From Anthoceros angustus (lineage: Eukaryota > Plantae > Anthocerotophyta), in contig MU008162.1 in the NCBI GenBank assembly GCA_010909165.1, positions 806,001-870,000 on the forward strand: a stretch of 64,000 nt of DNA. The letters are read 5' to 3'. How positions within the stretch are numbered: position 1 is the stretch's first letter; each line of letters begins with the position of its first letter. The notes beneath the pieces are model-generated. The model searched no databases, had not been told where the DNA came from, and saw nothing but the letters and a program-made list of their open reading frames with translations. Positions 1 to 64,000 of the stretch are shown here, piece by piece. The translations under genes and the position numbers were made by a program.

Positions 1-660
1 GGCGGCATGGGTGGGGAGCCTGGCCTCAACATATCTAACACGGTGAGGAGGAGTGGTGGAGTGACTTGGGAGGATCAAGAGGAGATCGCAACTATTGTGG
101 ACAATAACATCGGCCTTTGTCTCGAAAAGACGATTGGAAGTGGTATGTGATCTGCGGCAGATGCACTTGTACCCAAGTTCCGGAGGAGGCTATATTGGGC
201 GAAGCCTTATTGCGAGGCGTGCCTCCACGGACATGTACTTGGGAGCTTACAGTGTGGAAGAGGCGAACAAGAGGTCGGCGGATGAATGGTGACATCATGG
301 AGATAAAAAAGGTATGTTTATTGTCACCCCTTGTGAGGGGACACTCACAACACAGGCATTACAGGTTGCAAAGGTCTTGAGTGTGCACATGACCGATGAC
401 CCCTACTTCTGGTGCAGTGGCCAGGAGCACCTGAGATGCATACGAGGGCAAGTATGTCGGGAATACTTTGTTAGGACCGGGAGGACAGAGAACTACCTCC
501 TACCAACAAAGGTGCAAAAGCATGGAAGCCTCCCAACATTGAGTTGTTTGTCCATAAGGCGGTCATTGTGTACTATGGGTTCAATCTCACTTCTAGGAAA
601 CATCATGCTGGCGGATAAAAAGCTATCAAAGAAGTTAAGTGCCCTCCGTCCCCATCTTCA
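1..660 (+). mobile_element. Possible C-terminal remnant of a second transposase-like ORF (uncertain)
   Basis: Broken-frame segments WEDQEEIATIV (67-99) and KKGMFIVTPCEG..VAKVL (305-380). A similar peptide (WWEAFWVDQKEIAIIV) is on the minus strand at ~14290-14350. The link to the Sola-like family is inference only. Confidence 0.2.
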
Positions 661-1429
661 ACCACTCCCTCGTGTGGGCGGAGGATGATGGGGATAGCGA
701 GTCTTGGGCATGGAGAACCCGACGGTCTCGAGTCGGTGAGGAGTGAATAACCCGGCTTGAAATATATTCCGATCATGGTCCGCTCCTAAGAACTTATGGC
801 ACAACCCTTTGTAACACCTTTGCGATGGCATGCCGCACTCCTTCCGACCACATTTTGTGCGTCTATTCCTAGTGGCCCCTTCCATTGTCGGCTGCCATGG
901 CTCTGTTATTAGTGGATTCGTTTAATGGTGGCGCCAACCCAATGTTTCCGTGAAACTTGGCAGCCCCTTTCGAGCAGTATGCCAAATTGTGGTTTTGTTG
1001 AGGGTTCACGGGAACATGGTACACTACAAGAGATTTCTCCGCTCACGGATATCAAAAACCATGTTGGACTGTTTGGTGCAGGAATGGCTAAGGGCCTTTC
1101 GCAAGGTGTGCATGCGATGGCGCATCACTGGCGATCGCGTTATGATGGTTTCTCACCTTTCTACCATAGAGGAACCGCACATTTTCCATACCTTGCCACC
1201 GTAAATGTGAACCCGAGATGCAAAAGTGGATTCCATTCCTTGATAAGACAATACTCCATCCTGTGCGATCCTTTTCCTTTCTGTCCTTAGAGCTAGCGTG
1301 GTTGTAGGTCCAATCTCATTTGGAATAAAAGACAAGAACTCCAGCCATCTTCTGTTTCCCATAACGGTGAGGTCGAATCTTTTACTCCGAATAAGCAGTT
1401 ACTTTCCTCCCAGCGTGTGTTGGTATGAT

Positions 1430-2110
1430 AGATTGTTTAGCTTGCGAACATGACTTTAAACTTCCTGCAGCCTTTCCTGCTTCAAAGGCAGACGAAAGAA
1501 GCAGTCGGAACCTCAGTCGGGACCTTCACTGGGTTTGGCGTGAAAGCCTTGCTCAATATATCCCGCATGACGGGAAGAGTTTTTGCCTCTTTGTGCTTCA
1601 AATGTTTGGAAAAACATGAGAACATTTGGTCCACTGGTCATGTGTGTGACCTACAAGAAGAAAGCCCACCTTCACTTTTTCAAAAGTCCTCACCCACGAG
1701 CATATTCGATAAGCAAATGAGCTTGATTCTTGTTCTCCGACATGTGTTGTCCAAATTGCAAATATAGAACCTTGGAAGTAAGCCAACATATGTATGTATC
1801 ACATCTTGGATAATGCATATGGTTAAATTAGCATCATTCCAAATTTGCGAGAGTGTGATACGCCTGACTTGAACGTGATTGTGGATCATACACCCCACCA
1901 CATGGACAAGAATACACTTCTTCCTTTAGCTCCTTAGGCCATCTAAGTATATGCGGTAAGGATGTTTTTTCGATCCATGCCATCGATACATAACAACATG
2001 TACTTGTGAGGCTCGGTGTATCCTTTCGCTCGATGTTTTGTCAACTTCTTCCGCTCCTCCATAAGCTTTATGCGATGTTTGTTCAACGCGTCCCGATATA
2101 TATCTGCCCT
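1430..2110 (-). mobile_element. Sola-like DDD DNA transposase, frameshifted remnant
   Basis: Manual minus-strand translation across indels gives PHKYMLLC-IDGMD (1973-1987), LYLQLDNTCRENKNQ (~1720-1765) and FEKVKVGFLLVGHTHD-VDQMFS (~1615-1680). These are the three acidic motifs of Sola-type transposases. Confidence 0.72.
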
Positions 2111-2329
2111 TCAACCAAACATCATGTCAGTGTCCATCCATGAAATATAACGCTGCGCGCTAACCAGTGACCAACCAACGGAGTTCGACATAACGCTCTC
2201 GATGCGATGGACGAAGGGGTCGACTCTACTATCAGGCTGGAGTCTAGACGATCGTCACCCGTGAGAAAAGGGCAATAACATGATGGCAACCCTCGGAAGG
2301 GTCATGCCCCAACAAACCTAGGGATCCAC

Positions 2330-2760
2330 CCGTTGTATGGCCTGGGCATCCAGGTCCTTAAATCCCATCTCAGGGCGCGCCCGCCGCCTCCCCACCGCCT
2401 CAATTAGGGATGTGGCATGCGGCGCCTCCCAAGCTCCTTTAGGGTTTAGGTCCACCGCATGCCGCCTCCTCCCCCATTGCACACCAACCCATGAGGGCGC
2501 CTGCATGCCTCCTCCTCCTCCTCCCACAACACATGATGGCACTGCATGCCGTGTCAACCCCTGCGCCCCCGCCTCCGTTCGGCAATGAGGGTGGCATGCC
2601 GGCGCCTTCCTACCTCCTTTAGGGTTTAGGTCCCGCATGCCGCCGCCTCCGCACACCTCCACCCATGAGGGCGCCGGCATGCCGGCGCCCTCCTCCTCTC
2701 CCTCCCCACCACTCGAGGGCGCCGCATGCCGGCGCCCTCCTCCCCACCAAGGGAGAGGGC
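2330..2760. repeat. GC-rich ~180-bp-period repeat with GGCGCCGGCATGCCGGCGCC palindromes and TTTAGGGTTTAGG motifs
   Basis: TTTAGGGTTTAGG at 2438-2450 and 2618-2630. Perfect 22-bp palindrome at 2669-2690, with degenerate copies at ~2412, ~2494, ~2591 and ~2715. Confidence 0.85.
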
Positions 2761-3442
2761 CCAAGTGATTGCAACGATCGAATGTCACTTGGTCTTACCA
2801 TCGCCCCGCCATCGCACTGCCGCCTACATGACAAACATGCCATACACCTCTACCGCTGCTCACCTCCGACACTTGATGCCACGACCACGTCGCGCTTATT
2901 CTTCACCCCAATTCTTGGTGATCACCGCCTTTTTTTGGTCACTTGAGCCGCCTTATCCCTATCTACCGCAACTACACGCATCACACCCACTGACACGCCG
3001 CCGTGGTGCCTTGCCACCGATGTTCCATCGTCATCGCCTTTTCTCACCGCAACAACTCGTTGCCGCCCCGATCAGCCGCCTTCCCTTGCTTCTCGCACCC
3101 ACGGCGGTCACCACAATTAGCTTTCTCTCCCACATGCACCGTGATGACCCCCGCTTCACCTTCGCCGCTACTGCGGTCGATGCACTCACACCGTATTTCA
3201 GCATTGTCGCCTTCCAATGGATCGCTGAATCCTCCAGGTCTATTAGAATCCTCCTTCGTGCCCGCCAATCCTCCGTCCACACCTTTACTTCCCTTGCGCC
3301 GCCAACCCTACAGACGCCTCACACAACCCGCATATCGATAAGGCAAGTAACGGGTTTTAGACCTTCCCTTTAGTGACTCTCTTCCACGCCCACACCGTGA
3401 GTGCGCGCTTACCCGCCCCCGCCTTCTTTCCTAGCTTTTCCG

Positions 3443-3580
3443 TCAGCATTTGTGACAAAACCATTCTCCTTCCGGATCGCTTTCAGCGGTCGAAGACAAA
3501 AGACATGATGTCCTTGGTTGCACCGGTCACACAACAAAGATTAGTTCGGTCGTGATTTGACCACGTGTTCGCACGGCATC
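3443..3580 (-). other. PHD finger at the integrase C-terminus
   Basis: CEH..LLCDRCNQGHHVFCLRPLKAI(P)EGEWFCHKC-stop, read across two small indels. C4HC3 pattern with the typical PEGEWFC ending. Confidence 0.88.
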
Positions 3581-3879
3581 AACAGTGGCTTCCATGCTTG
3601 TGGTTGTATGCGTATCAAGATTCGGCAAGTGGCAGGCCGATGTCGCATGTGCTCCTTGCATCGGCGCCCATCTTGCCCTTCCAACTCGATGACCCTTGCT
3701 CACCAACGCTCACCACTCTCAAAATCAACCGTCCGTGTTTCGTCCAAAGTGCGGAAGGATGTTGAAGATACGAAATCACCCACTTGAACTTTCGGCCTTT
3801 GGCTTCCATGACCCTCCTCGTGTGAATGCATACCTCAATTGATCTGTGTGCGATGGCGGATTGTCCATCGCCATGGGTA

Positions 3880-4690
3880 TCACTCGTTGTAACAACTTGG
3901 TTTCGTAACTCGAGCAACACTCATCCACATCTTGTGTCCATCGGTTTGGAATATGTTCGCCACTATGTTGGGCAGCACAGATTCTCGCCAAACATTATGT
4001 AATAGGACTGTTGCCTGTGGCTGCCAGACGATCTCAGAGCCTGTGGCAACGTAAGGTAGCAACTCATCCCAACAATTAGGCTCGATTCCGTGCAAGATTG
4101 CGAAGTGAATCCTTGAAAGTTTGCACCGCCTTTCGCTAAACCATACGCACGAGGATGATCCGTGGCGTGCGTCGTGATCTATCAAACTCCGATCCAACAA
4201 CGCTTGGAACTCTCCTCCAATTGCTTTCCTTGATCTGTCACACCTCTCGCATGCCTTCCATATCCGCTCAAAACGCACAGAAGAAAGCTCGTCGTGAATT
4301 GGGAAGTTCGTGGAAGGAATGCCAATTCCACCCACTTGGAGAAGTGTTCTATCATGAGCATACAATGCTTGTTGCCTTGCTTGGTCAATGGTAGCTCGCA
4401 TGAGGTCAACGGACCATCGAAAGAAGGACCGAATAGGCCGAATGCAACACCACATCGTTGAACCTTGCTTTGACCGCATCACAAGCACATCTCGACACCA
4501 CTCGCTCGGCGTGAGTACATTCCGGACCAAAAATAGGCACTCTTGACATATGATGCGTCCTTTTTACAATCAAGTGCCCAAGTGTCTTGTGCACTTTACT
4601 CACTATCTGCTCCTGTTCCTCTATGGGAGGGACCATTTTACACACTCCACGATCATCACTAACAATTTGCCATCCCTCGGTATACCTCAT
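3880..4690 (-). other. Gypsy integrase (Zn-binding and core domains)
   Basis: VHKTLGHL..VSRCACDAVK (HHCC region), CELPLTKQGNKH..IEHFSKW, VTDQG, VER. Confidence 0.9.
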
Positions 4691-4949
4691 GACCTTCCGT
4701 CAGACTTTTGAAGCGGCATCTAGTCCAACTACTTGTCCTTCCTTCAATAGTGAATAGCATGCCCTCTTCCATATGTCTCGTCCCTCATTGAGTTGTTTTC
4801 TTCCTTCGACTTGTGGCCATGAGAGCCATATACATGCTTGGCATGTAACGAGCATGATCAAAATCACCGCGCACGGTCCCATCTTTGTCATCAAGTCTGG
4901 GTTCACCTAAGTCCATCCGCATTGTGATGTACTTTTGCGCCTTGCACTA

Positions 4950-6050
4950 TGTGCATATCATATTCACAGAACGCCCACCTTGCGAGCTTGCCACTCAACT
5001 TCATGTTCGTCATTAACGATTACAGCGGTGATCGATTCGAGTTGGAAGCTCTGCCGAACAAATAAATTACGAAATGTAGAATCCCACACCCCAGCCAAAC
5101 ATTCACCCTCATACGACGAATAATTGGCTTCCGCTGAATTGTTCGACTTGACACGCAATCACTCTTTCTTTTCCTTCCCGATCCACCTGCAAGTACTCCG
5201 ATTCCGTTGCACCCGGTATCTGAGTGAACGGTTTTCAAAATCAGCCGTTTGAGCATGGGCCTTTCGATTGATCCTTTAACTCCGCCAAGCATGTTCATGT
5301 TTTGCTCCCATTGCCTGTGCCCCTTTTCATCGGATCATACAATACCTTGCAAGTGCCGCATGTTCACGATGAATCGGCGATAGTTGACAAGTCCCAAGAA
5401 TGCTCTCAACGCGCTGCCCTTGGTCTTGGCATAAGATTGACCGCACCTTCGCCACGGCACGCCTGGCACAATCTTGTGGCCCAAGTATTCTATCTCCTTG
5501 TAAGCAAACTTACACTTCTTTGGATGTGCCTTCAGCCCAGAACTGGACAGTCTCTGCAGCAACGTTTCGAGGTGCTGAATGTGTTCCTCCAGACTGTCGC
5601 TAAACACCAAAATGTCATCAATGTAACACCTCACGAATGGTAATCCTTGCAACTCCAAGTCTGCCACCCTCTGAAAGTAGATGGAAGCGTTTTTCAGCCC
5701 AAAAGGCATCGTCTCCCACTCCCACAACTGTTCTTTGCCCCAGAAAGCCGTTTTACACTTGTCTTCTTCTTCGATGACGATTTGATTGAATCGAGCGGAA
5801 ATCCAACGTCAGAAATACTTGGCTTAATCGCCAAAGATTTCATCCGGGGTAGGCATGGGATATCGCTCCATAGGCGTTACCTCATTCGTGCGATAATCTC
5901 CACACATCCTTTGTCCTTCCATTCGCCGTTGCCTCTTTCTTTAGCGGAAGGACCGTGGCAGCAGATACCGTGAACTTGATTTTAATTAATCCACCGCAGA
6001 AGTTCCCTACACCGCTTATCCACAATGTCCCTCTGGGCTCAACATGCCTT
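4950..6050 (-). other. Gypsy reverse transcriptase and RNase H
   Basis: WETMPFGLKNASIYFQRVADLELQGLPFVRCYIDDILVFS..KCKFAYKEIEYLGH (5335-5727); NSAEANYSSYEGECLAGVW (4964-5158). Confidence 0.96.
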
Positions 6051-6374
6051 CTAAAACCGGCTCATTGGTAGTAGTGATGATTTTGAACTTGATGCGCTCA
6101 TAACGCCCCAGCTCTTGCCATTAACGCCAAGGTACCCGATTCTTCTCCAAAGATCTCCGGATCCTGCATTGATCCTCGATATTCAAGTCCTCACATATTT
6201 GCCATACATGAGTTGAATGCCCACTCGTGCTTTCCACTCGACGATACTTCTCCGCACTATTCGCGATTTGGGTACTTGTCCCGACGGACTGTAAGCTCTT
6301 CCCCGTCACCCATCATCTCATACACGACCTTCCTCCTATCGACTTGCATTCACCGTGGCTATTCCCACACTCAC

Positions 6375-7200
6375 CAACCATTGAACACATGTCGTCAAAT
6401 GCTTGTCCCGTTTGCATCCGAAAGCTTGACACACCGTATAGGTGCCGCCATCGTCAAAACCCATCGCTGCTCCCCGCTCTACAATCGTGGGTTCCCCATC
6501 TCCTCACCATTCATGTTCAATACCATGCCCGCACCACGGCGAAAGGCATATGACCGTGACCGACGCAGGGCCAAGCCTCTCTGGTTCTCCCACAATATGT
6601 GATAGTGTGGCAACCTATCCATCCTGCTCACTGCTATGCGATCGCTCGCCTCCTCAAGGATCCCATCCAGTTCCGCTTAGTTGGTGTGGTTAAACTGATG
6701 TGCTGAGTGTTTCCACACTAATGAATCCCGTGCTGGAGACGATGAGCATACGACCGTTTGCACCAATGATGAACTCCTCCCACCTCGACCTTTTCATAAT
6801 TTTCTCTCACATGACCCGTTTGTCAAAAGCTCCGCAAACATTCTCCAGCAAGTACCAACATGCCGGATTGCATCGCACTTCTCGAATCCGTGACTTCCCC
6901 GCACTGTTGCCTTGACCACGTCCGGCCTTGGAAAAGGTCTTGCACTCCCATCCCGCAATCCATGTCAACGGGCATCTCATTGCCTCAGAATGTGCTTTTC
7001 CCACCAGCATCACATCGTGGCTTTGGTCGGCACCCTTTATGGCTTCCACACTCGAAGCTCGGATGCATTTTTGTAGCGATAATCCCGGATTTGGCCTTTG
7101 AGTCTTCTCATCAATTTCTACACACGTATACTTCCGCACCAATCCCACATCGCAGACACACTCCACTACTAATCCTCGAACACAACTCCATGAGATGGAT
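6375..7200 (-). other. C5 DNA-cytosine methyltransferase domain embedded in Gypsy pol
   Basis: Motif I HLMELCS-ISSG (~7160-7197); motif II YTCVEID; motif IV IAGWEC(Q/K)-(D/T)-(L/F)SKAGRGQG with Cys at 6942-6944; motif VI YLLENV (6837-6854); motif VIII SYAHRL (~6735-6755); motif IX EPTIVERGAAMGF (~6455-6495); motif X GQAFD (~6393-6410). All are in canonical order. Confidence 0.85.
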
Positions 7201-7589
7201 GCCTGTCATGCACTCGCCACCGAATCACTTGGTTATCGATTTGTAACCCCAGATTTCCTATGATCGTCATTGTGGCGCTTCTTCCGGACAATTGCGGTGA
7301 TTCGCCATATTTGCATCCGTCGAATACGCTCTCTTTCCAAAGCCTTCCTCGGTGGTGGTACACTCACATCATTCGATGTCGTGCTTTCTTCGACACCTCG
7401 TGTCGTGCCGTGTCTTGTCTCTTCCCACACCTCCCCTCGAACACTCCCGCGGCACGCCGTGAACGCCAAAGATACTTGATCTTTCACCATGCCTCCTCAT
7501 GTCCGAGGAATTCGCATGTGTGAAATCTCCATCCCGCCACTTTGGCCTATAAAACGCCAGAGTGCGCCGGATCCACCCCATTGTCGTCT

Positions 7590-7850
7590 GCGTAGCATCC
7601 GCACCCAATAACACATCATAGTTTCGTGCATCGAAACCAAACAATGTACTTCCACCACACACGCATCGCTGTTCTCGGCTTATACTCTATCCGAATCGGA
7701 TCGCGAGTCATCCCCATCACTGTTCTTTGGTGCTGCAGATGTGGTGATCCGTACTCACACCCGGCTTGTCTCCATACAGCCAGTGCTTCTGCCCCTGCAA
7801 CACCGGATCGGCACGGTCTACTAACACACTCCGGTGCAAAGCCATTGACG
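7590..7850 (-). other. Gypsy aspartic protease (frameshifted)
   Basis: VLVD (Asp codon 7816-7818) followed downstream by ARNYDVLLG, the typical retropepsin C-terminal motif. Confidence 0.65.
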
Positions 7851-8199
7851 GTGACTTCTCGTCGCGATTCTTCACTAACGCTATTCCACCTTTCCCCTAG
7901 TCGGCTTTAGATGATCACCACGTGTCGACAAGCCGGACACCATGTTCAACTCGGGCTTCCTTCTTAATCCATGCCCGCATTGCTTGCTTGAACGGTTGTG
8001 TCCGGATCCCTGTGTCCCGCAAACTTACGGGGTACATCCATGGCTTTTTCCAATGAATCTCAGATTAGGAACAACCTCATCCGATGTGACGCCGTCGTCT
8101 CGGATCTGCACGAATGACTTGGGCATTCTCAAGCGATTCCTCCCCATCGGCCTTCACTTTTACACCCTTGCCGAAATCAATGCTTCCCACTTTGGTCCG

Positions 8200-9324
8200 C
8201 CTTGACCTTTCCGTCATCAACGCAAACACATCTTCGTCCGTCATAGGTTTCGCCGACGCATGAGTCCTTGTTTATGCTCACGCTCATAGCCACCGCTCTT
8301 GCACCGTGCACCTCACCAAGGCTTTCCGAGTGTAGCTCGCACCCTACCGCTTGTCCATTGCTCGGTCTCCTAGGCCCTTGGGTTTGAGTTCAGATGGGCT
8401 TGCCAAGCGGCTGTATGTCCGGTTTTACCACATGCCCCACGCCTCTTTCTCCTTTGACCCACCAACACGATGCTCACATTCATACGCCAGCGGCCCCTTG
8501 CACCGCAAAACACTTTACGGATGTCTTGAAGCTTACGCTGATGAGCCACTTGATCCTTTGATGGCGACTCGTTGAGCGTTCACCACACATGCTCGCGATA
8601 ATGTGACTTCCTGTGCTTCGCTCAATGTTCAAGTGTCGGTGTGACCTCTCACATTGTGCTCCTCGAAGCATTGGTGACATCTCCTTCATAACTCTCTTCG
8701 GCCATCTCGCGCTGCTCCAACTCATAATCCCATGTAGCATATGCGAAAGTTGGCGATCACCCTCTCTTCCTCGGCAAAGAATGTATATTTGCGCTGCCTC
8801 CTCATGGTCTTCACCTTGGTGTCTTCACCACCGCCTCAACCGTAGATATGCGGATCTTAGAGGCTCATTCGGCTTGATCACAAACTTTGACAACTCTTGG
8901 ATTTTCTCAATGGAAGATACCGGGAACATCTCACCAAACTTGACGAACATCTCGTCCACCAAATAAGTGATGACCTCGGATTCGATGAACCCGATGATCC
9001 CGGTTCTTCATCATCGACCTTGAGCCTTTCCTTGCCGCTTCATTCGCACGACATGTGTGCATCCTGCGATCTTTTCTTTGCGACACGATAGCGTGTTAAA
9101 GCTTCACCTAGAAACGCGTGCTCATCTTTCCGAGTGCCATCTCGGTGTGAACTCGACTTGTATTTGAGCACCATCTCATCAATCGCCCATCCGAACTTCT
9201 CTTCAAAGTCGAAGAGACATACTACCGTGTCTACCGTGAACACATCATTTGCTGGTTCATAATCCATCCCGGCGCCACCACGATTTTCTTCAAAGTCAAT
9301 GGATCCGATAGAGTGTGACTCCAC
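8200..9324 (-). other. Probable gag region of the DNMT-carrying Gypsy element
   Basis: Broken ORFs directly upstream of the protease in the same orientation. No diagnostic motif was recognised. Confidence 0.35.
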
Positions 9325-10569
9325 TCAAATCGACCACTTGTCCTACGGACCGAAGGAAGCGTGCCCCGGATTGTAAGCTTCCGCTGTGTCGGTGCTGTCA
9401 TTCACCCCGACCGTAATAACACCATCACTATCAATCCCTCCCCGCGAGAGACTATGTAAGGCATTCCGTCAAAGTTGGTGCCGCCTTCGGCCCGCCCGCC
9501 AACCATGCCACTTGTCAATCCTCACCCGAGACGTTGCAACTGCCGCCCAGCTCCACCGATCGGCCCACTCCCGAATGGATGCTCGCATAAACAGTGAATA
9601 ATCCAAGGTGTTTTCTCGATACCACCATGGACTTATCCGTGTCGCTTCACCGGCTTGACCGACCAGCCTCCTCTCCTCTTCCGCTCAATCTCGGCCCTCT
9701 CGACCTTCGAGTCGGTTACCTTGTGGCTTCACCAAAGATGCGGATTGTTGATGTGCAAAAATTTTTCGACTTGGGATGGTTGTCCTCACACACCATACCA
9801 AGCATCACAAGGTGCTCGAAAATGCTTGGGATCCGTCTCTCTATTGAATCGACATCAACAATCCGCCTCAATGACGGATTGTCGGACTTTGTAGCCTACA
9901 CCGCCGATCTTAATTATCGCTGACCAAGCGCCGTGATCACACCCGCACATGTCGGGAGATCTTCGCCGCCGAGCCGTAATTGCGCTTGACCGTATTCTGT
10001 TTGTATGGTCCACATAACCACGACACCATCCTATTTCCATACCCATGCCACTCATCATGCCACCACACACATAGCACACGCACACCATCACACTCAGATT
10101 CTTATCTACCTCTTTCTACCACTGCGTGCCATGACATGTACATCAATATGCTATCTTCGCTGCTAGTATAGATCTAGTAACAGTGTTTGTTGCTCATAGG
10201 AATAGCGCTGACCACGTGGTATCAAAGCTTTGACACGCTTTGCAAGTAGTACCTTCACAGTTGTCTATCCCTCAACTTCTTATAAACTTACTCAAACTGC
10301 TTCTTGTGAACTTACAATTAACAATTAATTCGTGTTGATCTAGCAAGGCTACATGGAAAGGTTGGACGTGGATCTGTTAAACAGGGAGGATGATACTATG
10401 TGTGGAGTGCCAAAACCGATGTCCGCACTCCTGGCGACTGGTTTTAGGCTTGTTTTGTTTTTTTGGGTCGTTATTGTTAAGGGGGATAGGAAGGAGTTAG
10501 CCAATAAGGCCGTTTTGGCCAGATTGCACTTAGAGTGCAATCCTAACCCCGGTCCGTTAGCGAGCGGTC

Positions 10570-10750
10570 AGGAGTGGTCCGGTCGAGGTCCGGCGGGTGG
10601 TCCGGTCGAGGTCCGGCCAGTGGTCCGGCCGAGTGGTCCGAGGTCAGGCGGAGTGGTCCGGTCGAGGTCCGGCCGGAGTGGTCCGGTCGGTGGGCGGAGT
10701 GGTCCGGCCGAGGTCCGAAGGAGTGGTCCGTCCGGCGAGGTCCGGAGTGG
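10570..10750. repeat. Tandem array of ~20-25-bp GAGTGGTCCGG(T/C)CGAGGTCCG units
   Basis: About 8 imperfect units are directly visible. Confidence 0.9.
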
Positions 10751-11139
10751 TGCGGCTTTGGCGGCGTAGTCTGGTTGGCATAGTTTGGAAAGGATCTCAC
10801 TTGGAAAGGGCGTGGGCGGTGGAAGAAGTCGGGTTGCAATGATGAGCTACGTCTGGCGGTTTTCGACCAGTTAGGGTACATACATAGGTGGGTTAGATTA
10901 GGATATGTGGGGGTATATAGGAAGGCTGGCGTCCAAGACGGAGACTATCCGGGTACCATCTTCGCTCCGTGTGCTCTTGCCTTCGTGCTCGAGGCGAGTG
11001 AGTTCCTCGTCACCGTGCGATTAATTGGTGGTAGAGGGGTGTGTTTAGAGCTCGTGACGAGCTCCGCCAACACGCTTGATGGGTGCGAGGGTCGGACTGA
11101 GCTCGGAGGTGCTCGCGGGTGATTGTGCGAGACTAACAG

Positions 11140-11400
11140 AGGCTCTTTGGAGCAGGCGTGGGGATGCTGGTGAAGCCGCCGAGCGTGGGCGGTGGAGGGA
11201 TTAGGCGCTTGGGGGCGACTGGAAGCCATCCTTGGAGGCCTGCTGGAGGAGGCGTGGGGATGCAGCTGTGCCACTTCTCTGAGCGTGGCGGTCGGAGGAT
11301 TAGGAGGCGCTTGGGGTGACTCGTGGAAGCCATCCTTGGAGGCTTGGAATGGAGGTGGGGTTGCAGGCTGCAAAGCTACTTCTCCATGAGCGTGAAGCGG
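11140..11400. repeat. Imperfect ~100-bp tandem repeat (GGATTAGG..CGCTTGGGG..GGAAGCCATCCTTGGAGGC)
   Basis: The core recurs at ~11198 and ~11297, with a partial third copy upstream. Confidence 0.75.
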
Positions 11401-12099
11401 CGGAAGGGGCAAAGCGGCGGTGAATACATCGGCGTGTTGGTGTTGTGACTACCGGTGATGGACAAGAGAGGAGTCGCGTGGCGGCGTGTGTGTTGAGGTG
11501 GAGTTGTGGCGGACCCGAGTTGAGGGCGCTAGGATGCAAGACCGATGGAGGCGCGTCTGCTTCCTCGGTGGTCTTGGAGAAACCGGCGGGGTTGTGGGAA
11601 GGTCCGGTGGGCTGCAGCGTCCAGTCCGAGTTGTGGAGCCACACACTTGGGGTTGTGGAGCCGGACCCAACATGAAGAGTCCGTTCGGTGGGGACGTGGA
11701 AACTCGAGGCGAGGAATAAGCACGAGACCATTTCCTTGGGAGCGGACTCCTTCCTAGCGACCTTAGGATTGTGGCGCCGGTGGCCGTCGGCCAAAAAGTC
11801 GCGCCACACTATGTCTCATAATGATATCCAAGTTGGTGGGGATGACATTGACAACTTCTTAGATGCATCTACGGGCTCTCCTACGTTCGTGGGAGACTTC
11901 AAAAGCGTCTTGGATCACAAGGTGAGGCTCACGCAACATGGCGTGGGAGGTTGGCAACAACGCGTCTGACACCAGCGATCTCTTGTGGATGGAGAAGGCA
12001 AATGTAAGGATTGGAGAAAGGAATTGTAGCAGTGTGATTCTCAATCGGAGGAGCAGCACTTTTGATTCACGTTCTACAAGGCAACTGTAGCGGCCCTAG

Positions 12100-13355
12100 A
12101 TGGAGGCGGAAACCATGGATCCGTCGTTGTGGAGCACTTTGCGGAAGACTGTTGAAGAAGTTTGTCCATGCTTAGGCCACGGTGGGGTGTGCTTAGCTAG
12201 TGTCTGTAAGTCATGGAGGGACCTCCTCTTGAGCGCGACTTTAAGCGCTTGCGAGAAATGGGTGACGCACCAGGTTGTTGAGTCGATTGCCGATTTGCGT
12301 TGTGGAGTTCATGCAGGTAGATTGGCACGATGCGCGTAGGCCCTCGGACATTCGTGCGGGCTAAGGCACAAGGGCTTGAGGTTGAGGCAAGGAATCTTGG
12401 CGGAAATGGGTTACCTCCTTGGGACAATTGTTTTGTCTGCGAGGATTACTATGCTTCTATCGAGCCTATAGACACCATTGCCGATATCTATGTTGCTAAC
12501 CCTCTAGCCCAAACTTGGTCATGTTTGCGAGAATGCTCCCGAGACATAGCTTTAAGCGCACATTCGAGAAGCGACGAATCACTTGAAGACGGGTATTTCG
12601 GTTCACGATTGTGAGTTATAACATAAGAGAATACCGAGTATCGCTACCATCTACTCAAGTTCTCACGGCTTGGAGAACGTGGTTCTCGAGGAGGCGTACT
12701 GGATTTGGAGTTTTGGTTTCAAAGCTTGCAAGCGGAACTCGAATTCATGGATTGTGCTATATGGCCACAATATGTTATCTGCCAAGAGAAACTATATGTT
12801 GCCACATGTATGCACACATTCTCCGATTATGATGATATTGTCATCTCGTCTACAACTTGGAAAATGGAGCGCAATTACAAATTCAAGAACCAAGATCTGG
12901 TTTAAAGGAGATGATACTTTTGTACTTGCACATCGTCCGTGGTACTTGGTTAGCATAATGGAGTATCGTGGGAGAGTGTTGTGTGCCGATTGGAGGATGA
13001 GTCGTGATGACCTTGAATACGGATTTGGGAGTTGGATTTGGATAGTCTTACTTGGCACAAACTCTCCAAAGATTCGTAAACAAGCATTGACGAGGCCGAT
13101 CTTCAAGAACCAAATGCGGAGTTATATGTTCTCATGGAAGACAGCCCATGCATTTTTGGAGAAGGCGTAATGGAGATAACATTTGCCTCACCCTTGGGGT
13201 TAGGGACTACCTACCATCACCCACACCACACCCACTTAATTGCTTATAATATCACAACCAATTCGTGGTCCGTTGTGTTGAGTGACTTGGTCCGTGACCA
13301 CTTGAATGCCCCGTACCATATTTTCTCTCCCAATTTTCAAAATCTTGGCTTGTGA
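12100..13355 (+). pseudogene. F-box protein (F-box + kelch/FBA-like tail), frameshifted
   Basis: MDPSLWSTL..LASVCKSWRDLL (F-box) and IYVANPLAQTW; several frame breaks. Confidence 0.75.
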
Positions 13356-16300
13356 AGATGTGGTATGATTTTTAGAAATAAAATGATTATTTCTTAATTG
13401 TTATCCTCACATCGATTAAATCCACAAACACTCTTGTTAACCCCTAGACGATGAAATGTCCCAAATTGGAACATTCTTACGGTCTTGAGCGCTTTACAAA
13501 CAATTAATTATTCAAGAATTGAAAGAATATTTTTCTTTCTTTTTACGATGTTGTTCAACATTGACGCTCCCTCCTCCCATGCTTTTATCACAAAAAACTT
13601 ATGCGAAATGGGCGAAGAATCAAGAGAGATGCATGGAAAATGTCATTGCCACTCGAGCCCCATCAAGGCGTAACGACTCGTAAACTAAGTCAACCCGCCA
13701 TGACAATAACTCTACACACACTACGTTAAAGCTCGGCGAGCTAGAGTCAGGTGACAACTAATTGCGAGGGCCACGACTAGGAGATTGGGCACATCTTTGG
13801 TCCTCTTGTTTGGGCGTCGACAATTCTTTCCCATGAGTTTGGGACACTTCTCTCTGTTGTGGAACACATCGCTCAACTCTACAAAGTGTGGTAATGAAAG
13901 AATATGCTCATAGAGTTTTTGTGGGCTTGGTCAAAAGATGTGATCAAAAGTTTTGATGAACGTCATCTTCGTTAGCTCGGCTCAAGAGTTGGGTTAAGTA
14001 TGATCACCATAGCTTTTATATTTGTTGTTGGAATGAATCTTCTCCTAGCTCGTTGGATAAGATTAGTATGGAGAACCTTGGACATAATTTTATAATTTAA
14101 AACAAAAATACAAAATATTTAATTTCAAGTATTTGTTTTTTGTCCTAAACAAATGGTTGCCCCGTTGAACTCCGAATGGTCGAGGTTGTTTTCGAAATTG
14201 TCCCAAAGCGAATTATCATCTTCTTTATGATCCACTTCTACACGTGAAAACCACTTAGGGACGCCTGTAGCATTAGCCCAATGTTTTCTCCACAATGATA
14301 GCAATCTCCTTCTGGTCCACCCAAAAGGCTTCCCACCAATTGTACTCTTTAGCAGTCACCTATGGACGCAAATCTTGCAAAGGAGATCAGATGTGGGTGA
14401 GCATCCCATCGAGGGCTATCATTCAGTGTCAAGCTGATGAATTATAAGGCAAACTTGCACAGAGGTGACCATCGGGTCCCGTTCTTTCACTGCGTCTCTT
14501 TGGGCAGTGGGAATTTCGGTGAAATCAAGCCCTCGTCTTCATTCCTGATCAAATTCCAATTACAGATAAAAATCAACCTCACCGAGGCTTGAAGGCTGCG
14601 GAACCTTATGGACGAGGTGAGGCACGACGAAGACGAGCATTCAGCTCATGGACGACGGGACCGTGACCTCCACCGCACAGTGGTCGTAAAGGTGGGAGGC
14701 CTTTTAGCGAAGAGAGGGGCGCGTTCATGAAGAAGCAGGGCTCAAGGCAATGAGGGCTGTGTTGAGTTGAGACTTGGGATGATCGCATTTTATCACTTGA
14801 GCACCTGTTTCTGAAGGAGTTTTAGAGTAACTAATAGTGCTTCCTCACAATGGACTGCATTGAAAACGGACTCATGCTTTATAGTCTCTCAAGGAAAACC
14901 GACGGGCATAAAGCACTTCAACGACGGACTTATTTAAACTATCAGCATAAAGCACTTCAACGACAGACTTAGTTAAACTATCAGAAAATGTCCACCCTTG
15001 TTGAGGGCATAACAAGAATCAGGTCATCAGAAAACCAAACGCCGACGCAGCAATGTATGGGAGCCCTTATTCTCGGGCAAAGGTAAAGGTGGGGAGTTTT
15101 AGTGGGTGAGGGAGTTCTTCCCAAGTCCTAGACAACCTGGGATGGTATCTAGGCACGTACTTAGATAACCTCAGTATAGTTGGGATGATACGGTGTGTAA
15201 TAGGGGAATCAGAACCCTTGCTGAAGATTTCTCCCCCGAGGTTGTTTTGATTTATTTTCAAAATATCAAATTAAAAAAATCAGAAAACCAAAGTTCGCTA
15301 AAGACAGCCGCCCGCAATGTGGGGACAACACTTCGATCTTTACAACTGCTCAGTCCCTTAGATGTTCATATGCACGTCTCATCACCGATCAGTGCCAAAA
15401 GTTTTCGTCACAGCAGTCCGCAGGCACTAATGGTGCCGTAAATCATCGACAGGGAACACGAAACTCGTACTTAGAACGACAAAACCAGAACAGGCCAGCA
15501 CAACGTTCTCAAACGAATCATGGGACGGCCATCGGAGCAAGAGCAACGTCCACCGCCAGGTGGAACTCATCAGCAGTTTTCTGGAGCACACCAGCAGTTT
15601 TCCTTGGGCATCAGGAATACATTCAGAGGCACGGAACACTAGATATGTTGCAACACAACGTCCTGGCACAAAAGCACAGTCTGGACCAGGATAGCGAGGG
15701 CTGCTCCCGCTGAGAGGTACCTCTACAACTCAGCAGGTTCATTTGGCTTCAGGGAACGGATCCAGAGACATTGACAGTCAAGGGATCAGATTAAGAAGCG
15801 GCGAGCAAAGTCTCAAAAAAGCGAGGAGAGGATCTCAAACCCTAGTCGGATCCGGAGCTGCGGGGGCTTGGAAGAGGACGCAAGCCTACCGCGCGGAATA
15901 CGCAGGCCGCCGAGCTGAGCCGCTTGTGCTCAGCCCCTGCAGCCGCCATGAAATTAATCCAAGCACACCTCTCTCCGACATTCTCACAGGGACTCTCGAA
16001 ACAGAACACAGACAACCACGATATGAGATCAATGCTTCGGCCGGAAGGTTCTTATAGGGCTCTAGGTTATGGACTCTGGAGCCCTAACTTCTAATGGTGA
16101 AGCGGCTGGATATCCTGAAAGAACATACCTAAGCAAACAGCCAAAGTTGGTACATGGCTTCTATTTAGCGGGAACCTGCTATGTACCTTCCATTCTAGCG
16201 GAGTACATGGAAACCGCTATCATCATTCATGCCAACGGCAAGTCTCACAAATCGCTCGTCAGTCATCTGCGAACGGATCGAGTACTCCAGCCGCAGAGCC

Positions 16301-16583
16301 AAGTGAACAGAATGAAGCACCCACCCATCAGAGCAAATAGGCAGAATTGCACGTAACACCAGCTACAGAGGGCGGATGGAAGCACCCACCCATCAGAGGA
16401 AGAGGCAGAATTACAAGCAGCACCATTGACACAAGGTGGAGAGAGAGGGAGAGACGGGGGTGGAGCAGAGCTGCACCATCGTCGGCAGCCTCCCCTCGCA
16501 TTCTCATGCTGAGACACCTTCCTGTTGAATAACCACCAGCTTTCACGGGAAAAAGAACAAATCATACCAGTCAGCTTTGGCGG

Positions 16584-18510
16584 ATGTTCAGCTGGCTGCT
16601 TTGGGTCTGTGATGGGTCACGCCCTACGTCCACCTGGAGCTGGTCGGATGATTTGAGTTCCATTTGCAGGCGTGCAGGTCTACTGACGGCTGAAACTGTG
16701 ACCAAACTATGTGAGCATGGCCAGGTTACTGAAGCTGTCAAGGCTCTGGGAGTTCTGGGTCAATCAGATTGTCATGAATACCACTCCCTGTTTTATTCCG
16801 TCCTGAAGAGATGTGTGGATACGAAGGATGTGATTCTTGGTCGGCGTGTCCATGCTCTTATCGTGCGAAGGGGTGTCGTTCGGACACCTTTCTGTGCAAC
16901 CATGCCCTGAGAATGTATGCTGCTCATGCCAGGTTGCAAGAGGCGATGGATGTGTTCACCGGGGTCCCCAACCAAGATGCCTTCACGTGCTCGGCCATAA
17001 TTTGTGCGCATGTCCAATATGGGCAAGCCTTACAACTGTATCATCGGATGCGCAGGTCCAATATGGGCAAGCCATGCAACTGTATAATCGGATGCGCAGG
17101 TCAAGTTTGAAGCGAGATGGCCAATTGTTTGTAGCAGCCCTTCGGGCTTGTGCAAGAGGAGCAGACTTGGAATGGGTGACAGGTGTACGCTGACCTGTTG
17201 GCCAGTGGGTTTGAGCCTGATTTGATTGTTTGTAACTGCAGGTGGACATGTACGCGAAGTGTGGGAGAATGGAGGATGCTTAGAGAGTTTTTGATGGACT
17301 TGGTCAAAAAGATGTGGTGACATGGACTGCTCTGCTAGCAAGATATTCTCAGCAGGGCTTAGGCGAAGAGGCCCTTCAGCTATACAATGCTATGCAAGAA
17401 GAATTCATTGTTGTGATCCAATTCTGTGACATCTGTGTGTCTTCTACAGGCATGTGCAAGTCTAGGTACCTAGGCTTTGGAGAAGGGGAAACACTTTCAA
17501 GCCCAGATTAGGGAACGAGGACTTCAGGTTGATGTTGTTCTAGGTTGCAGCTTGGTGAACAGGTATGCAAAGTGCGGCAGCCTAGAGGATGCTCGTGGAG
17601 TGTTTGGCAGACTTGGTGAAAAGGACGTGGTAGCATGGACCGCTCTGATAGCAGGATGCTTGCAGCAGGGCATGGGTCAGGAAGCCCTTCGTCTTTACAG
17701 TGCCATGCCACAAGAAGGCCTAGATGCACCCAATTCTGTGACCTCTGTGTGCCTTCTGCAGGCATGTTCAAGTCTGGGCACCCCAGCTCCATGCTCAGAT
17801 CTGAGAATGATATCTCCAGGCTAATGTGCTTGTAGACAACAGTTTGGCGAAGATATATGTCAAGTGTGGCAATTTGGAAGATGCTAAAAGAGTTTTCGAT
17901 GGGCTTTTTTAAAAAGAGGTGGGACTTGAACCGCAGGATATCCACAGAGGGGGATGTGTCAGGAATCCCACCATCTGTACAGTGCTATGCAACAAGAAGA
18001 GATTGCCGACCTGACTGTGTTACGTTTGTGTGCCTCCTGCAGGCTTGCTCATGCCTGCAGGAGCTTTGGAGACTGGCAATCAGCTTCATGAACAGATTCG
18101 ACAACGGGGGCTCCAGGGTGATGTGTCCGTAGCCAACAGTTTGGTAGAGCATGGTGGATGCACAGCAGGTGTTTGAGGCATTGCCGAAAAACGACCCCGT
18201 CGCCTGGAATGCACTGATCACACGTCATGTAGACAGCAAAATTGTCGTAGACTTTGTTTCACAGAATGATTCAGGATAGCATACAACCAGCTGGCATCAC
18301 GTTCCTTGGTGTACTAACAGTATGTAGCCATGCTGGGCTAGTGAACGAGGGGCAAGAGTACTTCACTTCAAATAAGCTCACACTATGGCATCACTCCCGC
18401 GGTGGAGCAATATACATGCATGGTAGATCTTCTGGGCCGTGCAGGCCAACTGGATGAGGCACTGGCTCTTATCAGCGCCAGTGCCTCATCCAGTTGCCAG
18501 GGATCTTAAC
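16584..18510 (+). pseudogene. PLS-class pentatricopeptide repeat gene, frameshifted, ending without a recognisable E/DYW domain
   Basis: SDTFLCNHALRMYA, VVTWTALLARYSQQG.GEEAL, SLVNRYAKCGSLEDARGVF, DVVAWTALIAG, TFLGVLTVCSHAGLVNEG, EQYTCMVDLLGRAGQLDEA. Confidence 0.9.
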
Positions 18511-19223
18511 TTTTCCGGGACCGGCCGAAGAACCGTTGCAAACTGAAGCCCTGCTGACGATACATGGCCTTGGTATTTGTAGCTTTGGAAATCGCAAGAT
18601 ACCCTTGCTGAAATAGCGACAAATGTGCTGGGAATCCACAATATACCCTCTTCGTATTTGTAGCAGAGCTTGGGAATTGAACACTCTTGATACATTATCT
18701 GGTGCTTTCAAATTGAGCAGGCAGGACATGGAGCAGGCAGGATATGGTGCAGCAGTCTCGACTGTCGAGGCCACCACTCGGCCAATTCGGTGGGTGCCAT
18801 GTCCAATAATCATATTTTTGATTCTGTCTACTGGTGCAGGCTGCAGCAGTGTCGAAGCCGCCACTCCGCCAATGTGTTGGTGCTCGGTGCAGCAGATATT
18901 CCTTCAGACAAGTATTATGATCATATTTGTGATGACTTCCTAGATTGATCAGATTTGTGATTCTTTCTTTTTTGTGTAGGACGGCCAGTTTACCACCCGA
19001 AATTGAACGAGGTGACAGATCCAGTTTCCCTCACCCATCGCCGGAAACTTCAGAATCGTGGGATGGATTCCCTTCAGCTATAATCCCGTGCAGTGAGAGC
19101 CTCAATTGCCAGATTCAAGAGGCGGCAGAATGAGATGGGAGATGGATAGAATGGCTTGAAGCCGGACAATGGGCTCGCTGGCCTGCTGCCTTCAGTAGCT
19201 GGTGAAGTTGGAAGGGCAAAATT

Positions 19224-19529
19224 TTGGGCAGTAATCCAGTGGTAATGGGGCTCATGTTGGCGCTCTCGGCCTTGGCCTTGGCACAGGCTTTTCTGAACAT
19301 CGGGAGGGTGCTGAATCCGGGGCCGGGCAAGCGGAAGTTTCCTCCAGGCCCCACAGGATGGCCCGTGCAGGGAAGCCTGGTGTCCGTTTTCATGAATTCC
19401 GCAAAGCTTCCCCACGCTGCGTTGCGCGATCTGTCCAGGCAGTACGGGCCCATCCTGTGCTTCCTTCCGGCCGGGGACGGGTCTGGGCGTGTGGCACATG
19501 CTCGCCAACGGATCGATCACGGGGGCTAG
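19224..19529 (+). pseudogene. Cytochrome P450 5' fragment (membrane anchor + PPGP hinge)
   Basis: Hydrophobic N-terminus, then RKFPPGPTGWPVQGSL..LPHAALRDLSRQYGPIL. No downstream P450 exons were found. Confidence 0.85.
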
Positions 19530-19695
19530 TTCCCCTTGGCCTGGTGCATTCCAAAGGGTTGTTCTCCTTCGTCTCGGGATGGATGGAAAATTTCATCTCC
19601 TTTTCTTACATAAGGTCTCTTTTTTTTTAAAATAGCATATGGGGATAGAAGATGTATCTCCTCATTTTCGAACTCATTGTGGTTTTGATGGCATG
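19490..19695. repeat. 206-bp direct repeat flanking the tandem retrotransposon (left copy; right copy at 30360-30565)
   Basis: Near-identical sequence from TGTGGCACATGCTCGCC to TTTTGATGGCATG on both sides. Degenerate similarity extends back to ~19427 and ~30308. Confidence 0.95.
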
Positions 19696-20264
19696 AGTAA
19701 CACCCCCTTTTCAGCGAGGTGGGGCAGTCACGCAGTTAGCGACAAAAACATCACCAGACACCAGCACTAGGCCTCCAAGTAGCCCGCCGTCCTTCCACGG
19801 ACGACTCATGATCCGCTGCTATTTATTCCAGCAGAGTCAACAAGAATACATGAGAGATCGAGAGAGCTCCCCATCTTTGCCTAAGCTAGGAGCTTAGCTC
19901 TCTCCCTCGATCTCCTCCTCAGCTCTCCTCTAGCACGCTCACACTCCCTCCCAAAGCCTCTAGGCACCAAAGTCCTATCCTCACAAGAGTGTAGCTCCCA
20001 AGTGCTAGGATCCTTCTAGACATGCTCACACTCTAGGCTCCCAAGGCCTTTAGGCTCCAAAGTCCTATCCTCAAGAGTGTAGCTCCCATGCTAGGATCAC
20101 AAGATATCTCTAGGGCTAGCCTCATCTCCTTATATAGGAGGCTTACATCATTTCCAAAGTAACGCTAAAAGCGGACTTTCTTCCTTAAGCCCTAAGCTAA
20201 GTCTTACCACCACTACTTACAACTTACTAACTAGATCCATGCATGCTTCTCAAAGGCTGTTACT
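19696..20264 (-). repeat. LTR 1 (3' LTR), termini AGTAACA...TGTTACT, two internal ~83-bp units
   Basis: AGTAAC at 19696 and GTTACT ending at 20264, followed by the PPT complement TCTCCCC. Confidence 0.93.
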
Positions 20265-23200
20265 TCTCCCCATCAGGAAAAGAATCATCTCTGATAGCCA
20301 ACGATCGAGAGATCATCCAGATCCTTTCAATATCCTCTAACGTTACCCAAAGCTGGATCGAGATCCCACGCAACTTTACCATATCGTGGTACGATTCCAC
20401 GCTTTGTAGGCACGCTACTCTCGCAAGGAATTCCTCAATTTCCAGTCCTTGATTATCGCACGAGAACACGTACTTCTTCTTGTCCATGTCTTCTTTCTTT
20501 TTCGCACAAATGGTTTCGAGTGATACATGAAACACATTGTGTGCAAAAATCCATTCAGCACCGTAACTTGTAAGCCACTTCTCCAATGCGCTTCAAGACT
20601 ACAAATGGACCACCATATCTTGGCCTTAACTTAAGAGTTAATCCTTGAGGTAATGGGAAATGCTTCAATTTCACCCATACTTTATCCCCAACGTTGAAGA
20701 CTTTCTCTCCTGCCTATCGATATTTCTTCCGACGTGCTTGAGCCTTGGCTAAAATTCCTTTGGCAATCTCATGCCTAGCCTTCAAGCTCAATGAATCGGC
20801 GTGGATCTCTAGTGGTAGTATCGAAAACTTCAGCATTTAGCATGGATACCACGTCCGGTGAATTTCCTCCCATCTCAAAGGACTACATCCAAGAGTATGC
20901 GTGTTGTTATAACAAAATTGCATCGTCTAGATGATCACCCAATCCCTCGATCAATCACATAATGCCTTAAGTATTCTTCTTGGATTCGGTTGACTCGTCG
21001 GTTGAGCCATCGATCCGGATGGAAAAGTGCTCATACATAATTCCACATTCAAGCATTTCATCAAAATGCTGCCAAAATTCTCCTGTGAACCTTGGATCCC
21101 CTCACTCACAATGCATAGGTAAGCCATGGTACTTGTATATATACTTCTTAAACAAGTGGCTACCTCAGCCACTCGCTTCTTTGTAGGGATGAAATGTGCT
21201 TGTTTGGTGAATCTATCCACCACCATCATGATAGACAACCATTCGGTGGCAAAGGCATGATAAAATCCATAGAGATACTCTTCCAAGGTCCACTTGGAAT
21301 AGGGAGTGTAAACCTCTTGGTTTAGCTTGCTCCACCTTATCTTCGACAAACAGACATGCCTTGACATAATCCACGTATCTTTACATTCCGGCCGATAAAG
21401 CAGCTTCCTTAGCTTCTCATAAGTGGGGTCAATTCCGTGACACACTTGGCTCATCATGACATTCGAAGCAATTTGCTCTTCAACTCAAGAATTTGGGATC
21501 ACAATCCTCCTCTTGTATATCAACAAACCATCCCTCAATTTGAACTTGCTTCCTTTCGCTCTATTCCATTAATCCATCGAACATGGATCCTGCAGATATG
21601 CTTCCTTGATCTTGTGAGTGTCCATAGGTTCAACCAGATTGCCATTGCCTTTACTTCCGACTCTTTTGCGACTCGGTCATCCAACCTTATTCTCTTTTCC
21701 GGTTTATACTTGAGAGTCACATCATACATAGCTAGGAAATCTTGCCATCTAGCTTGTCTTGCATTCAACTTCAATGGTTAGAAGTATGTTGTCGATATTA
21801 TCGATAGAGCACAAAAGATCCCAAGAGATAGTGTCTCCATACCTTCGGACAATGAATGATGCGTCATTTCCTTCTCATAGGTGGGATACTTCAACTCATA
21901 AGGATGCAATTTCCTTGACTCAAAAGCTATCTTATGGTCTTGCATCAACACTCCACCTATGGCCACGTCGAGGCATCAGACACTTCCACATCCTTCTTGG
22001 GATCATACATTCCTAAAACCGAGTTGTACTCAATTCATCTTCAAGTATTCAAATCTTGACATTCATCCCACTTCCAAGCTTTCGTCATCTTTAAGAGGTC
22101 GTTATGGGGCTGCTATCTTAGCAAACATCTGTACAAATCTCCACATACGTAAGCCAAACCCATAAAACTGCGAACCTCATGAATGTTCCTAGGAGGTTGC
22201 CAATCTTGAATGGCCCTCACCTTATCGGATCCATTCGATGCCATCAGAGACAATAAAGCCTAAGAAAAGCTACCTCTTGACGGTCACACTTCTTAATTGC
22301 CAAGAACAAAGAATTCTCTCTTAGCTTGTAACACTTCTCTTAAGTGTTCGCATGTTCCTCCAAGGTATGGCTAAAGATCAAAATGTCATCCGGATAGATT
22401 ACAACACACTTGTCCACGGATCTATGAATATAGTATTCATAAGTGTATAAAATGTATGCATTAGTAAGTCCAAATGGCATGACCGAAATTCAAAAGCCCC
22501 ATACCGGTCCTACATGTCGCTTTTGTACTCATGTCCCTCTGCGATTCGATCGATAGTACCCGCCATCGATCTAGCTTGGTGAAATACTTGGCACCCTTCA
22601 ACCTCAAACATATCATCCATTCTTGGCAAAGGATATGCATTCTTCGTAATTTGATTCGAGCTCGTAATCTAAACACATCCTTAGTCCTCCATTCTTCTTG
22701 CGTAAACAATACGGCGCACCAAAGGAGACTTAGAGACTCGATATATCCCTTTGCCAGTTGGATAGTTGTCGCTTGAGTTCCGTAGCTCATCCTGCGACAA
22801 TCTATATGGTGCTCGACGGGCGTACTCCCCTCAATTCAATCTCATGATCTACTACTCTATGAGGCGGTAAAGGTGGCAATTCATCGCATCAAATCCTTAA
22901 AGTCATCCAAGACACTGTAATTCCTTGGGATGTCTTTCTCTTGAGGATTCTTCCTCAAGACCATCCTCTAATCCAGGAGCATAACTAGATAAAGCTCCTT
23001 CTTCATCTTATGTCGCTTGAGCTCTCTTTTGAAATCAAGCATCGAGCACATCTCAAGCTTGACTAAGATTAGCACAAACCACCTTGTGCTTTCCATTCTT
23101 CAATATCTCAATGGTGCGGGACTTCACATCTACACGCACTTCATTGGATTTCATCCACTCTAGACCCAAGATAACATCATGGTCATCCATGTCTACAACT

Positions 23201-24625
23201 GAAACTCATGTATCCTTCCCACGCTTCTATTTGCAGCTTTACTCCATGCAATTCACCCAAGAAAAGCGAGTTCCTTTAGCTTGCTTGATTCCATATGGCG
23301 GAAGTACTAGCCCATTCTAGCCCAAGCTCTTTTTATGCGAGTTATAAAATTGTGGGTGGCGAGTCCAACAATAACTCTACTTCTAAGCCATTCATCTTTC
23401 CACATATGTACATAAGGGCTCCACCTTCCCTCAAAATAGTGTCATCCTTGACACTAGATGACTCACCACATCTTCACCACAACATGTGGCCCGCGTCATT
23501 TGGGCTCTGCGAAGCTCACGAATCCTAAGTCCGGAGCTTGAGGATTGGCGGCTATCACATTCTTGGGAATTCCCGCATGCGGACAATCTTTCGCAAAGTG
23601 TCCTTGCTCCCCTCAAGCACCGCACCAAATTGAGGGCTCGTCCTTTGGCTTCCACGGCCACGACCTCTATTGGCTCCTCTTCCTCTTCCTCGCCTCACCA
23701 ACATTATCATTTGTTCCAATATGCCCGGTGTTGGTGGCTCTTCCTCTACCTCGTGATCTTCCTTGAAAAGATCTTGGATACCTTCCTCGAAAGACCGGTG
23801 CTTCCTCGGCACGACTTGTGTCGTATCGCATCTGCCATAATAGCCTCTCGCAGAGTTTGAGGTTTTGTCATCGATTCTATCCAGAGCCCACCTTTGAGTC
23901 CACTATAAAACATGGAGCTTATCCACCTCGCATATGTCAGGCATTGTAACACATGCTAAATTCACTCACATACCGCAACATTCTGTGCTTCACATTCTCT
24001 AGCATCCTTCTTGCCAGATAGATGCATTAGTTGGTGGAATTGAAGTTGCGGTGCATCTTTGAATTACGCCGGTGGAAATAGTTTCCACTCTATTACCTGT
24101 TCAATACTCGAACATAAGTTCTCCACCAAGTAAGGCGTACCCTTCTAAGAAGTTAACGATGTGATCTAGATACTCTTCTGCGGAATCCTGCGGTAGTATC
24201 CTTCCAATGAGAAAAACCACGAATTGATTTTCTCCACATCTCGTTCACCCTTATACCTATCTGGGGGCTGAACGCTTAGCCTCAACTTCTTGGGTCTCCT
24301 TGCTCTACTCCTTTCTGGGCCAGGCTCCAATTCGTCCTGTTCATCATCCTTCTCTGCTTCATCGAGCTTCCTTTTTCCTTGTACTTGTTGCTCTAGAGCT
24401 TCCATTCTCCTCAAAAGATTTTGAAGCTCCTCTTGCGGCATGGTGACGGTCTTGACCCAGGTATCTGCCGTTCGATTAGTGGCTCCATCGAGGCTCATCC
24501 ACTGGTCTCCACCATAGGAGCCTTCTCTTTCTTCGCCGTATTCTCTCTGCTGCACGGCTCTTGAGATCGGCCATCTCCATAGCGTCCTAGCTAAAAGATG
24601 CTTCAACCTTGAGCTCGATACCACA

Positions 24626-25264
24626 AGTAACACCCCTTTTCAGCGAGGTGGGGCACGCGATTAGCGACAAAAACATCACGGACACCGACTAGGCCTCCAA
24701 GTAGCCGCCGTCCTTCCACGGACGACTCGATCACATCTGCGCTATTTATTCCGAAGAGTCAACAAGAATACATGAGAGATCGGAGAGCTCCCCATCTTTG
24801 CCTAAGCTAGGAGCTTAGCTCTCTCCCTCGATCTCCTCCTCAACAGCCTCCTCTAGCACGCTCACTCTAGGCTCCAAAGCCTCTAGGCACCAAAGTCCTA
24901 TCCTCACAAGAGTGTAGCTCCCAAGTGCTAGGATCCTTCTAGACATGCTCACTCTAGGCTCCCAAGGCCTCTAGGCTCCAAAGTCCTATCCTCAAAGTGT
25001 AGCTCCCCATGCTAGGATCCTCATGCTCACACTCTAGGCTCCCAAGGCCTTTAGGCTCCAAAGTCCTATCCTCAAGAGTGTAGCTCCCCATGCTAGGATC
25101 ACAAGATATCTCTAGGGCTAGCCTCATCTCCTTATATAGGGAGGCTTACATCATTTCAAAGCGCTAAGCGGACTTTCTTCCTTAAGCCCTAAGCTAAGTC
25201 TTACCACCACTACTTACAACTTACTAACTAGATCCATGCATGCTTCTCATGCAAGGCTGTTACT
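24626..25264 (-). repeat. LTR 2 (shared middle LTR), three internal units
   Basis: PBS complement GCTCGATACCA at 24613-24623, a 2-nt spacer, then AGTAAC at 24626. GTTACT ends at 25264 and is followed by TTCCCC. Confidence 0.93.
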
Positions 25265-28200
25265 TTCCCCATCGAAAAGAATCACATCCTCGTGATAGCC
25301 AACGATCGAGAGATCATCCAGATCCTTTACGAATATCCTCTAACGTTACCCAAAGCTGGATCGAGATCCCACGCAACTTTACCATATCGTACGATTCCAC
25401 GTTTTGTAGCACGCTACTCTCGCAAGGAATTCCTCAATTTCCGATCCTTGATTATCTTTGCACGAGAACACTGTACTTCTTCTTGTCCATGTCTTCTTTC
25501 TCTTTGCACCACAAATGGTTTCGAGTGATACATGAAACACATTGTGTGCAAAAATCCATTCAGTATTTGTAAGCCACTTCTCCAATGCGCTTCAAGACTA
25601 CAAATGGACCACCATATCTTGGCCTTAACTTAAGAGTTAATCCTTGAGGTAATGGGAAATGCTTCAATTTCACCCATACTTTATCCCCAATGTTGAAGAG
25701 TTTCTCCTGCTCGGCATATTTCTTCGGCGTGCTTGAGCCTTGGCTAAAATTCCTTTGGCAATCTCATGCCTAGCCTTCAATTCAATGAATCGGCGTGGAT
25801 CTCTAGTGGTAGTATCGAAAACTTCAGCATTTAGCATGGATACCACGTCCGGTCTGAATTCCTCCCATCTCAAAAGGACTACATCCAAGAGAGTATGCGG
25901 TGTTGTTATAACAAAATTGCATCGATGATGATCCAATCCCTCGATCAATCGCACATAATGCCTTAAGTATTCTTCTTGGATTCGGTTGACTCGCTCAGTT
26001 GAGCCATCAGTATCCGGGTGGAAAGCTGTGCTCATACATAATTCCACATTCAAGCATTTCATCAAATGCTGCCAAAATTCTGCTGTGAACCTTGGATCCC
26101 TGTCACTCACAATTTGCATAGGTAAGCCATGGTACTTGTATATATACTTCTTAAATAAGCTGGCTACCTCAGAAGCTGTCACTCGCTTCTTTGTAGGGAT
26201 GAAATGTGCTTGTTTGCTGAATCTATCCACCTCATGATCAACAACCATTCGGGTGGCAAAGGCATGATAAAATCCATAGAGATACTCTTCCAAGGTCCAC
26301 TTGGAATAGGTAGCAAACCTCTTGGTTTAGCTTGCTCCACCTTATCTTCTTAAGACATGCCTTGACATAATCCACGTATCTTGATACATTCCGGCCAAGA
26401 AAAAGCCTTCCTTAGCTTCTCATAAGTGGGGTCAATTCCACGGTGACACACTTGGCACATCATGACATTCAGCAAGCAATTTGCTCTTCAACTCAAGAAT
26501 TTGGGATCACAATCCTCCTCTTGTATATCAACAAACCATCCCTCAATTTGAACTTGCTTCCTTTCGCTCTATTCCATTAATCCATCGAACATCCGGATCC
26601 TAAGATATGCTTCCTTGATCTGCTTTTGAGTGTCCATAGGTTCAACCAGATTGCCATTGCCTTTACTTCCGACTCTTTTTGCTCAATCCGCAACCTTATT
26701 CTCTTTTCCAGGTTTATACTTGAGAGTCACATCATACATAGCTAGGAAATCTTGCCATCTAGCTTGTCTTGCATTCAACTTCAACTGGTTAGAGAAGTAT
26801 GTTGTGCTGATATTATCAGTATAGAGCACAAAAGATCTGCCCAAGAGATAGTGTCTCCATACCTTCAGACAATGAATGACAGCAGTCATTTCCTTCTCAT
26901 AGGTGGGATACTTCAACTCATACGGATGCAATTTCCTTGACTCAAAAGCTATCGGCTTATGGTCTTGCATCAACACTCCACCTATGGCCACGTCGAGGCA
27001 TCAGACACTTCCACATCCTTCTTGGGATCATACATTCCTAAAACCGAGTTGTACTCAATTTCATCTTCAAGTATTCAAATGCTGCTTGACATTCAGCATC
27101 CCACTTCCAAGCTTTCGTCATCTTTAAGAGGTCAGTTATGGGGGCTGCTATCTTAGCAAACATCTGTACAAATCTCCTGTACACGTAAGCCAAACCCATA
27201 AAACTGCGAACCTCATGAATGTTCCTAGGAGGTTGCCAATCTTGAATGGCCCTCACCTTATCAGGATCCATTCTGATGCCATCAGCAGAGACAATAAAGC
27301 CTAAGAAAGCTACCTCTGTCTTGGACACACACTTAATTGCCAAGAACAAAGAATTCTCTCTTAGCTTGTAACACTTCTCTTAAGTGTTCAGCATGTTCCT
27401 CCAAGGTATGGCTAAAGATCAATATGTCATCCAGATATATTACAACACACTTGTCTACCAGATCTATGAATATAGTATTCATAAGTGTAAAATGTGGCGT
27501 GCATTAGTAAGTCCAAATGGCATGACCGAAATTCAAAAGCCCCATACGGTCCTACAATTTTGTACTCATGTCCCTCTGCGATTCGATCGATAGTACCCGC
27601 CATCGATCTAGCTTGGTGAAATACTTGGCACCCTTCAACCTCAAACATATCATCCATTCTTGGCAAAGGATATGCATTCTTCGTAATTTGATTCGAGCTC
27701 GTAATCTAAACACATCCTTAGTCCTCCATTCTTCTTGCGTAAACAATACACGCGCAAAGGAGACTTAGAGACTCGATATATCCCTTTGCCAGTTGGATAG
27801 TTGTGTCGAGTTCCCGTAGCTCATCCTGCGACAATCTATATGGTGCTCTCGACGAGGCGTACTCCACAGCCTCAATTCAATCTCATGATCTACTACTCTA
27901 TGAGGCGGTAAAGGTGGCAATTCATCGTGCATCAAATCCTTAAAGTCATCCAAGACACTGTAATTCCTTGGGATGTCTTTCTCTTGATTCTTCCTCAAGA
28001 CCATCCTCTAATCCACGGAGCATAACTAGATAAAGCTCCTTCTTCTCTTATGTCACCTTGAGCTCTCTTTTGAAATCAAGCATCGAGCACATCTCAAGCT
28101 TACTAAGATTAGCACAAACCACCTTGTGCTTTCCATTCTTCAATATCTCAATGGTGCGGGACTTCACATCTACACGCACTTCATTGGATTTCATCCACTC

Positions 28201-29650
28201 TAGACCCAAGATAACATCATGGTCATCCATGTCTACAATGTGAAACTCATGTATCCTTCCCACGCTTCTATTTGCAGCTTTACTCCATGCAATTCACCCA
28301 AGAAAAGCGAGTTCCTTTAGCTTGCTTGATTCCATATGGCGGAAGTACTAGCCCATTCTAGCCCAAGCTCTTTCGCCTTGAGTTATAAAATTGTGGGTGG
28401 CGAGTCCAACAATAACTCTACTTCTAAGCCATTCATCTTTCCACATATGTACATAAGGGCTCCACCTTCCTCAAAATAGTGTCATCCTTGACACTAGATG
28501 ACTCACCACATCTTCACCACAACATGTGGCCATGGCGTCATTTGGGCTCTGCGGCTCAGAATCCTAAGTCCGGAGCTTGAGGATTGGCTATCACATTCTT
28601 GGGAATTCCCGACATGCGGACAATCTTTCAAAATGTCCTTGCTCCCACAAGCACGCACAAATTGAGGGCTGTCGTCCTTTGGCTTCCACGACCTCTATTG
28701 GCTCCTCTTCCTCTTCCTCTCCTCCAACATTATCATTTGTTCCAATATGCCCTGTTGGTGGCTCTTCCTCTCCTCGTGATCTTCCTTGAAAAGATCTTGG
28801 ATACCTTCCTCGAAAGACACCGGTGCTTCCTCGGCACGACTTGTGTCGGTATCGCATCCGCAGCCATAATAGCCTCTCGCGAGTTTGAGGTTTGTCATCG
28901 ATTCTATCCAGGCCCACCTTTGAGTCCACTATAAAACCTGGAGCTTATCCACCTCACATATCGTGGCATTGTAACACACATGCTAAATTCACTCACATCT
29001 TCGCAACATTCGTATGCTTCACATTCTCTAGCATCCTTCTTGCCAAGATAGATGCATTAGTTGGTGGAATTGAAGTTGCGGTGCATCTTTGAATTACGCC
29101 GGTGGAAATAGTTTCCACTCTATTACCTGTTCAATACTCGAACATAAGTTCTCCACCAAGTAAGAGCGTACCCTTCTAAGAAGTTAACGATGTGATCTAG
29201 ATACTCTTCCTGCGGAATCCTGCGACAGTATCCTTCCAATGAAAAACCACGAATTGATTTTCTCCACATCTCGTTCACCCTTATACCTATCTGGGACTTA
29301 GCCTCAACTTCTTGGGTCTCCTTGCTCTACTCCTTTCTGGGCCAGCTCCAATTCGTCTGTTCATCATCCTTCTCTTCATCGAGCTTCCTTTTCCTTGTAC
29401 TTGTTGCTCTAGAGCTTCCATTCTCCTCAAAAGATTTTGAAGCTCCTCTTGCGGCATGGTGACGGTCTTGAGCCCAGAGGTATCTGCCTCTGCCGTTCTA
29501 GGAGTTAGTGGCTCCATCTGAGGCTCATCCACTGTGGTCTCCACCATAGGAGCCTTCTCTTTCTTTCGCCGTATTCTCTCTGCTCTGCCTGGCTCTCTAG
29601 GATCGGCCATCTCCAGCTAGCGTCCTAGCTAAAAGATGCTTCAACCTTGA

Positions 29651-29662
29651 GCTCTGATACCA
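29651..29662 (-). other. Primer-binding site for initiator tRNA-Met (TGGTATCAGAGC)
   Basis: Plus strand GCTCTGATACCA, 2 nt from the LTR edge. Confidence 0.93.
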
Positions 29663-29664
29663 CA

Positions 29665-30309
29665 AGTAACACCCCTTTTCGTGGTGGGGCGATCACGCGA
29701 TTAGCGACAAAACATCACAGACACCGACTAGGCCTCCAAGTAGCCCGTCCTTCCACGGACGACTCATGATCGCCACATTTGCTATTTATTCCAAAGAGTC
29801 AACAAGAATACATGAGAGATCGGAGAGCTCCCCATCTTTGCCTAAGCTAGGAGCTTAGCTCTCTCCCTCGATCTCCTCCTCAGCCTCTCCTCTAGCACGC
29901 TCACACTCTAGGCTCCCAAGCCTCTAGGCACCAAAGTCCTATCCTCACAAGAGTGTAGCTCCCAAGTGCTAGGATCCTTCTAGACATGCTCACACTCTAG
30001 GCTCCCAAGGCCTTTGGGCTCCAAAGTCCTATCCTCAAAAGTGTAGCTCCCAAGTGCTAGGATCCTTCTAGACATGCTCACTCTAGGCTCCCAAGGCCTT
30101 TAGGCTCCAAAGTCCTATCCTCAAGAGTGTAGCTCCCCATGCTAGGATCACAAGATATCTCTAGGGCTAGCCTCATCTCCTTATTTATATAGGGAGGCTT
30201 ACATCATTTTCAAAATGCGCTAAGCGACTTTCTTCCTTAAGCCCTAAGCTAAGTCTTACCACCACTACTTACAACTTACTAACGGATCCAGGCTGCATGC
30301 TTCTCATGC
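29665..30309 (-). repeat. LTR 3 (5' LTR), outer ~12 bp missing
   Basis: AGTAAC at 29665. Ends ...CTTCTCATGC, without the AAGGCTGTTACT seen in LTR2. Confidence 0.9.
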
Positions 30310-30719
30310 GATCTCCGGCGTCTGGGCCCATCGCTTCCTTAGGCGGGGCAGTGCAGGCATGTGGCACATGCTCGCCAACGGATCGATCACGGGGGCTAGT
30401 TCCCCTTGGCCTGGTGCATTCCAAAGGGTTGTTCTCCTTCGTCTCGGGATGGATGGAAAATTTCATCTCCTTTTCTTACATAAAGTCTCTTTTTTTTTAA
30501 AATAGCATATGGGGATAGAAGATGTATCTCCTCATTTTCGAACTCATTGTGGTTTTGATGGCATGGATCTTTTTTTAATATTTTATTTGGTTCGTCTTTT
30601 ACCTCATGGTTGGATGGTGGTGTGATGAGTAATGATGAATTGTTATTATTTCTTCGATGCTTTCCTTAGTTGGAGCTTACTTCTTTCATTGAGATGTTGA
30701 GCAACATTTGTCAAGGAGA

Positions 30720-30998
30720 TTTTGGTGAAAGTTCCCTTACCAAAACACAACTTGGAGTTCATTACACATGCATGCTTGGCATCTTATGGGTCAAGAACAA
30801 TTGAATGCACAATGGAGGAAGGAGTACAAGATGGCCTACCCAACATTTGAGCTTTTGGTGGAAGAGTTATGGCCTTACATCCAAAAGAAGTCCAATAGGT
30901 CACCTCTACAACTTGAGCTTGGAGTTACCTTGGTCGTGCACAAGTTATCTTATGGAGCATCTCCTAAAGTTATTATCGCTAACAAATATGGAGAATGA
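30720..30998 (+). mobile_element. PIF/Harbinger transposase N-terminal fragment
   Basis: QWRKEYKMAYPTFELLVEELWPYIQKK..LELGVTLVVHKLSYGAS..ANKYG matches the HTH-proximal Harbinger pattern (W..F.M...F..L...L.P.I). Confidence 0.7.
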
Positions 30999-31428
30999 TC
31001 ATCTTGTACGGATACTCACTGACTCGGAGAGGGTTGTGCCTGCACCAGCTGAATGGATTCCCTTGATTCGGCCGGATGCATGAGGAGCTAGGGCACTTTG
31101 GAGTGAAGTGGACCTACAGCCTGCTGACCCCTCATTTTCATTGGCAGGGGATGTACTCGCAGGTCAGGGACTTCGTAGCCCGGTGTGCAAGGTGTGATCA
31201 AGTAAGGGCCACCTTCTCCAGCCATGGTACATCAAAGCAGTTGCACCCGTTGCCCATCCAGGGACTGTTCTATAGATGGTCGTGTGACTTGGCAGGGAAG
31301 CTCCCACGTACACAAAGAGGCAACGTTTACATTATGGTGATGGTCGAGCATTTTAGCAAATGGTTGGAACTGGTGGCCTTGCCAGACAAAACCAGCAGGA
31401 GCACTAGCCAGGCATTTGGACTGGGCTG
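30995..31428 (+). mobile_element. Gypsy integrase fragment related to the DNMT-carrying element
   Basis: HEELGHFGVKWTYSLL..CARCDQVRATF..LFYRWSCDLAGKLPRTQRGNVYIMVMVEHFSKW. It shares the EHFSKW signature with the integrase at 3880-4690. Confidence 0.9.
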
Positions 31429-32949
31429 CGATGGCTTTAGGGCTATAACTCCTTTCACCATCTCCTGAACGTGTATTCTCAACTGATGCCTTTTTGTCAC
31501 ATTCAGCTATAGTACCAAACGTGATATTCCACTCACCACTGTTGCCGAAGTAGTTCCGCAATCTCCTCTCCCGTCCTCGCTCCCCGGTCATGTGACCGCC
31601 ATGTGATCCGCTTGGAGGAGAAGGCATGGGGACGCACGCCAGTGACTAATTGAAGCTAATGAGAGTCCTTTAAGAATAAGGCAGGTGGCAACCGCAAATG
31701 AGGAGAGGGATACCAGTACCAAGGTAAAACTTGTGAGCTATGTCCTACACGTGGTGCAGGACGTAGACGTTCGCATCCTTGGTTTGGGCCGTCCAAACCG
31801 ACCACAATTTCTGGAAAACTGATCGCCCAATTGAAACTGTGATCTCATTTTGATGAAATTGATGAAGAGAATTGTGAATCATGGTTTTGGGACAAGATTT
31901 GTGAAGTGTAGGGTGATGAAGCTCTGTAGTAAGCGAGACTGCTGTTTATTGTTTTCGGAGGAGAGTTGGATTCATCAGCTACTAAATCCGCACGGGTTGG
32001 TGATCATTATATAATGTCTTATTTGGAGCTTCTACAACAAATATGATAGCTCATAAATTTTTTTTTCTAATGGTATTTTTGTTAGTGAGCTGTGCGACAA
32101 ACATGAACATCTAAGGGGTAGTACGGAGAGATGCCTGGAAAATTCTGGAGGAAGAGTATTCTCAATGTGAGATGGCAAGTTAAGAAGCGTGCATTCTCGT
32201 GGGGCAGGATAATTGTACAGTGGAGGGATTTGCGAAAGGCTTTCAAGAACAGGAGCCGCAAAATCAATCTAGATCTCACTCAATAACTGTGAATGCCTTG
32301 CTGTTTGTCGCAATATAAGAGCTTCACTGCAATAAGGCTATTGCGATTGAGTCATAAAGGTCAGAAGTCTTGGAACTCATCCGCAAACTATTCTACAAAA
32401 TACTCAATCTGTTCCATATATATAAGGTACTTATGATTGTATTGACATTAATGGTGATTATGTTAACAGACTGGACCTCTTATATGCTCGCAACAACATG
32501 GTTGTCCCTCATGTGATTGTGTTGACAGTCAGGAGGCGATCTAGCATTGCATCGATGAACTTGCTGTAAGCCATACCACACTTTATGTAGAGGATATTCG
32601 TACCAATGTTGTTGATCCATAGCCATGATTGCCTTGCTAATTTTGTAATGTTGTTTTTATTTTTCTCTTTTTGATATTATCGCGCAGTGCTGTTGGTTGA
32701 TCTTGGTAGAGGCTATTGGTCTTTATCCATTTGAGGTACTTGTATGTTGAGCTTGGCATTTTTTTTGTTTCCAGGCTGTTATGCTTCGAGTGTCAACCAT
32801 AACAGCCTGGGAAACAGAAAAGGTTGGCACTCCGTGCTTGGCCAAGTGGATGTTATTTTTTTACAGTATCTAATCCTCATTTTCATGCACGTGTATGTGA
32901 ATTCTTGATATTTTTCCTTCTCATCATAACCTATTGTTTAATTCAATAA

Positions 32950-33630
32950 TGAAATATGACTCTTCAAGCTTGAAAAGAAATAAGGTCTCCGATTAGAAAT
33001 TTTGAGAGAGGACAACTTGATGAAAACAAACAGACGATGATGAGGAGCAAGTGCGAGACCACCACCAGGATGAGAAGCCCTAGATATGTAGAATCAACAC
33101 AAAGTGCCAACAACACTACGACTAAGTGTGGGTGCACTTGTACTGCGTAGTCTTAAAGCTTGCAATGATCACAGACTTTGGCCAGGTTTCTTTCGCAATG
33201 CGAAACAAGTTTTGCATCACATATATAGTACATACTCTTTCGCAATGCGAAACAAGTTTTGCATCACGTATATAGTACATACTCTTGTACCAGGTAGTTT
33301 ACAAGTTGGGTGTTGTGTAAATTTTCTCGAGAGACTCATCAAGCTGGGGTCATCCACTTCGAGAAGTCTTGATGGCTAGACGTTGTCCTAATAGCGATGA
33401 CAAATTCGCTGGGGTCATCCACTTCGAGAAGTCTTGATGGCTAGATGTTGTCCTAACAGCGATGACAAATTCGCTGTCCAGCTCCTGCGTCTAGCCCGGT
33501 TCAAGTACATGTGAGACACTACCTCTGCTCAACACTCATCCATCCTCACATGGGAGTCCATACTGCACCAGCATCTCCCCACCCTCAGGCAAAGGACGTA
33601 CACATACATGCTTTGCCACCTCAGTTCTAC
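32950..33630 (-). pseudogene. Degenerate purple acid phosphatase copy with internal 47-bp and 65-bp tandem duplications
   Basis: Clear nucleotide similarity to 34430-34530 and 35090-35540. Duplications at 33190-33283 and 33343-33472. Confidence 0.8.
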
Positions 33631-34013
33631 CCGAATTTCCTAACGAATGAATTAGATTTGGGGTCTAGAATGCAACATTGCAATCGTATCTCTGCCCATG
33701 GTGGTCCTTCCACCCCAAATTGCAAGTTGTAATGTAGTCCTATTCCTATCTTACGTTTTCTGAAACGGGAAAAATGATCTTTGTAGGGTTGGACCGCTGA
33801 ACTATTCGCTCGACTTTGTAGTCCAGCGGTTAGGTTAATTGCTCTCCAAGCAGCTGACTCGGGATCGGCTTCCGGCACACGCATGGCGCCCACCTAAGTT
33901 GCCGCATATGTACTTTGTTTTTACTTGTACTTGGAAATACGTATGTGCGTGAGATGCTCGGCGGCAGTGAGGTAGACTGTGGAGAGAATCTGACATCTGA
34001 ATGGCTTGACGTC

Positions 34014-35762
34014 TCATTTCTTCAAGTCTAAGGTGTACAGAATGTTGCCGAACGCGTCATGATACACAACGTGGCACACATTCGGTGCCATAGACACGGA
34101 GATGAAGCCTTGGCCATCAAAAGCGAAGGCAACCCCATTGACCTCGTTAGGTCCATCGATCCCTGCATAAGCCTTGGAGCCGCCTCCTGAGGTGATGAAA
34201 TGGACAGGGCTGCAGCAAACAGAACCCAGTGGCTTGTTAAATCCTCCAACGGATGGATTTCAGAGAGGCAGTTGAACGGAGATGAGAGCTGGAATTTGGA
34301 TTCAGATGAACTTCAATTTCCCTGACCTGTCTACTCGTTTGATGTGCTGAAGCGTGTGGTCGTGGCCATTGATGTACGCGTCAACTCTGTTTGCCTGCTC
34401 GTCGTGACCCGTTGATTAGTTCGACCATGAACTGTAAATTCTTCAAGCTTGAAATGAAAGAAGAGAGGGCAACTTGATGAAGGCAAACAAATGATGAGGA
34501 GGATGTGTGACGTCACCTCCAGGATGGGAAGCACTTGATCTATGAGCTCTCGGGTGTCCCCGTGCACCCCCACGCTACGAATTGGGTGATGCCCAAAGAC
34601 GAATTTCCATGCAGCCGAAGAGCTTTTCAGGGCTCGGTCCAAATCCTGTTCACAACGGACATCACGTCAAGAGCTTGTCCTAAATGGTGGCATTGCAAAG
34701 CCTCAGACGAAGCACACCCAGGCACACATGTTGGAATACTTAAAAACCTGCAGTTGCTTCTTCAATTGTTGGTCTCGAGGCAACAACCCTCTCCAATCGT
34801 ACGTGACATTGGGTGCAGGCGCCCAGTTCTCGTCCACGAAAGGGTTGGTGTCAATGAAAAACATCTCAACAACGGTGTCGCACACACCTGTAATTGAAGA
34901 AGCCAGCTATCAGAGACTGGTCTGGCAATGACCAGGAGCGTAGGGGAGGGTCTCTCACCCTCAGCAGTGGCCGGATGAGCACACAGAGAGCGCTGCAGCT
35001 GATACTCTCGCTTGCAAAACCAGCGTGGATCACGCTTCACCAGACCTTCGTCCAGCTGGGCAAGGGTGTCTCCGCGGTAGTCATGGTTTCCTAAAACTGC
35101 AACCCACGCAGAATCAACACAAAGAGGCAACAACACCACACATGCACTTGGCAGTGCATAGTCCTGAAGCTTGGATGACCACGGATTCTGGCCAAGATGC
35201 ACTCGCAATCCAAAAACCGGGTTTGCATCATACATGCAGGACGCACTTGTGTACCACGTGGTTTGCAAGCTGGGTGCCGTGTAAATGTTCTTGAAAGACT
35301 CATCAAACTGGGGGTCATCCACTCCCTGAAGTCCTGACGGGTAGAAATTGTCCCCAACAGAGATGACAAATTCGCTGTCCAGCTCCTGCCCAACCCTGCC
35401 CATCTGAAACAATGTCCCCACCCAGCCCAGTACAAGTACATGTGAGACACTGCCTTTGCTCTACACCAGCCCATCCTCAAATGACACCATACTGCACCAG
35501 CATCTGCCCACCCCCAGGCTAACAGACGTACACATACCTGCTTTGCAACCTCAGTCTGGTTATATTCTCCTTGCCGTCCCCAGTCACCAAACACCAGAAA
35601 GTTCAGAGGATACAGAGGAGCATGCTCTAACTGCGAGATGCTGCTGCCGTCTGCTGCAGCAGCCAGCCAGGATGCCACACACACCAACCCCAAGCCCGCC
35701 AGCAGCGCCACCATCAACGTCAGGGCCCACACCCATCTCCACGGGCTCTGCGACAGCCGCAC
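34014..35762 (-). CDS. Purple acid phosphatase, low-MW PAP3/8/17-like (copy 1; multi-exon, start approximate)
   Basis: All five metal-binding blocks: GDWG, GDNFY, GNHDY, FGHH, GHDH. Ends ILYTLDLKK-stop at 34014-34016. Confidence 0.92.
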
Positions 35763-36179
35763 CCGTTAGTACATGGAGTTCAAGCATGCAACACATACCT
35801 CCCGATCCCCCTTCCAACAGCTTGCAACATTTTAAGCAAAACGCACAGAGAAGGGCACCGGATGGGGAGAAGCGGACAGGAGCCCAGTCTCTTCATCTGG
35901 GATCGCCCTGGCCGACCACACGGGGTCCATGTCTTGACAATCCGGACAAGCTGATACGCAGGGAGACTCACATCTGTCGTGCAACAATACACTGGGGTAT
36001 CGGATGGTCTGGTACTAATGCCCAAGGATGATGATGTCATCAAAAACAAGGAGTACAATGCAATGCAGCCTGCAGCCCAAGAGCGGGGCCCGGCTATTGC
36101 ATTTTAAGTGCATGGCTGTGGATATAGCTGTAGGGTGGACCATACATGGGACTCCGAGATGAAGAAAGAGGCTTTGGAG

Positions 36180-36437
36180 GGATATTCAGAACGGGGCCGC
36201 TGTTTCCCGGTTTTGCCGCTGCCTCGATCATCGAGCCAGATAAGGGGCAGGGACGAGAAGGGTTTGAGCAAACGGAACCCTTATTTAGCATTCCAGGTCC
36301 AAGCTCCTTCCACATCATCGCCAATGGCCGTCGCCATGGCGCAGAATGTGTGGCCAAGTTGCCACATGCAGCCAAGTTGCCACATGCCATGGCATTCTGG
36401 CCGCGACTTTCGCTGCCCTGGGAACATTGGAATATCC
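36180..36437. promoter_or_regulatory. Two P1BS (GNATATNC) sites upstream of PAP copy 1
   Basis: GGATATTC at 36180-36187 and GAATATCC at 36430-36437. Confidence 0.6.
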
Positions 36438-36750
36438 ACCTCAATTTCCGTTACGGCGGAGCTTGTGGAACCCGGCGGAAGCGCCACACATGCTCTCCAG
36501 TCCCAGCCATCGCCTTTCTTTCCATGTATAGGGGCATCAATGGCCATCCGACATCGATCTGCATGCCTGCAAAGGTACATGGAGGCGATAACTTTCACAT
36601 CTATCGATACCCTGCAGTACACAAAAATTACGGGATGTGTGCATAGTCGATAACGATGCCATCCACAGCAAGTCTACCGAAGAATACATCCAGCGCTTGA
36701 TTGAGCATGATCTAGTTATTAGGTGAGCTTGGTGGGAGTGCTAACCTAGG

Positions 36751-37010
36751 CTAAGCATGATGCCTGGACAGATCGCGCAACGCAGCGTGGGGAAGCTTTG
36801 CGGAATTCATGAAAACGGACACCAGGCTTCCCTGCACGGAACATCCTGTGGGGCCTGGAGGAAGCCTTCGCTGGCCCCGCCCCGGACTCAGCACCCTCCT
36901 GATGTACACAAGAGCCAATATTAATGCCATGGCCAAGGCCGAGAGCTCCAAGATGAGCCCCATCACCACTGGATTACTGCCCAAGATTTTGCCCTTCCAA
37001 CTTCACCTGT
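36751..37010 (-). pseudogene. Second cytochrome P450 5' fragment, paralogous to 19224-19529
   Basis: RRLPPGPTGCSVQGSLVSVFMNSAKLPHAALRDLSR, then an abrupt loss of homology at ~36761. Confidence 0.85.
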
Positions 37011-37069
37011 TGTTGCCACCCAGTGTCGATTCTGCAAATCAAGTGCCTCTTATCACACACATGCTCCTC

Positions 37070-49535: not shown

Positions 49536-52228
49536 ATGGCCGCGTCGAGTGCAACATTTGCGCCTCAAGTGTCTGCCTCCTTTGCTGCTGCTTCCCTGGT
49601 ATTCCTGTTGGGAGCCTTTGTGGTGAATTTGTTGTAAGAATGTGAATCATGTGAGCTTCGTGGACTGACTTGGGGGAGCGTTTTGTGGGCACAGGCTGAA
49701 AGTGCAAGTGCAAGTTCTTCATTCCATGGCACCAGGATTTGCAGTGTCAAGGGGAGGTCAGCCTCCTGTGTGCAGCAGAATGGAAGGATTGTGGCAGTCA
49801 TGGCGCCCCCGCAGCCTCAGCAGCGATCTCCAGCTTCGTCTGGCGGTGTATGTTGTCGATCCCGATGCTTGCGTTACTACGGAGGCCAGGTGAGACGGGG
49901 TGGCGTCTAATGGGTGATCTGATGATGCAGGTGAAGCACGCCATGACGATGACTGAAAAGATTATGGCACGGGCTTCGGGCAAGGCAAAGATCGTCCCAG
50001 GGGAAAATGTGTGGGTGAATGTGGACGTTCTGATGACGCACGATGTCTGTGGTCCTGGCACCATTGGCATCTTCAAGAAGGAGTTCGGTGCGAATGCTAA
50101 GGTGTGGAAGGAGCTCTGCAGTGGGCACCTTTATAGGGTTTGCGTGTGTTGGCGGTGGTGTAAATGTGAGTTGTTGTTGTGGTTCAGGTGTGGGATCGAG
50201 AGAAGATCATAATCATCCCAGACCATTACATCTTTACAGCTGACGAGCGGGCGAACAGGAATGTGGACATTCTACGAGACTTTGCGCAGGAGCAAGACAT
50301 CAAGTATTTCTACGACATTACTGACCGAAGTGACTTCAAGGTACCGCTGAGCTGTCCTTCTCTGAAGTTTAGGATTGTCTTGACTGCGACAGCTCTTCAG
50401 ATAGTACAAAGTCGCTCTGTCACCACACCTGTGAAAACCTGATATGGTTCTGATGGTCTGGCCCAGTGATAGATTTGCAAAACATTGGGTGCTGAGCTTG
50501 CGAGTTGCCCGGTTCGTTTTTTCAGGTGAATCCCAACTACAAGGGTGTCTGCCATGTGGCGCTTGCTCAGGAAGGCCACTGTCGCCCTGGTGAGGTAAGG
50601 ATCATTATCCCATCCCTCTCTTCCCGTCACAGGTTTCGTGGCTGCTCTGTGACAGCTGGTAATGCTATTCGTACCTGTCCCTGTTGTGACAGGTACTCTT
50701 TGGGACAGACTCGCATACCTGCAATGCTGGGGCATTTGGTCAGTTCGCCACAGGGATAGGCAACACAGATGCTGGCTTCATTATGGGAACTGGCAAGCTT
50801 CTGGTGAAGGTGCGGGACTCAGTTGTCTGTCTGTCTGTAATGGGATACTATTGTTGCACACCTATAACATGTTGATTGAAGCTGGTCCTGCCACCTCTTC
50901 AGGTTCCACCTACTCTGCGCTTTGTACTGGATGGAGAGATGCCTAACTACTTGCTGGCGAAGGATCTCATCCTTCAGGTGTGCATGCTTTCCATCAGTTC
51001 ACATTAAACACGGATGGTGGTCAGTCGTCACATTTCCTCACAGGCAGGGTCTTATCTTTGGATCAGATCATCGGTGAGATCTCTGTTGCTGGAGCAACAT
51101 ACAGGGCAATGGAGTTTGTTGGCACAGCAGTTGACAAGATGACAGTGAGTTCAACGCTCATAGTTGATCCATGATGTTGTGTATTTTGTCAATCCTGATG
51201 ACATGTAGCACACACCTCTCAGCTGAGAGCAACCATACTTATGATCTGATGGTGGGCGTGCTCAGATGGAGGACAGAATGACCCTCTGTAACATGGTGGT
51301 AGAAGCAGGAGGCAAGAATGGTGTGGTGCCTGCGGACGATGTTACTTTCAAATATCTGGAGGTGGGTGTGGTGGTGCTGTTGAATTGGGCTAAGATGCCA
51401 ACCTCAGATTTTTCTGATTAGCTACTACATCTTTCTATCAACCTGACCCACAAATCTGATTCCAGGGAAAGACCACTGTCCCGTATGAACCAGTTTACAG
51501 TGATGGCGCTGCCAGGTATTATTATCTCCCCATCGGGGACGGTGCACAAGATTATTGAATTTCTGCACCAGGCCATTGTGACAAAACGGTGCTCGTGTGC
51601 TTGTCCATGCAGCTTCCTACAGGAGTACAGGTTCGATGTTTCCAAGTTGGAGCCAGTCGTGGCTAAGGTACTTGAAGAATCTCTAACTAGCCCCTTAACT
51701 GCCTAATGGAGAAGGCTTCAGCACGTCTTAACATTTCTTGCTCTCTTCCTGCAGCCTCACTCTCCAGATAACCGTGCTCTCACTCGGGAGTGCAAGGACG
51801 TAAAGATCGACCGCGTGTACATCGGATCTTGCACCGGCGGCAAGACGGAAGACTTCGTAGCTGCCGCCAAGCTGCTCAATGCTGCTGGCACCAAAGTGAA
51901 GGTACCCACGTTCCTGGTCCCTGCCACCCAGAAGGTGTGGATGGATGTGTACTCCCTCCCAGTGGTGGACGGCAAGACATGTGCCCAGATCTTCGAGGAA
52001 GCTGGGTGTGACACCCCTGCCTCCCCGTCATGCGCTGCATGCCTGGGCGGTCCCAGAGACACATACGCCCGTATGAACGAGGCCCAGGTATGCGTCTCCA
52101 CAACCAACCGCAACTTCCCTGGCAGGATGGGACACAAAGAAGCCCAGATCTACCTGGCTTCTCCATACACGGCCGCAGCATCAGCTCTGACAGGGTATGT
52201 CACTGATCCGAGGAATTATCTGCAGTAA
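49536..52228 (+). CDS. IIL1: 3-isopropylmalate dehydratase (isomerase) large subunit, plastid-targeted
   Basis: [72 protein letters not shown]; Ala/Ser-rich transit peptide. Confidence 0.97.
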
Positions 52229-52666
52229 TTAGTCATCCTCGTTTTTGTGCCTGGTAATACATATTATCCACTGTAGCCTCCGGAGTCCTTGTCCTTGTCC
52301 TTGCAACGAAGTGTTGCTTGAGTTGGGTAGTTGTATACATGCATTCTGTAATATTATCTCAGGAGATCAGGTTTCCTTGGGCACGTCCAATGTTCACATT
52401 GGTCGCAATATTATTAGAGTGTCAAAGTCACAGTAAGTTAAGGTCAGATTGTAAATGAGCCGTGAGTTGCAGCAATGGATAATCTGAATTTGGTCATGTC
52501 AATTGTCCACATTGGATGCAATAATGTCAAAGTGTTAAAATTCACAATAAGTTAAAGTCAGATTGTGATTGTGCTGTGAGTTACAGCAATGGGCTATCTG
52601 AATTCGCTGAATGAATGGCATCTACTCTGCTCTGCTCTCTACTCAAATTAGCCTATGCTGATGCTA

Positions 52667-55600
52667 CTACGATCCGCCGGACACAGCCAAGGGACTGCTC
52701 ACAGAATGAACTCCGTCCGACCACGTCAAGCGGCCGAAGACGTAGCCGGGACCGGGGCGGGCGGTGAAGATGAGCTTAAACCCTAATCGCTGGCCGACGG
52801 ACGTAAAATGCAGCTGGGCGGGGACCACCTGCACCGAAACGCCAGGTGGCGGTGAGACGGTGGCCGTGTACACGGAAGCGGCGGGCCCCACGTTGGTCAG
52901 GGTCCGGGACACGGCTCTGGAGCCCGCCAAGTTGGAGATGGCGACGGAAGGGTAGTTGAGGTCGGCGGGCTGCAGCCGGGCCGGGGGACAGGCCGAGACG
53001 GTTCCGGTCACCGCCTTGATCGCCGCGCTGGTGAAGCCGAGCCCGCACAGAAAGGCGACGTAGTCCGCCGGCCCGGCATCGTACACCAGGCCCGGATTGG
53101 CCGCCTTGGTCGGGTTGATGTGCCCCGCGCCGTAGTCGAATGGCGTGGCCAGATTGTTGGTTGCAGCATCGCGAATCCCGGCGCTGTATGCTGCACACCC
53201 ACATGGCACATGGTCGGCACGAGAAAATTGATGGGCAAGACAACATGCAGGATGTGCGGGTGGTAGAATGTTGGGGCTTTATGGGTGTGGAAAGCCGGGC
53301 ATATGGCTGACGGAGCTGGGAGCCGGGAGCTGCAGCCAATGGAGGAGGGGGGACGTTAGGAGACGAGAGTTTTGGAGCGAGGACGTTCAGGGGTGATAGT
53401 AATTGGCTATGTCAGGGTTCAGGGATGAGTTAAAAGGAAGGAGACAACGAAGAGAGGGTTCGGAATGGAGCGTTGGGACATGTCTCGTGGGATAGATCCG
53501 GCAGGGTTCGGAGGAAGAAGGATGAAACAGAGGGCTTCCGAGGACATAGAGAGTGTGGAGGATGGGAATTCAGGGATGATGCAGGATGGATATAGAAACA
53601 TGGCCAGGATGGTGAAGGAAGGCTTCTGAGGACATGGAGAGAGTGGAGGATGGGAATTCAGGGATGATGCAGGATGGATATAGAAACATGGCCAGGATGG
53701 TGGGAGACGATAGGAGGGGAAGGAAATGTGTGCTTACCGGTGGTCATGAGCGCGGATTTGATGGCCGCAGGGCTCCAGGAAGGGTGAAGAGATCTGAGCA
53801 GGGCAGCAACGCCGGCGACGTGGGGACATGACATGGATGTGCCCGACTGGACATTGAAGTTGGACGTCTCGTCCACATCGTAGTCAGCTTGGAAGTTGAC
53901 GAAGGGTGACCAGGCGGCCAGGATTTGAACTCCTGGGGCCGTCAGGTCGGGCTGTAAACACATGCAGAAAGGGAGGCTCCGAGATTAGGGCAGGAGAAGA
54001 AGCAGCTGATGGAACGAACGAAGCAAGTCAACAAAGCAGTTGCGGGTTCCAATAAGGGAGAGGGACGGGGCTTTTGAGGGGAGCGCCTCTCTCTCACCTT
54101 TAGGATGTCAGGCGTGAGGGAATTGGGACCTCTGGACGAGAATCCGGCTATGAGCGGGGCTGGCGCGCCTCCCAACCGCGACGACGGCCGGACCAAGGTT
54201 GCAGATGCGGCACTGGATTGGATGGCGAGACGCGGCTGGATCAGTGACTGAAAACGCAACGACATCTGCTCGTCTGGAAGGAAGTGAGCCAACGGTAGGG
54301 GGGCGGGAGGGTACCTGGAGGTGCGGATGTAGGCGAAGATGGTGTCGCCGGTTTTCTGGTCTACGGCGGTGGCCGGGAAGAGGATGCTGGGCGATGGCAC
54401 GTCGATGAGGTCGAAGGAGAGGACGAAGATAAGCCCGAGAGCTCCTGTGATAGAGCTGGTGGAGGGGAAGCCTTGGTTGGCGTCGAAGCTGCACAGGATG
54501 ATCTTGCCCTTTATTTTGTTCGGGTCCAGGAACTGACAGGTTTGACTGCACACATTTTCACAAGCGCAGAGAGTGAGAGTCAAGGGAGAAAGGTGCCTCA
54601 TCTGTGCAGACTCCGTTACAGCTTCCGGAAGCATGTCAGAGATGCTTCTGAAGCGAGAATGATGGGTAGGGTACCTGAAGCTTTCCGCTCCTGCGGAGAA
54701 GGCATCTGCTCCGAAGATCAACGGGCTCGATTGTAGAGGCCATTCATTAGCTATGGCGGGGCTGGAGAGGAGAGTGCCCTGCTCCCAGTTGAAGAATATC
54801 TCAGAACAGTGTCCGCAACTGGTGGGTGAGGATCAAGCAGCAAACAGGGGAGAGAGGAGTTCAGGACGATGCTTACCTTGACTACGATGCCATTGCCCAG
54901 AGCTATGTCCGCAGCGAAGGTCCGATCGGTGGAGCTGGCAGCAACAGTGGCGATCCAGGGAGGTAGGTTGCTGAGAGATGCAGCTCCCTGCTGCCCAGCA
55001 TTGCCTCCTGCACAGGCCACGAAGATGCCCCTCTGAATGGCGTGGAATGAGCCGATGGCGATCACGTCTTGGTCATACGGGGGCTGAGGGTTTGTCTGAA
55101 AACAGCCGATCCAGAGACAAGGGGCATCACACGGTGCAACGCAGGTGGGTAGGGAGGAAACGAGAGGAGACAAGACGAGGTGCTAGCAATGACCACTCAC
55201 CTTGACGATGGAGAGCGAGATGACGTCCACTCCATCCGCGACTGCAGCGTCCAGTGCAGCAAGCACGTCGGCATCGTTGCAGTCCACGGCGATGGACGAA
55301 CTCCAGCAAACCTTGTACATGGCCAGGTGGGCGTGAGGGGCGCCGCCTCTGGCGATGCCCTTGGCGATGCCATTGAAATTGGCCTTCCGCACAGATTGGC
55401 CGGCAGCGATGGAGGAAACGTGAGAGCCGTGGCCCTGGTCGTCCCTGGCCGATCTGAAGCCCACCACCTTGCCCAATCCAGCTTCGAATCCTTTGAGAAA
55501 GTACCGGCCTCCGATCAGCTTCCTGATCATCACAGTGAAGTAGCCGTGTCAAGCACGATTTGCTCCCTCGCTTCCTTATACTCAATACCGCTTGAGCAAA

Positions 55601-56683
55601 GCGTGTGGGACAGCGAGTGAATCGATGATTATGATGAAGTGCGTGCGGCATTAGGTTCTACCTGTTGCAAGTTGATGCGTTGAAGGAGTCGCCGACCTCG
55701 CAGGCGCCTTTCCAGCGCGCGGGAACGGCCGGCATGCCCTGGTCCCGGAAGCTGGCCGCCTCCGGCCACACTCCTGTACCGCGCAACGGAACGGAACGGA
55801 ACGCAACCCAAATGAGCGCCGTGAGCGCACGCATTGCAAGCGATGTGGGGTATTTGGCTTCAGGTAACGGGGCAGGGGCTCACCTGTGTCAATGACGCCG
55901 ATGATGACCCTCTTCCCGTAGCGGGATTTGGCCCAGATGCCCGACCTGTCTCTGGCATTGAGCCCCAGGAAGCTCATGGAATGCGTGGTGGCGGGCTTGC
56001 GATTTGCAGCGGGGAACACAGACACCACCTCCTCCATTTCTGCTCACTCAAACAAGCAAGCGCCCGACAAACCCACAAATGAGAGTGAGCCCAAAGGCGC
56101 CGTCCTGGCCGCACCGGCATCGGCATTGTGGGCGCATCGGCATTCCTGGGAAAGGGATTTGGTGAGAAAGGAAACGTACGGGACAATGCCGCCGCCTGAT
56201 CGCTGCTGAGCAGCGCCGCGAATCCGTTGAACGCATTGCTGTAGCTGTAGACGAGCTTCCTCTCCGCCTGGAGCAAGCTGCATAACACGCAAACGCGACG
56301 ACGCAGATATGAGGAAAATGCAGAAGCTGCCGGTGGGTTGCACGGACTTCCAAACAAAACGCAAGGAGCGAAGCGAAATGACGCAAGCCCTGGCCGACCT
56401 GTGTCCCAAGACGGAGCTGAGCGCGGCCAGGTGCTGGCTGGCGAGAAGCGCTCCGGGCACGCTCACGGGCCTGTTGCCCAAATACACCACATATAACTGC
56501 ACGCCGTGATCACGCTCCACTCTCAGACCCAGCTTCGAAGGCCTTAATTGCAGAGAGGGAAGAAACAAAGAGGAGTACCTTCGAGTCGGGGTCGGTGGTG
56601 GGTTGCGCAGAAACTGGGAGAGTCTGAATGTGCAGCAGCGGAAGCAGCAGCAGTAGCAGCAGGACGCTGCAGGGTCTCCCCAT
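52667..56683 (-). CDS. Subtilisin-like serine protease (S8): signal peptide, I9 prodomain, PA domain, Fn3-like C-terminus
   Basis: Catalytic triad contexts [20 protein letters not shown] and [12 protein letters not shown]; YVVYLG and [14 protein letters not shown] prodomain; [11 protein letters not shown]. Confidence 0.96.
53533..53702. repeat. 88-bp tandem duplication in the last subtilase intron
   Basis: GAGGACAT..GATGGGAATTCAGGGATGATGCAGGATGGATATAGAAACATGGCCAGGATGGTG begins at 53540 and again at 53628. Confidence 0.9.
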
Positions 56684-59325
56684 GGCGCCCGCTTCTCCGA
56701 CGAGATTACCCCTCTGCAGCGCGGGAAAGCGAAGCGGCGTGGTCCAGCGGAGTGGAGCCGGAAATTGGTCAGCTACATTGGCGCCGGCATCCCCCGATGG
56801 AATTGTTGCCTGCCGACCACTTGAACAGGGGCAGAAACAGCGGCCTGTTTCACGATCCGGGTCCTGGCTGCCGCTCCCGCATTGGTCTTCGAGCTCCTCC
56901 TCCTGGCTGCAACTCCAGAATTGAGGGCGGGCTGGCGGTGACAGACTGCGAGAGCAGAGCACAGGTTGGGCTGCACGGCAGCAGCAGCAGCAGCAGCAGC
57001 AACGAGGAGGAGGAATAGAGATGAGAGAAGGCAAAGGAGGGAAAGGAAAGGAAAGGAAAGGAAAGGCAAGGAGAGGAGCAGGCGAGAGAGCTGCGAGCAC
57101 ATCAAGGGAAAATCGTTTTATATACTCGCAGCTGCTTCCTGCTCTTCCGGGCTGCTCGTACGTTGGGCAACTTGGGCTTTCACTTGGCTTCCTGCTCCTG
57201 CATTGTGGTTGGAACTTGGGTTATTGTTATCAAATTTAACACAACGCAACGCAAGCAGGCACTATGCACCGGACTGCGTGGAATGTGTGGGCCCAGGCGC
57301 GGCACGCACGGCACTGCAACCGGCAACCGGCGGCTGGCGGTGCGGCCGGTGGCCTGCCATCTGGCCACATGCATCATCCTTTCCAGCGGGGAGCAGGCAG
57401 GACGCGGATTTGGGGAAGGGCGCGCACGGCCCTGCCCGCTGCCCGAGCTGCCCGGGCTGCCCGGGCTGCCCAGCAGACAAAGCACAGTGCGAACAGGATT
57501 CCCAACAAAACGGACACTTCCGCCTTCCCAGTCCCAGTCCCAGCCCCCACCCCCTCCTCCCCTCTCTTGTGTGGCTCGCAAGTCACAAAAGTTGCGAGCC
57601 ACAGCATCCCTGTCCCCTACCGCTCCGGGGCAGGGAAGTCTCTTACCTTCCTTCCTTGCGCATAAAGGCAGCATGGGGCCCGCACGAATCATGGGGCTGG
57701 CCTCTGAGCTGGCTGCAGGCAAGGGAGGGGAGGCACAGCGTCACACACACACAGGAGATCACAGGATTCCGGACATGCAAGTCGGAAATCGGAGGCAGAT
57801 AAAGGGAGGATAATTCGCGCAGCTGAAACCCTACCAAACCCTACCAATTCTTGCAGCGCAGTGGCCAGTTCCCGGCTGCGGCTGCTGCAGCTGTTGCAAG
57901 ATCTCCGATGACCCTGCAGCATCCCGTCAGCAGGGACCCAACAACTGTCTTCTGGTGGGCACGGGAAAAACGGCAGGACAGATTCGGAAGGCCCCAAGAG
58001 GATGAGATGGGGATGGCATGGGCCCCATGCTGGGAGCTCCATGGCAAGGGGCCAGGCCAAGCCGAGCCTAGCCCAGGCCCCAGGCCCCAGCCCAGCCTCC
58101 TGTGACATGTCAGAGGGCCCATTTCAGGCCGCACAAACAACATAACAGCTGCCGCCGTTCCGGAATCCGGACACACGCACTGGCACTTTCATGGCACTGC
58201 CATTGGACTGCCATGGCAGCGGCCTCTGTGCCGGGCTGCCCAGAATGCCTGGTGCATGCTGCATCTGCCATCACACCCTCTCTCCTCATCAGGCATCTGG
58301 CCATGAGTAATGATCTCATCATCTCAGCTCAGCGCGCTTCCCCCTGCAAGCAGGCTCATGACCTCATCAGCAGCAGCAGCAGCAGCGGCAGCTCGGGGGG
58401 CGTGACCTGGAGAAGGCGGTGGCGGTGGCAGTGGCAGTGGCACGCACCCAGCAAGCTCTTTGTGTGCGTACCTGGCCAGGCTGCGTCCACTTCTGCACCT
58501 GCGGCGTCACATTGCACGTCTACGGGTACCAGCCTACCAGGCCCGTTTCTCAGCACAGAGAGCGACACTTGGGAGATTGCGGCATGCCCACCGCAAGAGA
58601 TTCGCGCGGGGTGGAACAAGGAACAGGACCCACATCCCAACGGAAACCTGTCAAACGCTTGGACCGCACTTTACATTTACACCCACTTGTGTCAAATTAG
58701 AACGGGCCGTTCCGAACGGCCCGTTCAGAACGGCTTCGGATAACGCACCTGACACTTTGTTATTACAAGCTCGGCCTCTGAAGTTCTGCCTTTCCCTTCG
58801 CTCACTCGCTCATCGGATGACTGGTCCATTCCCGACATGTGCATTGACGCAGCTGATGATCACAGCACACTTTCTCCACACAAAGTTACAAACAATTAAC
58901 AACACAACAACATGTTCAACATGTTTGCACCTCCGCTTCCTTCTTCTCCAGCTTCTGCTTCATCATCACCGTCATCATCTATGGCAATCAGCATTTTACT
59001 CAACAACAGTTTTCAGTTTACACACCATCCGGTCGGTTGGTTCAGGTTGGCAGGCCAATCTGTGAGACAGACAAGCACCCAACTGGGTAGGTAGGTGAAT
59101 CACTCACTCGAGTGCTCTCAATTCCGACAGCTCTAAGAACAGAATGGCAGGAGAAGGAGAAACCCACAACATACTGTAGATTTATGTCACCTTTCAGCAG
59201 GCACTTCATAGCACGGGTGACGGGAGGGAAGGTAAAGTGCAGTGGGTGCCCCTTCCTTTCCGGAATTTAAACACCACCAACCAAAAAATTTACGCAGCTA
59301 CATAAGGATGTTTGCATACACCTCT

Positions 59326-62300
59326 TTAGACTGTACGTTTCCTCTTGGACCTTTTGCTCTTCTTTGAAGATGCGGTCGGATAAGATCCTGCGGCGGCGGT
59401 GCCGTTACTTGCATACGCTCCTTCCAACGAGTCCTGCACAAGGAGGACGTCAGGCGGAAGGGACTGGTGCACGTTTCTAGGACCAGGCGCCATGGTCGCG
59501 TCACCCACCTTGGCAGCAGACACATCTGGAGAGCTGTCATCTTCTTCTCCCTCCTCCTCCTCCTCCTCTTCAGAACTGGTTTTGCTATCCGGGGCTTCTG
59601 CGGTCGCTTGCTTCTCCCTTGCCAGTCTTTCCCTCTCTTCAGCGGCAGCCCTTGATGCGGCAGCGGTATTGGACGCCTGTTCCGCAGCCACCCTAGCTGC
59701 TTCTGCCTTTCTTTTGAGCTCTTCCTCTTTCAGCCTTTTGAATCTGTCACCACCACGACACTTCCATCAACACCATCCTGCAGCCCTGCGGTAAGAGGCA
59801 GTCCTGCAAGCTGAAATTGCAGTCCTGCAAGCTGAGATTGCTACATACTTCTCTCCACGTTTCTCTCTCTCCTCCTTCACGTCTGGTGTTGCAGTTGCGG
59901 CGGCAGGTAGTGCTGAGGCAGAGGATGACGACCGCTTCGCCTGACCAGCACTGATGATTCCTGCACCGTCTTTCCCGACAACTGGCTTTGCACCACCCAG
60001 ATTTCGCAACCAAACTTGTTGAGCTGTGCTTAGCAAGTTGTTGGTAAACCTTCAAAACGAGTTACACACTGTTAACCCATGAATCAATTCTGGCACACCA
60101 GCTACATTTCAGAAAGCGCACATACGCAAGGACACGGAAATTTAAAAATCTGAAAAAATAGCAATCTGATAAAAGTCCAATTCTAAAGTCCCTACCAGTA
60201 CAGACTCAGTCCGGATGGAACTGAAAGTGAGAAGTATCCGATCATCAGAGGAAGAAACTTGAGAATCAGCTGAGAGTTCTTCTGGCTCTCATCCGTCTGC
60301 AGCACACATATGCCACATTAAGATTCGTCACAAAAACTCAAAAAGTCCAAACCTACCAACTGAGAGAATACAAAAGCACAAACATTTCACCGGAGCATAC
60401 CGTTGGTGGTTGCATCATCTGCATGGAAGCGAACTGGGAGGCCACAAGCAACACAGGCAATACCAAATACGCAATTGTTTCTGGCCAACCAAGAGGAGGG
60501 TGACCATCCTGCAAACCAACATAATACACAGGCTCCTCAGAAAAGAACTCCCGAATTCACGCATAATTCATTCAAAATCCCACAAACAAGGTACAAATCG
60601 GCAACCACAAGATGCCATACCACAAAAGGGAAAAGCCACGAGACTCCAGAACCCGACTCTCTTGTGAGGAGAGTGGTTGGACCCGCAAGGGAGGGAATCC
60701 AGAAAAATCCCTCTGTCAAAAGGCCCTGTCAAGCCCAAAACACCAAACTGGATCAGACTATACATCCTTTGTCGGCAAATCAAGGAGTCCCCAGAAGGTA
60801 CATGTGCTCAACGAGAATACCTCATTTGCTACGTTTGAAAGAGCTCTATACAGACCAATCCAAACAGGTAAAGTCGCTAAAGTTGGTAGACAACCTGTCC
60901 GAGCACTCATACAGTCAGTTTTCCTGGATGAATTACACCAGATTTACAGACAGAAGAAACGTTCAAAAAAAAATAAAGGCAGAATGTCAACACTGGTGCC
61001 ATGCAACCTGCAAGAGGATTGACACCAGCTTGTTTGTATAGTCGAGCAGTCTCAAGTTGTATTCTCTCCTGTGAGTTATTCACATGGCATAACCATCAGA
61101 ACTTGGACTACAGGCTGAAAGGGGTAGATAACACGCAATCCAGACTGCTGCATCCAACCATATACAGCTCGATCTATATATATAGATACCTCACACCATC
61201 AGAGAAAGAATTTTTCACCAAAGAAGCAGCCTGAAAAGGAGGCGTACCTGGTCTCCAGCATATCTCTGTTGGATGGCCTTCAACTTTGGTTGCAAGTTTT
61301 GCATCGCTAAAGTCGATTCAACCTGCAAAGGGACAGATCAGCTCAGCATCAACTCTTTCAGCCAGGAACAACAGCAGGGCAGCAACAATGGTCTCAGTGC
61401 CCAAGCTCGCAAGATGAACGTCCTAAAAAGGGCCCAGACTTGGATCTGAATCCACACATGCCCATACAAACTGGAGAATAAGCCTAAGTACCTGTTGCTT
61501 GGTCAAGGGATATGTGGCTGCCTTCACAAGAATAGTAAGCAAGATGATGGCGAATCCATACGAGTACGGCACATTGAGAGAAGCAAGTCCATCTTTGAGA
61601 AACTGCAGCAGCAAAAATCGGAACATTACATCTTAGCACTACCACAAGGGGGAAACGTTGTTCACACGAAACTCACTACTGTCAGGTTATCTACAGTTCT
61701 GCACTTGTATCCCACGGTGTCAACACTACTATGGCATTAAATTCTTTCAAAGGAACTTGTTCCTTACAGAAATGCACAGCAGACCCCTGCCAGCTTCACT
61801 CCTAACAAACAAGCTGCGTGCTGTCACGGTGCTTCCGCACATAAATAAATCTGTTACATGTTTGCTCGAGTTACAGGTCAGATGTTTCGTTTTGTCATGA
61901 CATTTCTCCTTTCAAGTCAGTTGTTCCTTGCAACACTCTCACTGCTTCAGCACTCTTATCCAGTCGAAAACCTCATTACTTGCCAGGTTAACATTGGTCA
62001 TTTCACCCATCCCGGCAAACCATCAGACACGCAGTCTCACCTTCAAAATATACTCCAACGCATTGGTAAGGCCCCCGAGCCACCCCCCATCGTCCTTCTG
62101 AACAGCACCATCCACCGCCACAGTCGCGTCCGCTAACGTATACAATACACCCTCGACCCTAGACAACACATGTTGCACAGAGCCGCCCTGCGTGAGGAGA
62201 CCTACAGCTGCATCTACCTGCTCCGGATCCGGGAGCTGCCCCAGGTGAGCCCTAACCATTGTCCCCCGCCTCACTCGCCTGGAATTCCCCAGCGGATTCC

Positions 62301-62472
62301 ACCGCTGCTGCCACAGCAACGGGGAGCTCCTCAGCCCCATCCCGGCCTCCACCCGGGGCAAAAAAAGGCTCGCCCTGGCCCCCCTCCCTGCCGCCGCAGC
62401 AGCAGCCGGGGCCGCAGAGGCGCAACAGGAGCTCAAGGAGGCCATCGTGCTGCTGCTGCTGGTGCTCATCAT
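59326..62472 (-). CDS. ALB3: Thylakoid membrane insertase ALBINO3 (YidC/Oxa1 family)
   Basis: YSYGFAIILLTILVKAATYPLTKQQVESTLAMQNLQPK, GVNPLAGCLP, EGFFWIPSLAGPT, LKFLPLMIGYFSLSVPSGL, and the C-terminal SKRSKRKRTV characteristic of ALB3. Confidence 0.96.
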
Positions 62473-63247
62473 CTCCGCTGCTGCTGCCGCTGCCGCTGCT
62501 CGGCTGCCAGGCAACCTCGCAACGCCCCTTGCTGTATCTCCCCTATCTACTCCCTCACATCACACAAAACATCCTACCCGCATTCACCCAATCTCCTACA
62601 AAATCCTGCACACCCCGACAATGCAGTGGACCACGCCGGCCCCTGGATTCGTAATTCCCACGCCCCGGGCGCGATGCTGCTCCCGCTCCCCCTCCACCCG
62701 GGCCCTGAATTCCTTCACGCTCCAATGCGGATTCCAGCGCGTAGGGATGTATTCCGTCCAAATCCCAGCCTTGTTCGGCTCCACAGGGTTTGGAAGCTGG
62801 GCGGGAGCATACGTGACCAGATATTCCAGTCCCACGTGGACCCCCTTACCCATCGCCCGGACGGCGGACACCACCTCCAATCTGCTCCTGTCAAATTCCG
62901 CCGTTTTATTAGCATTCCCTCACATTATTATATCCGGCACTTCAAACAATTTCCAGTCTTTGCCACCTTTGTTCGAGCCCCGCAAGCTGCCTCGACAAAT
63001 CTAACTTATCTAGGGATACTCTCCGTCCAATATGTATCTACATATGTTTCAGGATAGGTACTCTCTTTGCTGTATTTGAGAGAGTACCCCTATATAAGTT
63101 GTATGTAGATACAAATTAAACATATTTTGCATCTCGTGAAAGTCGAGCTTGCTCACTCACAACCAACGAACTTCGCCCAAACACGCAAAATCCTAGCCCA
63201 CCTCTAAAGCAACGAAGTGATCAAAAAAGAGTACTGAACGACTCAGC

Positions 63248-64000
63248 GCTTTGAGGTTAACCTCAGGTTAACTCATCTTAAGCTCGGGCCTTTGTTGGCT
63301 GCTGTTTATTGTTGCAATAGCTTCCAGGTAGCAGACTCCCTTCATGCGCTCATCATAAGAGGCAAGCCAAAGTGCGAGACCGTCGCCCGGATCAATACAA
63401 TTCTTAGCGTAGCGCCTAACTTGAAGGCTAAGTTTTAAACTTGCCACGATAGTGACTTTAAGTTTCGGAAGCAAGGTGTGGATGTTCAGAACAACATGCT
63501 GGTGATGGGCTTGAAGGAGAAGTTAGGAGGGCCAAATGTGCTTATCGAATGGTTTGGGATGGCTCACAATGAGAATGACAGCTTCTCCTTCGAAGCCTCG
63601 ACAAATTGTTGTCATAGGAGTGGAGAAATGTAGATAATCTCATCTACAAGATCTATGGCCGGAGGCCAACCACCTTTCCAACTTTTTGCAGGCGATGCAC
63701 CTTGAATCTAAAAATTTCACAAAATTAGAGGAGAGTCCCTCTACATTGCCTATCCAATAAGCTCACCCTTGCCACATATGGAAGACTCTAGCATTGGGAG
63801 TGCCGAAACTAATCTCCCCAAGTTTCCTGGCCAATATACGGTTCCACTCATGGTTATTTAAAACACATGCACTTTTTCGGTAGCTTTGAGGTTAACCTCA
63901 GTTAACTCATCATCTTAAGCTCGGGCCTTTGTTGGCTGCTGTTTATTGTTGCAATAGCTTCCAGGTAGCAGACTCCCTTCATGCAGGCTCGCAGTCATAA
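63248..64000. repeat. 635-bp-period direct repeat starting with a 14-bp palindrome
   Basis: 63248-63360 recurs at 63883-64000. Palindrome TGAGGTTAACCTCA at 63252-63265 and 63887-63900. Confidence 0.85.

Follow-up and report, generated by a model that had tools for sequence, protein, structure and literature searches.

Does a retrotransposon in a land plant carry its own DNA methyltransferase (DNMT), and how is such an element related to those already described? The question is raised by a locus in a contig assigned to the hornwort Anthoceros angustus, within a 64-kb stretch of DNA that was analysed at its full length and is called the window here. Transposon-borne DNA methyltransferases invert the usual view of methylation as a host weapon against transposons. 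The original prediction, made from the letters alone, placed a C5 methyltransferase inside a Gypsy-type pol, between protease and reverse transcriptase (RT). It cited a 2018 survey for retrotransposon-borne DNMTs with de novo CG methylation activity in charophyte algae and dinoflagellates. The survey does report such elements in both groups, but the charophyte is Klebsormidium only, and de novo CG activity was demonstrated only for SymbioDIRS-Dnmt3 of dinoflagellates (PMC5890265).

Identification of a methyltransferase within a decayed retrotransposon

A three-frame translation of 5200-9400 on the minus strand was used to read the parts of the element (Table 1). With a probability of nearly nine in ten, positions 3400-9300 of the minus strand represent a decayed Ty3/Gypsy-type retrotransposon copy, in the pol of which the protease is followed by a C5 cytosine methyltransferase of DNMT3 type and then by RT, RNase H, integrase and a PHD finger. 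The element keeps the Ty3/Gypsy pol order of protease, RT, RNase H and integrase, with the DNMT placed after the protease. Matches to relatives were found along its length. The gag of L002 matched 8732-8986 (tblastn, E 2.7e-6) with one stop within the match, and the L002 protease ORF, itself slightly below the Pfam cut-off for Asp_protease_2 (E 1.2e-4), matched 7465-7632 (E 7.7e-8). The protease active-site region reads VLVDRAD at 7807-7827, compared with VLIDSGA in relatives, and the C-terminal protease block NYDVLLGADA lies at 7594-7623 on the minus strand. The RT is 60% identical to that of L001.

Chromoviruses carry a chromodomain in the post-integrase position, where the window element has a PHD finger. 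The PHD piece of L001 matched 3457-3693 of the window (tblastn, E 1.4e-13), and the PHD finger of L001 (774-1076, minus strand) was detected by Pfam at E 4.9e-14. The presence of a PHD finger after the integrase in both copies points to a family trait, in which a histone reader is paired with a DNA-methylation writer.

Table 1. Parts of the element and motifs of its methyltransferase domain, by position in the window
Feature	Position	Strand	Basis
Gag remnant, broken	8400-9324 (outer limits approximate)	minus	ORF pieces; tblastn with L002 gag
Aspartic protease remnant	7465-7896	minus	tblastn with L002 protease ORF
C5 cytosine methyltransferase domain, putatively DNMT3-type, pseudogenised	6385-7214	minus	motifs, tblastn, phmmer, tree
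Motif I, LMELCSRISSG	7162-7194	minus	translation
Motif II, YTCVEID	7110-7130	minus	translation
Motif IV, GWECK	6939-6953 (Cys 6942-6944)	minus	translation
Motif VI, LLENV	6837-6851	minus	translation
Motif VIII, SYAHRL	6736-6753	minus	translation
Target-recognition region	6536-6619	minus	translation
Motif IX, EPTIVERGAAMGF	6456-6494	minus	translation
Motif X, GQAFD	6394-6408	minus	translation
Linker, DNMT to RT	5980-6384	minus	P0052 ORF aligns to 5800-6291, E 1.6e-9
Reverse transcriptase	5338-5979 (YIDD 5614-5625)	minus	PF00078, E 1.8e-21, 77 bits
RNase H remnant	4909-5149	minus	tblastn with L001 RT-RNase H pieces, E 1e-6 and 4e-9
Integrase core remnant	3769-4478	minus	PF00665 rve E 0.0024, below cut-off; L001 integrase tblastn E 7e-15
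PHD finger, integrase C-terminus	3412-3693	minus	PF00628 E 2e-4 on 3412-3540

The DNMT motifs I, II, IV, VI, VIII, IX and X are collinear and in canonical order, spanning ~830 bases from 7194 down to 6394. This order from I to X is unrearranged, unlike that of DRM. All seven motifs had been claimed in the original prediction, and each was recovered on the minus strand, in the stated place or close to it. The accompanying repair of motif IV to CQDLS by two indels was wrong; it is unnecessary because the in-frame ECKTFSKAGRGQG can be aligned with ECKGLSMAGRGKG of L004 without a gap.

Database searches were carried out with the window pieces and with their relatives. None of 20 window pieces matched PF00145 (Pfam), and a PDB sequence search with the main DNMT piece (6807-7166) gave no match, even at E 10. 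An exhaustive phmmer comparison of this 119-residue open piece with 1.84 billion representative proteins returned exactly two matches, P0001 (E 2e-4, 41% identity) and P0002 (E 2.8e-4, 50% identity). The DNA_methylase profile that the original prediction led one to expect was thus found in the relatives and in no window piece: P0001, P0002 and P0003 scored 32.0, 27.1 and 39.5 bits (E 6e-10 for P0003), above the PF00145 gathering cut-off of 22 bits. When pieces of the relatives were aligned to the window by tblastn, motifs IV-VI matched at E 2e-11 and the part running from the target-recognition region through motif IX at E 1e-5. The proposed protease-DNMT-RT arrangement within a Gypsy-type pol was therefore borne out by motifs, phmmer and tblastn.

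A peptide with neither a Pfam nor a PDB match could owe its motifs to chance, or could be a fragment of a host DNMT nested in this copy alone. Both are hardly credible. Chance is contradicted by the phmmer relatives that pass PF00145, by the collinear tblastn matches and by placement in the tree described below, and a nested fragment by the same architecture and in-frame fusions at several independent loci.

The domain itself is heavily damaged. At least five frame changes (path 1>2>1>0>2>1) and at least three in-frame stops (at 6807-6809, after the motif VIII block and after the target-recognition block) were counted, together with two internal deletions of ~11 and ~7 residues relative to relatives. 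Motif I is degenerate (LCSRISSG) in the window and intact (LFSGIG) in relatives, which have ENI or ENV in motif VI where the window has LLENV. The degenerate motif I and the protease active site, DRA, are further signs of decay. With stops and frame changes from gag to PHD finger, the window copy is dead. Part of the frameshifts may be assembly errors that inflate the count, but the stops, the deletions and the 35-50% identity to relatives are beyond what assembly error could explain. Since the copy is broken throughout, it cannot methylate anything, and methylation of its own cDNA or insertion site, as had been suggested, is impossible for it.

No second DNMT was found elsewhere in the window, and no DNMT relative aligned outside the element. 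A WWPCQ string at 31371 on the plus strand was dismissed as chance, with no DNMT relative aligning there. Neither LTRs nor other terminal repeats of the window copy were detected with seeds of 14 and 11 or by word-7 blastn of the flanks. Direct or inverted repeats flanking the copy in a DIRS-like A-coding-B-A-B arrangement were likewise not found; the copy may be too decayed or truncated. GC-rich, low-complexity and internally repetitive stretches, mutually dissimilar, lie on either side of the element (2320-2850 and 10350-10880). The CpG observed/expected ratio was 1.0 over the dead element (3400-9400), 0.70 over the whole window and 0.61 in the relatives' contigs; TpG and CpA were nonetheless enriched over the element.

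Architecture and constraint in related copies

The position of the methyltransferase was examined in the relatives. In both L002 and L004, gag is followed on the same strand by protease, DNMT, RT, RNase H and integrase. A single ORF of L002 (1743-2801) fuses the protease active site in frame to DNMT motifs I and II, and the remainder of the L002 DNMT continues in the same frame, interrupted by point stops only. P0052 joins DNMT motifs IX-X and the N-terminal part of RT in one ORF. In this family the methyltransferase belongs integrally to pol, in frame with it, and is not a nested insertion; the nested alternative is contradicted by these two fusions and by the same layout in L002, L004, L008 and the Klebsormidium nitens contig L006. 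In the Logan contig L001, the DNMT segment (3672-5087) is inverted with respect to gag-protease and RT-integrase, while it is in sense orientation in L002, L004, L008, L006 and the window. Either the rearrangement is genuine or the contig was folded back during assembly.

Comparison of the L001 and L002 DNMT blocks gave a pN of about 0.17-0.29 and a pS of about 0.8, which is saturated. For RT and integrase of the same pair, pN was 0.18-0.20, and ~80% of synonymous sites differed, as in the DNMT. A pN like that of RT and integrase, at saturated synonymous sites, shows that the DNMT evolved under purifying selection comparable to that on the core enzymes while the family diversified.

Relationship to the Klebsormidium elements

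A profile of the C-terminal half (A6) found P0057, named by NCBI 'putative retrotransposon protein, partial [Klebsormidium nitens]', at E 6e-7. Its contig, L006 (GCA_000708835.1), contains gag-protease, DNMT and RT-RNase H, and by organism and layout matches the KnitGypsy-Dnmt3 type (PMC5890265). In pairwise comparisons, P0003 was 37% identical to the Klebsormidium-type P0055 over 176 residues (E 5e-35), and the C-terminal half of L001 was 39% identical to P0057 over 76 residues (E 7e-18). The RTs of the group to which the window copy belongs, called the Glu-Cys group after its motif IV, are 44-46% identical to the K. nitens RT, whereas their identity to the window's other Gypsy RT is only 31-38%.

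An ML tree was built in which the reference set consisted of methyltransferases from the same search, without DNMT3 reference sequences. In it the retro-element DNMTs form one clade (99/100), separate from the prokaryote- and virus-like methyltransferases. The window piece is placed inside the Glu-Cys group (89/89), and its branch is very long, as a pseudogene's would be. The Klebsormidium-type group comes from JGI metagenomes and one Logan run, and its single measured contig, L005, has 66% GC; the RT of L007 is 80% identical to that of K. nitens. The third group, P0048/L008 and P0049, has the gag-protease-DNMT layout of the others.

Two contigs from this search carry further genes. L007 (14282-18385), a Klebsormidium-like metagenome contig that carries a Gypsy-DNMT3 copy, also has a TIR-domain gene and a Roc-LRR gene. 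P0010 (ENA metagenome ERZ1426856), a 317-residue GWPC-type C5 methyltransferase, is among the nearest non-retroelement relatives; its contig also has a TFIIB-like gene and possibly belongs to a large DNA virus.

The DNMT and RT comparisons agree, which points to one fusion older than the split of the branches and argues against convergent capture. Independent capture of a DNMT, convergent with the Klebsormidium elements, has some precedent: the K. nitens case was treated in 2018 as a lineage-specific acquisition, and retrotransposons have captured DNMT3 more than once (PMC5890265). We consider it very improbable here, given the identical insertion point between protease and RT, the single DNMT clade at 99/100, RTs that are mutually closest too, and idiosyncratic blocks common to both (GW-x-CQG, AHRLR-x-WTN, SYAF, EEPT-x-ER-x-AMGF and LLGQA-x-D-x-N). 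Sequence comparison shows that both the DNMT and the RT of the family are homologous to those of the K. nitens KnitGypsy-Dnmt3 elements.

In both kinds of element, a DNMT3-type domain without motif rearrangement sits between the protease and the RT of a Gypsy pol, and the DNMT is under purifying selection, with saturated synonymous sites (PMC5890265). They differ in host, a charophyte alga for KnitGypsy-Dnmt3 and probably a hornwort for the window element; in motif IV, which has Pro-Cys in KnitGypsy-Dnmt3 and Glu-Cys in the window's branch; and in motif VI, with EHV in Klebsormidium-type copies and ENV or ENI in the window's branch. DIRS-like repeats were described for KnitGypsy-Dnmt3 (PMC5890265), whereas none is detectable at the window copy.

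Structural classification of the domain

The domain was classified from AF2 models of two relatives, P0003 (residues 66-253, pLDDT 79) and P0049 of the third group (pLDDT 75). The Rossmann methyltransferase fold, whose absence would have spoken against the original prediction, was found in these models of the relatives. Foldseek searches with both models gave DNMT3A, DNMT3B or DNMT3C catalytic domains for all of the best 50 PDB matches listed, with best E values of 1e-10 (P0003) and 5e-11 (P0049). VIA-align, which is independent of Foldseek, ranked DNMT3B (Z 13.1) and DNMT3A (Z 13.0) first among 48,161 chains, at 22-26% identity; M.MpeI, a prophage methyltransferase and EhMeth followed at Z 11.9, so that the DNMT3 margin is only ~1 Z.

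Sequence-based searches gave a different picture. The profile of the N-terminal half matched only M.HhaI and M.HaeIII in the PDB (E about 1e-3) and did not match DNMT3A. ESM Atlas features confirmed PF00145 and indicated viral and bacterial clusters as readily as eukaryotic ones. The profile of the C-terminal half matched only designed ankyrin proteins in the PDB, and these hits were discarded as spurious. DNMT3 enzymes have a short target-recognition region and an AHR-x-R..W-x-N motif VIII, and the same features are present in the retro-DNMTs here. Host DNMT3 enzymes (human DNMT3A/3B/3C and moss DNMT3) are the closest solved folds and share the motif order I to X. They differ in that the retro-DNMT has no PWWP or ADD domain and sits in a retrotransposon polyprotein, and in motif IV, which is SPCN in host DNMT3 and GWECQG in the window's branch. 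In a published ML phylogeny the K. nitens elements fall within a divergent clade of DNMT3 (PMC5890265). Since the sequence profile matches only bacterial enzymes, the DNMT3 label derives from the structure ranking and this published phylogeny; on the relatives' models and the K. nitens placement, DNMT3-type would be the best label for the domain.

A variant catalytic loop

C5 methyltransferases normally have Glu-Asn-Val in motif VI. Klebsormidium-type copies (P0044-P0047, P0053, P0055-P0058, L005 and L006) have EHV in motif VI and Pro-Cys in motif IV, and the window's branch shows the reverse pattern, ENV or ENI with Glu-Cys.

The replacement of Pro-Cys by Glu-Cys noted in the original prediction is real and recurs in P0001-P0004. 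The catalytic Cys of motif IV is present in the window and in these four proteins, whereas the Pro-Cys dipeptide is absent, with Glu in place of Pro. All five copies of the branch that were compared (window, L001, L002, L004 and P0003) have GWEC(Q/K), while motif IV is GWPCQG in Klebsormidium-type copies and WWPCQG in the third group. L001 encodes this Glu by GAA and the other branch copies by GAG, and the adjacent Gly and Cys codons differ synonymously. Variation of the Glu codon amid synonymous changes shows that Glu is kept at the protein level and is not damage. Glu-Cys is thus a conserved trait of the window's branch that is maintained by selection.

Methylation activity has never been demonstrated for the Gypsy-DNMT3 type, and KnitGypsy-Dnmt3, of the Pro-Cys type, showed none in a yeast assay (PMC5890265). 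This negative result, and the replacement of Pro in every branch copy while the Klebsormidium-type and third groups retain it, raise the possibility that the DNMT of the Glu-Cys branch is no longer catalytic and that it recruits or deflects host methyltransferases in the manner of DNMT3L, as an adaptor or a DNA binder. We think this rather unlikely. The relatives keep the catalytic Cys, motif I (LFSGIG), ENV or ENI, both Arg residues of the motif VIII pair, and motifs IX and X; the constraint on the DNMT equals that on RT; and the authors of the yeast assay regarded its outcome as inconclusive (PMC5890265).

Genomic surroundings and host

Besides the element, the window contains other repeats. 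Repeat families spaced at 5.0 kb occupy 19486-30565 in three registers (~19.8, 24.8 and 29.9 kb), many at 97-100% identity; they look like the tandem LTR-internal-LTR-internal-LTR arrangement of a young element, with an integrase ORF at 25670-26293. Direct repeats at 34516-35739 and 43637-44782, ~9.1 kb apart and 76-87% identical, probably represent the two LTRs of a different, older retrotransposon. A single tRNA gene lies at 37812-37883 on the minus strand (Rfam RF00005, 70.8 bits). No recognisable host gene was found in the 64-kb window by an Rfam scan and Pfam searches on ten long ORFs; the former returned the one tRNA and the latter transposon integrase only. One sequencing run contained 5% of the window's words, in diverged RT and protease/gag pieces of other copies, and nothing on the DNMT. 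Two ORFs of the window, looked up by exact match, had no entry in public assemblies.

A window without a host gene, a closest named relative from a soil alga and Klebsormidium-like copies in JGI metagenomes might together indicate algal contamination, or a recent horizontal arrival, and not a resident land-plant element. Such an origin is highly unlikely. The window groups with the Glu-Cys branch, at ~50% GC, and not with the Klebsormidium-type branch (66% GC in L005, the one contig measured); the copy is old and decayed and lies among other decayed transposable elements; and a plant-type TOM20 gene adjoins the element in the relative L004. The host is probably a hornwort.

In a literature search that covered sources outside subscription journals, no report of Gypsy-DNMT3 in hornworts or land plants was found; the search turned up only the 2018 paper and a 2026 preprint in which that paper is cited. 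Physcomitrella, Selaginella and angiosperms were among the plants surveyed in 2018, but no hornwort was (PMC5890265), and later papers take from the survey no more than 'streptophytes (Gypsy-DNMT3)'. The family goes unmentioned in the papers on the Anthoceros genome and chromatin; they name orthologues of MET1, CMT and DRM and do not mention DNMT3, so that Gypsy-DNMT3 elements might be the only DNMT3-type genes of hornworts.

Discussion

Retrotransposon-borne C5 methyltransferases under selection are also known from dinoflagellates, as SymbioDIRS-Dnmt3 and SymbioLINE-Dnmt, which belong to other retrotransposon classes (DIRS and LINE) and represent separate acquisitions (PMC5890265). EpiLTRs combine methyltransferases for adenine and for cytosine with a chromodomain (bioRxiv 10.64898/2026.05.21.726589). 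They share with the window element the combination of a DNA-methylation writer and a chromatin-reader domain in an LTR element, but their DNMT is sister to DNMT4 and is accompanied by a DAM domain and a chromodomain, where the window element has a PHD finger. The elements described here thus belong to a kind already known, to which they add a conserved catalytic-loop variant and a further host lineage, the host being probably a hornwort.

In live copies, the DNMT domain may be released from Pol or act within it, and would methylate the new cDNA of the element or the neighbourhood of its insertion. Targeting would come from the PHD finger, as a reader of histone tails, and the resulting methylation state would favour persistence of the element. 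The idea that retrotransposon DNMTs promote persistence was proposed in general by de Mendoza et al. 2018 (PMC5890265).

The window copy by itself is only one more dead example. The sole earlier streptophyte record was one alga, taken as a local acquisition; if a homologous family is present in a land plant, the fusion would be old or mobile between hosts. The evidence gathered here is the equal constraint on DNMT and RT, the conserved non-canonical catalytic loop and the PHD reader. We tentatively suggest, as possible rather than probable, that Gypsy-DNMT3 is an old streptophyte lineage that reached or persisted in land plants and is not a peculiarity of Klebsormidium, that it comprises the three diverged branches seen here, and that the selected Glu-Cys may mean a change in chemistry or in substrate use, or a role other than catalysis. 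The natural Pro-Cys and Glu-Cys variants would provide a means to test what such enzymes do, and hornworts, in which vegetative tissue has almost no CHH methylation (PMC10952607), would be a good system for such tests.
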